A stretch of 64,000 bases of DNA from Pseudomonas sp. UBA6562. Lineage in GTDB: Bacteria > Pseudomonadota > Gammaproteobacteria > Pseudomonadales > Pseudomonadaceae. The stretch covers positions 769,327-833,326 of the forward strand of contig NZ_DJJS01000007.1 in NCBI RefSeq assembly GCF_002434265.1, in the 5' to 3' direction. Below the pieces are notes generated by a model. It was not told where the DNA came from. It worked only from the letters and a program-made list of their open reading frames with translations, and ran no database searches. How positions within the stretch are numbered: position 1 is the stretch's first letter; every line of letters begins with the position of its first letter. The position numbers were made by a program, and so were the translations under genes. Shown one piece after another: positions 1 through 64,000 of the stretch.

Positions 1-680
1 GCGGCGAGTTGAAGGAGCAGGCGTTCAAGAAGGTCGATTTTTCGGTCGCCACCGAGCTGGTCACCGAACCTGGCAGCGCGGCGTTCGCCCTCAACGACAC
101 CCTGATCAACAACGGCGATTACACCAAGGAATACCAGGCCCTGTACCACAGCAACTTCGGCACGCCGCTGCTCGATGAAGGTGCCCGCTTCGTCGCTCCG
201 GTGAAGCAGGTGTCGCCGTTCAACGACAAGGCCAAGGGCGATCTGGCCGACTGGCAAACCTATCGCGCGCCCACCAAAGACTACGACGAGACGGTGTACA
301 ACGTGGTGCCCTATGCCGACGACAAGGGCGACACCTTGACCGTGCTACACAACAAGGCCGCCAACCTGGGCGTCGCGGTGGGCTTCAACACGCAGACGCT
401 GCCGGTGTTCTCGTTGTGGAAGAACACCGACACGCAAGGCCAGGGTTATGTCACCGGGCTGGAGCCGGGTACGAGCTTCTCGTACAACCGCCGCTATCAG
501 CGGCCGCTGAATCTGGTGCCCACGATCGGGCCGAAGGAGCAGCGGCAGTTCCGCATCAGCTACAGCTTGCTGGCGGACAAAACTGCCGTGGACCAGGCCC
601 TCAAGCAGATAAGCAATATTCAGAAAGGCCGCGAAACGCAGGTGCGACCGACACCCTTGGTCGACCTGAACGACCAGTGA
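1..680 (+). CDS. 3' part of a DUF4432 / aldose-1-epimerase-like protein gene (5' end outside window)
   Basis: Frame open from window edge to TGA 678-680. GC3-rich codons. Family assignment by recall of mutarotase-fold DUF4432 proteins only. Confidence 0.5.
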   Translation, partial: GELKEQAFKKVDFSVATELVTEPGSAAFALNDTLINNGDYTKEYQALYHSNFGTPLLDEGARFVAPVKQVSPFNDKAKGDLADWQTYRAPTKDYDETVYNVVPYADDKGDTLTVLHNKAANLGVAVGFNTQTLPVFSLWKNTDTQGQGYVTGLEPGTSFSYNRRYQRPLNLVPTIGPKEQRQFRISYSLLADKTAVDQALKQISNIQKGRETQVRPTPLVDLNDQ

Positions 681-691
681 TCGTCCCGCGA

Positions 692-2242
692 TCAGACGTT
701 TCGCCCTGATGCCGTTCCAGGCGTGCTGTATGACGCAGCCGGGGACTCGGCTGCCGGCGGCTCATAGGGGGCCGCCTGTTCGCCTCGGCCCAGCAGCAGC
801 CAGGTGGCGACGGCTACCCCCAAGGTGACGCCGCTCAATATCAGCATCAGCGTATCGAAACCGTCGAGGTAGGCGACACGCAGCAACTGCGGATCGAATG
901 CAGGGTCCAGCGTGCCCAGCGACAGAAGCTGGGCTACCTCGCTGCTGCGCTGGCCAGGCATCAGGGGTTCGAGCCGGCCGGCCACCAGCACGCCGAGCAA
1001 CGCGACGGCAGTCGCCAGCGCAATGCCCTCACCTGCCACTCGCGTGGTATTGAAAATACCCGCAGCCATGCCGGCCCGCTCGCGAGGCACCACGCCAACG
1101 GCCAACCCATCCATCAGCCCCCACGGAAGCGCCGTGCCCATACCGATCGTCAGCATCGTACCCACGAATCGTGGCCCCGCCTCGGTAGGCGTATGCGCCA
1201 GAAGATAAAGACCCACAGCGGCGATCGAAAAACCGACCGCACACAGCTTGCCTGCCCGGATCCATCGTGACAGCCAGGCCGCCAGTAGCGGCACGACCAG
1301 CATCGGCGCAGACAGGGCCAGCAGCAGCAAGCCACTGTCCGAAGGTGCGATGCCTTCGACACCCAAGCGAAACGTGAGCAGTACGATCAAGACGATATAG
1401 CAATAGCAGGTACCGATAGGCAGTAACTGCACGCCTATGAACCGCGGGTACCTGAACAATGTCAGCTCGAGCATCGGTTGCTCGATATGCAGTTCGATCA
1501 TCACGAACGCCGCCATGCTCAGCGCCGCACCCGCCAGGAGCCCAATGACCAAAGGCGTGCGCCAGCCAGTCTGGGGCGCAAGAACGATCGCTGCGGTGAG
1601 CAACACGAGCATGGCCGAGAAGCTGGCAGCGCCTGCCCAATCGAACGCGTATGCCTTGGGGGCGCGGGTCTCCCGCATCCAGACCACCGCCACCAGCAGC
1701 GAGACTGCCGCGAAGATTGCGGGGGTGGCAAAGATCGCACGCCAACCGAAATGCTCGAGTAACAGGCCGCCTGCGAGGGGGCCGAAGGCCAGCCCTATGC
1801 CAAAGGTGGTACCCAGCAGACTGAACGCACGTGCCCGCGCCCGACCTTCGAACACCTGGGCCAGTGCCGCAGAACCGCTGGCCAGGGTGGCCGCAGCGGC
1901 AGCGCCTTGCACCGCCCTCAGCACGATCAGCCAGCGCATGCTGGACACACCGGCAAGGGCGATGCTGACCGTTGCCAGCAGTGCCAACCCTGCGATGAAC
2001 AGCCGCTTGCGGCCGTAGGCATCGGAGAGGGTGCCGGCGGCCATGAGCAGACTGCCAAAGCTGAGCATGAAAGCGTTGGTGACCCAGGGAAGCTGGGACG
2101 GCTCAGCGGCCAAGGCCCGACCGATCGCAGGTGTGGCGACGGCGCCACCCGTGAAGCTCAATGGCAGCACCAGCGCCGCAAGGCAAATGGCGCACAGAAC
2201 ATGTAAACGTCCTCTTGGCGAGGCACCTTGAGCGATCTGCAT
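692..2242 (-). CDS. MFS transporter, 14-TM drug:H+ antiporter (EmrB/QacA-like)
   Basis: 516-aa ORF made of hydrophobic helices throughout. MFS motif A-like DAYGRKRLF after TM2. Divergent from a LysR regulator gene. Confidence 0.85.
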   Translation of the reverse strand: MQIAQGASPRGRLHVLCAICLAALVLPLSFTGGAVATPAIGRALAAEPSQLPWVTNAFMLSFGSLLMAAGTLSDAYGRKRLFIAGLALLATVSIALAGVSSMRWLIVLRAVQGAAAAATLASGSAALAQVFEGRARARAFSLLGTTFGIGLAFGPLAGGLLLEHFGWRAIFATPAIFAAVSLLVAVVWMRETRAPKAYAFDWAGAASFSAMLVLLTAAIVLAPQTGWRTPLVIGLLAGAALSMAAFVMIELHIEQPMLELTLFRYPRFIGVQLLPIGTCYCYIVLIVLLTFRLGVEGIAPSDSGLLLLALSAPMLVVPLLAAWLSRWIRAGKLCAVGFSIAAVGLYLLAHTPTEAGPRFVGTMLTIGMGTALPWGLMDGLAVGVVPRERAGMAAGIFNTTRVAGEGIALATAVALLGVLVAGRLEPLMPGQRSSEVAQLLSLGTLDPAFDPQLLRVAYLDGFDTLMLILSGVTLGVAVATWLLLGRGEQAAPYEPPAAESPAASYSTPGTASGRNV

Positions 2243-2349
2243 GACGTGAATCCTTATGTTGCAAGATGGGCAACAGAATCTATAAGGTCCGCAATTGCGG
2301 AAAAACGCCCTGCCGCTCCACTGTCAACGGACGTAATGGATGTAATTCA

Positions 2350-3312
2350 ATGCAAAGTCTCAATGGCATCCTGGCGTTCGTGAGAACGGCCGAACTCCTG
2401 AGTTTCGTCAAGGCAGGCCGGGCCATCGGCATTTCCGCCTCGGCTGTGGGCAAGAACGTTGCCCGCCTGGAGGCCTCGCTGAACGTACGGCTTTTCCAGC
2501 GCCACACCCGCAAAGTAAGCCTTACCGACGAGGGCCAACTGTTCTACGAGCGCTGCCGGCCCATCCTCGACGACCTCGAAGATGCCCAAGCCATGCTGTC
2601 GCACGTCGCGCAGACGCCACGCGGTCGCTTGCGCATCAGCCTGCCGACCATCGGCTATCGCCTGGTCATGCCGCTGATGGCCGAGTTTCGCGACACCTAC
2701 CCTGAAATCGAACTGGACATGGACTTCAGCGACCATCTGGTCGACCTGGTCGACGACCGTTTCGACGTGCTGGTGCGCAGCGGCGGGTTGACTGATTCCA
2801 AACCCATGTCGCGGCAGCTGGGACCGTTCCAGTTCGTGCTGTGTGCGTCGCCTGCCTACCTGGCGCGCAAGGGCTGGTCCCGCACGCCTGCCGAACTGAC
2901 GTCGCACGACTGCTTGCTCTATCGCTTCGTGACGACGGGCAAGGTCATGCCCTGGGACCTGGCCGAAGGCGCCTCGCCTCGCTCCATCGTGCCCCCTGCG
3001 GCGATGACCCTGAACAACATGGAAGCGATCCTGATGGCGGCGCAAAACGGCCTGGGCATCGCCTACATGCCGGACTTTCTAGTGCGTGAATCAATGGCCG
3101 CCGGCTCGCTGCAAACGCTTCTGGACGGGTGGACCACGGACGGAGGACAGTTCTGGGCCCAGTGGCGGCCTAGTCGGCACTTGTCGCCCAAGATACGCGT
3201 GTTCGTGGACTTCCTCTCGGAGCATCTGTCGCGACGGCACCTCTCTCAAGCCACAGCGGGCCAGTCAGCTAGAGGTACAGCGGCGGGCAGGGCCTTGCAG
3301 GGAGAAGGCTAA
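2350..3312 (+). CDS. LysR family transcriptional regulator
   Basis: N-terminal wHTH (LNGILAFVRTAELLSFVKAGRAIGISASAVGKNVARLE) plus LysR substrate-binding domain. Start moved to in-frame ATG at 2350. Confidence 0.85.
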   Translation: MQSLNGILAFVRTAELLSFVKAGRAIGISASAVGKNVARLEASLNVRLFQRHTRKVSLTDEGQLFYERCRPILDDLEDAQAMLSHVAQTPRGRLRISLPTIGYRLVMPLMAEFRDTYPEIELDMDFSDHLVDLVDDRFDVLVRSGGLTDSKPMSRQLGPFQFVLCASPAYLARKGWSRTPAELTSHDCLLYRFVTTGKVMPWDLAEGASPRSIVPPAAMTLNNMEAILMAAQNGLGIAYMPDFLVRESMAAGSLQTLLDGWTTDGGQFWAQWRPSRHLSPKIRVFVDFLSEHLSRRHLSQATAGQSARGTAAGRALQGEG

Positions 3313-3339
3313 AGCGATCCCGCCGAGCGGCCATAAAAA

Positions 3340-3376
3340 AACCCGCGTTCGCCAACCCTGGCGAACGCGGGTTTTC
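3340..3376. terminator. Bidirectional rho-independent terminator between convergent LysR and permease genes
   Basis: aaaaaaaCCCGCGTTCGCC-aaccctg-GCGAACGCGGGtttt: GC-rich stem flanked by an A-run and a T-run. Confidence 0.8.
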
Positions 3377-3388
3377 CATACCCTCAGA

Positions 3389-4801
3389 TCAAGCGCGCTT
3401 GGCGCTACGCATCTGATGGATGATGCCCATCACCACGACCACGGCCGCTGCAGCGCCGGTGGAGACCACCAGGATCTGGTAGTCGGGCATGAAGGCCATG
3501 ACCACCAGACAAACCACGATGAAGGCGATCACCAGGTAGGTCAGCCACGGGAACAGCCACATCTTGAGCTGGATTTCCTTGCCTTCGGCGATCAGCTTGC
3601 GGCGCATGCGCAGCTGCGAGAAAGCGATCACCAGATACACCAGCAAGGCGATCATGCCGGTGGTGTTCATCAGGGTTTCCAACACGTCCTGCGGGCGCAA
3701 GGTCTCGCTGAAGTTGATCAGCGCGCAGAACACTGCGACCAGGCACGAGCCGATGATAGCCAGCACCGGCACCCCACTGTTGCCACGGGTGCGCTTGAAC
3801 AACGCCGGCGCGTCGCCGCGCTTGGCCAGGGAGAAGAGCATGCGCGAAGCGGTGTAGTGGCCCGAGATCAGGCAGCTGCTCACCGAGGTCAGCACCACGA
3901 AGTTCATCAGCAGCTCGGCGTAGGGCACGCCCAGCAGCTCCAGGGTGCGGCGGTAGGCGCCATAGCCGGAGATGCCCAGGTGCGGGTCGTTCCACGGCAC
4001 CAGGCAGACGATCAGGAAGATCGAGCCGACGTAGAACAGGCACACACGCCACACCACCGAGTTGGTGGCCTTGACGATCTGACGGGCCGGATCCTTGGAT
4101 TCGGACGCTGCGATGGTGACGATTTCCGCACCGAGGAAGGCGAACATCACCCCCAGCAACGCACCGATGACCGTGGTGAAGCCATTGGGCATGAAGCCTT
4201 CGGCGGTCAGATGGGTGATGCCGCGCACCTCACCGAACTGCCAGATGTTCAACACCGCGGCGGTACAGACGATCAGGAAGCAACAGATCGCCACCACCTT
4301 GATCAACGCGAACCAGAACTCGAACTCGCCGTAGTGCTTGACGTTGAAGAAGTTCACGGTGATCAGGATCAGCGTGGTCGCCAGCACGAACACGTTGACG
4401 CTCACGTCGGGGAAGAAGCCGTGCAGGATCTTGCCCGCCACGTAGGCTTCCCAGGCCATGAGGATCACCCAGTACCACCAGTACAGCCAGCCGATGGTGA
4501 AGCCTGCCCAACGGCCGATGGCGCGGTCGGCATAGGTGGAGAACGAACCGGTGTCGGGCGACGACGTGGCCATTTCGCCAAGCATGCGCATGATCAGCAC
4601 GACCAGGATGCCGCCGGCCAGGTAGGCCAGTACCGAAGCGGGCCCGGCGCTGTGGATCACGCTGCCGGAACCGACGAACAAAGCGCCGCCGATGACGCCG
4701 GCGATCGACATCATGGTCAGGTGGCGCGGTTTGAGCGAAGCGCTGAGCTTGCTCTCGTTCTCCACGGTCGCGGAAGTGGTGGAGGTGGATGTTGCGTCCA
4801 T
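3389..4801 (-). CDS. APC-family amino acid permease (GabP-like)
   Basis: 470 aa, 12 TM. N-terminal consensus LKPRHLTMMSIAGVIGGALFVGSG is typical of the AAT/GabP family. Confidence 0.85.
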   Translation of the reverse strand: MDATSTSTTSATVENESKLSASLKPRHLTMMSIAGVIGGALFVGSGSVIHSAGPASVLAYLAGGILVVLIMRMLGEMATSSPDTGSFSTYADRAIGRWAGFTIGWLYWWYWVILMAWEAYVAGKILHGFFPDVSVNVFVLATTLILITVNFFNVKHYGEFEFWFALIKVVAICCFLIVCTAAVLNIWQFGEVRGITHLTAEGFMPNGFTTVIGALLGVMFAFLGAEIVTIAASESKDPARQIVKATNSVVWRVCLFYVGSIFLIVCLVPWNDPHLGISGYGAYRRTLELLGVPYAELLMNFVVLTSVSSCLISGHYTASRMLFSLAKRGDAPALFKRTRGNSGVPVLAIIGSCLVAVFCALINFSETLRPQDVLETLMNTTGMIALLVYLVIAFSQLRMRRKLIAEGKEIQLKMWLFPWLTYLVIAFIVVCLVVMAFMPDYQILVVSTGAAAAVVVVMGIIHQMRSAKRA

Positions 4802-5106
4802 CAGTGGTGTACCCCGTGCTTCTTTTTATCCAAGGAATTTGAGTGAGACCCCGATGGGCAGCGGCCTCACCTGTACAGCATGTGCAGACATCGAACCAAA
4901 CGGGACGCGTCGGGTCAGACCACGGCATGCGTGGCAGCCTCTATCGGAAAACGAACGGTTTGCTCGGACGCGACCGTGCGCCCCGCTCCCGCTCCGCCTT
5001 GCCGAACCCCAGGTTCATTTCGTGCGGCAACGCCGCACACAGACGTTCAGGCCTTCCTTGGCAGCCTGCTGGCAGGTCGCCGGCATCGCCGGCAGCCCTA
5101 CCAAAA

Positions 5107-5148
5107 CGTAAAAAAGCCGAACGCCGGCTAGACTCCAGCGCGTTCGGC
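5107..5148 (-). terminator. Orphan rho-independent terminator inside the 650-bp permease/MocR intergenic region
   Basis: Stem GCCGAACGC (5116-5124) pairs with GCGTTCGGC (5140-5148). A 6-nt A-run on the plus strand gives a U-tail on the minus strand. No convincing CDS upstream of it. Confidence 0.5.
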
Positions 5149-5452
5149 CTCCACCGGTTCGCCGCTCGGAGGCGGCGTCTGCCGGTTGTTGCTATGTTCG
5201 AGCGGCGGATGGGCATTGCCGCTGCTTCGGGCAGGGTCCACGCCCCTTCGACATTCGACTGCTCAACACCCTGGGCGAATGTCCGAAACAGGTCATTTCG
5301 GCCAGTGTGTGGCGCTATCTGATACCTAATGTAAAAATGTCTGACACATTGAGCCATGCACAGCGCAGTGAAATCCGCACTGCACTGTACAGGCCGTCGA
5401 TGCTGTACACCGCTCGCCACTCGGCACGTCCGCACTCCCCCAAGGCCCCAAC

Positions 5453-6877
5453 ATGCTCGAACTACGTCCAGACTCCGCTACGCCGTTGGTCAACCAGATC
5501 ATCGACGGCCTGCGCGAGCTGATCGACGCGCACACCCTCAAACCGGGCGCCAAGGTGCCCTCGATCCGGGCGTTCGCGGCGACCTATTCGGTCAGCACCT
5601 TCACCGTGGTCGAGGCCTACGACCGCCTTGTGGCCCAGGGTGTGTTGATCAGCCGTGGCAACGCCGGCTTCTTCGTCAGCCGCGTCAGCGGCGAGCGCCT
5701 CGACGGCCCCACGCGCGACACCGACGCCGCGCGCCCCTCGTTCAATGCCGAGTGGTATCTGCAACAGATCTTCGAAACCCGCCAGCTGCCGTTCAAACCC
5801 GGTTGCGGCTGGCTGCCCAACGACTGGATGTATGAAGACGGCCTGCGCCGCGGTCTGCGCCAGGTAGCTGGGAGCCCCCTGGAGCTGTCGGGTTATGGCG
5901 ACCCCCTGGGGCTGCCGGAACTGCGCGCCGTGACCGCGCAGAACCTGCAACAGGAACTGTCGATCGTCGCCAACCCGGCGCAGCTGCTGCTCACCCACGG
6001 TGCCAGCCAGGCGCTGGACCTGGCCGTGCGCACGCTGGTCCGCCCAGGCGATGTGGTGCTGGTGGACGACCCTGGTTACCCCAACCTGATGAGCATCCTG
6101 CGCTTCCAGGGCGCCACGCTGGTCGGCGTGCCGCGCACGCCCAACGGCTACGACCTCGACCAGCTCGAACGGCTGCTGGCCGTGCACCGGCCCACGGCCT
6201 TCTTCACCCAGCCGCACCTGCACAGCCCGACGTGCTCGCGCACGCCGTTGGCGCAACTGCACCGGCTCCTGCAACTGGCCAGCCAGCACGGTTTCCGGCT
6301 GATCGAGAACAACCTCTACGCCGACATGATCGCCGAGCCGCAGCCCTGCCTGACCAGCCTCGACCACTTGCAGCAGGTGGTGTACGTGGGCAGCTATTCC
6401 AAGAGCATCTCGCCCAACGTGCGGGTGGGTTACCTGTTGGCCAACCCGCAGCTGATCCAGCAGCTGTTGACCCTGAAGATGCGCTCGGGGCTGACCACCT
6501 CGCAGGTGATGGAGCGCGTGGTCTATGCCGCGATCATCGACGGGCGCTGGCGCAAGCACCTCAAGCGCTTGCGCCAGCGGTTGGCCCAGGCCCATCAAGA
6601 CGTCGGCGCACGCCTGCAACGGCTGGGCTTCGAGCTGTTCGTCGAGTCCGACGAGGGCATGTACATCTGGACCCGCCACCCGCAATTGCCGGACAGCGCG
6701 GTGCTGCTCGACGAGGCGCTGAGCCAGGGCATGATGCTGGGCCCGGGGCAGCTGTTCATGGTCGACGCGCAGCCCACGGGCTGGATGCGTTTCAATGTGG
6801 CGTTCAGTACGGCGCCGCAGCTGTGGGAGCTGTTCGAAGGGTTAATGGCCAAGCATGTGCGCCTACCGGGGCGCTGA
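5453..6877 (+). CDS. MocR/PdxR-type regulator (GntR wHTH fused to a fold-type I aminotransferase-like domain)
   Basis: N-terminal GntR HTH (VPSIRAFAATYSVSTFTVVEAYDRLVAQG). C-terminal aminotransferase-like domain with YVGSYSKSISP (PLP-lysine context). Confidence 0.85.
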   Translation: MLELRPDSATPLVNQIIDGLRELIDAHTLKPGAKVPSIRAFAATYSVSTFTVVEAYDRLVAQGVLISRGNAGFFVSRVSGERLDGPTRDTDAARPSFNAEWYLQQIFETRQLPFKPGCGWLPNDWMYEDGLRRGLRQVAGSPLELSGYGDPLGLPELRAVTAQNLQQELSIVANPAQLLLTHGASQALDLAVRTLVRPGDVVLVDDPGYPNLMSILRFQGATLVGVPRTPNGYDLDQLERLLAVHRPTAFFTQPHLHSPTCSRTPLAQLHRLLQLASQHGFRLIENNLYADMIAEPQPCLTSLDHLQQVVYVGSYSKSISPNVRVGYLLANPQLIQQLLTLKMRSGLTTSQVMERVVYAAIIDGRWRKHLKRLRQRLAQAHQDVGARLQRLGFELFVESDEGMYIWTRHPQLPDSAVLLDEALSQGMMLGPGQLFMVDAQPTGWMRFNVAFSTAPQLWELFEGLMAKHVRLPGR

Positions 6878-7363
6878 GGGCGCGGGTTCCTGCGAGCCGG
6901 CCAGTACCTCGGCGCGGGTCGTGACGTGTCGCAGATGCTGGACCCACAAGGCCTGGCCCGTCTGCCCCGAGCGGTCCAGCCAGGAGCCGATGCTCAGGTC
7001 GGTGACCAGCGTCGGCGTCAACCCGGCATCGAACAAGGCAAAGCCTGCCGCCAGCAGACCGCTGTCGGCCCCTACTCCGCACACCAGCACGCGCTCGGGC
7101 GCCAGCTCGCGCAAGTAGTCCAGCGCCTCGGCCGGCAGGCCATAGCCATGCTTGACGAACACCCGATCCGCTTCGTGCAGGCTTTCGTCGCTACGCGCCG
7201 GGTGCCAGCCCGCCTGGCGCTGGAAAGGCGTGCGTGCCTCATCGTGCAAGGTCAGCGTCGCCAGCGTCAGCAACCGCGCCGAGAACGCCCGCACGCCATC
7301 GACCAGCCATTCGGGCGGTTCGAAAGTGGCCTGGACGTCATTGATCAGCAGCACCTGGCGCAT
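6863..7363 (-). CDS. Isochorismatase-like (cysteine hydrolase superfamily) protein, apparently lacking the nucleophile Cys
   Basis: Start set at MRQVLLINDVQ. Pattern VFVKHGYG...RVLVCGVGADSGLL fits the family, but Ser replaces the usual Cys. Confidence 0.55.
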   Translation of the reverse strand: MRQVLLINDVQATFEPPEWLVDGVRAFSARLLTLATLTLHDEARTPFQRQAGWHPARSDESLHEADRVFVKHGYGLPAEALDYLRELAPERVLVCGVGADSGLLAAGFALFDAGLTPTLVTDLSIGSWLDRSGQTGQALWVQHLRHVTTRAEVLAGSQEPAPSAPR

Positions 7364-7628
7364 GCGCCCTCCCCGTGCGACGGCAAAAAGCGCGCAGTAT
7401 AGCCAGCCGGCGGCCGCCCCTGCACGGTGCCAGAGCGATTTCGCCCAGGCTGCGCCTGCACCCATGAAACATTGTTCATGGACCTGCGATGCCCTGGCTG
7501 TGGGGCCCACGGCATTAGCCAAGGCCTGCGCACCGCCAGCGTCTTGAGCCCCAGGGGCGGCTTGCGTAGCATCCGCACGCTCGCGTCCCAGGCGCCGCCG
7601 CCCGCCAGCCCGCTATCCAGAGCCCGTC

Positions 7629-9509
7629 ATGCCCCAGCCCATCCCCCTCAAGGACCACGAACGCGAAAAATCGCTGGTCAATCGCCGCTTGCTGGTTTGC
7701 GCGGGGCTGACCGTGGCCTTGGTCGGCGCTCTGGTCGGGCGCCTGTACGTACTGCAGGTGATCCAGCACGACAAGCAAAGCGCCGTGTCGGAGAACAACC
7801 GCGTGCACATGCTGCCGATTCCGCCCGAGCGCGGCCTGATCTACGACCGCAACGGCGTGGTCCTGGCCGACAACCGCCCCAGCTTCAACCTGACCATGAC
7901 CCGCGAGCGCGCAGGCAACGTGGCCCAGGTGCTGGACCAGCTCACCGAAGTGCTGGGCCTGGACGCCGAAGACCGCCAGCAGTTCGACAAGGACCTGCGC
8001 CGCGGTCGCAAGCCTTTCGAGCCGGTGACCCTGATGGTGGGGCTGAGCGAGCAGCAGATCGCCCACATCGCGGTGAACCAGTTCCGCCTGCCGGGGCTGG
8101 AAGTGGAACCGCAGTTCATCCGCGAATACCCCCTGGCCGAACATTTCGCCCACTCGGTGGGCTATGTGGGGCGGATCAACGAGCGTGAAGCCAAGACCCT
8201 CGACCCCACCGAATACCGCGGCACCGAGTCGATCGGCAAGACCGGCATCGAGCACTTCTATGAGGACCGCCTGCACGGCCACGTCGGCTACGAAGAAGTG
8301 GAAACCAACGCCCAGGGCCGGGTGATGCGCGTGCTCAACCACCGCGACCCGACGCCGGGCGAAGACATCGTGCTGAGCCTGGACGCGCACCTGCAACAGG
8401 CGGCCGAACACGCCCTGGGCGAGCGCCGTGGCGCGGTGGTGGCGCTGGACCCGGCCAACGGCGACATCCTGGCGATGGTCAGCAACCCCAGCTTCGACCC
8501 CAACCTGTTCGTCAAGGGCATCAGCTTCAAGCAGTACGCCGCCCTGCGCGACTCCATCGACCGCCCGCTGTTCAACCGTGTGCTGCGCGGGCTCTATGCA
8601 CCGGGCTCGACGATCAAGCCGGAAGTCGCCATCGCGGGCCTGGACAGCGGCGTGATCAGCCCCGCCAGCCGGGTGTTCGACCCCGGTTACTACGAACTGC
8701 CCAACTACGCCCACAAGTACCGCAACTGGAACCGCAGCGGCGACGGCTGGGTGGATCTGTCCGCCGCGATCATGCGCTCCAATGACACCTTCTTCTACGA
8801 CCTGGCGCACAAGCTGGGCATCGACCGCCTGCACGACTACATGGCCGAATTCGGCCTCGGGCAGAAGGTGTCGCTGGACCTGTTCGAGGAAGCGGCCGGG
8901 CTCATGCCCTCGGCGCAGTGGAAGCGTGCCACCCGGCGCCAGGCCTGGTTCCCGGGCGAGACGCTGATCCTCGGCATCGGCCAGGGCTACATGCAGGTAA
9001 CGCCGCTGCAACTGGCCCAGGCCACCAGCCTGCTGGCCAGCAAGGGCGTGTGGCACCGGCCGCACCTGGCGATGAGCGTGGGCGGCCAGACGCCGGTCGA
9101 CCCCAACCCCATGCCCGACATCGTGTTGCGCGACGCGCATGCCTGGGACGAGGTCAACCAGGGCATGCAACGGGTGATGCACGACCCGCGCGGCATCGCC
9201 CGTGCTTCCGCAGCGGGCGCCCAATACCGCATCGCCGGCAAGAGCGGCACCGCGCAGGTGGTGGCGATCCGTCAGGGCGAGCGCTACAACCGTGAGAAAA
9301 CCCTCGAGCGCCATCGCGACAACGCGTTGTTCGTCGGCTTCGCCCCGGCCGAGGCGCCGCGCATCGTGGTCGCGGTGATGATCGAGAACGGCGAGGCCGG
9401 CGGCCGCGTGGCGGGCCCGGTGGTGCGCGAGGTGATGGACGCCTGGCTGCTGGATGACCAGGGCCATCTGAAAGCGGCGACGACTGCGGCCAAACCCCCG
9501 CACGCGTGA
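7629..9509 (+). CDS. mrdA: Penicillin-binding protein 2 (peptidoglycan D,D-transpeptidase, MrdA family)
   Basis: 626 aa with N-terminal TM anchor. Motifs STIK, SND (IMRSNDTFF) and KSGT. No rodA follows. Confidence 0.85.
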   Translation: MPQPIPLKDHEREKSLVNRRLLVCAGLTVALVGALVGRLYVLQVIQHDKQSAVSENNRVHMLPIPPERGLIYDRNGVVLADNRPSFNLTMTRERAGNVAQVLDQLTEVLGLDAEDRQQFDKDLRRGRKPFEPVTLMVGLSEQQIAHIAVNQFRLPGLEVEPQFIREYPLAEHFAHSVGYVGRINEREAKTLDPTEYRGTESIGKTGIEHFYEDRLHGHVGYEEVETNAQGRVMRVLNHRDPTPGEDIVLSLDAHLQQAAEHALGERRGAVVALDPANGDILAMVSNPSFDPNLFVKGISFKQYAALRDSIDRPLFNRVLRGLYAPGSTIKPEVAIAGLDSGVISPASRVFDPGYYELPNYAHKYRNWNRSGDGWVDLSAAIMRSNDTFFYDLAHKLGIDRLHDYMAEFGLGQKVSLDLFEEAAGLMPSAQWKRATRRQAWFPGETLILGIGQGYMQVTPLQLAQATSLLASKGVWHRPHLAMSVGGQTPVDPNPMPDIVLRDAHAWDEVNQGMQRVMHDPRGIARASAAGAQYRIAGKSGTAQVVAIRQGERYNREKTLERHRDNALFVGFAPAEAPRIVVAVMIENGEAGGRVAGPVVREVMDAWLLDDQGHLKAATTAAKPPHA

Positions 9510-9663
9510 GCCTGGGCGGCGGTTTGGCGTCGATCGCTGAGCCTTGGGTCACCACGTTGCTCGATACTTGCCATCGAAAAGGAATGCTCCGGCGCCTGCT
9601 GCGGTCCAAGCGCCATTGGGCACTGTCGCCCGCGCTATGGCGTTCACCGCGCGAAGGATTTTC

Positions 9664-10677
9664 ATGGAAAGCATCGATCTGTTGGTTCTACGCACTGCCT
9701 GTGACTGGCTGGCCAGCGGCGAACGGGTGCTGTTGGCGACCGTTGCGGGCACGTGGGGGTCGTCTCCACGTCCTGTGGGCTCGATGATGGCGCTGCGCGC
9801 CGACGGCCGTGTGGTGGGCAGCGTCTCCGGCGGCTGTATCGAAGACGACCTGATCCAGCGCTACACCCATGCACACGGTGGCCCTGGCATGCCGGCGCGG
9901 GTCACCGAGGTGGTGCGGTACGGCGTCAGCGCCGACGAAGCACACCGCTTCGGCCTGCCCTGCGGCGGCACCTTGGAGCTGGTGCTGGAATTCGCGCCCG
10001 AGCTAGCGTCGTTGCGGGCGCTGCTCGCCGAGTTGGACGCTGGCCATCTGGTGCAGCGCCGGCTCGAACTCGACAGTGGCAAGGTCGCGCTGACCGTCAC
10101 CGACCAACCCGCAGTGTCCGGCCTGCAAGGCCAGGTGATGCACACCACGCTTGGCCCAGGCTACCGCTTGCTGTTGATCGGTGCCGGGGCGCTGGCCGAG
10201 TACCTGGCGACCATGGCCCTGTTCAACGGCTTCAAGGTGGCGCTGTGCGATCCGCGCAGCGAATACCGCAGCACCTGGTCGGTGGCCGGCGTCGAGCACC
10301 TGCCGGGCATGCCCGACGACGTGGTGCGGGCGTTCGGCGCCGACCAGCGCAGTGCCATTGTCGCCCTGAGCCACGATCCGCGCCTGGATGACCTGGCCCT
10401 GCTCGAAGCCCTGCAAGGTCCGGCGTTCTACATCGGTGCCATCGGGTCGCGGCGCAACTCGCAAAGCCGTCGCGAGCGGTTGATCGAACACTTCGGCCAG
10501 ACCGAAGCGTCGCTGCAGCGCCTGCACGGCCCCATCGGTCTGCACATCGGCAGCAAGACACCTGCGGAGATCGCCGTCAGTGTGATGGCCGAGCTTCTCG
10601 CAGAAAAGAACGGCGTAGCCTTGCCTGGCGCGGTGCGCGTGGCGGCGGGCAAGCAGATCGAAGAATGCGCGGCCTAG
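9664..10677 (+). CDS. XdhC/CoxI family accessory protein
   Basis: XdhC_CoxI N-domain (GSSPRPVGSMMALRADGRVVGSVSGGCIEDD) plus Rossmann-like C-domain (LLLIGAGALAEYLA). Start set at ATG 9664. Confidence 0.8.
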   Translation: MESIDLLVLRTACDWLASGERVLLATVAGTWGSSPRPVGSMMALRADGRVVGSVSGGCIEDDLIQRYTHAHGGPGMPARVTEVVRYGVSADEAHRFGLPCGGTLELVLEFAPELASLRALLAELDAGHLVQRRLELDSGKVALTVTDQPAVSGLQGQVMHTTLGPGYRLLLIGAGALAEYLATMALFNGFKVALCDPRSEYRSTWSVAGVEHLPGMPDDVVRAFGADQRSAIVALSHDPRLDDLALLEALQGPAFYIGAIGSRRNSQSRRERLIEHFGQTEASLQRLHGPIGLHIGSKTPAEIAVSVMAELLAEKNGVALPGAVRVAAGKQIEECAA

Positions 10678-10685
10678 GCTCATTG

Positions 10686-10750
10686 CCGGTCAGTCAAGCG
10701 ATGGGCTGCAACGCCGCCCCAACTGAAATTCCTTCGCCTTGACTGACGGC
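10686..10750. repeat. Extragenic palindromic repeat element (same family as 19826-19988)
   Basis: Termini CCGGTCAGTCAAGC ... CTTGACTGACGG are inverted. Internal GATGGGCTGCAAcGCcGCCCCAA is shared with the 19.9-kb copy. Confidence 0.6.
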
Positions 10751-10872
10751 GTCAGGCCCAGGTGCGCTTGACGCGAATTTGCACGGATGATGACGATATT
10801 AGCGTCCATACAAGTGGAACAGTGGCAATTTGGGTGCAATACTCTCGCACCTGATTGTCAGAGACATCACCC

Positions 10873-12003
10873 ATGCGTGTATTCCTTAGTCACTTTCGAG
10901 ACCGCGCATTGGAAGTGATGGCTTCGGGCACTTCCATTCAGGGCCTGCTCGGCGAATTCGCACTGGCCTTGCAGGTCGAAGTCCCCGATGCCGTGGTCGG
11001 CATCCTGGTCCTGGACACGCCCGGCAATACGTTTCGCCACGCCATATTCCCCGCCATGCCCACGACCTTCACCACCGCATTGATCGGCAACCCGATCAGC
11101 GCGGGCCGCGGTTCCTGTAGCCATGCCGTACGCACCGGCAAGACCGTCGAAGTGCCCGATGTGGCGTCGGACGAGCGCTTTTCCGAGCAGTGGCGCGACG
11201 AGTTTCGCAAGCACGATCTGACCTCGTTGATTTCGGTACCGGCCATCGGCACAGACGGCGAGGTACATGGATCGCTCGCAGTCATACATCCCATGGACAT
11301 GGGCCTGACCAAGGAGCAACGGGTGTTCCTGTCGGGCGCGGCGGGCTTGTGCGCCCTGTTCTGCCGTTACAGCCGCACCCAGGAGTCGCAGACTTTGCTG
11401 ATCGGTGAGCTTGAACACCGCATGCGCAATCTGTTCTCGACGCTTTCCGGAGTGGCGGTGCTGACCCTCAGAAACTACCCGGAGCCCGAGCAGTTCCGGT
11501 ACATGCTCGATCAGCGCATGGTGATGATGCAGCGCGCCCATGCCCTGGCGCTGTCCCCGGCGGAAATGCCGCTGGCCTCGCTGCTGAGCGAGGTCCTGTC
11601 TCCGTACAGCGACCGTTACCGGATCCGTTTCGACGGCCCCGCCATTTTGTTGGCCAAGGAGGCAGCGGCGGCCTTCGCCATGGTGGTCCATGAACTGGGT
11701 ACCAACGCCGCGAAATACGGCGCGCTCTCGCAACCGGGGGGCGAGTTGCACATCAGCTGGCAAACCGAACAACGCTCGCCCGACGATGCGCACGACGGCT
11801 TCAGCTTGAGCTGGCAGGAACTCAACGGGCCCGTAGTGCTAGCGCCGTCGCGCAAAGGCTACGGAACGCTGATGGTCAACGGGGCGCTGCGCAATGCGTT
11901 CAACGGCTCGGCCGCCTTCACTTACGAAGCGGCAGGGTTCAATTGCCTGATCAGCGCGCCGTTCAACGAGCGCCTCGGGCGGGCAGAGCCACATCATGAC
12001 TGA
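10873..12003 (+). CDS. GAF domain-containing HWE/HisKA2-family sensor histidine kinase (soluble)
   Basis: H-box ELEHRMRNLFSTLSG, N-box HELGTNAAKYGALS and SWQELNGP motif, with an N-terminal GAF-like domain. No TM segment and no adjacent response regulator. Confidence 0.8.
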   Translation: MRVFLSHFRDRALEVMASGTSIQGLLGEFALALQVEVPDAVVGILVLDTPGNTFRHAIFPAMPTTFTTALIGNPISAGRGSCSHAVRTGKTVEVPDVASDERFSEQWRDEFRKHDLTSLISVPAIGTDGEVHGSLAVIHPMDMGLTKEQRVFLSGAAGLCALFCRYSRTQESQTLLIGELEHRMRNLFSTLSGVAVLTLRNYPEPEQFRYMLDQRMVMMQRAHALALSPAEMPLASLLSEVLSPYSDRYRIRFDGPAILLAKEAAAAFAMVVHELGTNAAKYGALSQPGGELHISWQTEQRSPDDAHDGFSLSWQELNGPVVLAPSRKGYGTLMVNGALRNAFNGSAAFTYEAAGFNCLISAPFNERLGRAEPHHD

Positions 12004-12089
12004 CCTGGCACTGCCCTGCGCTTCTCACATCGAGGTGCGGCGTTAAGGTGCAACCAGTCGTTCAGTAGCGGTTGCAGCGGCAATGCCGC

Positions 12090-12248
12090 CTATTGATCGT
12101 CTGGATGCTCGGATGTCACCGAATCGTTGACTTCGACGTCCGGCATCTCTTCATCGAGACCAGCGTCATCGTCTTGCAGCTCAGGTGCCTGTTTGGTGGC
12201 CGGATCTTGCGGTGCGGGATCGCGTGGCACGGTTGGGTGGTTGTCCAT
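12090..12248 (-). CDS. Small acidic hydrophilic protein (52 aa), hypothetical
   Basis: ATG preceded by GGAGA at about 7 nt. Sequence MDNHPTVPRDPAPQDPATKQAPELQDDDAGLDEEMPDVEVNDSVTSEHPDDQ. Below the ORF-track cut-off. Confidence 0.5.
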   Translation of the reverse strand: MDNHPTVPRDPAPQDPATKQAPELQDDDAGLDEEMPDVEVNDSVTSEHPDDQ

Positions 12249-12471
12249 CGTCGTATCTCCAAGCCGACGGGCGAAGTGCCCGTCCGTATAGCTGTGAGGA
12301 CCCTCGACCCGGGCAGTGCCCGCTGCCGGACCGACGGCGGCGCTACCTCCTGATTAATCACATGGTAGAAGCAGACCTGGGGAACGTTTTTCGGCGCGAA
12401 TTGACGGCTTGCGCGAATCGCCGCACTCCCCTCACACTGCCGCATCCACCGCTTACCGAGGCTTGCAGCGC

Positions 12472-12996
12472 ATGTCGCCTTATTCGTCACAGCACCAGTA
12501 TTACCTTTCAGGCGCGGAACGCTCGGCGATCGCGGAAATCGAGGGTACTACCAACATTCTCAAACTGGTCTTGAAGTACACGGCCATGCCGTTCGCGGCT
12601 ATCGCCAAGTTCAACGACAACGACTGGGTCATCTGCGCGGCGCTGGACAGAGGCGACTTCGGCCTGGAGCAGGGCGACGCCTTTCCACTGGAACGCACCG
12701 TTTGCAGCGAGTTTTTGCGCGCGCCGGAAGCCTTGCTGGTGCCCTCGCTGACCCAGGATTCGCGTTTCGCCCTGCGCCCCATCGTCAATCAGCTGGGCTT
12801 GGACAGCTACGCCGGGGTGCCGATTTTCCTGCCCAACGGCGACCTGTACGGCGCTTTATGCGCGCTCGATACCCGCGAAGCGTATTTCGACGACCCGGAC
12901 CTGGCCGAAGTACTGTCCCTGTTCGCACGCCTGGTAGGGTGCATCCTGTATGCGTGCATCGAAGATCAGGCCGTGGAGCCGGTCGAATCTGTCTGA
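12472..12996 (+). CDS. Stand-alone GAF domain protein
   Basis: 174 aa. GAF-like pattern (FAAIAKFNDNDWVICAA...DSYAGVPIFLPNGDLYGALCALD). Start set at ATG 12472. Confidence 0.7.
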   Translation: MSPYSSQHQYYLSGAERSAIAEIEGTTNILKLVLKYTAMPFAAIAKFNDNDWVICAALDRGDFGLEQGDAFPLERTVCSEFLRAPEALLVPSLTQDSRFALRPIVNQLGLDSYAGVPIFLPNGDLYGALCALDTREAYFDDPDLAEVLSLFARLVGCILYACIEDQAVEPVESV

Positions 12997-13023
12997 CCGA
13001 CCCTAGCGCTCCAACGGCCCTGA

Positions 13024-13059
13024 ACGACAAAGCCCAGCACTGATGCTGGGCTTTGTCGT
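13024..13059. terminator. Bidirectional rho-independent terminator
   Basis: Perfect 16-bp stem ACGACAAAGCCCAGCA-ctga-TGCTGGGCTTTGTCGT between convergent genes. Confidence 0.8.
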
Positions 13060-13075
13060 TCAAACGCCGAGCGGA

Positions 13076-13309
13076 TCACTCGGTCTTGGCGGTGCCGTTT
13101 TCGCGGGGCACCTGGGAGTCTTGGTCCGAGCCTGGGTTACCCGCCGGCGGGTTCCAGTCTTCAGGCTTTTTGCCTTCCTGGGAACCGACACCTTGCTTGG
13201 GCTCGGACGACGTCTGCTCGAGTCCCGAACCGTGGCCTTCGCCGGTATCTGGGGTGTCGCTGCTCGGGCCTGGATAAGGTGCTGCGGGTCCATTGTTGTC
13301 TTTGATCAC
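13076..13309 (-). CDS. Small Gly/Pro/Ser/Asp-rich hydrophilic protein (77 aa), stress-protein-like, hypothetical
   Basis: GTG start 6 nt after GGAGA. Sequence (M)IKDNNGPAAPYPGPSSDTPDTGEGHGSGLEQTSSEPKQGVGSQEGKKPEDWNPPAGNPGSDQDSQVPRENGTAKTE. Terminator immediately downstream. Confidence 0.55.
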   Translation of the reverse strand: MIKDNNGPAAPYPGPSSDTPDTGEGHGSGLEQTSSEPKQGVGSQEGKKPEDWNPPAGNPGSDQDSQVPRENGTAKTE

Positions 13310-13519
13310 GATCGTTCTCCGCTGGTGGACGCAGGCCATCTGCATCTGAAACATTGGAAGAACGTCACTCGCCGAAGTGCGATGGCATTGACGAACGGCA
13401 CGCGCCTGCACACTGCCCTACCCTTTCGACGAGCCGAACTGGTAGGGTTGCACCGGTATTCGCGGCACACCCCTGTGCTCGATCGAGTCGACGTCATCCG
13501 TTCAATAAGGAAGTACCCG

Positions 13520-13843
13520 ATGAAACGCTATCTGGCCCTGGCTACCTTCGCTGCCCTGGTTGGCTGCAGCCATGACACACCTGTCCCGAACACGCCGAAC
13601 CTTGAAGGCAAATGCGACGAAGTGGCAAGGTTCGACCTGTCGTTTTCGCGCTTCGACGAAGTCGCGCAGGACATCGGCAACGACAGCGGTTGCGTGATCA
13701 AATCCGATCTGAACAGCACGGGCGCGGTGAAGCCCAATGTGGTGAAAGGCGAAATGACCCGCCGCGAAGCCATCCAGGCGGCCATTCAGAGCACCGGCCT
13801 GCAGATCGTCAACCACCAGCCCGACCAGGTCACGGTGCAGTAA
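13520..13843 (+). CDS. Lipoprotein, hypothetical
   Basis: Signal peptide plus lipobox MKRYLALATFAALVGC. 107 aa. Confidence 0.65.
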   Translation: MKRYLALATFAALVGCSHDTPVPNTPNLEGKCDEVARFDLSFSRFDEVAQDIGNDSGCVIKSDLNSTGAVKPNVVKGEMTRREAIQAAIQSTGLQIVNHQPDQVTVQ

Positions 13844-13910
13844 CGGTGCGGGGCGGTCGGCGCGCTTGCCCTGTCTCGCTCGATGGCAAACGCGCAGTGG
13901 GTCGCAGGGC

Positions 13911-14045
13911 TCAGCAGTAACCGGGCGGGATCCCGTCCTTGTTCTTGTCCTTGAGGCGCTCGCGTTCTTCTTCGGTGGCGTGCGCCGGTACGTCGTCCTG
14001 CTGGGCAGGGGTGGGCTTGGGTTGCTCTTGCTTGGGATCGGTCAT
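13911..14045 (-). CDS. Small hydrophilic protein (44 aa), hypothetical
   Basis: ATG preceded by GAGGA. Sequence MTDPKQEQPKPTPAQQDDVPAHATEEERERLKDKNKDGIPPGYC. Confidence 0.45.
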   Translation of the reverse strand: MTDPKQEQPKPTPAQQDDVPAHATEEERERLKDKNKDGIPPGYC

Positions 14046-14156
14046 GTCAACGTCCTCGACTGAAAAGTGACGGACGTTGGGCAGCAATGGACGGCCATAT
14101 GTTCAGTCGGACCGGCGGCAACCCGCTTCACGACGAGCCGCCGCCGGCAAACAGCG

Positions 14157-14399
14157 TCATTTGCGTGTCTTTGGCTGGATCACCTGGGTGTAGAGGAAGT
14201 AGCCACCGGCGATTTCGGCGACGGCGAGCACGCCATGCAGCGGTCCGAACATGAAGGACGAGGCGATGAACGCCACGGCGACGATACCGGCGAAGATCTG
14301 CAGGATCTGCACGGTCTTGGGCGACACCGCGACCTTGCCATTGACCACGTAACCGGCGGCCAGGCCGATCAAGATACCGATGATGATGCGAGTGAACAT
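14157..14399 (-). CDS. Small integral membrane protein (80 aa, 3 TM), hypothetical
   Basis: Hydrophobic Gly-rich helices (IIIGILIGLAAGYVV, IFAGIVAVAFIASSFMF, VLAVAEIAGGYFLY). Confidence 0.6.
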   Translation of the reverse strand: MFTRIIIGILIGLAAGYVVNGKVAVSPKTVQILQIFAGIVAVAFIASSFMFGPLHGVLAVAEIAGGYFLYTQVIQPKTRK

Positions 14400-14747
14400 T
14401 GCAGCTCCTTACTCGGGCGAGACGCCGACGTCGTTTAACGTGCTGGTGAGGTATGTGGACCGGGCGCGAAAGCTCGCGCCGAACCATCTTACACATCCGC
14501 ACTGGCGGCGCAGAGGCGCGGACATGACCGACGCCCATGTCAACACGCCTGGCCCATCGATGCTGCTCGCCAGGCGAACTCGAGACGCCCCTGGACGACA
14601 ATCGAAGATCGGACGGGAGCTTGCGTGCACGCTGCGGTCCAAGCGTACAGCGAGCCCTGCTCCGACCTGGACGGCGGTGCCGCGCCACCTCACACGACAG
14701 GTGCGCACACCCTTCGCTCTGCCCACGATCCACTTTGGAGAACAGCC

Positions 14748-14930
14748 ATGCCAGTGACCGTCAAAAAACTCGAAGGCGATGACATCCCTCCCCACCGTCG
14801 CCGCGAAGACGTGACTCAGATATTTCGTGTGACGGACGACGACGGTGTCGAGCATTTCGTCGACAGCGACGAGGCGGCCGCGAAACTTGCGGTCACCCTG
14901 AGCGAGCTGGACCGAGACGAGCGCGTTTGA
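14748..14930 (+). CDS. Small acidic protein (60 aa), hypothetical
   Basis: ATG 14748 preceded by GGAGAA. Sequence MPVTVKKLEGDDIPPHRRREDVTQIFRVTDDDGVEHFVDSDEAAAKLAVTLSELDRDERV. Confidence 0.5.
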   Translation: MPVTVKKLEGDDIPPHRRREDVTQIFRVTDDDGVEHFVDSDEAAAKLAVTLSELDRDERV

Positions 14931-14961
14931 ACCCAACGCCTCGCCTGTAATGGGCCCGCAG

Positions 14962-16266
14962 TCAGCGGGCGATCATGCTGGCGGCCTGCTCGGTTGCCTC
15001 GGTGGTGCGCGTCGCCAGCTTGCGCACCTCGTCAGCCACCACGGCGAAACCGCGCCCCGCTTCACCGGCGCGAGCCGCTTCGATGGCCGCGTTCAACGCC
15101 AGCAAATTGGTCTGGCTGGCAATGCTCTGGATGGTGGCGACGATGCTCGACAACTGGGCGATGTTGGCTTCCAGGGTTTTCTGATAGTCGGCTTGGGATT
15201 GGCGCATCGCGCGCTGCTCGTGCTGCAGGTGGACGTCCACCAATGCCCCCACCACCCGCAACGGCAGGCCATCGGCGTTGCGCCGCGTCTGGCCGCGGGC
15301 GCGGAACCAGCGGTACTCGCCCGAGCGGTGTTTGAGGCGGTACTCGATGTCGAATGGGGTCTTGCCGCTGCGGTCGGTCAAGTGCGCGGCGAAGGCTGAC
15401 AGGCTGCGCTCCTTGTCTTCCGGATGCAGGCGCGAGGCCCAGCTGTCGAGCACGTCGGGGAATTCCTCGACCGTTTCGAAGCCCAGCAGACGGCGGAACT
15501 GCGGCGACCACCAGAAGGGATTGCGCGGGTTGACTGGATCGCCTGCGATCACTTCCATGTCCCACAAGCCGTCGGACAGCATCTCACGGGCCAATTCGAA
15601 ACGGGTGATGATCACATCGTGCTCGCGATCGCGCTCCAACTGGTCGTGGATGTCGCGCAGCGAGCCGGCCACGCGTAGAGGCGCGCCTTTGCCGTCGCGC
15701 AGGGTTTCGCCCTGGGCATAGAACCAGCGGTAGGTGCCGTCTTTCATGGCCAGGCGGTTCTTGACCCGATAGGGAGTGCTGCCCGAGCGGTCGTTGAGAT
15801 GGCGCGCGAAAGCGTCGAGGGTGGCCTGCTTGTCTTGTGGGTGCAGGCGGTCGGCCCAACTCGACAGCACGTTCGGGAAGTCATGTTCGCCCTGGAAACC
15901 CAGCATCTGGCGCAATTGCTGCGACCACCAGAACACGTTGTGCGGATTGACCGGGTCACCGGCGACCACTTCCATGTCCCACAAGCCTTCGCTGGACGCA
16001 CGGTTGACCAGATCGAAGCGCACCTGATGGCGTTGCGCAGCGGCGCTGGCTTGGGCCAACTCTGCCTCGGTCGCAGCCAGTCGCTGCTCGACTTCGGCGC
16101 TTGCCTGAACCTGCGCCTGCTCACGTGCTTGCAGGGTTTGCCAGGCTTGCAGCACGGGTTGGTTGCGCGAGCGCTGTTCGAGTTGAGGGGGTTGCAGCGT
16201 GGTGACGGCCTTGACCAACTCGTGCAAAGCCTTGCGGTCGCGCCGCGGCGCCAGGAAGGAAAACAT
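14962..16266 (-). CDS. Soluble PAS-PAS methyl-accepting chemotaxis-type protein (BdlA-like architecture)
   Basis: Two tandem PAS repeats ([15 protein letters not shown].. and [15 protein letters not shown]..) plus a short MCP signalling core ([33 protein letters not shown]). No TM segment. Start set at ATG 16266. Confidence 0.8.
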
Positions 16267-16566
16267 GGGGTAACCTCTTGATGGAAAAGGCCTGATCCCT
16301 GGCGTCATTCACCTGCATCGGCGGCGTTTTACGTTTCTGTAGCATGTTGTTTCATTTATTTGGACAAGCCCCCAACGGCGTATAACTTTTTCCGCAGCGT
16401 TTTCCCTAGTGACTTTGCACGCGGATCTTTTCAGCCGAGGACGAACGCCGCAGTGGCAGTGCGTGTGCGAAGCAGCGCAAGTTCCGGCGCCACGCCATTT
16501 GACGAGCAGCCTTCGAGCAGGCAGTTTGCACGCCTTCCTATCGACTTCACGGAACTGGAGGTCTTC

Positions 16567-16806
16567 ATGCCCAACGTGTTTAGTCGTTTGTTCAGGCGCA
16601 AGCCTCAGACCACCAGAGCATCGGCGCAGCCTACCGACCTGCCCAACCCTCTGGGGCCGATGCTCGCCGGCCTGCCCCTGGCCGAGTGCGCCTCGCGGCA
16701 CGCCTCGCACGACTCCAGCCACCATCATCACCAGGCGGATTGCTCGTCGTCCGATAGCGCCGGCGACAGCGGGTCCAGCGACGGGGGGGCCGGCAGTTGC
16801 GACTGA
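16567..16806 (+). CDS. Small His/Ser/Asp/Cys-rich protein (79 aa), hypothetical
   Basis: ATG preceded by GGAGG. C-terminal SRHASHDSSHHHHQADCSSSDSAGDSGSSDGGAGSCD. Confidence 0.45.
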   Translation: MPNVFSRLFRRKPQTTRASAQPTDLPNPLGPMLAGLPLAECASRHASHDSSHHHHQADCSSSDSAGDSGSSDGGAGSCD

Positions 16807-16867
16807 TCGACTCCATACACCCGCATCAGGTCGATGGCGGGCATCCGCCTCAGGGTGCGCAGCGCCC

Positions 16868-17377
16868 ATGAACGTCTCCGAGCACGTGACGGTGAAGTGC
16901 CCCCGGTGCGGCGCCTGTGCCCAGTTCCATGAGCCGTTCGCGTTCCTGCGGGCAGCGCCCACCGGCCAGACGGCCATTGCCTGGGGCGGCTGGTTCGTGG
17001 TCGAGCGCTACCCCGACGTGCTGCCCTGGCAGGCGCCCAAGGGCCGTTCGAGTCAGTACCTGGTGCATGGCGGCGACGATGGCCGGGGCTATGCGGTGTT
17101 GCATCGCGGCGTGGTCGATTGCCGGGCGTGCATGGCGCGTTTCGTCCATGAGCTGGCCTGGCCCGACGACCTGTGGTGGCAATGGTCGATCCGTGGTCAT
17201 CTGCTGTGGGCCTGCGACCGGGCCCAGGCTGTGCAGATTCTCGACTACGTGCGGGCCACCGACCGACCGGCCCGTTCCATCCACGGGCCGATCGGCAGCC
17301 TGCCTAGCGTGTTTCTCTCGGCCAAGATGCGCGGCGCTGTGGTCAAGGCCATGGAAAAGACACTGGCCGCAGGCTGA
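16868..17377 (+). CDS. Hypothetical protein with zinc-ribbon-like CxxC pairs (169 aa)
   Basis: KCPRCGAC near the N-terminus and DCRAC later. GC3-rich coding frame. Start at ATG 16868. Confidence 0.55.
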   Translation: MNVSEHVTVKCPRCGACAQFHEPFAFLRAAPTGQTAIAWGGWFVVERYPDVLPWQAPKGRSSQYLVHGGDDGRGYAVLHRGVVDCRACMARFVHELAWPDDLWWQWSIRGHLLWACDRAQAVQILDYVRATDRPARSIHGPIGSLPSVFLSAKMRGAVVKAMEKTLAAG

Positions 17378-17386
17378 GTCTGGCGC

Positions 17387-17695
17387 TTATTGCTCGCGTT
17401 TCTTGCCAATCACGACGGCGCCGCGGGTGATCGAAAAACCCACATCGCCGACGTAGTTGCCGTTGCTCTGCAGGCATTGCTCGGTCTGGCCCATCGAGAC
17501 CGGCACCACGTTGACCACGTCGTATCCCTCGGCGTCGTAGGCCTCGTACATGTCGCGCAGCAGGTTGGCATACTCGTCGAAGTTGACGTGACGGCTGCTG
17601 TAGACCTCCTTGGTCTTGTTGCCGAAAAGGCCAGCGGGTTTGGTTTCGCTGGTCAGCGAGGCGTAGAACCAGCGCGAAATGAATTTGCCGGACAT
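17387..17695 (-). CDS. Conserved hypothetical protein (102 aa)
   Basis: Clean ORF with coding-type codon bias. No motif recognised with confidence. Confidence 0.5.
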   Translation of the reverse strand: MSGKFISRWFYASLTSETKPAGLFGNKTKEVYSSRHVNFDEYANLLRDMYEAYDAEGYDVVNVVPVSMGQTEQCLQSNGNYVGDVGFSITRGAVVIGKKREQ

Positions 17696-17788
17696 GGGGG
17701 CTCCTTAGAGGGCGTTGGGAAGAGCCGGATATCTTGCACCCGTTGGCGCACAGTGCAACAGCCCTTCGCCTCGGGCGCTTCGACAGAC

Positions 17789-18715
17789 TCAGGCCAACGC
17801 GTCCCAATAGGGTGGATCACCAATGGCCTCGACCAGGTACTGAGTAACGGCGCTGACCTTGCGCGAGCGCAGGCGGCTCTGCGGCGACAGCACATGGATC
17901 GCACCCGGATCGGCTTCGACTGCGGCCGTCCAGTCCGGCAGCAGCCGCACCATCTGCCCGCTGGCGAAGGTGTGCTTGTCGTACAGCCAGGTCGGAAACA
18001 GCACGATGCCCCGTCCGGCCTGTGCGGCCGCCACCAATACCTGCGCATCGTTGCTGCGCAGCGGGCCCTGCACGTCGATGACCTGCGGCGCCGCGTGCGG
18101 CGACTGCCGGAAGAACCAGCGCTGCGCACCCGCCAAGCCCTTGTAGACCAGACAGCGATGCTGGGCCAGCTCTTCAGGGCAAGTGGGTGCGCCGAAACGT
18201 TCGACATAGGCCGCGCTGGCCGCCAGCACGTACTTCTGCTCGGCCACTTGGCGGCCGATCAGGCCCGAGGGTTCCAGATGCCCGACGCGCAAGGTGATGT
18301 CGGCACCCTCCTGGACCGGATCGATGAAGGCGTCGGTCAAGGTCAACTCGATGGTGATGTCGGGGTAGGTGTCGGCCATGCGGTTGAGCAGGCCGGCGAT
18401 CTGCAACTTGCCCAAGGCTACCGGCGCATTGATACGCACCAGCCCCTGCACGGCATCCGGCCTGCCCTGCAGCGACTCGTCGGCGGCATCGAGCAACTCG
18501 AGCACTTCGCGCAATTGATAGTAGTAGCGCTCCCCCGCCTCGGTCAGCCGCACGCCACGGGTGTTGCGATAGAGCAATTGCTGCCCGAGGCTCTTCTCCA
18601 ACGCCGCGATGAACCGCGAGACAGAAGAAGCCGGCACCTGGAAGTGCCGGGCTGTGGCGACGAAGCTGCCGGTCACGGCGACCATGACGAAGAAGCGGTG
18701 GGCCTTGAGGTGCAT
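17789..18715 (-). CDS. LysR family transcriptional regulator
   Basis: wHTH MHLKAHRFFVMVAVTGSFVATARHFQVPASSVSRFIAALE plus substrate domain. Start set at ATG 18715. Divergent from the DMT pair. Confidence 0.85.
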   Translation of the reverse strand: MHLKAHRFFVMVAVTGSFVATARHFQVPASSVSRFIAALEKSLGQQLLYRNTRGVRLTEAGERYYYQLREVLELLDAADESLQGRPDAVQGLVRINAPVALGKLQIAGLLNRMADTYPDITIELTLTDAFIDPVQEGADITLRVGHLEPSGLIGRQVAEQKYVLAASAAYVERFGAPTCPEELAQHRCLVYKGLAGAQRWFFRQSPHAAPQVIDVQGPLRSNDAQVLVAAAQAGRGIVLFPTWLYDKHTFASGQMVRLLPDWTAAVEADPGAIHVLSPQSRLRSRKVSAVTQYLVEAIGDPPYWDALA

Positions 18716-18861
18716 GTGGGTCCTTGGGACAAACGGGCCGAAGGCCCTTACGATCAACCTGGGCGTTGCGATTGCAGCAATGGTGTTTTGCTGGGAGCCG
18801 CAATTGTGACGATTAGCGCACCGAAATACCATGCCGCCCTTGATTCAGGAGATCCACCGTC

Positions 18862-19293
18862 ATGCAACAACTCTGGATAGTGCCCCTCGTCGTGCTTGCG
18901 GGCATGGGGCTTTCCGTCGAAGCCGGGCTGCTCGGCCCGTTGGGCGAAACCGTCGGCCACGGCTGGGCGGTGTTCGGCATTTTCAGCCTGGGCTCGCTGC
19001 TGCTGACCTTCGGCCTGATCTTCGGCCGGCCGAAGCTGGCAGCGATGTTCGCCAAGCCGCGCTGGATGCTGGCAGGCGGCCTGTTGGGCCCGCTCTACGT
19101 CGGCGCCTTGACCCTCGCCACGCCGCACATCGGCGTCGGCCTGACCATGGTCGGCATCTTGTTCGGCCAGGTGGCGGCAAGCCTGGTCATCGACCACTTC
19201 GGGTGGCTGGGCGCGGAGAAAAAACATGTCGACGGCTACCGTCTGGGCGCTCTAGTGGCGATTCTCGGCGCGCTGTGGCTGATCAATTCGTAA
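18862..19293 (+). CDS. DMT-superfamily half-transporter (YdcZ/DUF606 type)
   Basis: 143 aa, 5 TM. Paired with a paralog 10 nt downstream. Confidence 0.7.
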   Translation: MQQLWIVPLVVLAGMGLSVEAGLLGPLGETVGHGWAVFGIFSLGSLLLTFGLIFGRPKLAAMFAKPRWMLAGGLLGPLYVGALTLATPHIGVGLTMVGILFGQVAASLVIDHFGWLGAEKKHVDGYRLGALVAILGALWLINS

Positions 19294-19303
19294 GGGGAAA
19301 CCG

Positions 19304-19780
19304 ATGCTGTTCATCATGCTGGTGATCGTAGTTCTGGGCGGCGCGGTGTTGTGCGCGCAGTCCGCCATCAATGGGCGTTTGGGGCATCAGGTGGGCGTGC
19401 TGGAAAGCGCCTGGCTGACGTTCGTGATGGGTGCGATGGTGAGTTTTCTGTATGCCTTCCTGTTCGAACCGCAACACGCGATGAACCTGTTCAGCGTGCC
19501 GCGCTGGCAGGTGACCGGTGCGTTCTTCGGGGTGGTGTACATGCTGGTGATCGTCTTCGCCGTGCCGCGTATCGGCACCGCAGCGGCGACGGTGGCGGTG
19601 ATCAGCGGGCAGCTGTTGATGAGCCTGCTGATCGACGACTTCGGCTGGTTCGGCAATGCCGTGATCGAGTTGGACACTTCGCGCAAGGTTGCCATCGGCC
19701 TGCTGGCGGTGGCGTTGGTGTTGATCTACAAGAGCAATACGGCCGCGCGGGCCGCCGAGGCCACGCGCGCATCGGCCTAG
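19304..19780 (+). CDS. DMT-superfamily half-transporter (YdcZ/DUF606 type)
   Basis: 158 aa with motif AQSAINGRLG typical of DUF606. 5 TM. Confidence 0.7.
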   Translation: MLFIMLVIVVLGGAVLCAQSAINGRLGHQVGVLESAWLTFVMGAMVSFLYAFLFEPQHAMNLFSVPRWQVTGAFFGVVYMLVIVFAVPRIGTAAATVAVISGQLLMSLLIDDFGWFGNAVIELDTSRKVAIGLLAVALVLIYKSNTAARAAEATRASA

Positions 19781-19825
19781 CGCCACACCGCTCGCCGTCG
19801 ATCCAAGCCAGGCCACGCCCCAATG

Positions 19826-19988
19826 CCGATCAGTCAAGCAATCGAGGCCGCTTAGCGGCTCATTGCGGCTAATCGGAACGCCGAACCGGCCGCTCCCACA
19901 GGATGGTTAAACTCCTGTGGGAGCGGCTTTAGCCGCGATGGGCTGCAAAGCAGCCCCAAGTGACACCACTCCGGCTTAACTGACTGAC
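19826..19988. repeat. Composite extragenic repeat: outer element related to 10686-10750, carrying a nested REP-type palindrome (19888-19927)
   Basis: Outer termini CCGATCAGTCAAGC ... CTTAACTGACTGAC. Inner GCCGCTCCCACAGG-n11-CCTGTGGGAGCGGC followed by TTTAGCCGCGATGGGCTGCAAAGCAGCCCC. Confidence 0.65.
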
Positions 19989-20052
19989 ATTAGGCCAGCC
20001 CCTGGCTCAGACGCGCGCCATCCAAAAGCGTGGGTGCGGCAGGCGGTTCTAC

Positions 20053-21354
20053 CTACAGGTTGTAGGCCCGTTCGTTGTGCGTCGTCAGGTCCAGCCCTTC
20101 TTCCTCGTCTTCACGGTCGACACGCAAACCGATGGTCAGCTTGAGCACCGCGAGAATCGCCAGGCTCACTGCCAGGCAGTAGGCGAAGGTGAAACCCACC
20201 CCTTGCAACTGCACCAGCACTTGCCGCCCCGGCGTGATGCCTTCCACATAACCACCCAGCGACGGCGCCGCAAACACGCCGGTCAACACCGCCCCGATCA
20301 TCCCCCCTACCCCATGCAGCCCGAACACATCCAGGCTGTCGTCATAGCCCAGCGCCCGCTTGAGCCGAGTCACGGCGAAGAAACAGCCGACCCCGGTGAG
20401 AATGCCGATGGCCAACGCGCCGAGCGGCCCGACGAAAGCGCACGCCGGGGTGATGCCGACCAGCCCGGCCAACGCGCCAGAGGCTGCACCCAGCGCCGTG
20501 GGCCGACCGTCCACCAGATGCTCGGTGAGCAGCCAGCCGACGATGCCTGCACACGCTGCCACCATGGTCGCCAGCATGACCACGCCCGCCCCTTGGTTGG
20601 CGGCCAAGCCCGAGCCCACGTTGAAGGCGAACCAGCCGACCCAGATCAACCCCGCGCCGACCAGAGTCAGGCCCAGGTTGTGCGGTGGCATGGGCGTTTG
20701 CGGATAGCCTTTGCGCTTGCCGAGCATGTACGCCGCCGCCAGCGCCGCCCCCCCCGAATTGATGTGCACGGCGGTGCCGCCGGCGAAATCCAGCACGCCC
20801 CAGTCGACCATCAACGCGCCCGGCCCGCCCCACACCATGTGCGCGATGGGCGCATAGACCAGCACGAACCACAGCGCCATGAACAGCAAGGCCGCGCCGA
20901 ACTTCATGCGCTCGGCGAAGCCGCCAGCGATCAATGCCGGGGTGATGATGGCGAAGGTCAGCTGGAACACCGCGTAGACCCCCTCCGGGATACTGCTCAC
21001 CAAACTGTCATGGCCGATGTCGAGCATCAGCGCCTTGTCCAGGCCGCCGATGAAGCTGTTGAGGGTCAACTGCCCGGCGACCATGCCCTGGGTGCTGACC
21101 ACCAGGCTATAGCCGAACAGCACCCAAAGCACGCCGATCACGCCCGCGATGGCGAACAGCTGGGTGAATATCGAAAGGAAATTCTTCGCCCGCACCATGC
21201 CGCCATAGAACAGCGCCAGGCCCGGCAGACACATCAGCAGCACGAACATCGCCGCGCAGATCATCCAGGCAGTGTTACCGGTATCGAGGCCCGGCTCGGC
21301 CGCCTGGGCCAGCGGCGCGGCGGCCAACGCGAGTAAGGCAAAGGCACGCTTCAT
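20053..21354 (-). CDS. Ammonium/methylammonium transporter (Amt family) with signal peptide
   Basis: 433 aa, 11 TM. Amt signature regions (DFAGGTAVHINSG, VFGLHGVGGMIGA). 58 nt downstream of mgsC on the same strand. Confidence 0.9.
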   Translation of the reverse strand: MKRAFALLALAAAPLAQAAEPGLDTGNTAWMICAAMFVLLMCLPGLALFYGGMVRAKNFLSIFTQLFAIAGVIGVLWVLFGYSLVVSTQGMVAGQLTLNSFIGGLDKALMLDIGHDSLVSSIPEGVYAVFQLTFAIITPALIAGGFAERMKFGAALLFMALWFVLVYAPIAHMVWGGPGALMVDWGVLDFAGGTAVHINSGGAALAAAYMLGKRKGYPQTPMPPHNLGLTLVGAGLIWVGWFAFNVGSGLAANQGAGVVMLATMVAACAGIVGWLLTEHLVDGRPTALGAASGALAGLVGITPACAFVGPLGALAIGILTGVGCFFAVTRLKRALGYDDSLDVFGLHGVGGMIGAVLTGVFAAPSLGGYVEGITPGRQVLVQLQGVGFTFAYCLAVSLAILAVLKLTIGLRVDREDEEEGLDLTTHNERAYNL

Positions 21355-21412
21355 GGGTTCGCTCCTTTACGAATGAAAACCGCCGGCATGCGGGCCGGCG
21401 GTATGGTGTGGA

Positions 21413-22738
21413 TCAGTACTGGGCCTGTCCCGGCACCCAGGCCGTGCCCGCCAGCGGCACGCGGGCCATGGCGGCGGCTTCCACGGTCAGGGCTACCAGG
21501 TCTTCCGGGTCGAGGTTGTGCAGGTGCGACTTGCCGCAGGCACGGGCCATGGTCTGCGCTTCGAGCACCAGCACCCGCAGGTAGTTGGCCAGGCGCCGGC
21601 CGGCCTCTTCGGGGTGCAGACGTTTGGCCAGCTCCGGGTCCTGGGTGGTGATGCCGGCCGGGTCGCGGCCGTTCTGCCAGTCGTCATAGAAGCCTGCGGC
21701 CGAACCGATCTCGCGCAGTTGCGCGTCCAGACGCGGGTGGTTGTCGCCCAGGGCCACCAGCGCGGCGGTGCCGATGGCCACCGCATCGGCGCCCAAGGCC
21801 ATGGCCTTGGCGACGTCGGCACCGTTGCGGATGCCACCGGAGACGATCAATTGCACCTGACGGTGCATGCCCATCTCCTGCAAGGCCTGCACCGCTTGCG
21901 GGATGGCCGGCAGGATCGGGATGCCGACGTGCTCGATGAACACCTCCTGGGTCGCCGCCGTGCCGCCCTGCATGCCGTCGAGCACGATCACGTCGGCACC
22001 GGCCTTGACCGCCAGCTTGACGTCGTAATACGGGCGGCTGGCGCCGATCTTCACGTAGATCGGTTTTTCCCAATCGGTGATCTCACGCAGTTCGGCGATC
22101 TTGATCGCCAGGTCGTCCGGGCCGGTCCAGTCGGGATGGCGGCAGGCGCTGCGCTGGTCGACGCCGATCGGCAGCGTGCGCATGCCGGCCACCCGCTCGG
22201 TGACCTTCATGCCCAGCAGCATGCCGCCGCCACCGGGCTTGGCGCCCTGCCCCAGGACGATCTCGATGGCGTCGGCCTTGCGCAGGTCGTCGGGGTTCAT
22301 GCCGTAGCGCGACGGCAGGTACTGGTACACCAGATGCTGCGACTGGCCGCGCTCTTCCGGGGTCATGCCGCCGTCGCCGGTGGTGGTGCTGGTGCCGGCG
22401 ATGGTGGCGCCACGGCCCAAGGCTTCCTTGGCGTTGGCCGACAGCGCGCCGAAGCTCATGCCGGCGATGGTCACCGGGATCTTCAGGTGGATCGGCTTCT
22501 TGGCGAAGCGCGTGCCCAGCACCACGTCGGTGCCGCATTTTTCGCGGTAGCCTTCCAATGGGTAGCGCGAGACGCTGGCGCCCAGCAGCAGCAAGTCGTC
22601 GAAGTGCGGCAGCCGGCGTTTGGTGCCGCCGCCACGGATGTCGTAGATACCGGTCTCGGCGGCGCGCTGGATTTCCTGGATGGTCAGCCGGTCGAAGGTG
22701 GCCGATTCGCGCAGCACGGGGGGAAATTGTTCGCTCAT
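21413..22738 (-). CDS. mgsC: FMN-binding glutamate synthase family protein; N-methylglutamate synthase subunit C-like
   Basis: 441 aa. GltS FMN-domain motifs (GQGAKPGGGG, VSGGIRNGADVAKA). Clustered with mgsA/B-like genes and gmaS. Confidence 0.8.
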   Translation of the reverse strand: MSEQFPPVLRESATFDRLTIQEIQRAAETGIYDIRGGGTKRRLPHFDDLLLLGASVSRYPLEGYREKCGTDVVLGTRFAKKPIHLKIPVTIAGMSFGALSANAKEALGRGATIAGTSTTTGDGGMTPEERGQSQHLVYQYLPSRYGMNPDDLRKADAIEIVLGQGAKPGGGGMLLGMKVTERVAGMRTLPIGVDQRSACRHPDWTGPDDLAIKIAELREITDWEKPIYVKIGASRPYYDVKLAVKAGADVIVLDGMQGGTAATQEVFIEHVGIPILPAIPQAVQALQEMGMHRQVQLIVSGGIRNGADVAKAMALGADAVAIGTAALVALGDNHPRLDAQLREIGSAAGFYDDWQNGRDPAGITTQDPELAKRLHPEEAGRRLANYLRVLVLEAQTMARACGKSHLHNLDPEDLVALTVEAAAMARVPLAGTAWVPGQAQY

Positions 22739-22753
22739 GGGTAGGCTCCTGGC

Positions 22754-23428
22754 TCAGTACGCGCTGGCGTTGTCGACTTTGAAGTTGTACAGCTCACGGG
22801 CCGAGCCGTAGCGTTTGAAATCGGCGGCCCGGTGCGTCAGCCCCGCCTGGTCGAGCAAGGCTTGCAGCTCTTCCAGATGTTCGGCGCGCATGGCCTTTTC
22901 GACGCAGTCCGAACCCAGCGACTGCACCGAACCCTTGACGTAGATGCGCACCTCGTACAGGGAATCGCCCAAGGCATCGCCGGCATCGCCGCACACCACC
23001 AAACGCCCGGCCTGGCCCATGAAGCAGCTCATGTGGCCGATGCTGCCGCCGACCACGATGTCCACGCCTTTCATGGAAATGCCGCAACGCGCCCCGGCGT
23101 CGCCTTCGATCACCAGCAGCCCGCCGTGGGCGGTGGCGCCGGCGGCCTGGGAGGCGCTGCCCTTGATGCGCACCGAGCCGGACATCATGTTCTCGGCCAC
23201 GCCCACGCCGACGTTGCCGTGCACGGTGATGTCGGCCTGCTGGTTCATGCCGGCGCAGTAGTAGCCGGCATGGCCGTCGATATCCACCGAGATCGCCTGG
23301 TCGATGCCCACGGCCAGGTTGTGCTTGCCGGCCGGGTGGCTGACGCGCCATTCGCGGTCTTGCACATCGCCGTGCAGGGCCTGGTTGAGGTCGCGCACCG
23401 AGGCGCTGGAAAGGTCGATCGTTTTCAT
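22754..23428 (-). CDS. mgsB: GXGXG-motif glutamate synthase C-terminal-domain-like protein; N-methylglutamate synthase subunit B-like
   Basis: 224 aa beta-helix repeat protein (GHAGYYCAGM, GNVGVGVAENM, GDAGARCGISM). Confidence 0.75.
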   Translation of the reverse strand: MKTIDLSSASVRDLNQALHGDVQDREWRVSHPAGKHNLAVGIDQAISVDIDGHAGYYCAGMNQQADITVHGNVGVGVAENMMSGSVRIKGSASQAAGATAHGGLLVIEGDAGARCGISMKGVDIVVGGSIGHMSCFMGQAGRLVVCGDAGDALGDSLYEVRIYVKGSVQSLGSDCVEKAMRAEHLEELQALLDQAGLTHRAADFKRYGSARELYNFKVDNASAY

Positions 23429-23456
23429 GGCTGTCTCCAGTGGTTCGGGGGAAGGC

Positions 23457-24362
23457 TCAGGCGCTTTCGCGCTCCCAGACGTACAAGGTGGCCGGCGCCG
23501 GCTCCCAGACCTTGGCCTTGTCGATGCCCGGCAGGCTGGCCAGGGCCTGGTATTCCGAGGCCATGGCCACGTAGTCGTCGGTTTCGGCCAGCACCGCAGG
23601 CTTGCAGGCGATCGGGTCGCGGATCACGGCAAAACCGTTACGGGTGCCGATGGCGAAGGTGAAGAAACCGTCGAGGTCCTGCAGCGCGCCGTCCAGGGCC
23701 TGGGCCAGGGTGTCGCCCTGTTGCAGGCGCCAGGTCAGGTAGCCGGCCGCGACTTCGGTGTCGTTGTCGGTTTCGAAGCTGATGCCCTGGGCCTTGAGCA
23801 CCTGGCGCAGACGGAAGTGGTTGGACAGCGAGCCGTTGTGCACCAGGCACAGGTCGGCGCCGGTGGAGAACGGGTGGCTGCCTTCCATGGTCACGGCGCT
23901 TTCGGTGGCCATGCGGGTATGGCCGATGATGTGGCTGCCCTGCATGCCGGCCAGGCCGAAGCGGCTGGAAATCTCGGCCGGTAGGCCCATGCCCTTGAGG
24001 ATCTCGATGCTCTGTCCGGCACTCATGATGCGCACTTCGTCGGCGAACTCGGCCAGCGCCGCGCGCGCGGCCGCCTCGCTCGTCTGCACCTTGAGCACGG
24101 CGGCGCTGGCGTTCTGGAACCAGTCCAGCGAGCAGGCCAGGCGCGCTTCCAGCTGGCCCATCAGGGCCGCCCAGGGGTAGTCGGCGCGGGTGGCTTGCAG
24201 AGTCAGCTTGAGCCAGCCGTCGCCCACTTCATCGCCATAGATGGCGAACCCTGCGCTGTCCGGGCCACGGTCGGTCATCGCTTGCAGCATGGGTTCGAAC
24301 AGTTGGCCGAGCTGGGCTTCGAGCTCGGGTTTCTTCAAGTACAGACCTACGATTCCGCACAT
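23457..24362 (-). CDS. mgsA: Class-II (Ntn) glutamine amidotransferase; N-methylglutamate synthase subunit A-like
   Basis: Start at MCGIVGLYL (catalytic Cys2), 301 aa. The longer 421-aa track ORF would overlap gmaS and is rejected. Confidence 0.8.
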   Translation of the reverse strand: MCGIVGLYLKKPELEAQLGQLFEPMLQAMTDRGPDSAGFAIYGDEVGDGWLKLTLQATRADYPWAALMGQLEARLACSLDWFQNASAAVLKVQTSEAAARAALAEFADEVRIMSAGQSIEILKGMGLPAEISSRFGLAGMQGSHIIGHTRMATESAVTMEGSHPFSTGADLCLVHNGSLSNHFRLRQVLKAQGISFETDNDTEVAAGYLTWRLQQGDTLAQALDGALQDLDGFFTFAIGTRNGFAVIRDPIACKPAVLAETDDYVAMASEYQALASLPGIDKAKVWEPAPATLYVWERESA

Positions 24363-24453
24363 AAAAGCCTCACTTCGTTGGGCAGCCGGCGGCAAGCGGC
24401 AGGCTGCAAGTTGTCCGTGTCGAACGGGAAAGTTTTCGCGGGCGGCGTGCCGC

Positions 24454-25788
24454 TCAGAAGAATTCGGTGTAGCGCTGGATCTCCCAGTCCGAGACGTGGC
24501 GGCTGTATTCCACCCACTCCATCCGCTTGAGCTTGATGAATTCGTCAACGATCTCGGCGCCCAGCACCTCGCGGAACAGCGGGTCGGCCTCGAGGGCGTC
24601 GGCGGCCTCCTTGAGCGACTGCGGCAAGGTGGCGATGCCACGCGCGGCGATGGCGTCCAGGCCGAGGCTGTAGAGGTTCTCGTTGCACATCGGCGCAGGT
24701 TCCAGCTGGCGGTCGATGCCATCCAGACCTGCGGCGATGATCGCGGCGGTGACCAGGTACGGGTTGCAGCCGGCGTCGGGCAGGCGAAATTCCAGGCGAC
24801 CGTAGGGAATGCGCACCATCGCCGACCGGTTGTTGGCGCCCCAGGCGACGAAGGCCGGCGCCCAGGTCGAACCTGACAACGAGCGGCCCACCACCAGGCG
24901 TTTGTAGGAGTTCACCGTGGGCGCGGCGAAGGCGCACAGCGCCGGGCCATGGGCCATCAGGCCGGCGGCGAAATGGTAGGCGAGCCTGGACAGGCCCATG
25001 CCACTGCTGTCGCTGTCGTCCTGGAACAGGTTGGGGTTGCTGTCGCTGGCCAGCGACAGATGGAAATGCATGCCGTTGCCGGCGCGCTTGGGGTCGGGCT
25101 TGGGCATGAACGAGCAGATCATCCCCAAGTCGTTGGCAATTTCACCGGCGGCCATGCGGAAGAACGTGAAGCGGTCGGCCGATTCCAGGGCGTCGCTGAA
25201 GGTGTAGTTGATCTCGAACTGGCCGTTGGCGTCTTCGTGGTCGATCTGGTAGATGTCGAAGCCCACCGGTTGCAGGGCTTCGGTCAGGCGCTCGAGGAAC
25301 AGCCGCGAGCGCGACAGGCCCTTGTAGTCGTAGCAGGGCTTGTCAAGGTTGTCGGAGGCGTCCACCAGTTGCAGCTTGCCCTGCTCGTCGCGGCGGAACA
25401 GGCTGAACTCCGGTTCCAGGCCGGTGTTGAGCGTCCAACCCTTGTCGGCCAGGCGCTGCACCTGCTGCTGCAACACGTAGCGCGGGTCGTACGGCCAGGG
25501 CTGGCCGTTGACGTGGCCCACGCACACAACACGGCCATAGCCCGGTTGCCAGGGCACTGGAGTCAACGTCGACAGATCTCCCCGAGCCATGAAATCGGGG
25601 CCATGCGGCTCCATGCCCATGCCACAGATGGCGAAGCCGGCGAAACCGGCGCCCTGCTCGGCGACCATCTTCAGGCCCGAGACCGGCACCGATTTGGTCT
25701 TCGCCGAGCCATGGATATCGACGAATTGCGCCAGCACGTACTTGATGCCGAACTGGTCGAGAATGCGCTGGGTGTCTGCTGGCAACAT
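24454..25788 (-). CDS. gmaS: Type III glutamine synthetase family protein; gamma-glutamylmethylamide synthetase-like
   Basis: 444 aa with GS catalytic-domain motifs ([32 protein letters not shown]). First gene of the gmaS-mgsABC-amt string. Start set at ATG 25788. Confidence 0.8.
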
Positions 25789-25846
25789 GGGTTGATCACT
25801 CCTGGATGAGGGCACGGCGAGGTGGGCCAGTGGGTATTTCCAATCA

Positions 25847-25870
25847 GGAAACTTACTTTCACCACAGGAA
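25847..25870. promoter_or_regulatory. 24-bp box A (GGAAACTTACTTTCACCACAGGAA), putative operator abutting the -12 element
   Basis: 22/24 identical to box B 96 bp away. Lies between the sigma54 promoter and gmaS, over the expected transcription start. Confidence 0.5.
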
Positions 25871-25886
25871 TGCAACGGGCTTGCCA
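25871..25886 (-). promoter_or_regulatory. Sigma54 (RpoN) -24/-12 promoter for gmaS-mgsABC-amt
   Basis: Minus strand reads TGGCAAGCCCGTTGCA, matching TGGCAC-N5-TTGCA with correct spacing. About 83 nt upstream of the gmaS ATG. Confidence 0.65.
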
Positions 25887-25942
25887 ACTTTGCGGGTTGC
25901 GTTGCAAATCACAGGAAGCGCGCTTTTCCCTCTGTCTATATG

Positions 25943-25966
25943 GGAAACTTCCTTTCACCGCAGGAA
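25943..25966. promoter_or_regulatory. 24-bp box B (GGAAACTTCCTTTCACCGCAGGAA), putative operator
   Basis: Direct repeat of box A. About 80 nt upstream of the XRE-cupin regulator start. Confidence 0.5.
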
Positions 25967-26047
25967 ACCCAGTACTTGGCCCAGAGCTTTTTGCTAATTC
26001 CTGGTGCGAAAATAATATTCTTGAACTGAAACCGTGCAGGAGCCTAC

Positions 26048-26641
26048 ATGTCCACCGAGATCGAACCCCGGCTGCGCCTCGAGCAGTTTCTCGGCTTGCA
26101 ACTCAAGCGTGAGCGTCAGGCCCAGGCGCTGAAACTGGCCGACGTGGCACGCATCGCCGGCATCAGCCAAGGCATGTTGAGCAAGATCGAAAACGCCCAG
26201 GTGTCGACCAGCCTGGATACCCTGAGCCGCCTGTGCGACGTGCTGGGGATGCCGATGTCCAAGCTGTTCGCGCAATACGATCAGCCAGACGGCAACGCGC
26301 TGCTGGTCAAAGCGGGCGAAGGCATGGAGGTAGTGCGCCGCGGCACCGAGAAAGGCCATACCTACCAGTTGCTCAACCACACCCGCGGGCCGAAGAAGAG
26401 TTTCGAGGCGTACATGGTGAGCATGGACGATGCCAGCGAGGAGTTCCCAACCTTCTCCCACCCCGGTACCGAGCTACTTCACTTATTGGAAGGCGAGTTG
26501 GTATACCGGCACGGCAACCAGCTGTACCGGATGCAGGCCGGCGACAGCTTGAGCTTCGATGGCGAAACCCCCCACGGGCCAGAGGAGCTGGTGCGAGTGC
26601 CGATTCGGATGCTGTCCGTCATCAACTACGGTACCGAGTGA
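26048..26641 (+). CDS. XRE-family HTH regulator with C-terminal cupin domain
   Basis: HTH_3 (LKLADVARIAGISQGMLSKIENAQVSTSLDTLSRLCDVLG) plus cupin (HPGTELLHLLEGELVYRHG...GDSLSFDGETPHGP). Divergent from gmaS. Confidence 0.85.
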   Translation: MSTEIEPRLRLEQFLGLQLKRERQAQALKLADVARIAGISQGMLSKIENAQVSTSLDTLSRLCDVLGMPMSKLFAQYDQPDGNALLVKAGEGMEVVRRGTEKGHTYQLLNHTRGPKKSFEAYMVSMDDASEEFPTFSHPGTELLHLLEGELVYRHGNQLYRMQAGDSLSFDGETPHGPEELVRVPIRMLSVINYGTE

Positions 26642-26764
26642 CGACGATCCGCTGAACAGGGCAGTCGTCGCACCTCCCACCCACCTGTGACCTTTCCTCT
26701 CAAGATAATAAATTTCCTACCAGATATAGACCTGGCGATCAACTTCGCCTATAAACCCGCAAAA

Positions 26765-26788
26765 GGAAATTTATATTCCTGCCAAGAA
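26765..26788. promoter_or_regulatory. Degenerate third copy of the 24-bp box upstream of purU
   Basis: GGAAATTTATATTCCTGCCAAGAA matches box B at 15/24 positions, including both GGAA-type ends. About 67 nt upstream of the purU ATG. An inverted partner AAATTTCCT lies at 26711-26719. Confidence 0.35.
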
Positions 26789-26854
26789 TTATTTAGTACC
26801 ACTCCCTTTCGCCCTTGTGCCCGACCTGCCCCACTTCATCACGAGGATCCGAGC

Positions 26855-27721
26855 ATGCACCCCGCTCCCGACCACTTCATCCTGCGCGTCAGTTGCCCGG
26901 CGGTGTCCGGCATCGTCGCGGCAGTGACCACGTACCTCGCCGAGCAAGGTTGCTACATCAGCGAAATGGCGCAGTTCGACGACGAGGACAACGGCCGCTT
27001 CTTCATGCGTGCGGTGTTCCGCTACAACCTCGGCGTCACGGGCGATACGGCGCAGCTGGAAGCCGGCTTCGGCGACGTGGCCGAGCGCTTCGACATGGAC
27101 TGGAGCCTGCACAGCAGCGCGCGCCCGACCCGCGTGCTGCTGATGGTCAGCAAGTTCGACCATTGTCTGGCCGACCTGCTCTATCGCCACGCCAAGGGCG
27201 AGCTGGACATGCACATCACCGCTGTGGTTTCCAACCACCTCGATCTGCGCGCCATGGCCGAGCGCCAGGGCATCCGTTTCATCTACCTGCCGGTGAGCAA
27301 GGACACCAAGCAGGCGCAGGAAGCGGCGCTGATGCGCATTGTCGAGGAGACCGGCACCGAGCTGGTGGTGCTGGCGCGCTACATGCAGATCCTCTCCGAC
27401 GACCTGTGCTGCCAATTGAGCGGCAAGGCGATCAACATCCACCACTCCTTCCTGCCCGGCTTCAAGGGTGCCAAGCCCTACCACCAGGCCTACCAGCGCG
27501 GGGTCAAGCTGATCGGCGCCACGGCCCACTACGTCACCAGCGACCTGGACGAAGGCCCGATCATCGAGCAGGAGGTGCAACGCGTGGACCACGCTTACAA
27601 CCCTGAAGACCTGGTCGCCATCGGCCGCGATACCGAAACCATCGCCCTCTCGCGCGCCGTGAAGTACCACCTCGAGCACCGGGTGTTCCTCAATCACGAC
27701 CGCACGGTGATCTTCAAATGA
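26855..27721 (+). CDS. purU: Formyltetrahydrofolate deformylase
   Basis: ACT domain ([28 protein letters not shown]) plus formyl-transferase domain ([38 protein letters not shown]). Start at ATG 26855. Confidence 0.9.
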
Positions 27722-28629
27722 ACGCCCTTTCCAGCGTCAAGCTGATCGACGGAAAGGCCTGTGCGGCGAGGGTGCTGGTCGAGGTGCGCGAGCAGGTGCA
27801 TGCGCTGCGCGAGCACGGTACGCAACCGGGGCTGGCCGTAGTGCTGGTCGGCACGGACGCCGCCAGCCAGGTGTACGTGCGCAACAAGGTGCTGCGCGCC
27901 AATGAAGTGGGCATCCGCTCGCTGGAGCATCGCCTGCCCGCCGCCACCCGGCAGACCGAGCTACTGAGCCTGATCGCGCGGCTCAACGAAGACCCGCAGG
28001 TGCACGGCATCCTGGTGCAACTGCCATTGCCGGCGCACATCGACGAACACCGCGTGCTGCAAGCGGTGAGTCCGCTCAAGGACGTCGACGGCTTTCATAG
28101 CGAGAACGTCGGTGGCCTGGCCCAGGGCCGCGAAGTGCTGACGCCCTGCACCCCCAGCGGCTGCATGCGCCTGCTGCGCGAAGCCTGCGGCGAGCTGCGC
28201 GGCAAGCACGCCGTGGTGGTGGGCCGCTCCAACATCGTCGGCAAGCCCATGGCCGCCCTGCTGTTGCAGGCCGACTGCACGGTGACCACGGTGCACTCGC
28301 GCAGCCGCGACCTGCCGGCGCTGTGCCGCCAGGCCGACATTCTCGTGGCGGCGGTGGGCAAGCCTCGCCTGATCGGTGCCGACTGGCTCAAGCCCGGCGC
28401 GGTGGTGATCGACGTCGGCATCAACCGCATCGACGAAGACGGCCGCAGCCGTCTGGTCGGCGACGTCGACTTCGCCGCCGCCCTGCCCCAGGTCGCAGGC
28501 ATCACGCCGGTGCCCGGCGGCGTCGGCCCGATGACCATCGCCTACCTGATGAAAAACACGCTGCTGGCCTTCGCGCTGCAGCAACAGGCCACTCGCCAGG
28601 AGCGCACCCCATGCCCTTCGCCCTGCTGA
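27718..28629 (+). CDS. folD: Bifunctional methylenetetrahydrofolate dehydrogenase/cyclohydrolase
   Basis: FolD motifs ([52 protein letters not shown]). ATGA overlap with purU. About 20-aa C-terminal tail overlaps the next gene by 19 nt. Confidence 0.9.
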
Positions 28630-29852
28630 AACACGGCTTGAGCGCCGACTACCCGGTCGATGTCGACCTGCCGCCGCCGTGCGAACTCAAACCCCACTAC
28701 GACGTGGTGATCATCGGCGGCGGCGGGCACGGCCTGGCCATCGCCTATTACCTGGCCAAGTACCACGGCATCACCAACGTCGCGGTACTGGAAAAGGCCT
28801 ACCTGGGCGGTGGCAATACGGCGCGCAACACGGCGGTGATCCGCTCCAACTATCTGACCAGCGAGGGCGTGCGCTTCTATGCCGAATCGGTGCGGATGTT
28901 CCAGAACCTGTCCAACGAATTCGATTTCAACATCATGTATTCCGAGCGCGGCCAGCTCACCCTGGCGCACACCGACGCCACCGTGCGTGCCTTCCGCCAG
29001 CGCGCCGAGGTCAACAAGCACTTTGGCGGGCGCACGGAAATGATCGACCGTCAGCAGATCCGCGAACTGGTGCCCAGCCTCAATCTCGACCCCGGCCACC
29101 TGCCGGTGCTGGCCGGGCTCTGGCACATCGACGGCGCCACCGCGCGGCACGACGCCGTGGCCTGGGGCTATGCCAAGCAGGCGGCCAAGCGCGGCGTGGA
29201 GATCCATCAGCTCACCGAAGTGCAGGACCTGGTGATCCGCAACGGCCGCATCGAGGCGGTGAAGACCAACCGTGGCACCGTGCAGTGCGGCTGCGTGGTG
29301 CAGGCGGTGGCAGGCGCCAGTTCGCTGTTGATGAACAAGGCGGGCATTCGCGCGCCGATCCAGACCTACCCGCTGCAAGCCATGGTCACCCAACCGCTCA
29401 AGCCGTTCCTCGACCCGCTGGTGAGCTCCTCGGCCCTGCACTGTTACGTGCAGCAGACCAGCCGTGGCGAAATCGTCTTCGGCGGTGGCTCGGACCCTTA
29501 CCCGCTGTACGGCAGCCGCTCGACCCTGGACCTCAAGGAAAGCCTGCTGGCCCATGCCATCGAGATGTTCCCGTTCATGGCCAACGCCAAGCTGATGCGC
29601 CAATGGGCCGGCAGCACCGACATGACCCCCGACTACAGCCCGATCATGGGCCTGTCGCCGGTCGACAACTATTACCTGGACGCCGGCTGGGGCACCTGGG
29701 GCTTCAAGGCCACGCCCATCTGCGGCAAGACCATGGCCGAACTGGTCGCCAGCGGCGGCAGGGTCCCCGAGCTGATCGCCCCCTTCGCCCTGGAGCGCTT
29801 CAGCCGCTTCCAGCAAGTCAACGAAATGGGCGCTACGGCCGCGAGCCACTGA
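28611..29852 (+). CDS. mgdA: Sarcosine oxidase beta-subunit family flavoprotein; N-methylglutamate dehydrogenase subunit A-like
   Basis: 413 aa. FAD dinucleotide fold [20 protein letters not shown] and SoxB-like [15 protein letters not shown]. Start at ATG 28611. Confidence 0.8.
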
Positions 29853-29867
29853 CAGGAGCACCAGACG

Positions 29868-30173
29868 ATGAAGATTCTGACCTGCCCCTTGAACGGGCCA
29901 CGCAACATCAGCGAGTTCTCCTACGGCGGCGAGCTCAAGCCGATGCCCGATCCGGCCACCTGCAGCGACGTCGAATGGGCCGACTACGTGTTCAACAGCG
30001 CCAACCAGGCCGGCGTGGTCACCGAATGGTGGCTGCACAACGCGTCGAGCTACTGGTTCCTGGCCGAGCGCCACACCGTCAGCGACCAAGTGCTGCGCAC
30101 CTTCGACCCTAAAGACATGTTCGACCGCCGCGTCGACTTCGCCCCTGCCGCCACCCCGGAGATCGCCGGATGA
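29868..30173 (+). CDS. mgdB: Sarcosine oxidase delta-subunit family protein (MgdB-like)
   Basis: 101 aa beginning MKILTCPLNGPRNISEF, typical of SoxD. Confidence 0.8.
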   Translation: MKILTCPLNGPRNISEFSYGGELKPMPDPATCSDVEWADYVFNSANQAGVVTEWWLHNASSYWFLAERHTVSDQVLRTFDPKDMFDRRVDFAPAATPEIAG

Positions 30174-33073
30174 ACAGCCCTGTCCGCCTACCCGCCCCCA
30201 TGGGCCTGCTGATCGACCGCGCGCGGCCCGTGCGTTTCCATTTCGACGGCCAGGCTTGCGAAGGTTTCGCCGGCGACACCATCGCCAGCGCGCTGCTGGG
30301 CAACGGCCGCTGGTTGCTGTCGCGCTCGTTCAAGTACCACCGCCCGCGTGGCCCCTTGAGCATGGCCGGGCAAGACGCCAACACCCTGGTGCAATTGCCC
30401 GACGAACCCAACGTGCTGGCCGATCTGGAGCACATCCGCGACGGCCTGGAAGTCGAAGGGCAGAACTACAACGGCAGTCTGAACGACGACCGCGACGCCT
30501 ACCTCGGCACGTTCTCGCGCTTCATGCCGGTGGGCTTCTACTACCGCGCCTTTTACAAGCCCAAAGGCATGTGGAAACGCTGGGAGCCGCTGATTCGCAA
30601 AAAAGCGGGCCTGGGCGTGCTCAATCTCGACTTCAAGCCGCAGTACTACGACAAGGCTTACCTGTTCGTCGACCTGGCCATCGTCGGCGCCGGCCCCGCC
30701 GGCCTGCGCGCCGCTCTGGAAGCCGCCAATGCCGGGGCCAAGGTGCTGTTGATCGAGCAGCAACCGGTGCTCGGCGGCTCGCTCACCTATGCCCGCTTCG
30801 ACATCGCCGGCACCCGTGCCGCCGCCCTGCGCGAAGAACTGCTGGCCGCCATCGATGGCCACCCCAACATCCAGGTGCTGCTGCAAGCCACCTGCAACGG
30901 CTGGTTCACCGACAATTACCTGCCTGTGATCCAGCACCAGCGCATGTACAAAGTCCGCGCCACGCGCTGCCTGGTCACAGCCGGCGCCTTCGACCAGCCC
31001 GTGGTGTTTCGCAACAACGATCTGCCCGGCGTGATGCTGACCAGTGCCGCCCAGCGCCTGATGAAGCTGTACGCGGTCAAGCCCGGCCAGCGCGCGGTGG
31101 TGCTCACCGGCCACGACGACGGTTACCTCGCCGCACTCGACCTGCAAGAGCAAGGCGTGGCCGTGGCGGCCGTGGTGGACATGCGCGCCGCGCCGCTCGA
31201 TCCCGCCCTGGCCGCCGAACTGCAACGGCGCGCCATCCCCCTGCACCTGGGCAGCACCGTCTACGAAGCCCTGCACGAAGCGGGCATGCGCCACGTCAGT
31301 GGTGCGGACATCCGCCCCATCGTCGGCCAGGGCAAGGTCGGCGTCCAAGGCCTGCGCGTGGCCTGCGACCTGTTGTGCATGTCGGCCGGCTACATGCCGG
31401 TCTACCAACTGCTGTGCCAGGCCGGCGGCAAGCTGAACTACGACGTCGAGCGCGACGCGTTCGTCATCGACCAATTACCCGCCGGGTTGGACATCGCCGG
31501 TTCGGTGAACGGCCGCCACCACCTCGACAACGTGCTGGCCGACGCCACCCGCAGCGCCGGCGAAGCCTTGCTCGCCCTCGGCCTGCCGGCACCGGCGCTG
31601 TCCGACTCGGTGCTCGAAGCCAAGGTCAACTTCCCCTGGCCGATCTTCCCCCACCCCAAGGGCAAGGATTTCGTCGACTTCGACGAAGACCTGCAAGTGC
31701 GCGACATCGTCAACGCCACCCGCAGCGGCTACCGCGACATCCAGCTGGTCAAGCGCTTCTCCACGGTCGGCATGGGGCCTTCGCAGGGCCGTCACTCGGC
31801 GCTGCCCACTGCTCGCTTGGTGGCCCAGGCCACCGGTCGCAGCATTGGCGAAACCGGGGTGACCACCGCCCGTCCGCCCTTCCAGGCGGAAAAACTCGCC
31901 CACGTAGCGGGCCGCGCCTTCGACCCTTACCGGCAAACGCCGATGCACCGCCGCCATGTGCAGGCCGGCGCCAAGCTGATGCCCGCCGGCGCTTGGCAGC
32001 GCCCGGCCTACTACGGCTCGCCCGAACAGCGCGACCCGTGCATGCAGGCCGAAGCTCGGCACGTGCGCGAGAAGGTCGGCTTGATCGACGTCTCCACCCT
32101 GGGCGGCCTGGACGTGCGCGGGCCGGACGCGGCCGAACTGCTCGAGCGGCTGTACACCTTCGGCTTCGCCAAGCTGGCCATCGGCCGTACCCGCTACGCC
32201 CTGATGACCAACGAGCACGGCGTGGTGATCGACGACGGCGTCTGCGCGCGCCTGGCCGACTGGCATTTCTATGTCACCGCGACGACCAGCGGGGTCGATC
32301 GTCTCTATCAGCAGATGCTCAAGTGGAACGCCCAGTGGCGTCTGGACGTGGACATCACCAACGTGACCGCTGCTCTGGCGGCGGTGAACCTGGCCGGGCC
32401 GCTGTCGCGTCAGGTGCTGGAACGGGTCTGCGACGACGTCGATCTGTCGGCCGCCGCCTTCCCCTACCTCGGCGTACGCCTGGGCAAGGTCGCTGGCATC
32501 GCCGCACGCATCCTGCGGGTCGGCTTCGTCGGCGAGCTGGGCTATGAAGTGCACGTGCCGGCGCGCCATGCCGAGTACCTGTGGGACGCGCTCATGCAGG
32601 CCGGTGCCGGCCTGGGCATCCGCCCGTTCGGGGTCGAGGCGCAGCGTTTGCTGCGTCTGGAAAAGGGCCACGTGATCATCGGCCAGGACACCGACGGCAT
32701 GACCCACCCCGCCGAGATCGACATGCAATGGGCCATCGGCCGCAAGAAACCCTTCTTCGTCGGCAAGCGCTCCATCGAAATCCTCGAAGCCCAGCCGCTC
32801 AAGCGCAAGCTGGTCGGCTTCAGCCTGCCGCAAGGCAGCCCGCAGCCGCTCGAAGGCCACCTGGTGCTCGATGGCCCGGACATCAGCGGCAACGTCACCT
32901 CCTGCGAGTACTCGCAGACCCTGGGGCAGATCATCGGCCTGGCGTATGCCGGCGCGCACCAGGCCACGCCGGGCATGCACATCCCGATCCGCGTCGAAGG
33001 CGGCGCGCTGGTGCATGCCACGGTGGTGCCCTTGCCTTTCCACGATCCCGACAACTCGCGCCAGGAGCTCTGA
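30170..33073 (+). CDS. mgdC: Sarcosine oxidase alpha-subunit family protein (MgdC-like)
   Basis: 967 aa. NAD/FAD fold LAIVGAGPAGLRAALEAANAG. C-terminal folate-binding aminomethyltransferase (GcvT)-like domain. ATGA overlap with the delta subunit. Confidence 0.85.
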   Translation: MNSPVRLPAPMGLLIDRARPVRFHFDGQACEGFAGDTIASALLGNGRWLLSRSFKYHRPRGPLSMAGQDANTLVQLPDEPNVLADLEHIRDGLEVEGQNYNGSLNDDRDAYLGTFSRFMPVGFYYRAFYKPKGMWKRWEPLIRKKAGLGVLNLDFKPQYYDKAYLFVDLAIVGAGPAGLRAALEAANAGAKVLLIEQQPVLGGSLTYARFDIAGTRAAALREELLAAIDGHPNIQVLLQATCNGWFTDNYLPVIQHQRMYKVRATRCLVTAGAFDQPVVFRNNDLPGVMLTSAAQRLMKLYAVKPGQRAVVLTGHDDGYLAALDLQEQGVAVAAVVDMRAAPLDPALAAELQRRAIPLHLGSTVYEALHEAGMRHVSGADIRPIVGQGKVGVQGLRVACDLLCMSAGYMPVYQLLCQAGGKLNYDVERDAFVIDQLPAGLDIAGSVNGRHHLDNVLADATRSAGEALLALGLPAPALSDSVLEAKVNFPWPIFPHPKGKDFVDFDEDLQVRDIVNATRSGYRDIQLVKRFSTVGMGPSQGRHSALPTARLVAQATGRSIGETGVTTARPPFQAEKLAHVAGRAFDPYRQTPMHRRHVQAGAKLMPAGAWQRPAYYGSPEQRDPCMQAEARHVREKVGLIDVSTLGGLDVRGPDAAELLERLYTFGFAKLAIGRTRYALMTNEHGVVIDDGVCARLADWHFYVTATTSGVDRLYQQMLKWNAQWRLDVDITNVTAALAAVNLAGPLSRQVLERVCDDVDLSAAAFPYLGVRLGKVAGIAARILRVGFVGELGYEVHVPARHAEYLWDALMQAGAGLGIRPFGVEAQRLLRLEKGHVIIGQDTDGMTHPAEIDMQWAIGRKKPFFVGKRSIEILEAQPLKRKLVGFSLPQGSPQPLEGHLVLDGPDISGNVTSCEYSQTLGQIIGLAYAGAHQATPGMHIPIRVEGGALVHATVVPLPFHDPDNSRQEL

Positions 33074-33076
33074 GCC

Positions 33077-33664
33077 ATGACCAGCCTCAACACCCCCACA
33101 TCCAGCCGCCGGCCCGTGCCGGTGGAGGCAGCGGCCTGCAGCCTGAGCGACCTCACCGAACTGCCCCGCTACGGTCTGCGCGGTAGCGACAGCGCAGGCT
33201 GCCTGCTAGCCCTCGGCTACAGCTTGCCCGAGCGCCCCAACCAAGCCGTGCGCCAGGCCGACGGCAGCTGGGTCGCACGCCTGTCGGCGACCGAATACTT
33301 GGTGCTGGGCAGTGACGAGGACCAGGGCGCACGTGTAGCAGCGCAGGAAGCCGAGTGGGTCCAGGACGAGCGGCGCAGTTACTTGCTGCCGCGTCAGGAC
33401 AGCCATGCCTGGCTACAGTTGTCCGGTGTTCGGTGCAGCGCCGTGATGGCCAAGCTCTGCGGCGTCGACCTGCGTGCCGAAGCGTTCGCGGTCGGTGCGG
33501 TGGCGCAGACCTCGGCGGCGCGGATCAATGTGATCGTGGTCAATGTCGGGGACGAACGAGGAGCTGCGCTGGCACTGCTCTTCGATCGCGCGTCGCTGAG
33601 CTACTTCACAGACGCCGTGCTCGATGCGATGGCGGAGTTCGTGGCGGGTGCGCCTGCCGGTTGA
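33077..33664 (+). CDS. mgdD: Sarcosine oxidase gamma-subunit family protein (MgdD-like)
   Basis: 195 aa directly after the alpha subunit, in the expected position and size for SoxG. Confidence 0.7.
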   Translation: MTSLNTPTSSRRPVPVEAAACSLSDLTELPRYGLRGSDSAGCLLALGYSLPERPNQAVRQADGSWVARLSATEYLVLGSDEDQGARVAAQEAEWVQDERRSYLLPRQDSHAWLQLSGVRCSAVMAKLCGVDLRAEAFAVGAVAQTSAARINVIVVNVGDERGAALALLFDRASLSYFTDAVLDAMAEFVAGAPAG

Positions 33665-33715
33665 AGGCAGGCGTTCGACATCCCTTTGGCTGCGCCTTGG
33701 CTCAGCCGCAGGGCG

Positions 33716-34237
33716 TTAGTCGAAGTGCCATTCGCTCGCCGGCAGCACGCGGCAGAACGGGCCAGCCAGCGTCGCGTTGTGGTGAGCGACGATGGTTTCG
33801 GCGCTGAGCAAGGGCGTGTCGCTGCAGGTATGGCCGTCGGCGATCAGCACTGCGTCGAAGCCCAGGCCGCGGGCGGCGCGGCAGGTGCTGTCGACGCAGT
33901 ACTGGGTTTTCATGCCGGTGACCACGATCCCATCGATGCCACGTGACTGCAGGCTGGCTGCCAGGTCGGTGTGCTCGAAGGCGCTGGGGCGGCGCTTCTC
34001 GAAAACGATTTCATCGCCACGCAGTTGCAGTTCCGGGGCGATTTTGGTCAGTGGGCTGTCGGGTGCGATAGGCGAGCCGGCGGGGCCGACATGGCGCGCC
34101 AGGAAAATCGGCGCGCCGGCTTCGCGGGCCTGGTGCATGAGCATGTTGAGGGTGCCGAACAAGGCGGCACTGCGCCAAGGCGTTTCCGGTCCGTGGATGA
34201 GACCGACTTGAATGTCGAGGATCAACAGGGCGTGCAT
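33716..34237 (-). CDS. Isochorismatase-family cysteine hydrolase
   Basis: MHALLILDIQ, EKRRPSAFEHTDL and VVTGMKTQYCVDSTCR (catalytic Cys present). Confidence 0.8.
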   Translation of the reverse strand: MHALLILDIQVGLIHGPETPWRSAALFGTLNMLMHQAREAGAPIFLARHVGPAGSPIAPDSPLTKIAPELQLRGDEIVFEKRRPSAFEHTDLAASLQSRGIDGIVVTGMKTQYCVDSTCRAARGLGFDAVLIADGHTCSDTPLLSAETIVAHHNATLAGPFCRVLPASEWHFD

Positions 34238-34403
34238 CGAGGGCTATTCCTTGCAGTCGATTGGGCGTAGGGAAATTACGGTGCGCTGGCCTAGTCGGCT
34301 TTGCCGCCCAGTGAAGCTGGCCAGGCGCTGGTGAGTGGCAATCGGCAGCCGATTGCCCAACACTTCACAGGCGCCAGACTTTAACTGACAATGCCCATCC
34401 TGT

Positions 34404-34478
34404 TCCGGGGTAATTCAGCGGCAGAATACTCGGCTGTTAACCGAATCGGCGCTGGTTCGAATCCAGCCCCCGGACCCA
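34404..34478 (+). tRNA. tRNA with anticodon GTT (Asn-type), non-canonical sequence, CCA encoded
   Basis: Hand-folded cloverleaf. Acceptor TCCGGGG/CCCCGGA. D arm ATTC-AGCGGCA-GAAT. Anticodon arm CTCGG-CTGTTAA-CCGAA (C27-A43 mismatch). V loop TCGGC. T arm GCTGG-TTCGAAT-CCAGC. Discriminator C, then CCA. Confidence 0.75.
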
Positions 34479-34491
34479 CTCCCTTCATGCG

Positions 34492-36807
34492 ATGAGCCCC
34501 ATGCGCAAACGCGATTCCGACTCTGCCCAGGCACCTGGCATCGGCGCGGGCTATGCAGCCTTCCAGCTTTCGAAAGCGCTACTCGCCTTGAGTGACAGCC
34601 TTCCTCCAGAGGCACGCACGCGTGCGGCCAAACGGGTCGAACGCTGGCAGCAAGTGGTCGCCCACGCGCTTGGGGGCAGCGCGCAGTACGGCTCGCGCAC
34701 ACCCTTGCCCGACGTACCCGCCTGGGTCACGCTCGAGGTCAGCACCGGCGGCTTTGCGACCGGGCAACTGTTGGCAGGCGGGGACCTGACCGAATATGAG
34801 CGCCATTTGGCGGCAGCGCTTCCGAGCATTCGCAGCGGTGCCGAGCGGCTCGACATCAACGCTTGGCACCTCACTGACGAAGGTCTGGCGGCCCTGCGCC
34901 AGCAGTTGGTCGACGGCAACTACCGGGTCGATGTGCCGGAAGCCGCTGCGCTACCGACCGTGGCCTGGTTGCTGGGTGAACAACGTGTGGACGAAGCGCG
35001 ATCGCTGATCGAGACCCTCGCGCCGTTTTTCGACCGTTTGCGCTTCTTCCCGCTACCCGGCCAGGGTCTGCCCGTGTTGGCGGCACAGGTGCAGGTGTCC
35101 ACCGCCGGCAAGGTCCGGCAGCATTTGGCCAGGCTGCCAGCCCAGCCCCGTCTGGCCGTGCAGAAGCGGGTCATCGAGCAGCGCCTGCCGCTGTACGATG
35201 CGGCCATCAGCCATTTCCTCCTGACCTATGCCGACGACTGGCCGTGCCAGCACTACCCGCCGGCCTGGCCGGAACAGGCCGCGCAACTGGGCATCCGCTT
35301 CGACACGATGTGCCGCGCAGGCACTCCGGCAAAGGGCCGTGTCGTGGAGCTGTACGCCCGGCTCGGACAATGTGCCCAGGCGCCGCAAACGCTGACGCGC
35401 AACCAGCTCGCACGGGTACGCCAGATCATCGCCGACTTCGTCCGCAAGCATGGGCGGCCCGGTTCGGCGACCCATCTCGCGCAACGGGCACGGCAACAAG
35501 CGCAAATCGCTGCGCCGGGTTATCACCGGGTCGCCGCCGCCGTGGCGGAGCGCATGACGCCGTATCCGTCCGAAGCCGGCATCCGCGATTTCGCCCCCCT
35601 GCTACACCCCATTACGCCGGCAGAATCGCAGGTGTTCGAGATTGCTGCGGGCGTCCTGTTGCCTGAGGCGGTACGCCGTCGCCTGGAACGTTGCCGCAGG
35701 GGCACGATCGCCGAACTGGTCGACTATGGGCTGATCACCTCGGGCGAAACCGTCGCCAAGGTGCTGCCGGCCATGACCGCCGAAATCCACGGCGCAGGCT
35801 TCCAGGACCCTGCACTGCGCAAGCTGTATGCCGCAACCTACCAGGCGTTCCGTCGCCGCCGCTCGCTGCTGTTGCTCGACCTGCAACACCAGGTCGCCTT
35901 GAACGAACTACCGTGGGTGGCAGTGCTCAAGGCCGACGCCCAACCGCAGGCGGTGACCGCAGACATCGCCCGCCAAGCGCTGGTCGAAGCCTCGGCCACG
36001 ACGCTCGGCGCCTTCCCGCAGGCGCTCGTGCCCAACAAGTTGCTGCAGGAGTTCGACGCTCTGGCCAAGGCGGCGGGCCTGTCGCTGCCTTTCGTCAATG
36101 AAGTCGCCACCGACATCTTCATGGGCGCGTTTTCCAACACCTTCATCGAAGCCGCCAGACGTGCCGCCGGGCCGTTGACCGGGACCTTGTACGCCCGCTA
36201 CTTCGATATCGATACGCAAGCCCTGGCAGCGCTGCCCGATAGACCGAAAGCCAAGGCCAACGCCGGATGGCGGCGAACGCCAGACGACTGCGACGCCCTG
36301 GCGAAACTCTGCGTCCGCCGCGCGGGCGCCGAACAGGCGCCGCGCAACCCGGCTACCAACGGCACGATCGTCGAGCAGCAGCAGATTCTGACGACGCAGA
36401 ACCTGGTGCCGTTGCTCTGCGAGCTCGATGTGCAGACGTTGTTGCGGCCGAAACTAGGACCAATGGCCCTCGCCTGTTTCGAGTGGATCTGTCTACGCCA
36501 GCAAATACCGCTGGCGCATCACCCTGCGCGGCTAGCGATGCTGAAGAACACGGCGTATGCATGGCGACAGATGCTGTTCTATCTGTCGCTGCTCGATGAG
36601 CCTGCAAGCGGCTCGGCCATTGCAGACATCGAGCGCCACTTTGCAGCACAACCGGCGCTTTTCCGCGAGCGTTTCCTGCCAGTGATGATGGGGTTACGCG
36701 TGGCCGCAGCCGGGCGCCGACTGCCGCAAGGCGAAGTCACGACCGAGGGGGCGCGAGTGTTTCTGGGGTGGTCGAGCCAGCGCCATTGGTTGATGCCCCG
36801 GCCGTGA
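34492..36807 (+). CDS. Large (771 aa) soluble, predicted all-alpha protein of unknown function
   Basis: Long ORF with strong GC3 bias starting 14 nt after the tRNA. No catalytic or binding motif recognised. The alternative start at ATG 34501 is equally possible. Confidence 0.7.
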   Translation: MSPMRKRDSDSAQAPGIGAGYAAFQLSKALLALSDSLPPEARTRAAKRVERWQQVVAHALGGSAQYGSRTPLPDVPAWVTLEVSTGGFATGQLLAGGDLTEYERHLAAALPSIRSGAERLDINAWHLTDEGLAALRQQLVDGNYRVDVPEAAALPTVAWLLGEQRVDEARSLIETLAPFFDRLRFFPLPGQGLPVLAAQVQVSTAGKVRQHLARLPAQPRLAVQKRVIEQRLPLYDAAISHFLLTYADDWPCQHYPPAWPEQAAQLGIRFDTMCRAGTPAKGRVVELYARLGQCAQAPQTLTRNQLARVRQIIADFVRKHGRPGSATHLAQRARQQAQIAAPGYHRVAAAVAERMTPYPSEAGIRDFAPLLHPITPAESQVFEIAAGVLLPEAVRRRLERCRRGTIAELVDYGLITSGETVAKVLPAMTAEIHGAGFQDPALRKLYAATYQAFRRRRSLLLLDLQHQVALNELPWVAVLKADAQPQAVTADIARQALVEASATTLGAFPQALVPNKLLQEFDALAKAAGLSLPFVNEVATDIFMGAFSNTFIEAARRAAGPLTGTLYARYFDIDTQALAALPDRPKAKANAGWRRTPDDCDALAKLCVRRAGAEQAPRNPATNGTIVEQQQILTTQNLVPLLCELDVQTLLRPKLGPMALACFEWICLRQQIPLAHHPARLAMLKNTAYAWRQMLFYLSLLDEPASGSAIADIERHFAAQPALFRERFLPVMMGLRVAAAGRRLPQGEVTTEGARVFLGWSSQRHWLMPRP

Positions 36808-36847
36808 CCGCGGTCGTCACCGTGCCTTGCCGAGCGCAGACACGCTG

Positions 36848-37297
36848 CTAACGCCGGTCGTCATCCATAGGGGTATAGACCCTACGGTCCTCACTGAGTC
36901 GATACAGCATCGAGCGCCTCATCCGGGGTCGCAATGCGTGCAACAGCGCGATTTCCACGGCCCAGCCACCCAGGAGAAACACCGTACGGCCAGACTTGCC
37001 CCACGGCAACTCGAACGAAACCGCTGCAATTGCAAACATGATGCTGAGCACGAACGCCATGGTGGTCATGGCATTGACGAACCAGTTGAACATTTTCCAT
37101 CGTGCGGGTAATCCCTCCAGTGGGCCCACTGCCAACAGTGCAATGCCCAGCGGCATCGACACCATGGCCCATAGGAGGGACATGCCGCCGTGATGCAGGC
37201 AGGCGATCCACAGCGCAAATCCGACCCAGGCCACTGTCCGGGACGGATTGTCGGTCAGGGTTCTGCGCAGTTTTTCGATCAGTCGGCCTGATGCCAT
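36848..37297 (-). CDS. Integral membrane protein (149 aa, 4 TM), hypothetical
   Basis: Start at ATG 37297 preceded by AAGGAG. Four hydrophobic helices. Confidence 0.65.
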   Translation of the reverse strand: MASGRLIEKLRRTLTDNPSRTVAWVGFALWIACLHHGGMSLLWAMVSMPLGIALLAVGPLEGLPARWKMFNWFVNAMTTMAFVLSIMFAIAAVSFELPWGKSGRTVFLLGGWAVEIALLHALRPRMRRSMLYRLSEDRRVYTPMDDDRR

Positions 37298-37363
37298 GGC
37301 GGTCGCTCCTTTATAGCGAGCGCAGAGCCTAACATTGGGCACGGCAAGCAATGTCACTTCGCC

Positions 37364-39277
37364 TCAAACCTTGAACCGCCCCGCCATCTCCTGCAGTTGC
37401 ACCCCGATCCGCGCCAGTTCCGCGCTGGAACTCGCCGTCTCCTCACTGGCCGCCGCCGTTTGATCGGAAATGTCGCGCACCTGGGTGACGCCACGGCTGA
37501 TCTGCTCGCCCGCCGCGCTCTGCTGCTCGGCCGCGCAAGCGATCTGCTCGTTCATGGCCTCGATGTCCTTGATCGAACCGGCGATGCGCTTGAGCATCTG
37601 TCCGACCTCCTGGGACAGGCCGACACTGTCGTCGGTCAGTTGCACGTTCTGCTCGAGTACATTGCCCATATGGTCGGTGCTCTGGTTGAGCGCGGCGATC
37701 AGTTGGGTGATCTCATCGGTAGAGCTGCGCGTGCGCTGCGCCAGCCCGCGCACTTCATCGGCCACCACGGCGAAACCGCGTCCCGCCTCGCCTGCGCGTG
37801 CCGCTTCGATGGCCGCATTGAGGGCCAGCAGGTTGGTCTGTTCCGACACCGACTTGATGACGTCGAGCACCCCACCGATGCTGTCGGCGTGGCTGCGCAA
37901 GGTCTGCATCACGGTTTGCGCCGCCGACATTTCCTCGGCCAGCCGCTCGATCTGCGCGACGGCCTTGTCCACCGCCTGATCGCCCTGACTCGCCTGCTGA
38001 CTGGCTTGCAGCGCGGAGGCGGCGGCCTGACCGGCGTTGCGCGCCACTTCATGGGTGGTGGCGGTCATTTGCTGCATGGCCGTGGCGATCTGCTCGGTTT
38101 CGCTCTTCTGCGCCTGCACGCCCGCGCTGGTCTGCTCGGTCACGGCCGAGAGCTGCTCGGCGGCGCTGGCGACCTGCACCACGCCGTCGCGCAGCTCGCT
38201 GACCAGGCCGTGCAGGTTGAGGGTCATGCGCTGCATGCTCGACTGCAAAGCGCCGAGCTCGTCGGTGCGAGTAACGGTCTGGCGGTGGGTGAAGTCGCCA
38301 CGGGCGACGGTTTCGGCGATTTCTACGGTTTCCTTCAAAGGCGTCACGATCGAACGGGTGATCAGCCACGCGGCCGCGCCGCCTAGAACGATGGCGACGG
38401 CCAGCCAGAGCAGCAAGGTGCGCTGTGCGTCGCGCACATCGGCCTGCTGGAACTCGACCTGGATGGCGGTGAGCTTGTCGGTCAGTGCCAGCAGTTCGGC
38501 GATGGTCTTGCTGATGCCCGACTGACCGGCATCGACCCGACCCTGGGCTTGCACGGTCTGCTGGATGCGCTGCTGGTAGGCGGTCACTTCCTCGATCATC
38601 GTCTGCACATAGGACTGCGGCAGCGAGCTACTGGCGAGTTCACGGGTCTGGCTGAGCATTTCGGTCACCGCCTCGATGGCCGCCGCTTCCAGCGCCGGGC
38701 TGGGCGTGGCGGCATAGGTGCGGAAACTGATGCGCATCCGCTGCAGGGTCAGTGCCAGGCTCCCCAACGACTGGCGGTCGTCATAGAGCCCGCCGTCGGC
38801 GTTGCCCACATCCCACAGCCGCTGCAGCGCCTCGTTCATGGTTTCCGCCGACGCGGTGGCATTGTTGCGTGCCTCCTCGCGTTCACGGGTAGCGGCCACC
38901 GACTGGTCGTAAAAGCCGCGATAGTTCTTCAGCAGCCCGCCCGCCTGGCCGATCAGCGCCTGACTCTGCGCCGTACGGAAGCGCGGGGCCATGCTTTGCA
39001 CTTGTGCGTTGGTCGCCTCCAGGGCGGCAAGCCACTTGGTCGCCTGCTCGTCGGAGGCATTGACGAAATACACCAGCCGCTCGATGCGCATGTCCCGGGC
39101 CAGGGTGCTCAACTTGGCGACCTCCTGCATGCGCGTATTGCGCTCGGCCAGGATCTGGCCGGTCTGCCAACCGGTATAGGCGACCAGCACGATCAGCGCG
39201 ACCAGCAGGGAGAAGCCGAGTGCGAGCTTGATGCGCACGCTGAGATTGTTGAAGGCGTCGAGGCGGGATGATGGCAT
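37364..39277 (-). CDS. Transmembrane methyl-accepting chemotaxis protein (helical periplasmic sensor, HAMP, MCP signalling domain)
   Basis: 637 aa with two TM segments and a HAMP domain. Conserved core [36 protein letters not shown]. Start set at ATG 39277. Confidence 0.9.
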
Positions 39278-39392
39278 CGGAGAAGACTCGAGAGAGTGAG
39301 GAAGCGCCGGCATGGGGTCTATGGCATACAGAAGCATCGGCTCGAAACGTCTTTCCTTGATGGCGGAATGCGAAATTGAAGGCGGTCAGGCA

Positions 39393-39752
39393 CTACTGCG
39401 CGTCACCGGCCTGGCCGCGGACTGCCTGAAGCCGCATTACTTCATAAGCGAGCGCGTCGCAGGCCGGTCGCGTCAACGTGCCCTGTTGCTGGATTTCGAT
39501 GGCGGCTTGTTGGCGCTCCTTCTGCAATCTGGACGGGTCGTAGTCGAACTCGGCCATCCGCTCCTTGAGCATCCGGCTGCTCGCGGCGGCCAGATCGGCA
39601 TCCATCATCCCCGCAGCCGCGCACTGCTCGCTGAGCGTCGAGGACAGGGCTATCGCCCGGTACTGGGCAGCCTGCATGACAGGTTTTTCGGGCTGGGCAG
39701 CGCAGCCCGACAATACGACGGCGGCGACGAGCGCGCAGATGGAGCGTTTCAT
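39393..39752 (-). CDS. Lipoprotein, hypothetical
   Basis: MKRSICALVAAVVLSGC lipobox. 119 aa. Confidence 0.65.
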   Translation of the reverse strand: MKRSICALVAAVVLSGCAAQPEKPVMQAAQYRAIALSSTLSEQCAAAGMMDADLAAASSRMLKERMAEFDYDPSRLQKERQQAAIEIQQQGTLTRPACDALAYEVMRLQAVRGQAGDAQ

Positions 39753-40103
39753 TGGATCACCTCGTGCGATGGAGAAAGGTCGTGGGGTGCGCAGCGGGTG
39801 CGGATGGCCTCAAGAGCCAGCCCGGCCGCCGTTTCGAGATGCCGGGCGAGCACCCGCGCTTCGTCATGATGGCGGCGAGGGTCGTCTTTCACCAACCCCT
39901 ACACCGTTTTAAACGTTTTGCAGCACCTGAGCCTTGATGGGATTATGCGCCACGGGCCAGGTTTGCCAGTCGACGGTGCAGACTATGCCTGACGCCCCGG
40001 CCGGTTGCGCAGTTGCTTGTACAAAGGTGCAAGCGACAGAGACAGCCGACCGCTCCCTGATGACGTGGCTCACTCCGCTACACCGTCAACGATCACTTCG
40101 TCC

Positions 40104-40535
40104 TCAAAGCTTCATACCCACCGCTAACCGATTAAAGGCATTCATCAACGCCGCTGCAAAAGTCAGGTCGGAAATCTCGGCGTCGGAGAAGTATGCTTTC
40201 AAAGGCTCGTATAACTCGTCTGGCGCCCCCTTCTCGCTGACGTACGTGAGCGCCTCGACCCATGCCAGGGCGGCCCGCTCGCGCTCATTGAACAGTTCGC
40301 TGATCCGCCAGCCTGCAAGGCAATCCAGCTTCTCTTGCGGCACTTCACATTCGCGCAGGGTCTGCGAATGCTTGCCCAGGCAAAAAGCGCAGCCGTTGAT
40401 CTGTGAGATACGCAAATACACCAGTTCGAGCAGCGGCAAGCCTAGCGGGCTCGTGGCCAGCGCCGTATTGGTGGCGAGCAGGCCTTGATAGGCCGCAGGA
40501 GAAAGGGAAGCAAACGGCAGTCTGAGTTGACTCAT
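40104..40535 (-). CDS. Carboxymuconolactone decarboxylase / AhpD-like family protein
   Basis: 143 aa with the AhpD-core CxxC context ISQINGCAFCLGKH. Confidence 0.8.
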   Translation of the reverse strand: MSQLRLPFASLSPAAYQGLLATNTALATSPLGLPLLELVYLRISQINGCAFCLGKHSQTLRECEVPQEKLDCLAGWRISELFNERERAALAWVEALTYVSEKGAPDELYEPLKAYFSDAEISDLTFAAALMNAFNRLAVGMKL

Positions 40536-40561
40536 GGTGAAAGTCCTCTATAGAAAAAATA

Positions 40562-41182
40562 TCAGATACAAACGAGGTTGTTGAACAGCGGTTCCAGTGA
40601 CAGCACGCTCCGGGCATCCTCGACCGTTGCGCGGACAGCCTCTTCACCGAACACCAGCCCTTGGAGGTACGTGAACTGCAGTTCGAATAGACCGAGGGTG
40701 TTGAGCGCCTGGCACAGGTAGGGCGTTAGAAAGTCCGGTTGGCGTGCCCGCGCGCCCTGGTGAAAGCCGCCGGAACCCACCAATACGTACACAGGGCGGT
40801 CATTCAGCAGGCCGGTCTTACCCTGCGAATGCGAACTGAATGTCCGGTGAATACGCAGGACGTAGTCGATCCAGAGCTTGAGTGCGGCGGGCAGTGTGAA
40901 GTTGTGCAGGGGGGTGGCAATGAGTAGAAGATCGCTGCGTTCCAACTCGCCGATCAGCACTTCGGAAACCTCGAACGCCGGCGAGTCGAATGGCGTCGCA
41001 GTGGTCAGGGCATGGGCGTAGCTCATATCGAGCGGTGGCAACGGATGCGCGCACAGGTCACGCTCAACCAGTTCAAGCCTTGGATACCGGTACCGCAAGG
41101 ACGTCACTAGCTCCAGTGCCAACTGGTTCGCATGGGAATCCTGTCCATTGGGGCTGGCGTTGATCAACAGGACGTTGTTCAT
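40562..41182 (-). CDS. azoR: FMN-dependent NADH-azoreductase
   Basis: 206 aa. N-terminus MNNVLLINASPNGQDSHANQL and flavodoxin-like fold pattern typical of AzoR/AcpD. Confidence 0.8.
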   Translation of the reverse strand: MNNVLLINASPNGQDSHANQLALELVTSLRYRYPRLELVERDLCAHPLPPLDMSYAHALTTATPFDSPAFEVSEVLIGELERSDLLLIATPLHNFTLPAALKLWIDYVLRIHRTFSSHSQGKTGLLNDRPVYVLVGSGGFHQGARARQPDFLTPYLCQALNTLGLFELQFTYLQGLVFGEEAVRATVEDARSVLSLEPLFNNLVCI

Positions 41183-41625
41183 ACCCGGCTTTCTGCTCGA
41201 AGGCCCTGGGTGAAATGCATGCCACGGGCCAGCAGCCCCTGGCGAAAATAGAAGCGCTGGGCCAATGGCATATGCAATCCGGTATCCAGCACAAAGTGAT
41301 CACACCCCTCTTGCACGGCTTCGTCGCGAACAGCGGTCAACAGCCGCGCCCCCAAACCGCTGCCCTGAAGGTCAGGAGCCACCACCAGGTCGTCGACGTA
41401 CACGAAACGCCCGTAGAGCAGGTTTTCCAGTTTGCGATAACCAACCAGGCCGACGATGCGCTCACGGCCCCACACCGCCAGTAGACGGTAGCCCTGCTCG
41501 GTCTGCCGAACCAGCTGCGCCACGTAGCTGGCCGGGTCGGTGAGATGCGGCCGCAAGACGCGCATCAAGTCGAAACTGGCCTGAAAGGCCCCTTCGCTCT
41601 CGAGGTGTTGAAATGTGTAAGGCAT
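41179..41625 (-). CDS. GNAT family N-acetyltransferase
   Basis: 148 aa. Acetyl-CoA motif A VVAPDLQGSGLGARLL. 4-nt overlap with azoR. Confidence 0.8.
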   Translation of the reverse strand: MPYTFQHLESEGAFQASFDLMRVLRPHLTDPASYVAQLVRQTEQGYRLLAVWGRERIVGLVGYRKLENLLYGRFVYVDDLVVAPDLQGSGLGARLLTAVRDEAVQEGCDHFVLDTGLHMPLAQRFYFRQGLLARGMHFTQGLRAESRV

Positions 41626-41712
41626 GCCCGTCGTCCGTTGGAGAGAGATGGCCTACTTTAGAGTCGTAATGGCTTAAGCTACAGGTCCAAAAAATGCATA
41701 AATGACTAGGCC

Positions 41713-43113
41713 ATGATCGTTCCCTTCGAGTTGGACCCCAGCCAGCCTGTGCCGATCTATCGCCAGATTTATCAGCGGTTTTGTGAATGCATTGCTGACG
41801 GCCGCCTGCGCCCGGGGGATCGAGTACCTGCCGTTCGCGCGTTAGCGGCGGAGCTGAACCTGGCGCGCGGCACAGTGGATGCGGCCTACCAGTTACTGAT
41901 TGGCGAGGGCTACCTAATTGCCCGCGGGGCGGCCGGGACCGTCGTCACACCACAACTGGCGCCTGTTGCCTCGCCCACGCATCGTGCCCCCGTTGCTTCG
42001 ACGACGCATCAAGCCGCCCATTGCGGGGCGCTGCCGCTAGCACTGCAGATAGGGCTTCCCGCGCTGGATGCTTTCCCCCGCAAGCTCTGGACAAGACTGG
42101 CGGGCCGTCAACTGCGACAGGCCGGCCTCGAAGGCCTTGTCTACCCGGACTCGCGAGGCTATGCACCGCTGCGCTCGGCTATCGCGTCGTACCTGGGGAT
42201 CTCGAGAGGTATCACCTGCCACCCGGATCAGGTTTTCGTGTGCGCCGGCTATCGCGCCTGCCTCGACCTGATCAGCCACACGTTGATGCGCCAAGGCGAT
42301 ACGTGCTGGCTGGAGGAGCCCGGCTACTTCATGGCCAGGAACGCCTTGCTGGAAGCGGGCGCGCAATTAGTGCCGGTTCCAGTGGATGACCAGGGCCTGA
42401 ACGTCGCGCAAGGCATCGCCCGAGCGCCGGATGCCGGCTTCGCAGTGGTCACTCCGACCCACCAAAGTCCACTGGGCGTGTCGTTATCACTGCCGCGGCG
42501 ATTTGCGTTGCTGGACTGGGCCAACCGCCAAGGCAGCTGGATCATCGAGGACGATTACGACAGTGAATATCGCTATCAAGGCAAGCCCTTGCCAGCCCTC
42601 AAGAGCCTCGATCAGCAGGGCCGCGTGCTTTATACCGGGACCTTCAGCAAAGTACTGTTTCCAGGCCTGCGCTTGGCTTATCTGGTTGTGCCAGCCGAAC
42701 AGAACCAAGCGTTCGCCCGTCAGGCGGATCGTCTGCACAACCACTGCCCACATCTACTTCAAGCGACCGTCGCCGCTTTTCTCAACGAGGGTCACTTCGC
42801 TCGGCATTTAAAGAAAATGCGGACCCTCTACGCGCGCCGCCGTCAATGGCTTGTCGATGCACTGCACCAACAATTCGGCGACCGTCTGCAGATCAGCGCT
42901 CAGGTCGGTGGCATGCATCTGGTCGTGGGTCTTTGCGAGGGTAATGATATCGAGCTCGCTCAGCGTGCCCGGGCCGCTGGCATCGCTGTCGAACCGCTAT
43001 CGCGTTGGTACTTGGAAGCCAAGCCTAGACACGGTCTGGTGCTTGGCTTCACAAACATCACCTGCGTCGAACAGGCGTCGATTGCGGCACTTCGATTGGC
43101 TGAAATCATGTAG
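41713..43113 (+). CDS. MocR/PdxR-type regulator (GntR HTH plus aminotransferase-like domain)
   Basis: HTH (VPAVRALAAELNLARGTVDAAYQLLIGEG) plus fold-type I domain (YTGTFSKVLFPGLRLAY). Divergent from the GNAT-azoR-ahpD string. Confidence 0.85.
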   Translation: MIVPFELDPSQPVPIYRQIYQRFCECIADGRLRPGDRVPAVRALAAELNLARGTVDAAYQLLIGEGYLIARGAAGTVVTPQLAPVASPTHRAPVASTTHQAAHCGALPLALQIGLPALDAFPRKLWTRLAGRQLRQAGLEGLVYPDSRGYAPLRSAIASYLGISRGITCHPDQVFVCAGYRACLDLISHTLMRQGDTCWLEEPGYFMARNALLEAGAQLVPVPVDDQGLNVAQGIARAPDAGFAVVTPTHQSPLGVSLSLPRRFALLDWANRQGSWIIEDDYDSEYRYQGKPLPALKSLDQQGRVLYTGTFSKVLFPGLRLAYLVVPAEQNQAFARQADRLHNHCPHLLQATVAAFLNEGHFARHLKKMRTLYARRRQWLVDALHQQFGDRLQISAQVGGMHLVVGLCEGNDIELAQRARAAGIAVEPLSRWYLEAKPRHGLVLGFTNITCVEQASIAALRLAEIM

Positions 43114-43181
43114 TTGGACGGGGGTACCGGAGAAGTCTCTGTCTTTGTCTCCGGTTCCAGCCAGCCAGATCGCTCGAACGC

Positions 43182-44456
43182 TCATCCACGGATCGTCCAT
43201 AGCTGATCCAGCCGAGTGGTGTACGCCTGGCTGATCATGTCGCGCCTCATCGCCCACTCCGGCGACGCCGGCACGCTAGCCGCCCGCACCGTTCCCCTCC
43301 CCCAACGGCTGTTGATCGTGTCCACCACCTGCATCAATCGATCGCATTCGACGGGCTGGGCAGGCGTGAACAAATCCCCGGAATACTCGCCTGCCTTGCG
43401 CAGGTCCATGAGCAAGACCTCGGCTTTGCTGTAGCGATAGCCTTCGCGGAAAACCAGGCCCACCGCTTCGGTAGCCAGGCGGGTCAGCAGCAAGGTGTCA
43501 TTGGTGGGATAGGGCAATTCGACCAGCGCGCCCTGGGCATGGTGTGGCTCACCTACGCTGTGCATGCCCGTGCGGATGCTCACGCGCATGCGCTTGCACA
43601 TCGACCCTTGCGTCCGCAGTTTCTCGGCCGCCCGGGCGACGTAGGTGGCTACCGCCTGCTCGATGGGTGCCAATTCGCTCAGGCGCATGCCGAACATTCT
43701 GCTCGAACATATCTCCTGCTTGTCAGGCTCGGTTTCGTCCAACTCCAGGCAGGAAACACCGTTCAGCTCCCGCGCTGTCTTTTCCACCACGACGCTGAAC
43801 TTCTCCCGCAGCGTTCTTGCGTCCGCGTTGGCCAGGTCCATTGCCGTCCGTATACCCATCTCTGCCAAGTGGCCAGTCATGCGCCGGCCAATCCCCCACA
43901 CTTCGCTCACTTGGGTATTGCGCAGCACCCAGTCGCGCTTGAAGGGATCGCAGATGTCGACCACGCCGCCCGTCTGCGTCAACAGCCGCTTGGCGGTGTG
44001 GTTGGCAAGTTTGGCCAAGGTCTTGGTGGCCGCAATGCCCACGCCCACCGGAAGTCCGGTGTACAGGTAAATGCGGCTGCGAATAGTTCGGCCCAAGTCG
44101 GTCAAGTTTTCGCGGATTCCGGTGAGATCGGCAAAGCACTCGTCGATGCTATAGATCTCGACCTCCGGCACCATGCCTTCGATGATGCTCATGACGCGCT
44201 CACTCATGTCGCCGTACAACGCATAATTGCTGCTGAACGTCTTGACGCCATGCTGGCGTAATGTGTCCCTGACCTTGAAGTAAGGGTCGCCCATCTTCAC
44301 GAACGGCTTGGCGTCATATGACCGGGCGATGACACAACCGTCGTTGTTCGAAAGTACCACGATCGGCGTTTTGGCAAGGTCGGGTCTGAACACGCGCTCG
44401 CAACTCGCATAGAACGAGTTGCAGTCGATCAGCGCGAACACCTGCTCACTGCGCAT
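43182..44456 (-). CDS. umuC: Y-family translesion DNA polymerase V catalytic subunit
   Basis: 424 aa beginning [21 protein letters not shown], with [13 protein letters not shown]. Start set at ATG 44456. Confidence 0.9.
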
Positions 44457-44874
44457 GGTCGCGCACGCTATACCGAACGACGCCCCAGATGGACAGCTCG
44501 TCGCCTTCCATGATGTAGCGCGGCGGGTAGGAACGGTTTTCCGATTTGAGTATGACCACCCCATTGCGACGGTGAAGTCGTTTACATACAGGTTCGCCGT
44601 TGATGGCGGCGATCACAATGTCGCCATGCTCGGCCTCACGTCCTCGGTCGACGATCACCAGGTCACCGGAGTAAATCCCCGCGCCCTGCATGCTGTCACC
44701 TTCGATCTTGGCCAAGTACACCTGAGGCGCACGGAGCTCGAACAACTCGTCTAGCGAGATATGCTGCTCGATGTGATCGGCTGCTGGCGAAGGGAAGCCC
44801 GCAGGGATGAGGAAGGCGTAAACCGGGTGACGTTCGGTGCCGTCGGTTGGCTTACCCAGGTAGGTGATTGACAT
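44446..44874 (-). CDS. umuD: LexA-like S24 peptidase, polymerase V accessory subunit
   Basis: 142 aa with Ser-Lys dyad context ([10 protein letters not shown] ... CKRL). 11-nt overlap with umuC. Confidence 0.9.
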
Positions 44875-44896
44875 GGTTGGAGGGCCTGAGGGTTAT

Positions 44897-44912
44897 CTGT
44901 ATGTATATACAG
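44897..44912. promoter_or_regulatory. LexA (SOS) box upstream of umuD
   Basis: CTGTATGTATATACAG fits CTG-N10-CAG. 23 nt upstream of the umuD start. Confidence 0.85.
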
Positions 44913-45343
44913 TTAATCCAGCCCCTGGTAATTGGTCAACGTGGATGAGCGTTTTTTCGGACAGGCGTGAGGCATTGCCGCTTTGGACATCGTTCGACCG
45001 ATACGGCAATAGAACATCATCTTCGCCTATTTGGTTGGCATCGGACCGTTAAGTAAGCGAGAAGTAGCGCACTTGAACATCGCCTTGTTTAACGCGGCAT
45101 CGAGTGAATAAACCGTGCTGTTTTCAATCGACGACAAGAATGGCCGCCCAGCTGGCTGGCTTGGGATCGTTCTTCATATTTGCAGGGTCCACTGTGCAGA
45201 TATGGCAAAATGATACCATTTAGGGCGTAACCGATGACCGAAGCATCAGTGACAGGACGGAGTGCTGACAATACCGCCCTACGCAGCCATACGAATTCGC
45301 ACATCCGGCGCACGACCGACGCCCACAACAGAGAAGGTTGCGA

Positions 45344-46474
45344 ATGGACCTGACCACGCTGCATTTCACCGATGCATTGGTGAATCTAACGTGCGGGCTC
45401 ATGTGCTTCGCTATCTGGGCAAGCAGGCCTGGCGATAGATGTTTTGCCTATTGGGGCCTCGGCGGCTCGTTGTATGGCCTTACCGCCTGCTGGCTGCCCT
45501 ACCTCCCGGACGGCAACATCGGTACGGGCCTTACCTATTCGGCGCTGCAGATCGCCAACATCATGTTCTGGGCAGGGTATCGGGTGTTCGACGGTGTGCT
45601 TGCCGTTCCTGGCTGGCTGCTGGGTTTGCCGACGATCCCTCTGCTGACCGCGCTCGCGTTCGGATATCCCTCCTATACATCGATCTTCGCCGAGCAGGCC
45701 ACGATCGTCGCTTACTGTGCGATTTCGCTAGCCCAAGTGGGGTACGTACTCAAAAAGTCCGATGCACTGTATTCCCCGCGGTCCATCTCTGCCTATGCGG
45801 TGATCGTCATCCTCCTGTCCGTCATGCTGACGGGCATCGCCTGGAATGACCAAACTCAGAATGACACTCATGCCACGTTGTTCATATTGACCGATCATGC
45901 AATGACCATCGTCTTCATGCTGGCCGTCATTGCGATGGTCGGTCAGCGCGACTTCAGGTCGCTGGTCAACGCTTCGCGCCGAGACCCGCTCACCCAGGCG
46001 CTCAATCGTTCGGGGCTCGACGATCTACTGTCGAAGATCGACACCGATGCCGCTCTGCTTCTGATAGATGTCGACCACTTTAAAATGATCAATGACCGTT
46101 TCGGCCATGCGGCCGGCGATGAAGTGTTGCGTGCACTGGTGAACCGTATCGCCAGCGTTTTGCCTATTGGCGACCACCTCGTGCGTTTGGGGGGCGAGGA
46201 GTTTCTAGTGATTTCGCAGCCGCCGGATACTTTGCAAGCCGCAGCGTTGGCTGAGCGCATCTGGGCCGCGGTTCGCAACGAGTCGTTCTCGTACGAAGAC
46301 GCCAAGATCGACTTTACCGTCAGCATCGGGTGCGCGTGGTTCGCGAGCGACGAACCGTTCAGGCAAGCGCTCAAAAGAGCCGACAGCGCGATGTACCGCG
46401 CCAAGCGGTCCGGACGTGACGTGATCGTTGAAGATTGGGAAAGCATTGCGTCGTCCGACCGATCGTGTGTCTAG
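45344..46474 (+). CDS. Membrane-anchored diguanylate cyclase (multi-TM N-domain plus GGDEF)
   Basis: Hydrophobic N-terminal half (about 6 TM). GGDEF domain with active-site GGEEF. No RxxD I-site five residues upstream. ATG 45344 preceded by GAGAAGG. Confidence 0.85.
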   Translation: MDLTTLHFTDALVNLTCGLMCFAIWASRPGDRCFAYWGLGGSLYGLTACWLPYLPDGNIGTGLTYSALQIANIMFWAGYRVFDGVLAVPGWLLGLPTIPLLTALAFGYPSYTSIFAEQATIVAYCAISLAQVGYVLKKSDALYSPRSISAYAVIVILLSVMLTGIAWNDQTQNDTHATLFILTDHAMTIVFMLAVIAMVGQRDFRSLVNASRRDPLTQALNRSGLDDLLSKIDTDAALLLIDVDHFKMINDRFGHAAGDEVLRALVNRIASVLPIGDHLVRLGGEEFLVISQPPDTLQAAALAERIWAAVRNESFSYEDAKIDFTVSIGCAWFASDEPFRQALKRADSAMYRAKRSGRDVIVEDWESIASSDRSCV

Positions 46475-46528
46475 ATGATGTTGCCTGGGCGGCGCGTGAC
46501 ATTGCCGAGCGCTTTTCAGGAGGTACCT

Positions 46529-46714
46529 ATGCCTGGGCCAAAGTCGGTCTGGACCATTGATCGCTTCATGAAAGCTCTGGTAGATGCCTGGGCATTGCAA
46601 CGTAGAAATGACATGGCGGGCACCATACCCATTTGCAGTACGACCACCGGAGCGCAGCCCGATCGAATTCGACGCTTGCGTCGACAATCGAACGCGGGAA
46701 CGGCTTTGTGCTAA
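46529..46714 (+). CDS. Small protein (61 aa), hypothetical
   Basis: ATG 46529 preceded by a strong AGGAGG. Sequence MPGPKSVWTIDRFMKALVDAWALQRRNDMAGTIPICS... Confidence 0.4.
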   Translation: MPGPKSVWTIDRFMKALVDAWALQRRNDMAGTIPICSTTTGAQPDRIRRLRRQSNAGTALC

Positions 46715-46745
46715 TTTCGACTGTCGTAAGATTTGAGGGTCACAC

Positions 46746-47087
46746 ATGGCAGGCAATATAAAAAGATTTGATGATTTCGCGCAGAGGATTTTGGCGGGTC
46801 TACACGAAGCATTCCCAGCAGCCCGTTACATAGGACCCAAGGAAGCCGGACTCAGTGATGAAGCGCCTGCCCTCAATACATCCGGGGGGCGATCCGCATC
46901 CGATGAATGGCATACATTGGACACAGAGCTCGCGGGCGTCCTTACCTGGCTTATGGAGCAAGGTCTGGTCCGTGACCGGCAGAACAAGTTCGGCGCAAGC
47001 CATATCTTGACCGCAAGAGGTTTTGAGGTATTACACCGGCTCGACCCCAAGTACGAGATTCCAGCGGTTGCGAGGCTGCTGGATTGA
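46746..47087 (+). CDS. Hypothetical protein (113 aa), possible C-terminal winged-helix
   Basis: ATG preceded by GAGGG. No motif recognised. The C-terminal GLVRDRQNKFGASHILTARGFEVL looks wHTH-like. Confidence 0.5.
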   Translation: MAGNIKRFDDFAQRILAGLHEAFPAARYIGPKEAGLSDEAPALNTSGGRSASDEWHTLDTELAGVLTWLMEQGLVRDRQNKFGASHILTARGFEVLHRLDPKYEIPAVARLLD

Positions 47088-47406
47088 AGAGTCGCAGGTT
47101 GTAATAGATGTGAAAGGCGTCGAACTTAAGGCAAGGCATCGCGCCGTTTCAAGTTGGACAGGCTGCTATAGACGCAGCCGGGCTGGTGTAAACGCCCTAC
47201 TCACTGGGTGAACGCATGACTCCCGGGCTCTGGCTCAGGGCTCGGCTATTGACGGAGCCATGGCTGGGTACCGGGCACCGTAACCCATGCCGGCCTTGTC
47301 AGCCGCCAAAGACCAATCCGTATCAGCGTCAGCAGTTGGATTGACTTGCAACCGCAAGCGCAGCCAAACGGTCAACGTATACATCTGCATTACCGGAGCC
47401 CATGCC

Positions 47407-48369
47407 ATGTTGAACCGTCAAACCGTTGGTGGCACAGACCAGGAGCTCGCGCACATGCGCCGACTCAACAAAGTCTTGGCTCGGCTGCCGCGCTTTCGCA
47501 TCCCGCATAAGCTTGTCCTGCGAAGCATTCAAGGGCTGCTCAAACTGAGCCAATTGCGCAACACCAAACTCGTTCGGCATGGGGTACGTGCCGAGTGCAA
47601 AACAGTCAGCGTAGAAGGCGCGACTGCTTCGGTACGCATCCTGCACCCCAAGGATGCGCCAAAGGCCGTAGTGCTCGACATCCATGGTGGCGGCTGGGTG
47701 ATCGGTAGCCCGAGCATGAATGATGCCCTGAACCTGGGGCTTATGAATGCCTGCGACATGGCGGTGGTGTCTGTCGACTACCGTCTTGCGCCAGGTGCGT
47801 CCATTGAAGAGCAGATACAAGACTGCCTAATAGCTGCACGCTGGTTGCTCGATCCTTGCAACCCCACCTTCCGGGAGCTGCCGGTGATCATGGTGGGTGA
47901 GTCAGCCGGAGGGCACCTTGCCGCCGCCTGCTTGCTGGGCCTCAAGGCGTGGCCCGAGCTGCTGCGACGCATCCAGGGTGCGGTGCTCTACTACGGAGTG
48001 TACGACCTCGCCGGCACCCCAAGCGTGCACGCTGCAGGTCCCGATACTTTGGTGTTGGATGGGCCAGGGATGGTAGATGCGCTGCGTCGATTGACCCCAG
48101 GGCTGAGCGATGAGCAACGTCGGGCGCCGCCCCTGTCGCCGCTGTATGCGGATCTAGACGGCCTGCCACCCGCATTACTGGTCGTTGGGGAACGCGACCC
48201 TTTGCTGGACGACACGCTACAGATGGCGACGTGCTGGGGCGAGGTGACGGCGGTCGACCTATGGATGGTGCGGGAGGCACCGCACGGCTTCGTGCACTTT
48301 GGGGTAGGTCAGACGGTTATCGAGGGGGTGTGGCGGTGGGTGCTGTCCAGGCAAAAAGACTGCCGTTGA
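47407..48369 (+). CDS. Alpha/beta hydrolase, hormone-sensitive-lipase-type esterase (Abhydrolase_3)
   Basis: HGGGW oxyanion motif (DIHGGGWVIGS), nucleophile elbow GESAGG, and C-terminal DPLLDD / HGF. Start at ATG 47407. Confidence 0.8.
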   Translation: MLNRQTVGGTDQELAHMRRLNKVLARLPRFRIPHKLVLRSIQGLLKLSQLRNTKLVRHGVRAECKTVSVEGATASVRILHPKDAPKAVVLDIHGGGWVIGSPSMNDALNLGLMNACDMAVVSVDYRLAPGASIEEQIQDCLIAARWLLDPCNPTFRELPVIMVGESAGGHLAAACLLGLKAWPELLRRIQGAVLYYGVYDLAGTPSVHAAGPDTLVLDGPGMVDALRRLTPGLSDEQRRAPPLSPLYADLDGLPPALLVVGERDPLLDDTLQMATCWGEVTAVDLWMVREAPHGFVHFGVGQTVIEGVWRWVLSRQKDCR

Positions 48370-48667
48370 GTCGGTTGGGAATACCCGCCACAGCTTGATC
48401 ACCAGAACCGGAAAATGCGATGTAGGCACGAACGGAACATCGACGCCGATACCTTCTAAGTCGGCAATGTCTGATTCAGGCTTTCTGACGCTCATTGCGT
48501 GAAGATCTTCACCTTGCATTCGGTTCGTAAGCGTTCGCTGAAGTCACCTTGCATGGCTTGGGCGCGCATCGACTTGGCTGAATGCGCGCAAGACAGGATC
48601 GCTCTATGATTCGGTGAGTCCACGTCTGATAATACCTCGGACATCAATATTCAAGGCAAGGCCAACA

Positions 48668-49045
48668 ATGGACTACCGTGCAACGCGCTACGCCTTATTT
48701 GCTTTTTCCTTCTTCGTAATGTGCCAACCCGTACAAGCATCGGCGTGGCAAATTTGCCGTATGGAGCTACATATCACCGATGTGTTGAAGCTTCCCTATC
48801 CAAGGCTACAGGCCCAGGTCGTGAAGGTAAGTCAGGCATCGACCACGGCGGAATGCCCGGAAAAGGGGGCGACTATCACATTCGTACCGGAAACTGCTGA
48901 TTACCAAAACACGCTCCCACGCAGGCAGTGGCCCAAAAAAGGCCAGATGATGCACATCGACTATCGATATCTAGATGGGACGTGTAAAGGCGATGGCCAT
49001 CCCCATGCGTGTCGTATTGAACATTACCCCTTGGCGGGTACGTAA
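48668..49045 (+). CDS. Secreted hypothetical protein, possibly 3'-truncated by an IS66 end
   Basis: Signal peptide MDYRATRYALFAFSFFVMCQPVQASA. Its TAA stop lies inside the GTAAGCG terminal repeat of the adjacent IS relic. Confidence 0.5.
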   Translation: MDYRATRYALFAFSFFVMCQPVQASAWQICRMELHITDVLKLPYPRLQAQVVKVSQASTTAECPEKGATITFVPETADYQNTLPRRQWPKKGQMMHIDYRYLDGTCKGDGHPHACRIEHYPLAGT

Positions 49046-49440
49046 GCGCCCGGCGAGCTCACCTTGCGTAAGTCAGGCGGGCACCCATTGATGCGGTGGC
49101 AATCGCCCAAACTCACTGGGTCGCTGGGTCGGCAGCCGCGTCAGTATTCGACAACGATCTTTATCGCTCATGTCCTGCGCTTGGTGTTCGATCTCGTACA
49201 AGCCGTTTATCGAGTGCAGAGCCTGTTCAGCCAACCGGCTTTTGTTCGCCACCTGCAGATCGAAAAACTTGCGACGGGTGAGTGTTATAGGCGCAGATGT
49301 AAACTCCGGGGGTTTTCTTCTCACCCGGCGCAAGCATTTGCACCGGTGTTTCCATCAGCGTAAGTCACGTCCTCTGTGGATGACCTGCGCTGGCACCGGC
49401 GCCTGGATCAGTGTTTCGCACTGACGGCAGGCCCATTGAT
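49041..49440 (-). mobile_element. IS66-family element relic (terminal inverted repeat plus frameshifted/deleted transposase fragments)
   Basis: End begins GTAAGCGCCCGG (IS66-type GTAA terminus). Minus-strand fragments resemble TnpC: ..CETLIQAPVPAQVI.., ..ETPVQMLAPGEKKTPG.., ..LAEQALHSINGLYEIEHQA... These lie in different frames. Confidence 0.55.
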
Positions 49441-49897
49441 TTCAACTCTTTGTCCGGAAAAAATCGAGAGACCGGGTATGAGGCGAACATTTGATCGTGA
49501 TCTACCTAAGCTAGAGGTGAACTCAACAGATCCGCGACCATGCCCCATGCCGACTCTGAACTGTTGACGTTTAGCCCTTACAAGATCTCTCGATAAATAG
49601 TTGATAACTTTGCAATAGCCTCACCGTTTACGGCAATGGATTTCAAGCACAATGAGCAACTGACGAGGCCAACTGCAAGGGCCTCTCAAATCCCAACCCT
49701 TGCTTTCATCACATTAAACCCCAGGACGGTCACTGATTCGAGGTCGAACCCGCCTATGTGTTTCGATAAAAAGGTCAGAGACCAGAACTCAGGCCCCGTC
49801 CGAAATTTCCTAGCGCTTCGCCATCACAGGATTTCTTTCCGTTGATGGCTGAGGAATCTACAAAATCCTTAGGGCTGTGGGGCAGTGACTAGATTTC

Positions 49898-50455
49898 TCA
49901 GAATTTCGTACAGCGCCTAGGGTCTGTAGACAGTAAACTGTACTGGTGGAGGCTCAAAAACCTGCCGTCCTTGAACTCCACATCGCGCAGGGTGCCTTCA
50001 CGCTGGAATCCGAACTTCCTCAGCAGTAAGCAACTGGGCTCATTTTCCGGCTCAACGTCTGCATGAATGCGATGCAAACCCAGATTGCCGAACCCGTAGT
50101 CAATCACTGACGGCAACGCTTCGGAGAGTAGGCCTTGACGCCAATACTCAGGCATCAACCAATAGCCGATCTCTGCCTTTCGGTGGGCGTGGGACCAGTC
50201 GTTGAGGCCGCATGCCCCTATCAACGGCTCATGGTGGATGAGGGACATTCCCCACCAGATACCAGACCGCTCGGTAATGATTCGTTCAAACCAGCGCATT
50301 TGTTCTTCGGTCTCGGTGAGACTCGAATAGGACACGCCGTAATGAGCGACCACGCGAGGGTCGGAAAGGGCCTTGTACACATCGACCACGTGCATAGGCA
50401 GTATCTTTCTCAATATGATTCTTTCTAACATGAACTCGGGAAATACGGTGGACAC
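49898..50455 (-). CDS. GNAT N-acetyltransferase, RimJ/RimL (Acetyltransf_3) type
   Basis: 185 aa. Sequence AEIGYWLMPEYWRQGLLSEALPSVIDYGF..LHRIHADVEPENEPSCLLLRKFGFQREGTLR. Confidence 0.8.
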   Translation of the reverse strand: MSTVFPEFMLERIILRKILPMHVVDVYKALSDPRVVAHYGVSYSSLTETEEQMRWFERIITERSGIWWGMSLIHHEPLIGACGLNDWSHAHRKAEIGYWLMPEYWRQGLLSEALPSVIDYGFGNLGLHRIHADVEPENEPSCLLLRKFGFQREGTLRDVEFKDGRFLSLHQYSLLSTDPRRCTKF

Positions 50456-50781
50456 TTGGTAGGACCGGTTGCCTCAAGGGGGTCGCTAAGTTAACACGGA
50501 CGCGGCTTCCCTTTATCCCCCAAACTGGCTGGTGCTCAGCGCCGGCAGGCTCGAGCTAGACCTTCCGTGGCGCCTGGCGATTACGTTGTACGGACGCTTA
50601 TACTGCATGTCCCTATTTTGGCTCCCTCTGTAGTTCCTGCTGCAACCCTCTCCCTCTTTCCATTGCCGCCGTATGGCCGTAAAACGGACCATGCTTCCAC
50701 GCTCTGCCGGCCGGCGCGGCGAATCCAATTCGTTATCCGCGCCCGCTACCGCATGCAGAGCAAGGGTTAACTGTCGGCAGT

Positions 50782-51051
50782 TTATCTGGCCTCGGATGCG
50801 AGTGTCCGAGCTCGCTCCACTCCCCAGGCCAAAGCTTTGGTGACGGTTTCTCCTGGACGTCTGCTGTACGCCTCTTCGCGGATCGTTCTTCCTGAAGGCG
50901 CGTACACGCCAATGAACATCTGCGTTTCTCCAGTCCTTGATAATCGAGCTTGGACGTCAAAATTGGTCCCATCAGAAAGCATTTCTTCGTGCGTTCTGCT
51001 GTGAATCCTGACATCTGCCCAATTCCAATATTTATTTCCTCGTACTCGCAT
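50782..51051 (-). CDS. Hypothetical protein (89 aa)
   Basis: ATG 51051 preceded by a strong GGGAGGTG. No motif recognised. Confidence 0.5.
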   Translation of the reverse strand: MRVRGNKYWNWADVRIHSRTHEEMLSDGTNFDVQARLSRTGETQMFIGVYAPSGRTIREEAYSRRPGETVTKALAWGVERARTLASEAR

Positions 51052-51429
51052 AATCACCTCCCTATGCCTGTGCCGGTCCGACACGTCTACAGGACACGCG
51101 ACAAAATACGTCGAGTCAAGCGGTGCAGATCACACCATGACTATAAGGTCACAAATAGGTCGCCGCTGAAATGACGGTTCCGCTTACCAAATTTTGCTCT
51201 CGCTTGCTGCCGCGATAGGCCGGCAGAGGAATCCGCGTATTCTGCGCCACGCACACCGTATGGCCGGCTTGCGCAGGCTGGCTCAAGGTCCGCTTAACCC
51301 TACAAGCACTTTCGTCTTTCCACCGAGTAGAGAATGGCAAGGGTTTTCTCAAGGCATGGAAAAAGCCCGCGCTAGGCGGGCCACACGAAAGACGCGTTAT
51401 GATCGGGTCATCTCACTGGGAGTGACTTC

Positions 51430-51753
51430 ATGAAAGGACTATGGATGGGAATGACGCTCGCCTTGGCGTTGGGCGGGTGCGGGACCGTACGCACGGTGTC
51501 CAACGAGTCAAAAGCCGTGGACGATCTGGCGAAATGGCAGACTCATTGCCATACGATTCCGCGGGCGTATAGTGGCGTTGCTTATCAGTTCTGCAATTTG
51601 AACGGGCCTCCGCGAACAGGTCCGCATTGGGCTACATTCCCGATCCTGCTCGACATGGCAGCGTCGGGAGTTGTCGACACCGTTGTTCTTCCTTACACCG
51701 GCTATCAGCAGTATAAGCAAGGCAATGTGCCAATTCGTAGGCTGGAATACTGA
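51430..51753 (+). CDS. YceK/YidQ-family lipoprotein
   Basis: Lipobox LALGGCGT. Motifs PRAYSGVAYQF and LLDMAASGVVDTVVLPYT are typical of the family. Confidence 0.7.
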   Translation: MKGLWMGMTLALALGGCGTVRTVSNESKAVDDLAKWQTHCHTIPRAYSGVAYQFCNLNGPPRTGPHWATFPILLDMAASGVVDTVVLPYTGYQQYKQGNVPIRRLEY

Positions 51754-51907
51754 TACCCCTCCCTAGGTCGCGGTGATCTCGGCTAGACTAGATCAGGCGG
51801 TCGGGGGTTCGGTCTCCCCCACTGCTGGCTCCTTTGCAGTAATCGATAACTTGGCGCTGTAGTCCTTCAGGACTTGGCACACGCATACCTGGGCACTCGC
51901 GAATTAT

Positions 51908-52165
51908 TTAAAACCCCGCGGGCGCGGGCGTCTGCCTCTTCATTGGATGGCACAGCAGGTCTTGTAGCGGTGTCGCAGGGGTAACGCGCGTACCAAGCGC
52001 CGAGTCGCCATCGGACCTGGCCTTCGTCTCGACCTGCACCGCCGCGTTGATGTTGCCCAGTGGGGTGAGCAAGTCGTCTATCCGCTGTTTTTCCGCCGCC
52101 AACTCGTCGCCTTGCTGGGTGACGGTAACGCCGGACGAGTCTATAGCCTTACCTGACGCTGCAGC
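51908..52165 (-). pseudogene. C-terminal fragment of a phage tail-fibre-like protein
   Basis: Sequence ..AAEKQRIDDLLTPLGNINAAVQVETKARSDGDSALGTRV.. resembles tail-fibre/host-specificity repeats. A hairpin terminator overlaps the stop. The 5' part is missing and abuts an integrase fragment. Confidence 0.35.
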
Positions 52166-52177
52166 CGCAAGTGCTCG

Positions 52178-52486
52178 GTGACCTTGACGCCGTTCGTATT
52201 CCCGCCTTCCAAGAACGTCGAGTATGTGAAGCAGGCCTCCGATCTGCACAAGCAGTGGGTACCGGCGCTGGGTGAGCTGGGGATTCGACGCCGTCCCCCG
52301 TATAACTGCCGTCACACCTATGCGACAATACGCTTAATGTCTGGTCTGAATCCCGCATTTATCGCCCAACAGCTGGGTCACAGCGTTCGAATGCTGTTGT
52401 CGACCTATGCCCGTTGGCTTAACTCAAGCTCCGATTGGAGCGAGCTGGAAAAACTCAAAATTGGTATCAAATCGGTATCAGGTTGA
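52178..52486 (+). pseudogene. 3' fragment of a tyrosine recombinase (phage integrase) gene
   Basis: Only the last ~100 codons remain. Catalytic region YNCRHTYATIRLMSGLNPAFIAQQLGHSVRMLLSTYARWL (R, H-x-x-R context, Tyr) is present. The N-terminal ~250 aa are absent. Confidence 0.75.
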
Positions 52487-52740
52487 GATCCGGCCCTGTA
52501 AGTGACTGATAGGTTAGCCCTTTGATCTCTACCGCCAACATCACCATGCACTATCTCATGAGTGATCGCAGGTGAATGAGTGTTGATCCTGTTGGGCTAC
52601 AGAACGCGGCTCCCCTCTCCGCACCATATGCAGTGGTCCGTCGAATGGTCCCAGCCGCCATCAGAGGCTTGATGCCGATTCGGCATAACACGCTAAATTT
52701 TGTGCTCTGATCTAGGTTATTATCCACAATGCCAAAATGG

Positions 52741-52775
52741 CAAAAGCCGCCACATTAGTCGGTAAGCGGCTTTTG
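52741..52775. terminator. Bidirectional rho-independent terminator-like hairpin
   Basis: AAAAGCCGC-n15-GCGGCTTTT with T-runs on both strands. Confidence 0.5.
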
Positions 52776-52898
52776 CCTTATGTCATTTCGCGCTACTAAG
52801 TACCAAGCTTCATGGCCGTATTTCTATGCGTCAAAGATACGCTCCAAGTTTTTCACTCGACGGTGGCAGCAGCAAACCCAATTGCGTAACCCGCCGTA

Positions 52899-53114
52899 TC
52901 AATGCTTTGTGATCGCCTGGAGGCCGTAGGCGTAAAGCTGGTAGTCCGTCACCGCCTGGTAGGCTGACTCGGCGAGCACGCGCAGGCGCTCGACCTGCTC
53001 TGCCGGTTCGCAGGCATCTTGGGCCTCGTTGTACCGGCGCAACGCTGCAGTGGCCTCCAAGATCAGCGGCTCTCCTGCATCAGCCAGTCCTCGAATCGTT
53101 CGCTTTATAGTCAC
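52899..53114 (-). CDS. Small helical protein (53-71 aa depending on start), hypothetical; partner of receiver protein RR1
   Basis: GC3-biased frame. Only GTG (53114) or an internal TTG after GGAGAG is available as a start. Loose similarity to the 54396-54608 product (A-x-L/I-x-R-Y ... ESA-Y/F). Confidence 0.4.
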   Translation of the reverse strand: MTIKRTIRGLADAGEPLILEATAALRRYNEAQDACEPAEQVERLRVLAESAYQAVTDYQLYAYGLQAITKH

Positions 53115-53224
53115 CCCAGCACGCCTATTGTCAGAGTGTAGTAGCCTTCATGGAAAGCAGCATGTGAAGTAATCAGCTTTCCATAGTCATCATTCAAGCT
53201 GAACAAAGCTAACTTACCAAAGCG

Positions 53225-53602
53225 CTATATGGCTTTCAAAACAGCACCGGTTAATTGCACTAGCGCCCATGGCTTCGGCAGGAAGTGTATCTGACTAGAA
53301 AGCTTTCGATGAGCATCTATGTAACCTGTCGTAAGAATGAAGGGAATATGCGGATAACGGCCCGCCAACATTTCCGCAAGCTCAGCACCATCCAGCTGAC
53401 CAGGTACTGTCAGATCAGCAACTACTAGACCAATATCAACTGACGCACCCATAGCATATATCAGAGCATCATCAGCAGTCGCAAATTCGACTACTTCAAA
53501 ATTAAGCTCTCGAATTGCATCAACCATTAAGCTGCGCAATAGATCATCATCCTCAACCACTACAATGATTTTCTTTGAGGCCATCATGCTGTCTTGCGTC
53601 AT
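53225..53602 (-). CDS. Single-domain response regulator (receiver only), FAT-GUY-like
   Basis: VVVEDDD, phospho-acceptor VVADLTVPG, PFILTTGY (variant of PFxFATGY) and FLPKPW. No output domain. Confidence 0.8.
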   Translation of the reverse strand: MTQDSMMASKKIIVVVEDDDLLRSLMVDAIRELNFEVVEFATADDALIYAMGASVDIGLVVADLTVPGQLDGAELAEMLAGRYPHIPFILTTGYIDAHRKLSSQIHFLPKPWALVQLTGAVLKAI

Positions 53603-53653
53603 TAAAGTCGCTCATTGGAATAAAGCTTCTGTAGACGCGCATTTTGATACAAA

Positions 53654-53800
53654 TCATTCATGCTTGCCACTCAATTCCGTCAAAGCGTCGTACTCCTTAG
53701 CGCATTGCTGTACAGATATCCGGGCTCTTTCATACGCTTTCGCCAGCTCTCCCGCTCGAGCATCAGCCCGTGCGAGCAGCAAGGATAGCGCCACCTACGC
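53654..53800 (-). pseudogene. Relic of the 3' end of an Rz-type i-spanin gene
   Basis: 53730-53779 matches 54732-54781 at 48/50 nt. Encodes ..ALSLLLARADARAGELAKAYERARISVQQCAKEYDALTELSGKHE*. In-frame stops lie immediately upstream. Confidence 0.65.
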
Positions 53801-54006
53801 TCACCTCGAGAACGTCGTCCTTGCGTGGGCCTGTAAGGCAACCGCTGCTGAATGGCGGAAGCGGGGGCTATAAATGAAATTTGTTGTACAGCCTGCGCTC
53901 GAAACGGCTAATTGTTGTACAAAATAGACCGCTCATCTTTTATCAGGAACTCGGCTCTGATAAGCGCTCACTATCACTGATTAGGCCTATAACTGGTGTG
54001 GTGAAT

Positions 54007-54375
54007 ATGAAACGGGTTTTGATCGTGGAAGACGAACCAATGCTTTTAGAGCTCCTCGTCACGATCATCGACGAAATGGGTTTCACCACAACGACAGCTG
54101 CTACTGTCGATGATGGAATCGAGCTGCTAGGTGCCCATGCTTGGGCAATGGTCGTAACGGACGTTAGAACGCCTGGACGCTCAGATGGCTGGGATCTGGC
54201 ATGGACTGCTCATCACCAATGGCCGAGCCTGGCTGTGATTGTGACTAGTGGCGGCAATGCCCACTTTGGGAAGCCACTGCCCTCTTCGGCTGTATTCCTT
54301 GCCAAACCATGGTCCATAGAACAGATGACATCACTAGTTCGAAGCCGCGCTGGAGGCTTCGCTTCCTCCCCTTAG
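54007..54375 (+). CDS. Single-domain response regulator (receiver only)
   Basis: LIVEDEP, phospho-acceptor VVTDVRTPG, VTSGG and FLAKPW. 122 aa, paralog of RR1. Start at ATG 54007. Confidence 0.8.
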   Translation: MKRVLIVEDEPMLLELLVTIIDEMGFTTTTAATVDDGIELLGAHAWAMVVTDVRTPGRSDGWDLAWTAHHQWPSLAVIVTSGGNAHFGKPLPSSAVFLAKPWSIEQMTSLVRSRAGGFASSP

Positions 54376-54395
54376 TCGTTTAGGGTCGACTGCTA

Positions 54396-54608
54396 TCACT
54401 GTACAGCCAACCGCGCCAACTCTAGCTCCCGAAAAGCGCTCTCAATCTCAGTTCGCAAAGTCTTCAAGATTGATTCGGAGCTGCCAAAGTCTCGTGCGCG
54501 GTGATACAAGTCCACTGCTTTTGAGGCCCGATCAACGCTACGCAGGTACCTTTCGATAGCCTCATCATAAGCTCGGAGAGGCATTTTTCCTGAGGGCTCG
54601 TCTGCCAT
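54396..54608 (-). CDS. Small helical protein (62-70 aa), hypothetical; lies 47 nt 3' of Rz on the same strand
   Basis: ORF MADEPSGKMPLRAYDEAIERYLRSVD.... The internal ATG (54584) has an AGGA Shine-Dalgarno. Convergent with RR2. Confidence 0.5.
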   Translation of the reverse strand: MADEPSGKMPLRAYDEAIERYLRSVDRASKAVDLYHRARDFGSSESILKTLRTEIESAFRELELARLAVQ

Positions 54609-54655
54609 ACGTCTTGATCAGGCTGAATAAAATGAGGACCGTATTTTGAAACAAG

Positions 54656-55168
54656 TCAATGGTTGAGGCTAGCCCCTCTCGTTAGCTGATCGTACTCGTT
54701 CGAGCACTGCTGACCCGCTATCCGGGCTTGGTCATACGCTTTCGCCAACTCTCCCGCTCGAGCATCAGCCCGTGTGAGCAGGTCGGAGAGCACCATAGCG
54801 GCGCGGGTGGCTGCCTGGCCTCGGGCGACAGCGACGGTATCCGGGCCGGGGCAACTGACGGCGGCGGCGAACTGATCGGCGTCGTGCTGCAGCCGCTCGC
54901 CAGCAGCATCGGCGCCAGTAGCGCCAGCGTCAGCCACTTGGTGTTGTTTGTATGCATGGGCTCTCGTCTCTTCCTGCGCCTTAGCGCGTTGTTGTTCTTC
55001 CTCGCGGGCGGCCCGCTCGCCCACGGCTTCGGCCAGTCGGACGCTACCGTCGCGCTGCGCCGATGCGGCCAGAGCATCGCTGCGCTCTACCGACCGGCCG
55101 TGCTGGTAGGCGCCCCAGTACGACGCCAGCACTAGGGTCAGCAGGCCCAGCCGCACCGGCCAGGTCAT
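54656..55168 (-). CDS. Rz-type i-spanin (DUF2514-like lysis protein)
   Basis: N-terminal signal-anchor MTWPVRLGLLTLVLASYWGAY followed by a coiled-coil-rich periplasmic domain. ATGA-coupled to the endolysin gene. Confidence 0.75.
   Translation of the reverse strand: MTWPVRLGLLTLVLASYWGAYQHGRSVERSDALAASAQRDGSVRLAEAVGERAAREEEQQRAKAQEETRAHAYKQHQVADAGATGADAAGERLQHDADQFAAAVSCPGPDTVAVARGQAATRAAMVLSDLLTRADARAGELAKAYDQARIAGQQCSNEYDQLTRGASLNH
54718..54957 (-). CDS. Rz1-type o-spanin lipoprotein embedded out of frame within Rz
   Basis: MHTNNTKWLTLALLAPMLLASGC lipobox followed by a Pro-rich mature part (TTPISSPPPSVAPARIPSLSPEARQPPAP). Fully nested in the Rz gene. Confidence 0.65.
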   Translation of the reverse strand: MHTNNTKWLTLALLAPMLLASGCSTTPISSPPPSVAPARIPSLSPEARQPPAPLWCSPTCSHGLMLERESWRKRMTKPG

Positions 55169-55608
55169 GCCAGCGCCCGCCGCACGCCTTCATCGATCAC
55201 CGCAGCCGAGTACGGATTGCTGCCGTTCTCATGAGCGATGATGCCGGCCACCATGCCGCGCAGCGTGGCCAGACTCTTGATGTCGATCATTGTCGTGGGA
55301 TCCACGCCGATGCGCGTGGCCACCGCGCGGGCGTAGGCCTGAGTGTCGTTCTCATTGCTCGGCGCCCAGCGGTTGATGGTTTCGAGCACGGTGTCGATGC
55401 CCTTGCCGCCGACGCCAGGCATACCGTCTTTGCTGCGGTAGTTGATCAGCAGCTTGCCTAAGGCGCGGATGCCGTTCTCGGGCGAGTCGAACCGGGCGAA
55501 GCGCGGCTTGGCCACACCTTCCTCAAGGCCCAACTGGCCTACCCAGTCGTTGCGTGGGTTGTAGTCGATATTGCCGGGGTTGTTGTTGCGGATGCCGCGT
55601 GCGGTCAT
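55165..55608 (-). CDS. Putative endolysin / peptidoglycan hydrolase (phage P5-like family)
   Basis: 147 aa beginning MTARGIRNNNPGNIDYNPRNDWVGQ, recalled from Pseudomonas phage/tailocin lytic proteins. Sits between gpD and Rz. Confidence 0.55.
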   Translation of the reverse strand: MTARGIRNNNPGNIDYNPRNDWVGQLGLEEGVAKPRFARFDSPENGIRALGKLLINYRSKDGMPGVGGKGIDTVLETINRWAPSNENDTQAYARAVATRIGVDPTTMIDIKSLATLRGMVAGIIAHENGSNPYSAAVIDEGVRRALA

Positions 55609-55623
55609 GGGTCAGCTCCAAAT

Positions 55624-55647
55624 AAAAAACCCCGCGATGCGCGGGGT
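55624..55647 (-). terminator. Rho-independent terminator after gpD
   Basis: Minus strand: ACCCCGCGCATCGCGGGGTTTTTT. Confidence 0.7.
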
Positions 55648-55667
55648 ATTGGTGGATTGGGGGAAGC

Positions 55668-56711
55668 TCATAGGTCCACGACCTTGAGGGGTTTTGTCTC
55701 TTTCTTTTTCTTGCCGGCGGCTTTTGCTTTGCCCTTCTTGCCACCGTTGCATTCCACAGACGTGGTCCAGCCGGACTGGGTAAATACCTGTTCCACGCCG
55801 TCCACTAGATACTCACCGTCCAGCCCGGGCTTAAAGCCCTCGGCATTGATCGACCGTTCAGCGAACAGATCGGCACGCCCGGCCATTTCGAGGCGTACAG
55901 CGGCAGTGCTGCGGTTGAATGCGGCCAGACGCGCCTTAGCGGCCTGCTCGGCAGCGCTCTTGTTGGGGTAGGTGTGTCGATCGGTATGCACCGGCGGCAG
56001 GCTGTCCGGGGCGTCATCGTTGGCCAGCTCCACGACCTGCAGCTTTCCGGTCTTCGGGTCTTGGTGCTGGGTCTTCACGGCCTTCTGCGTGTTGCGATCG
56101 CCAAGCCGGAATTGGTACCGACTCACGTCGGCTCTGTTGATCGTCACCACCGACAGCGTCTTGCCGGACGCGCTCTGGCCACCTTGGCGGGGCATCACCA
56201 GCAGTTTGCTTTCGGCCACCTTGGCCGTGCAGTCGTACTGCCTGGCCAGGCGGGTGATGAAGTTAAAATCGGACTCATTGCGCTGGTCGATTCGCTCGAC
56301 CTTGGTACCCACCGAACACACCGGCTCCCAGCCGTTGCGCTTGGCGATATCGTTGACGATCTGCGACAAGGGCGTGCCTTCCCAGCTACCGCTACGCACG
56401 GTCTTACCGCTGCCGCGCATGTCGCTTGCCTTGCCGCGTATAACGATCGTGTCAGGCGGCCCGCTTACCTCCACCTCGTCGACCCTATAGGCGCCCATCC
56501 GGGTAAGCGCCTGGCCCACATAGCCCATCATCACCGTGACGTTGCTTCCGCGCGAAGGCAGGGCAACGGCTTGGTCCCGATCGTCAATTCGCAGCTCGAA
56601 TTCGTCCGAGTCCATCCCGGGCTTGTCCGAGATACGCAGCATCAGCAGTCGGTCGTTGATCAGCGTGGTGATGTCCCGGCCGTCTGCAATGATCCGGTAG
56701 GTAGGTTGCAT
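55668..56711 (-). CDS. Phage late control gene D protein (P2 gpD family)
   Basis: 347 aa. N-terminus MQPTYRIIADGRDIT...RLLMLRISDKPGMDSDEFELRIDD is typical of gpD. Confidence 0.85.
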   Translation of the reverse strand: MQPTYRIIADGRDITTLINDRLLMLRISDKPGMDSDEFELRIDDRDQAVALPSRGSNVTVMMGYVGQALTRMGAYRVDEVEVSGPPDTIVIRGKASDMRGSGKTVRSGSWEGTPLSQIVNDIAKRNGWEPVCSVGTKVERIDQRNESDFNFITRLARQYDCTAKVAESKLLVMPRQGGQSASGKTLSVVTINRADVSRYQFRLGDRNTQKAVKTQHQDPKTGKLQVVELANDDAPDSLPPVHTDRHTYPNKSAAEQAAKARLAAFNRSTAAVRLEMAGRADLFAERSINAEGFKPGLDGEYLVDGVEQVFTQSGWTTSVECNGGKKGKAKAAGKKKKETKPLKVVDL

Positions 56712-56732
56712 GGTTCAGGCTCCAGAAAAGAA

Positions 56733-56753
56733 AACCCCGCACTGGGCGGGGTT
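56733..56753 (-). terminator. Rho-independent terminator-like hairpin between gpX and gpD
   Basis: Minus strand: AACCCCGCCCAGTGCGGGGTTTTCTTTTC. Confidence 0.6.
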
Positions 56754-56773
56754 CGTTACGCGTAACGGGAGGG

Positions 56774-56980
56774 TCAATCCCATAGCTGAATGAGTTCGGT
56801 GGTCTGCGCCGCCAGATCTGGCAGGTAGATGAGCACCCCGGCGCGATAGGGCTGGTCGTGCTCGGCCAAGCCCTGATTGGCGTTCAGCACAGCTTCAACC
56901 GCCCCTTTCAGATGCCCATAGTGGTGGTAACAGATGCTGTCGAGCAGATCCCCGTCAGACGTTCTGCAGGTCATTGCCAT
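56774..56980 (-). CDS. Phage tail protein X (P2 gpX family)
   Basis: 68 aa. DLLDSICYHHYG...VLNANQGLA...LPD pattern of gpX. Located between gpU and gpD, as in R-type pyocin clusters. Confidence 0.75.
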   Translation of the reverse strand: MAMTCRTSDGDLLDSICYHHYGHLKGAVEAVLNANQGLAEHDQPYRAGVLIYLPDLAAQTTELIQLWD

Positions 56981-57800
56981 AGCTCACAAACTCCAAGGTG
57001 AACGCCTGTTTTCGCGGAATGCCGCCGGCGAGCAGGTTGCTTTGCTCTTCTTCCACACTGAGCAGGCACCAGGTACCCAGCACCTCGCCATAGCCTGTAG
57101 TCAGGCCCACCGGCTGCAAGGCGCGCCCGATGCTGCGCAACGTGTTCAGTTGCTTGAGACCGCCCTTGAAGCCCGGGAAAATAGCCCCCTTGAGCGTCAA
57201 CTTGTCTTCGCCCAGCCCCACCGCCTGCTGCGCGATACTGCGCGTCAAACGCTCCTGCCCTGCCCACTTGAACGACGTTTGCCGGCGCAGTTCGTCAAAC
57301 GCTGCCGTATCGATGTTGAAGTAATACGGCTGCGCGTTTGGCTCAACCGGCTGCAAGATCAGCAGGTGCGGGAAAGCCTTCACGGCATCGGCCTTGGGCG
57401 TGAGTTGCGGCGCTAGTGCGCTGCTCGGCACGACGCTGGCCAGCGCCGGTGAAGACTTGCCTGCAAGCCGCCCGATAGCGGCAGTCGCCCGGCCGGCCTG
57501 CTCCTTGATAACGCCAAGGCGCTCTTGCACCTGCCCCACCGCCGCAACCGCCTGACCGTATGTCGACGTCACCCGCCCCACGGCGGACTGGGCCACGCTG
57601 ATGGCGCGCATGGTGCGCTGCAGCTTGGCGCCGATCGCCGGCCCAACGAATGGAACGCTTTCGAGATCCGAGGCCGCACCGGTGATATCGCTCACAGCGC
57701 CGTTGAGCGGGCTGACCATGCCGTCCATGCTGGTACGGCCAGCCTCCTTTGCTGCTACCAAGTTGGTCAGCCCTGATTGCAGTAGCTCCATGTAGGGCAT
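56955..57800 (-). CDS. Phage tail protein gpU family with ~135-aa N-terminal extension
   Basis: The C-terminal ~145 aa (PYYFNIDTAAFDELRRQTSFKWAGQERL...TLKGAIFPGFKGG...TWCLLSVEEEQS...FTLEFVSY) are gpU-like. Strong GAGGAGG RBS before ATG 57800. Confidence 0.75.
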   Translation of the reverse strand: MPYMELLQSGLTNLVAAKEAGRTSMDGMVSPLNGAVSDITGAASDLESVPFVGPAIGAKLQRTMRAISVAQSAVGRVTSTYGQAVAAVGQVQERLGVIKEQAGRATAAIGRLAGKSSPALASVVPSSALAPQLTPKADAVKAFPHLLILQPVEPNAQPYYFNIDTAAFDELRRQTSFKWAGQERLTRSIAQQAVGLGEDKLTLKGAIFPGFKGGLKQLNTLRSIGRALQPVGLTTGYGEVLGTWCLLSVEEEQSNLLAGGIPRKQAFTLEFVSYGNDLQNV

Positions 57801-57809
57801 AGCCCCTCC

Positions 57810-60800
57810 TCAAATGTGCGGTGCGTCGAACAGCTGCGTAGAGGCCTGCCGCGCCGCGACCTCGCGGGAAAAGGCTTCCCACTGCGCTCGCATGTGCGGC
57901 TCCAGCTCACGGGCCAGCTGGGCGGGATCTTTGACATCGCCCTGGACCGTGATCTGTAGGCTCGGCTTGAACTCAAATTGCTGCTCTACCTTGGGCGCGG
58001 CTGCCTTGGCCGGCGCCGGCGCTTTGGCGAGTACGGCCGCTGTCTGCGCCGGCGGCACGGCCAGCTCCCGCACCAGATCACCCAGCGCTGCAGGTGGCGG
58101 CGCCTTAGCCGGCAGCACCAACGGGCTAGCAGGCCTGTCGGTAGCCCTGGGCAATTTCAGCGCTGCCTGCACGGCAGGCGGTAGGGGCGGGCCGCTGTCG
58201 TCCTGGCGCTCTACCGGTCTTTTTGGTGGAACCAGATCTGCGCCAGGGAAGCGCACCTGTTGAGCCGGCAATGCCGGCACCATGAACGCGGCCCCATAGC
58301 CCGGGGCGGGCGGATCGTATGTAACCTTCTGATCGCCGGCGGGCTTGGCCTGCTGACCCACCGCCTCACCGACAGTAGGCAATAGCTGCGCAGGCGGCAC
58401 CGCCGCAGACACGGCCGGCTTGGGCATGGCCTCTGCTGGCCTGGCCAGCGCCTTTACCTCGACCTGCCCGGGCTGGCTTGGCGTCACCGGCGGTAGAACT
58501 ACCGGACCAGGCTTGACCACTACAGGCGGGACCGTGGCCCCGCCGGCGGGCTTGGCCTCGATCGGTACCGCCGGTTGACCTGGCGCCGCCGGCGGTAGGA
58601 CTACCGGACTAGGCCTGACCACTACAGGCGGGACCGTGGCCGCGCCGGCGGGCCTAGCCTCGATCGGTGCCGCCGGCTGACCTGGCGCCGCCGGCGATAC
58701 GACCACCGGACTAGGCTTGACCACCACCGGTGAAGCGGCGGCCGCGTCTGTGGGCTTGGTTTCGGCTGGTCCAGTCTGCTGGCTGGCTTCCGCCGGCGGG
58801 GGCTGCTTGGATTCGTCCTTGTCTTCGTCGTCAGACCCAAACAACTTTTTACCCAGCCAGCTGCCGCCGGCTTCGCCGCCCAGGCTGCCGAGGTAAGCCC
58901 CGACCGCACCGCCGATCGCCGTACCCAAAATCGGTACGACGGACCCGATCGCTGCTCCAGCAGCGGCGCCGGCGAGGGTGCCCGCCAGGCCGCCAGCGGC
59001 GCCGCCATACCCTTCGGCCTTCTCGTCCTGAGTTTCGGCGTTCTGGTAGGTGTCAACCGCGTTGATTCCAGCTTCCAGCAAGGCACCCCCAGGGATACCT
59101 TTACTCACGGCGCCCAACTTGCCGACCATGCCGGTCAGGCGCGCCATGCGGCCCGGTACCGGTCGTGGTGGCGGCGGCGGTGGCGGTGTCGGCGGCGGGC
59201 TTGGTGGTCGACCGGCGCCGTTGCGGCCGGACCTGCGTCGGCGCGATCCGCGCCGGCGGCCTTGGCCACCTTGCCCCGGGCCGGCCGGCGACCCGCCTAC
59301 AGCACCTCCGATGGCACTGGCGTTAACCACAAATACCTTTTGCGGCTCACCACTACCGCCGTCACCATCGTTGGCCGCTCCGTCCTCGTCAGGGCGCAGC
59401 AGATCGAGCACTTTCAGCCCGGTGTCCATCAGGCTAAAGGGCTTTTTGCCGCCCTCCTCGGCAGCATCGGCACCTTCATTTTCAGGCTCGGCCGCGTCCT
59501 TGCCTCCAAGCGCTTTGATTCCGCTTGCCAGCAGGCCAAGGGCAATTTCCCGCTTGCTCTTGGGCTGGTCGTCACCATCCCCGTCAGCATCACCAGCTCC
59601 AGGGTTGGTGACGAAGACCTTTTGCACCTCCCCGGGCTTTCCGGTACGCCCAAGCAACGCACCGCGACCAATGTTCAGCAGCCCCTTACCAATTTTGAAG
59701 GCGCTGAACACGGATTTTAGCGCTATGAAGCCTGCACCAACTGCCACCATGCCGGCGACGACAGGCTTGGAGTTGTCCGATAGCTCAGTAAAGCCCTGGG
59801 CCGTAGCAGTGATGGCCTTAGCCACCCCATCAGTCATCGGCCGGATGGCATCGCCAATGCTGCGCATCGAGTCGTTGACCGACTGCATTGTCTCCGCCCA
59901 CAGCTGCGAAGACGTTTCCCGGCGCTCAGCCAGGTTCTTGTCGAGAATCCCCGACGCCTTTCGGGAGTCGGCTTTTAACTCTTCGTACAGCCCCCGGTTC
60001 TGCCCGTAGGCGGTGAGCGCTGCCTTGACCTGCATGTCGGCAAAGATGTCGCCGGTGCGCAAGGTTTTTTCCAAGGCATCGAGCGCGGCCCGGGCTTTCT
60101 CTGGATCGACCTCCTTGTCGATTTTGGCCTTGGCCTGCTCGATCTTCTCAGCCTTGGCAGGGTCGGTCGCCTTGACGTATTTCATGGCCAGGGCCATGGA
60201 CGCCTCGATAACGTTCATGCCCTTCTGCAGGCCCGTATTGAGCGAGGCCTGATAGTCGATGCCGGCGTCTTTGTAAGCCTTGACCACGTCGCCGGCGCCT
60301 AACTTCTCCATCCAGTTCTTGAAGTTGTTGGCCGCTTCATCCGAACTGCCGGCAGTCTTCATCTGCACTTGCAGCATCGAGCCGAGCGAGGTCACGGCAT
60401 CCAGGCCGGTAATCCCGTTCTTCTCCATGCCTGCGAGCAGCTGCGGAAACCACTTGGCCATGTCGCTGGCTTCGAAGCTGCCCGCCTGGCCTTGATAGGC
60501 GATCGCCTCAAGGGCCTGCTGCATGACCTTGGGGTCAGTGATCTTGGCGTTCTGCTCAAGCGCCTGAATCATCGACGCCGTGTCGACCCCCGATGCGCCC
60601 TGCCCGATCGCAAACTTGGCCGCGACTGGGGCATACGACAGCGCCTTGTCCAGCTCCATGCCGGCGCCCACCAGCTGGTTGACCAGATCCGCCACGTCGT
60701 TGCGCGACATGCCGGTATTGCTGGCCGTGTCGATCACCGTACGGTTTAGCTGGGCTTCTTCTGGCTTGTTGACGATGTCGGCCTTGATCGCAATGTCACG

Positions 60801-61253
60801 GATAATCGCCTGATAGTCCGCGCTGATCTTGGCCGGCACAGTGACCAGGCCGGTGGCCACCACCGCCTGCCCAAGGCTCGACTTGAGCGAGGCCCGGCCC
60901 TGCTCGACCTGCTGGTGCCCTTTCATCTGCAAGTCGGACGCCCTGGCCACCTGACCGAGGCGTGCGTACTCCGATGCAAGCCTGCCCACCTCGACGCCTT
61001 GCTTGCGCAGGGCGTTGTTGTTGGCCTCCAGCCTGTTGAGCAGCTTGCTTGCATTGGCGGCGCCGCTTTCATGGGCTTTGCGCCACTCGTCGCGCAGGCG
61101 CATGGTCTCGCCGATCATGCCCTTGAGGGCCTTGGCCTTGTTGCCTTGCTTCTCCAGCTTGTCGATGCGGCCTTCGACGTTCTTGAACGCGGCGCCGACC
61201 GACGAACTGACGGCGCCGCCGATCACCACTGCTAACGCCAGTTTGCTCGACAT
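57810..61253 (-). CDS. Phage tail tape measure protein (P2 gpT family), 1147 aa, with atypical low-complexity insert
   Basis: Helical N-terminal ~560 aa and a gpT-like C-terminus (QFEFKPSLQITVQGDVKDPAQLARELEPHM). The middle contains Gly/Asp tracts, a poly-Pro/Arg tract, a glycine zipper and Pro-rich tandem repeats. Confidence 0.85.
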   Translation of the reverse strand: MSSKLALAVVIGGAVSSSVGAAFKNVEGRIDKLEKQGNKAKALKGMIGETMRLRDEWRKAHESGAANASKLLNRLEANNNALRKQGVEVGRLASEYARLGQVARASDLQMKGHQQVEQGRASLKSSLGQAVVATGLVTVPAKISADYQAIIRDIAIKADIVNKPEEAQLNRTVIDTASNTGMSRNDVADLVNQLVGAGMELDKALSYAPVAAKFAIGQGASGVDTASMIQALEQNAKITDPKVMQQALEAIAYQGQAGSFEASDMAKWFPQLLAGMEKNGITGLDAVTSLGSMLQVQMKTAGSSDEAANNFKNWMEKLGAGDVVKAYKDAGIDYQASLNTGLQKGMNVIEASMALAMKYVKATDPAKAEKIEQAKAKIDKEVDPEKARAALDALEKTLRTGDIFADMQVKAALTAYGQNRGLYEELKADSRKASGILDKNLAERRETSSQLWAETMQSVNDSMRSIGDAIRPMTDGVAKAITATAQGFTELSDNSKPVVAGMVAVGAGFIALKSVFSAFKIGKGLLNIGRGALLGRTGKPGEVQKVFVTNPGAGDADGDGDDQPKSKREIALGLLASGIKALGGKDAAEPENEGADAAEEGGKKPFSLMDTGLKVLDLLRPDEDGAANDGDGGSGEPQKVFVVNASAIGGAVGGSPAGPGQGGQGRRRGSRRRRSGRNGAGRPPSPPPTPPPPPPPRPVPGRMARLTGMVGKLGAVSKGIPGGALLEAGINAVDTYQNAETQDEKAEGYGGAAGGLAGTLAGAAAGAAIGSVVPILGTAIGGAVGAYLGSLGGEAGGSWLGKKLFGSDDEDKDESKQPPPAEASQQTGPAETKPTDAAAASPVVVKPSPVVVSPAAPGQPAAPIEARPAGAATVPPVVVRPSPVVLPPAAPGQPAVPIEAKPAGGATVPPVVVKPGPVVLPPVTPSQPGQVEVKALARPAEAMPKPAVSAAVPPAQLLPTVGEAVGQQAKPAGDQKVTYDPPAPGYGAAFMVPALPAQQVRFPGADLVPPKRPVERQDDSGPPLPPAVQAALKLPRATDRPASPLVLPAKAPPPAALGDLVRELAVPPAQTAAVLAKAPAPAKAAAPKVEQQFEFKPSLQITVQGDVKDPAQLARELEPHMRAQWEAFSREVAARQASTQLFDAPHI
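58487..58740. repeat. Tandem 102-nt (34-codon) repeat, about 2.5 copies, inside the tape measure gene
   Basis: The motif CCGGCGGTAG/CCGGCGATAC recurs at 58487, 58589 and 58691. Encodes PPVVV[KR]P[GS]PVVLPPAAPGQPA[AV]PIEA[KR]PAG[GA]ATV units. Confidence 0.85.
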
Positions 61254-61270
61254 CAGCTATCCCCCGGGCT

Positions 61271-61409
61271 TTAGTCCGAAAGCCACCACACCATGTCGGC
61301 AAACGTCATGGTCATAATCTCGGTGGCGGAAAAATTCAGCTCAGCAGCCAGACGCTTGGCCAGCTGCTTTTGCACAGTGGGGCTGAACTCAGCGTTCGCT
61401 GACCAGAAA
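61271..61409 (-). CDS. gpE' extension (GpE-family tail protein segment), expected to be expressed as a gpE+E' frameshift product
   Basis: A frame open from 61447 to TAA 61271-61273 encodes ..FSPTVQKQLAKRLAAELNFSATEIMTMTFADMVWWLSD. It is +1 (equivalently -2) relative to gpE. The 5' coordinate given is the proposed UUU-C shift site. Confidence 0.5.
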
Positions 61410-61682
61410 GCGGTAGCCCAGCTTGACGCGCTCGTAGTCCTTGAGCGTCATGTTTTCCCAGTCCTTACTCCCTACCTGGGCCAGGGAGGCGAACAGGTTC
61501 AGTTCGAGCTGTTCGTTATCAGACCCGCATGCCGCCGTGGCGGCGCGCATGTCGCGCACAGTGGGCGTGCGCATATGCAACGAATCAACCGTGGTGCCGT
61601 TGAGTTCGGTGGGGGTACTCAGCTTAATGGTGACGCCGTCAGCGGCGACGGAGAGGAAGGCAGGGGCGATTTTATTGGTCAT
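61389..61682 (-). CDS. Phage tail assembly chaperone (P2 gpE family)
   Basis: 97 aa, located between the tube and tape measure genes. AAGGA RBS. Confidence 0.75.
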   Translation of the reverse strand: MTNKIAPAFLSVAADGVTIKLSTPTELNGTTVDSLHMRTPTVRDMRAATAACGSDNEQLELNLFASLAQVGSKDWENMTLKDYERVKLGYRFLVSER

Positions 61683-61727
61683 GGTGCAAGATCCTTGATT
61701 CGAATGTGATAGAGGTGAAAGAGAGCC

Positions 61728-62237
61728 TTACAGGCCCAGGTCAGCGCGCTGGCTGGCCAGCTGGTCGACGCCGTCGATAACGCGGCGCATGCCTACCGGG
61801 TCGATCTCGTACACCGTGCGGCCGCCGACTTCGAGCTTGTAGAAGGTCACTGCGACGTTGTGCTTGATCTCGGCCTTGTCGCCGGCCTTCCAGTCGCCCA
61901 TGTCGACCTCTTTCAGCGAGCCGCGCAGGGTGACGATTACGGGGGTGGTCTTGCCGCCCTGGCCTTTGAACGAGCCTCGGAACGTGCCGTTGAACGCCTT
62001 GCCATCGGCCAGGCCGAAGAATTTCAGCGACTCGCGGCGGACGCCAGTGGTGACAAACCCGGCCTCCATCTTTTCCATGCCCTGATCCATCTCGATCGGC
62101 ATGTCCATGCCGCCAACGCGATGGTCTTCGGTCTTGAGGGTGAGCTTGGGCAGGGTCAGGCTTGGAACATCGCCCTGGAAGCTGATGCCGTCTGCGAACA
62201 GGTTAAAGTTGGCCAGGGTTTCGGGAATCATTGCCAT
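61728..62237 (-). CDS. Contractile tail tube protein (P2 FII family)
   Basis: 169 aa beginning MAMIPETLANFNLFADG, typical of FII/tube proteins. Follows the sheath gene by 12 nt. Confidence 0.85.
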   Translation of the reverse strand: MAMIPETLANFNLFADGISFQGDVPSLTLPKLTLKTEDHRVGGMDMPIEMDQGMEKMEAGFVTTGVRRESLKFFGLADGKAFNGTFRGSFKGQGGKTTPVIVTLRGSLKEVDMGDWKAGDKAEIKHNVAVTFYKLEVGGRTVYEIDPVGMRRVIDGVDQLASQRADLGL

Positions 62238-62249
62238 GCTGTGCGCTCC

Positions 62250-63410
62250 TTAAGCGTTGTCGAGGATTTCGTTCAGGTACTGATCGGTGACTTCCACGCG
62301 GAAGTTGGGGTTTTCGGCCGGCGGCACGTCGGTGAAACGAATGTTCCAGTACACCTTGCCCTGGCCCAGTTGAGAGGCCGTGTTGAGGTCAGGATCTGCG
62401 TAGACTTCGAAGTTGATCACTGCCCCCTGCGCTTTGAGATCGCGCATGAAGGATTGCAGGCCCTCGGTCACGTCCTTGACGTAAGTGGCCGTGATCGAGC
62501 GGTCGACCGCCCATTTGTGCCCTGCCTGAATGGCATCCATGATGATGTCCAGGGTGCGCACCCGCGTGACGAACGCCCATTTCGCATCGCTCGACAGCGT
62601 GCGGTTGCCCCACAGGCGGAACCCGTCGTCGCGAATGATCGTTGCCACATTGGCGTTATTGAGCAGGTTGGCCCGGCAAGTCTCGTCGCCGTCCAGAAAC
62701 TCCACCGAGCGCGTGGTGCCGGTGATCCCGACCAGTTCCTTGTTGGAAGGCGATGCCCAGAACCCGTAGTTGGCATCGGTCCAGGCAAACACGCCGGCGG
62801 CCCAGGCCGAGGCCGGCGCGTCGACCGTGGTGCTGGACGTGGTGTCCCAATACTGCACACCGGGGTCGACCATGAAGGCGCGCTTGGCGCCAAAGTTCTT
62901 GGCGTAGGCTTTGGCCGCTTCGTCGGTCGTGCCCGGGCCGTCGATGATGGCCAGGCCGCGCAGCTTGTCGGCCAGGCTTACCAACGCGGTGCCCACGGGC
63001 AGGGCCGAGCTGTGCTTGGGTGCAATCAGCAGCCGAGGCTGGGCATTGAAGCGGCTCTTGCCGTCCAGCAACGCCTGCAGGCCGGTACGCTTGCCGTTGG
63101 CCAGCACGCCGCCGATGATCGCCGAAGCCTGCGCCGCCGCTTCGGCCACCTTGGCGACGCCACACGCGACGATTACAGCCTTGGATCGGGTAAAGACGGC
63201 GATGCAGGCCTTGGTGATCGCAGCGTCTGGCCCCCAAGCCGAAACCGCTTCGCGCTCGGTGGTGATCAGCACCAGGTCATTGGCCTGTGCGGTGAAGGCC
63301 GGCGCCGGGGTAAACGTGTCGACCAGGCCAATGATCGAGGACGACGGCAGGGAGATGTTGCGCGCGCCGGTGTCGACGCTCGTTACGGTAACGCCGTGGA
63401 AGAAACTCAT
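62250..63410 (-). CDS. Contractile tail sheath protein (P2 FI family)
   Basis: 386 aa from MSFFHGVTV (typical FI N-terminus). Start at ATG 63410 preceded by GGAGA. Confidence 0.9.
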   Translation of the reverse strand: MSFFHGVTVTSVDTGARNISLPSSSIIGLVDTFTPAPAFTAQANDLVLITTEREAVSAWGPDAAITKACIAVFTRSKAVIVACGVAKVAEAAAQASAIIGGVLANGKRTGLQALLDGKSRFNAQPRLLIAPKHSSALPVGTALVSLADKLRGLAIIDGPGTTDEAAKAYAKNFGAKRAFMVDPGVQYWDTTSSTTVDAPASAWAAGVFAWTDANYGFWASPSNKELVGITGTTRSVEFLDGDETCRANLLNNANVATIIRDDGFRLWGNRTLSSDAKWAFVTRVRTLDIIMDAIQAGHKWAVDRSITATYVKDVTEGLQSFMRDLKAQGAVINFEVYADPDLNTASQLGQGKVYWNIRFTDVPPAENPNFRVEVTDQYLNEILDNA

Positions 63411-63433
63411 GGATGGATCTCCAGATATGCGAA

Positions 63434-63451
63434 AGCCCCGCATGCGGGGCT
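63434..63451. other. GC hairpin just upstream of the sheath gene
   Basis: AGCCCCGCATGCGGGGCT, a perfect palindrome. Function (RNA stabiliser or processing site) unknown. Confidence 0.4.
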
Positions 63452-63470
63452 TGTGGTACTGCGGAAATGA

Positions 63471-63496
63471 AAACGCCCCGTCAGTGCGGGGCGTTT
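63471..63496 (-). terminator. Rho-independent terminator after the tail fibre assembly gene
   Basis: Minus strand: AAACGCCCCGCACTGACGGGGCGTTTTCATTT. Confidence 0.7.
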
Positions 63497-64000
63497 ATTC
63501 GGTTTGCGAAGCCAGCCACGTGGCCAGCGCTTCGTCGTTCGGGCTGCTCGGCCAGTCGTCGTCGGCCGGTGCGCTGGTGGTGATATCCAGTCGGCTCAGC
63601 TGGACGCGGTAGACCTTCCACGCTTTGAGTGCGGCCGTTTCGGCCTCGCTGGCCATGTCCAGATCGACGGCATCTTGCAGGGTGTTGATGCGTCCCGTTG
63701 CGTACTGGTTGGCCAGCAACTGCTTGCGGTAGGCCGTGCGGCGCGCCGCCTCAGCAATGGCCGCCTCGTCCGGCACCCACTTGTCTTCCTGCCAGGTGTC
63801 GAACGCCGTTTCCGGCGCCTGGGCGGTGTAGCCGTCCGGCAGATCGCCCAGTTCTTGCCACCGCTGCGGCTCGCCGGTTTTGGTGCTGTACACCAAAGCG
63901 CCGCGATGGTCGGCCACAAGCTGCCAGGCCTTGCCATCCTCGACCGCGACCGCTACGAAGCCTTCCACTACTTCCGGCGGCTCCAGTTGGCAGCTATGCG
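63495..64000 (-). CDS. Tail fibre assembly (chaperone) protein, P2 gpG-like; 5' end probably outside window
   Basis: Sequence ..DGKAWQLVADHRGALVYSTKTGEP..GDLPDGYTAQAP...LSRLDITTSAPADDDWPSSP is typical of gpG-like chaperones. The frame stays open to the window edge. Confidence 0.75.
   Translation of the reverse strand, partial: HSCQLEPPEVVEGFVAVAVEDGKAWQLVADHRGALVYSTKTGEPQRWQELGDLPDGYTAQAPETAFDTWQEDKWVPDEAAIAEAARRTAYRKQLLANQYATGRINTLQDAVDLDMASEAETAALKAWKVYRVQLSRLDITTSAPADDDWPSSPNDEALATWLASQTE

Follow-up and report, generated by a model that had tools for sequence, protein, structure and literature searches.

Two receiver-only response regulators, RR1 and RR2, are encoded together with two short ORFs, small1 and small2, right after the spanin genes of a tail cluster of Pseudomonas sp. 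UBA6562, which raises the question of what brought signalling proteins to such a place and whether they belong with their small neighbours. The stretch of DNA that was analysed, further referred to as the window, comprises 64,000 nucleotides of this genome, the annotation of which includes RR1, RR2, Rz and the endolysin; small2 with its present start is absent from the protein collection. An earlier note, made from the sequence alone, had interpreted the four genes as two duplicated modules, each composed of a receiver and a small helical protein. The reading that we consider reasonably probable is that the region is a kinase-less remnant of phosphorelay cargo, lying in the accessory (moron) zone that a Pseudomonas R-type tail cluster has behind its spanins. 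Positions 52.7-54.7 kb would then make up the accessory zone behind the spanin genes, and the passengers would be of two kinds: members of a ~70-aa two-helix hairpin family (phrog_9523 and its s2 subtype), represented by small1 and small2, and the phosphorylatable receiver-only proteins RR1 and RR2, which would travel together.

Lysis cassette, passenger genes and edges of the region

The features of the region are listed in Table 1. The intact Rz matches DUF2514 over the full length (150 bits, profile positions 7-160) and has Rz1 embedded in it, as do the Rz genes of many other loci with Rz1 homologues; the endolysin bears the NCBI name 'structural protein P5'. Two layouts can be distinguished, one in which the relic, RR1 and small1 all lie on the minus strand, and another in which Rz and small2 are on the minus strand and RR2 is on the plus strand, convergent with small2 and with 20 nt between the two stop codons.

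Table 1. Annotated features of the post-spanin region, in window coordinates.
Feature	Position	Strand	Evidence or remark
Endolysin of the tail cluster's lysis cassette	55165..55608	-	phrog_873 endolysin, E 1.3e-60
Intact Rz i-spanin	54656..55168	-	Pfam DUF2514 E 6.4e-44; phrog_312 Rz-like spanin E 4.7e-35
Rz1 o-spanin lipoprotein, inside Rz, +1 frame	54718..54957	-	ORF beginning MHTNNTKWLTLALLAPMLLASGC
small2, 70 aa, predicted two-helix, divergent s2 subtype	54396..54608	-	starts 47 nt after Rz stop
RR2, receiver-only response regulator, convergent with small2	54007..54375	+	PF00072 E 9.6e-12
Relic of Rz 3' end (53654-53794) and embedded Rz1 C-terminus (to ~53841)	53654..53841	-	
RR1, receiver-only response regulator, CckA-Rec / FATGUY-like class by similarity	53225..53602	-	PF00072 E 7.6e-12
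small1, 69-71 aa, predicted two-helix, canonical phrog_9523 member	52899..53114	-	phrog_9523 E 4.4e-26
Strong hairpin (13+2 bp) followed by ATTTT	52739..52777	-	fold; 122 nt past small1 stop
Tyrosine integrase C-terminal fragment, edge of mosaic	52178..52486	+	PF00589 E 7e-4, below cut-off

The hairpin is a probable terminator of the minus-strand unit, which the consensus terminator scan missed because of the loop length. The promoter scan of 52.3-55.3 kb returned no sigma-70-like sites, and the Rfam search of 51.5-55.5 kb gave no match at E <= 0.1. In the arrangement proposed here, RR1 and small1 would be read from the unit ending at this hairpin, and RR2 from a separate promoter on the other strand.

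The G+C content amounts to 45-53% in the cargo zone (~45% in RR1) versus 60-70% in the tail genes. The integrase fragment shares 98.5% nucleotide identity with positions 1398-1660 of the locus L091, where the matching stretch lies downstream of an Rz-RR1 arrangement. A GpJ fragment is also present in the mosaic region. Synteny of the flank with L001 was considered and rejected, as the DNA match stops at the endolysin/Rz. Neither the Pfam search nor the ORF list disclosed any kinase or output domain within 52.3-55.2 kb, just as had been stated for the island before, and a partner kinase was not found in the 64-kb window.

The place right after Rz/Rz1, at the end of the late operon, is occupied in lambda by the moron bor, which encodes an outer-membrane lipoprotein. 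By analogy, the region resembles lambda-type morons in its post-spanin place, its accessory character and, possibly, a promoter and terminator of its own. However, instead of a lipoprotein, its products would be cytoplasmic signalling domains and helical hairpins. Cargo is known from the ends of both prophage and tailocin clusters, and for tailocins it is well established (PMC4684702). The R-tailocin clusters of Pseudomonas, otherwise conserved and equipped with "Russian-doll" Rz/Rz1 spanins, have been described as bearing inserted accessory genes, foreign in composition, at their ends (Ghequire et al. 2015; PMC4684702). Nevertheless, the cargo reported in that study consists of bacteriocins, toxins, RulAB and metabolic genes; a response regulator is mentioned there 0 times, and the post-spanin small helical family is not described (PMC4684702).

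Receivers RR1 and RR2

Both RR1 and RR2 were recognised by the Pfam model Response_reg (PF00072; 45.8 and 45.5 bits, respectively, cut-off 30.2), and the Pfam search revealed no second domain in either of them, which agrees with their initial description as single-domain receivers. The identity between the two, estimated by eye at about one third, was measured as 37% over 113 aa (E 2e-17). Residues E17, D18, D63, T91, K110, P111 and W112 (RR1 numbering) are invariant in an 11-sequence alignment of both families, which argues that the phospho-site residues, also noticed previously, are real and conserved. Judged by their relatives, the two receivers diverged long ago as paralogues, and each has orthologues of its own. 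The viral scan with RR1 found no relative, and the metagenome scan with the RR1 family found only relatives at <=40% identity in unrelated contexts.

The sequence PFILTTGY of RR1 agrees at 6 of 8 positions (L for F, T for A) with the FATGUY motif, defined as PFxFATG[G/Y] (or FxSGY) at beta4 and the following loop (PMC9981736). The RR1-family consensus at this place is P[FVI]I[LI]T[TS]G[YF], and RR2 has VIVTSGG, which is not the full PFxFATG[G/Y] motif. The best NCBIfam match of RR1 was the CckA receiver (5e-14) and its best PDB match was 6TNE, CckA Rec (6.8e-10), and the corresponding matches of RR2 were CpdR (2.9e-9) and the Rec domain of a PAS hybrid kinase (2.3e-9); the closest relatives of both proteins are hybrid-kinase Rec domains or Rec-only intermediaries. 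By profile and structure similarity RR1, and in the main reading RR2 as well, would be placed in the CckA-Rec / FATGUY-like class, with the NCBIfam scores of RR1 and RR2 lying far under the equivalog cut-offs (CpdR, 38 vs 180, or 38.3 and 36.9 bits with NF046022; CckA, 51 vs 1000). Receivers of this class work between kinases, as intermediaries or hubs of phosphotransfer (PMC9981736).

MrrA, SdrG, Sma0114 and CpdR are, like RR1 and RR2, single receiver domains with a complete phospho-site. However, RR1 and RR2 are encoded within a phage-tail cluster instead of a stress or cell-cycle locus. Of the two parts of the earlier proposal, the nearness of RR1 to the FATGUY class was supported by these profile and structure matches, but its assignment to SdrG-type regulators of alphaproteobacterial stress signalling was not: the PhyR model gave a receiver-level match only (33 bits, cut-off 240), and the kinase linked to such receivers in the closest loci is of the HisKA type. 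The host, a gammaproteobacterium, is not known to have the PhyR-NepR-EcfG system. In the mechanism that we infer, a hybrid kinase or phosphotransferase of the host would phosphorylate RR1 and RR2 in trans, after which the two may serve as phospho-shuttles or sinks, or else as protein-binding switches, and so change the signalling of the host.

Small two-helix proteins small1 and small2

The reading frames of small1 and small2 are intact; the canonical ATG of small1 reads ATA in the window, where the only start is a GTG two codons upstream. AlphaFold2 predicted two helices in small1 (H4-33/H38-62, pLDDT 72) and the same hairpin topology in small2 (H11-40/H45-69, pLDDT 89.5), in line with the all-helical nature ascribed to both at first sight, and on these models small1 and small2 encode two-helix hairpins. 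BLASTP related the two at E 0.011 only, and hhalign placed small2 on the small1 family with a probability of 77% (E 1.9e-5, 38 columns in register). Since, in addition, a bridging member (L092 585-776) matches both groups and the predicted topology is shared, the loose pattern described earlier can be taken as true remote homology, with small1 and small2 belonging to one superfamily.

For the small1 family, 47 clusters were counted at 90% identity; an exhaustive search with its profile yielded 250 clusters at the 50% level, and these were stand-alone proteins of 45-130 aa only, with no informative domain fusions. In the case of small2, only one homologue cluster was found in 5.8 billion, and there was no direct PHROG match, its relation to phrog_9523 being remote. 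Neither protein matched any Pfam or NCBIfam model, nor any of 50,697 phage records by tblastn, and the small1-family profile found nothing among PDB sequences. Foldseek, suggested earlier as a check on these proteins, gave nothing at E <= 0.001 with the small1 model in PDB and BFVD, the matches being generic helical hairpins only. A Mu Com-like regulator was rejected for the small proteins, as they are without the Cys zinc-finger motif. A minimal histidine phosphotransfer protein was rejected as well: the semi-conserved His of the "YH" pair is Asn in small1, so there is no phosphotransfer site there, and Leu in the s3 subtype, and only the Tyr is invariant.

Sda and the Spo0E family are small helical-hairpin modulators of phosphorelays. 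The analogy with small1 and small2 extends only to size, the predicted two-helix hairpin and nearness to receiver or kinase genes; there is, however, no sequence, profile or significant Foldseek match between them, and most members of the small family have no two-component neighbour.

The relatives of small1 were located at 77 Pseudomonas loci of GTDB, at least 13 of them directly after Rz/Rz1, and a receiver gene stood beside the small1 relative at none of the 77. In the Rz-anchored survey of IMG/VR, a same-strand small gene followed Rz in 57 of 72 proviruses, its start lying <=100 nt past the Rz stop in 34 of the 72; more than 90% of the proviruses carrying the small family have no receivers. 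In the window, small1 follows the relic and RR1 on the same strand. By this comparison of loci, the small family is independent of receivers and regularly found where these phages and tailocins end, and its member is probably co-transcribed with the lysis genes, because it usually shares their strand and starts no more than 100 nt past the Rz stop. The s2 subtype, meanwhile, was encountered only in receiver-bearing loci (n=7, partly retrieved through the s2 or receiver genes themselves), and in each of the seven a receiver is no more than two genes away. In the mechanism proposed here, the s2-type helical protein would be the first candidate for a partner that binds the receivers directly. A conserved two-gene unit of receiver and small ORF is not supported by the loci compared, as the small1 family is usually without receivers.

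Rz relic and receiver cargo in other loci

Positions 53688-53793 and 54690-54795 are 83% identical over 106 nt, and a 46-aa ORF of the relic covers the last 40 positions of DUF2514 (122-161, E 1.4e-8), so the relic of the Rz 3' end reported before is genuine by its sequence. It aligns at 79% to the intact Rz-RR1 junction of L090/L091, the intact Rz end and RR1 of which align to window positions 53793-53238. L007 corresponds to window positions 55070-53843 and then jumps to 53109-52899, and in L009 the first 52 nt of the relic are also present, followed by RRL9, the name given to a third receiver type, in the place of RR1, with the RRL9 gene overlapping the small1 start by 4 nt. On this mosaic alignment the relic appears as a recombination scar and not as the sign of a copied module: it would have arisen when a piece comprising the Rz 3' end and RR1, the native junction of RR1, entered the space between RR2 and small1 in an L007-like arrangement. 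These alignments show that the Rz 3' end serves as a recombination anchor.

Such a mosaic invites the view that the receivers are decaying leftovers of prophage-end recombination, without present function, and the Rz relic, the integrase and GpJ fragments, the missing kinase and the lost ATG of small1 would fit it. However, the dN/dS values were 0.12-0.19 for RR1, 0.09-0.11 for RR2, 0-0.075 for small1 and 0.19-0.25 for small2 (against L007 and L009), which marks all four as real genes under purifying selection (0-0.25), but not the relic (0.73 against the intact Rz). Together with the intact reading frames and the invariant phospho-site residues, the low values of the receivers (0.09-0.19) and small genes (<=0.25) make decay a rather improbable explanation.

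The suggestion that receiver genes travel as cargo at the lysis end found support in other loci. RR1 has relatives at 54-77% identity immediately 3' of an intact Rz in L088, L090, L091 and L092, and RR2 has relatives at 43-60% identity that come after Rz, or after a different spanin cassette, in L172/L183, L173, L174 and L224; RR2 orthologues were assigned in L007-L009, L088, L172, L173, L174, L224 and L087. The gene order is Rz-RR1-RR2(convergent)-small in L088, Rz-RR1 in L090, L091 and L092, Rz-(RRL9)-s2-s1-RR2(convergent)-small in L172/L183 and L173, Rz-RRL9(convergent)-s1(-RR2(convergent)-s1) in L224 and L226, and Rz-RR1-like in L228, and in L174 a different GH19 and spanin cassette is followed by a convergent RR1-like/RR2-like pair. 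In the loci compared, RR2 is always convergent with the upstream gene and divergent from the small-family gene, and the gene next to RR1 varies (small1, a 93-aa ORF, a small2-like gene or RR2). Approximately 7% of related proviruses have a receiver-only gene (three families) or a PAS hybrid kinase after Rz, in variable and often incomplete sets, and the instances are not all independent, because most are short metagenome contigs from related Pseudomonas.

A more complete set is seen in the chromosomal locus L087, where an RR1-like gene, a 736-aa hybrid kinase (PAS-PAS-HisKA-HATPase-Rec), a 60-aa ORF and an RR2-like gene follow each other, the kinase being flanked by the two receivers. This kinase is homologous (E 4e-93) to kinases adjoining small genes in L076 and L195; a GAF-PAS-HisKA_2 kinase adjoins only metagenome relatives at 40% identity, in L094.

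These arrangements also bear on the interpretation given in the earlier note, namely that a receiver and its helical neighbour form a dedicated duplicated module, a phosphate sink or partner switch, by which two-component signalling of the host would be coupled to when a prophage or tailocin lyses the cell. The restriction of s2 to receiver-bearing loci, within two genes of a receiver in 7/7, the constant divergence of RR2-type genes from the small-family gene, the 4-nt overlap of RRL9 with small1 in L009 and the position directly after the lysis genes would all agree with such a module. However, the pairing is absent from 77/77 genome loci and the small family is without receivers in >90% of carrying proviruses, the two supposed modules do not agree in gene order or strand, and the gene following RR1 is not conserved. 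RR1 and RR2, only 37% identical and with separate orthologues, are therefore not products of a local duplication, and nothing links the genes to holin, endolysin or spanin control. We regard this interpretation as unlikely.

It could also be supposed that the island is anti-phage or superinfection-exclusion cargo, i.e. an undescribed defence system in a prophage hot spot. Prophage ends are indeed known as defence hot spots, and L005 holds PIN and CAP12-PCTIR TIR genes at the post-small1 position. In the PADLOC search, the small proteins had no match and the receivers matched only the N-terminus of SduA (14-19 bits; RR2, weakly, at E 2e-4). However, this amounts to no convincing defence family, since the best match (19 bits) covers a receiver-like N-terminal region only; the island has no nuclease, TIR, protease or other effector, and the gene associated with the receivers elsewhere is a sensor kinase, not an effector. 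A defence role is accordingly seen as quite doubtful.

The reading of the region as kinase-less phosphorelay cargo could be carried further, albeit as a speculation to which we give little credence. A portable reduced phosphorelay, with up to three receiver families, an s2 partner and, when complete, a PAS hybrid kinase, might plug into host kinase signalling, such that a decision relevant to the phage, be it the timing of lysis or tailocin release or a change of host behaviour by lysogenic conversion, would depend on whether the orphan receivers are phosphorylated; a new class of receiver- or kinase-binding connector would then be represented by the two-helix proteins.

In the literature searched, neither two-component parts as recurrent post-spanin cargo nor the small two-helix family after Rz/Rz1, present in ~80% of these Pseudomonas elements, was found. 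If the receivers do tap host kinases, phages and tailocins would rewire or listen to host signalling with minimal, kinase-less parts. Even otherwise, a post-Rz small-protein family has been delimited, which, along with the Rz 3' end as a recombination anchor, should be useful for the annotation of Pseudomonas tail clusters.

Layout of the island and origin of the Rz relic

In this window of Pseudomonas sp. UBA6562, the R-type tail cluster (sheath, tube, tape measure, gpD) is encoded on the minus strand and has the lysis cassette at its end; G+C content falls from 60–70% in the tail genes to 45–53% over the island that follows the spanin genes. No terminator was found in the gap between Rz and small2. 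The hairpin past small1 is likely a terminator, possibly a bidirectional one, which a consensus terminator scan missed because of its loop length.

Features of the tail-cluster end, the island and other parts of the window
Feature	Position	Strand	Remark
gpD	55668–56711	minus	last tail gene named before the lysis cassette
Endolysin	55165–55608	minus	phrog_873
Rz1	54718–54957	minus	embedded in Rz
Rz i-spanin	54656–55168	minus	DUF2514, E 6e-44
small2	54396–54608	minus	begins 47 nt past Rz
RR2	54007–54375	plus	convergent with small2, 20 nt between stop codons
Rz/Rz1 3'-end relic	53654 to about 53841	minus	
RR1	53225–53602	minus	
small1	52899–53114	minus	
Hairpin	52739–52777	minus	perfect, 13+2 bp, then ATTTT; 122 nt past small1 stop
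Tyrosine-integrase C-terminal fragment	52178–52486	plus	
135-aa ORF	51908–52315	minus	fragment of lambda-like tail-tip/host-specificity protein GpJ
Lipoprotein gene	51430–51753	plus	DUF1375 (YceK-like)
100-aa ORF	50782–51084	minus	no Pfam match
GAF and HWE_HK histidine kinase	10855–12003	plus	no receiver; 41 kb from the island

The Rz relic reported in the earlier note is genuine: over 106 nt it is 83% identical to intact Rz, and its match to DUF2514 covers the final 40 positions of that profile. Its pairwise dN/dS against Rz (0.73) separates it from small1 (0–0.075), RR2 (0.09–0.11), RR1 (0.12–0.19) and small2 (0.19–0.25), four genes which, judged from their sequences, are intact and constrained. 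By blastn, the compared locus L007 is collinear with window 55070–53843 (Rz, small2, RR2 and the upstream region; 85% identity) and then jumps to 53109–52899 (small1), so that window 53842–53110, carrying the relic and RR1, represents an insertion or deletion within the RR2–small1 intergenic region. Locus L009 agrees with the window through the left junction and 52 nt into the relic, after which it has RRL9, a third receiver-only family, in place of RR1. The relic and RR1 together share 79% identity with the intact Rz end and RR1 of L090 and L091. An integrase fragment of L091 (1398–1660) is 98.5% identical at the nucleotide level to window 52563–52301, whereas the adjacent RR1 region reaches only 80%, which points to mosaic ancestry. 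Hence, the relic is a recombination scar and RR1 arrived together with the gene natively upstream of it; homology between phage ends is provided by the Rz 3' end and the small genes.

The further relics beyond the island (GpJ fragment, DUF1375 lipoprotein, 100-aa ORF) all recur at other phage ends. The GpJ fragment matches giant GpJ ORFs of L005, L010, L214 and other loci (phmmer 1e-17 to 1e-9) and indicates that, downstream of the island, a second tail cluster of the F type has left a remnant. Close homologues of the lipoprotein lie between tail and lysis genes in 8 IMG/VR Pseudomonas proviruses, making it another recurrent moron, and 16 phage-end loci carry homologues of the 100-aa ORF (E 1e-37 to 1e-18), among them L173 and L174, which bear receivers. 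In Pseudomonas sp. 1P02AnB (L010), the segment just past the small1 homologue (6371–6606) matches window 44501–44736, some 8 kb further along, and all of window 44.7–52.9 kb may therefore be accessory DNA.

Receiver genes as recurrent cargo

RR1 and RR2 had been described as single-domain receivers, about one third identical, that keep their phosphorylation sites. Both are receiver-only proteins above the Pfam threshold with 37% identity to each other, and the acidic pair, phospho-acceptor Asp, Thr and Lys-Pro-Trp are invariant in the alignment with their relatives; the residues required for phosphorylation are retained. RR1 is matched best by the CckA receiver (NCBIfam, 5e-14), by CpdR and by PDB 6TNE, the CckA Rec domain; RR2 comes closest to CpdR and to the Rec domain from a PAS hybrid kinase. 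The CckA-Rec class comprises the phosphotransfer intermediaries CckA-Rec, MrrA, SdrG and Sma0114, plus CpdR, and its hallmark is a FATGUY-like motif (Brüderlin et al. 2023, PMC9981736). PFILTTGY of RR1 matches this motif at 6 of 8 positions, whereas VIVTSGG of RR2 is a poorer fit. Both proteins fall far below all equivalog cut-offs, so that the likeness is one of class and does not support membership of the SdrG or CpdR families.

The suggestion that receivers travel as cargo at the lysis end is borne out by RR1 relatives (54–77% identity) directly past intact Rz in four loci, and RR2 relatives (43–60%) occur in four further loci, L172/L183 counted as one. RRL9 also lies past Rz in L173, L224 and L226. 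A small-family gene is always found 5' of RR2-type genes, in divergent orientation.

Gene order at receiver-bearing phage ends (s1, s2, s3, small-protein subtypes; x117, a conserved family)
Locus	Order
L088	Lys–Rz/Rz1–RR1–RR2 (convergent)–small–x117
L090	Lys–Rz–RR1
L091	Rz–RR1–93-aa ORF–s2-like–integrase fragment
L092	Rz–RR1–s2-like–PAS protein
L172/L183	Rz–s2–s1–RR2 (convergent)–s3
L173	Rz–RRL9–s2–s1–RR2 (convergent)–s3–x117
L224	Rz–RRL9 (convergent)–s1–RR2 (convergent)–s1
L174	different GH19-endolysin and spanin cassette, then convergent RR1-like/RR2-like pair

In an independent survey anchored on Rz, covering 72 IMG/VR proviruses with sequence past Rz, receiver genes followed Rz in four; in a fifth, L195, the gene is a hybrid kinase (PAS-PAS-HisKA-HATPase-Rec). 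This kinase is homologous to the one adjoining the small1 gene of P. putida KH-21-134 (L076; E 4e-93) and to that of the Pseudomonas sp. S75 chromosome (L087), which is flanked by RR1-like (58% identity) and RR2-like genes, with IS66 remnants adjoining and no phage genes in the surroundings. By sequence comparison, RR1 and RR2 therefore travel together in association with a hybrid kinase; the receiver set of the window itself is kinase-less. The nearest JGI metagenome relatives (~40% identity) adjoin a GAF-PAS-HisKA_2 kinase (L094), which makes it reasonable to consider the GAF-HWE kinase of the window as a possible partner, as the earlier note did; that kinase shows no kinship with the PAS hybrid kinase linked to RR1/RR2 relatives.

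A family of two-helix proteins behind the spanins

The same fold, a helix(30)-turn-helix(25) hairpin, is predicted for both small proteins, previously noted as all-helical. small1 matches phrog_9523 (E 4e-26). Its close relatives form 47 clusters, and at 50% identity there are 250, almost exclusively of stand-alone proteins of 45–130 aa. The start of small1 (53106–53114) is ATA in the window, in contrast to a canonical ATG with a GGGGA Shine-Dalgarno in L007; only a GTG two codons upstream remains, with no obvious Shine-Dalgarno. small2 is a near-orphan, with a single other cluster among 5.8 billion. Profile alignment (hhalign probability 77%, E 2e-5, in register) and a bridging protein of L092 (585–776) that matches both groups identify it as a remote member of the small1 superfamily.

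With one genome per species scanned, small1 relatives were found in 77 Pseudomonas loci, mostly of the putida group and often in tandem; in at least 13, a detectable Rz immediately precedes them. In L005 and L006, too, the gene comes directly after Rz/Rz1. An iterated receiver HMM found a receiver gene in the Rz–small slot in none of the 77. The earlier idea of two paralogous modules acting on lysis is borne out only in part: the genes are intact and constrained, but pairing is not the default. The same slot, occupied by RR1 or RRL9 in other loci, is filled by a 124-aa secreted protein (signal peptide, no Pfam match) in L001–L004 and L019 (~5570–5944). Among the 72 proviruses, a small-family gene follows Rz on the same strand in 57, and in 34 it begins no more than 100 nt past the Rz stop. 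The small proteins are thus a phage-end family rather than receiver partners by default, and the receivers are recurrent cargo with a history of their own. The s2 subtype, to which small2 belongs, is confined by its HMM to receiver-bearing loci (window, L007/L008, L009, L091, L092, L172, L173); s3, a third subtype, adjoins RR2 relatives. In small1, Asn replaces the semi-conserved "YH" His, which makes a phosphotransfer role for the small proteins unlikely.

Other genes occupy these ends as well. The ~110-aa x117 family (no Pfam match; L088 7175–7528 and more than 30 other loci) regularly comes next after small-family genes. An SRAP (SOS-response-associated peptidase) gene on the minus strand (~6204–6869 in L001–L004 and L006) is convergent with the small1 homologue, the 3' ends overlapping by 7 nt in several strains. 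In P. fulva (L005, 6374–8703), the zone past the small1 homologue holds cargo of the defence type, namely PIN-domain and CAP12-PCTIR TIR-domain genes.

Possible working and place among known cargo

small2 would be transcribed by read-through from the late (lysis) operon and RR2 from its own promoter on the opposite strand, and RR1 and small1 may form one unit ending at the hairpin. The receivers could be phosphorylated in trans by a hybrid kinase or Hpt protein of the host and would then function as shuttles, sinks or binding switches; among candidates for a direct partner, the s2-type hairpin ranks first. A role of the island genes in lysis timing, on which the earlier note speculated, is no more than possible.

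The island is best read as phage or tailocin moron cargo, a known kind: cargo at tailocin ends is already established, in an account from which response regulators are absent (Ghequire et al. 2015, PMC4684702), and a literature search on prophage-encoded receiver-only regulators returned nothing relevant. Two aspects are undescribed in the literature searched, namely a widespread two-helix protein family behind the spanins and, among the post-spanin small genes, a recurrent and often incomplete phosphorelay cargo. The anatomy of the island is now clear and testable.
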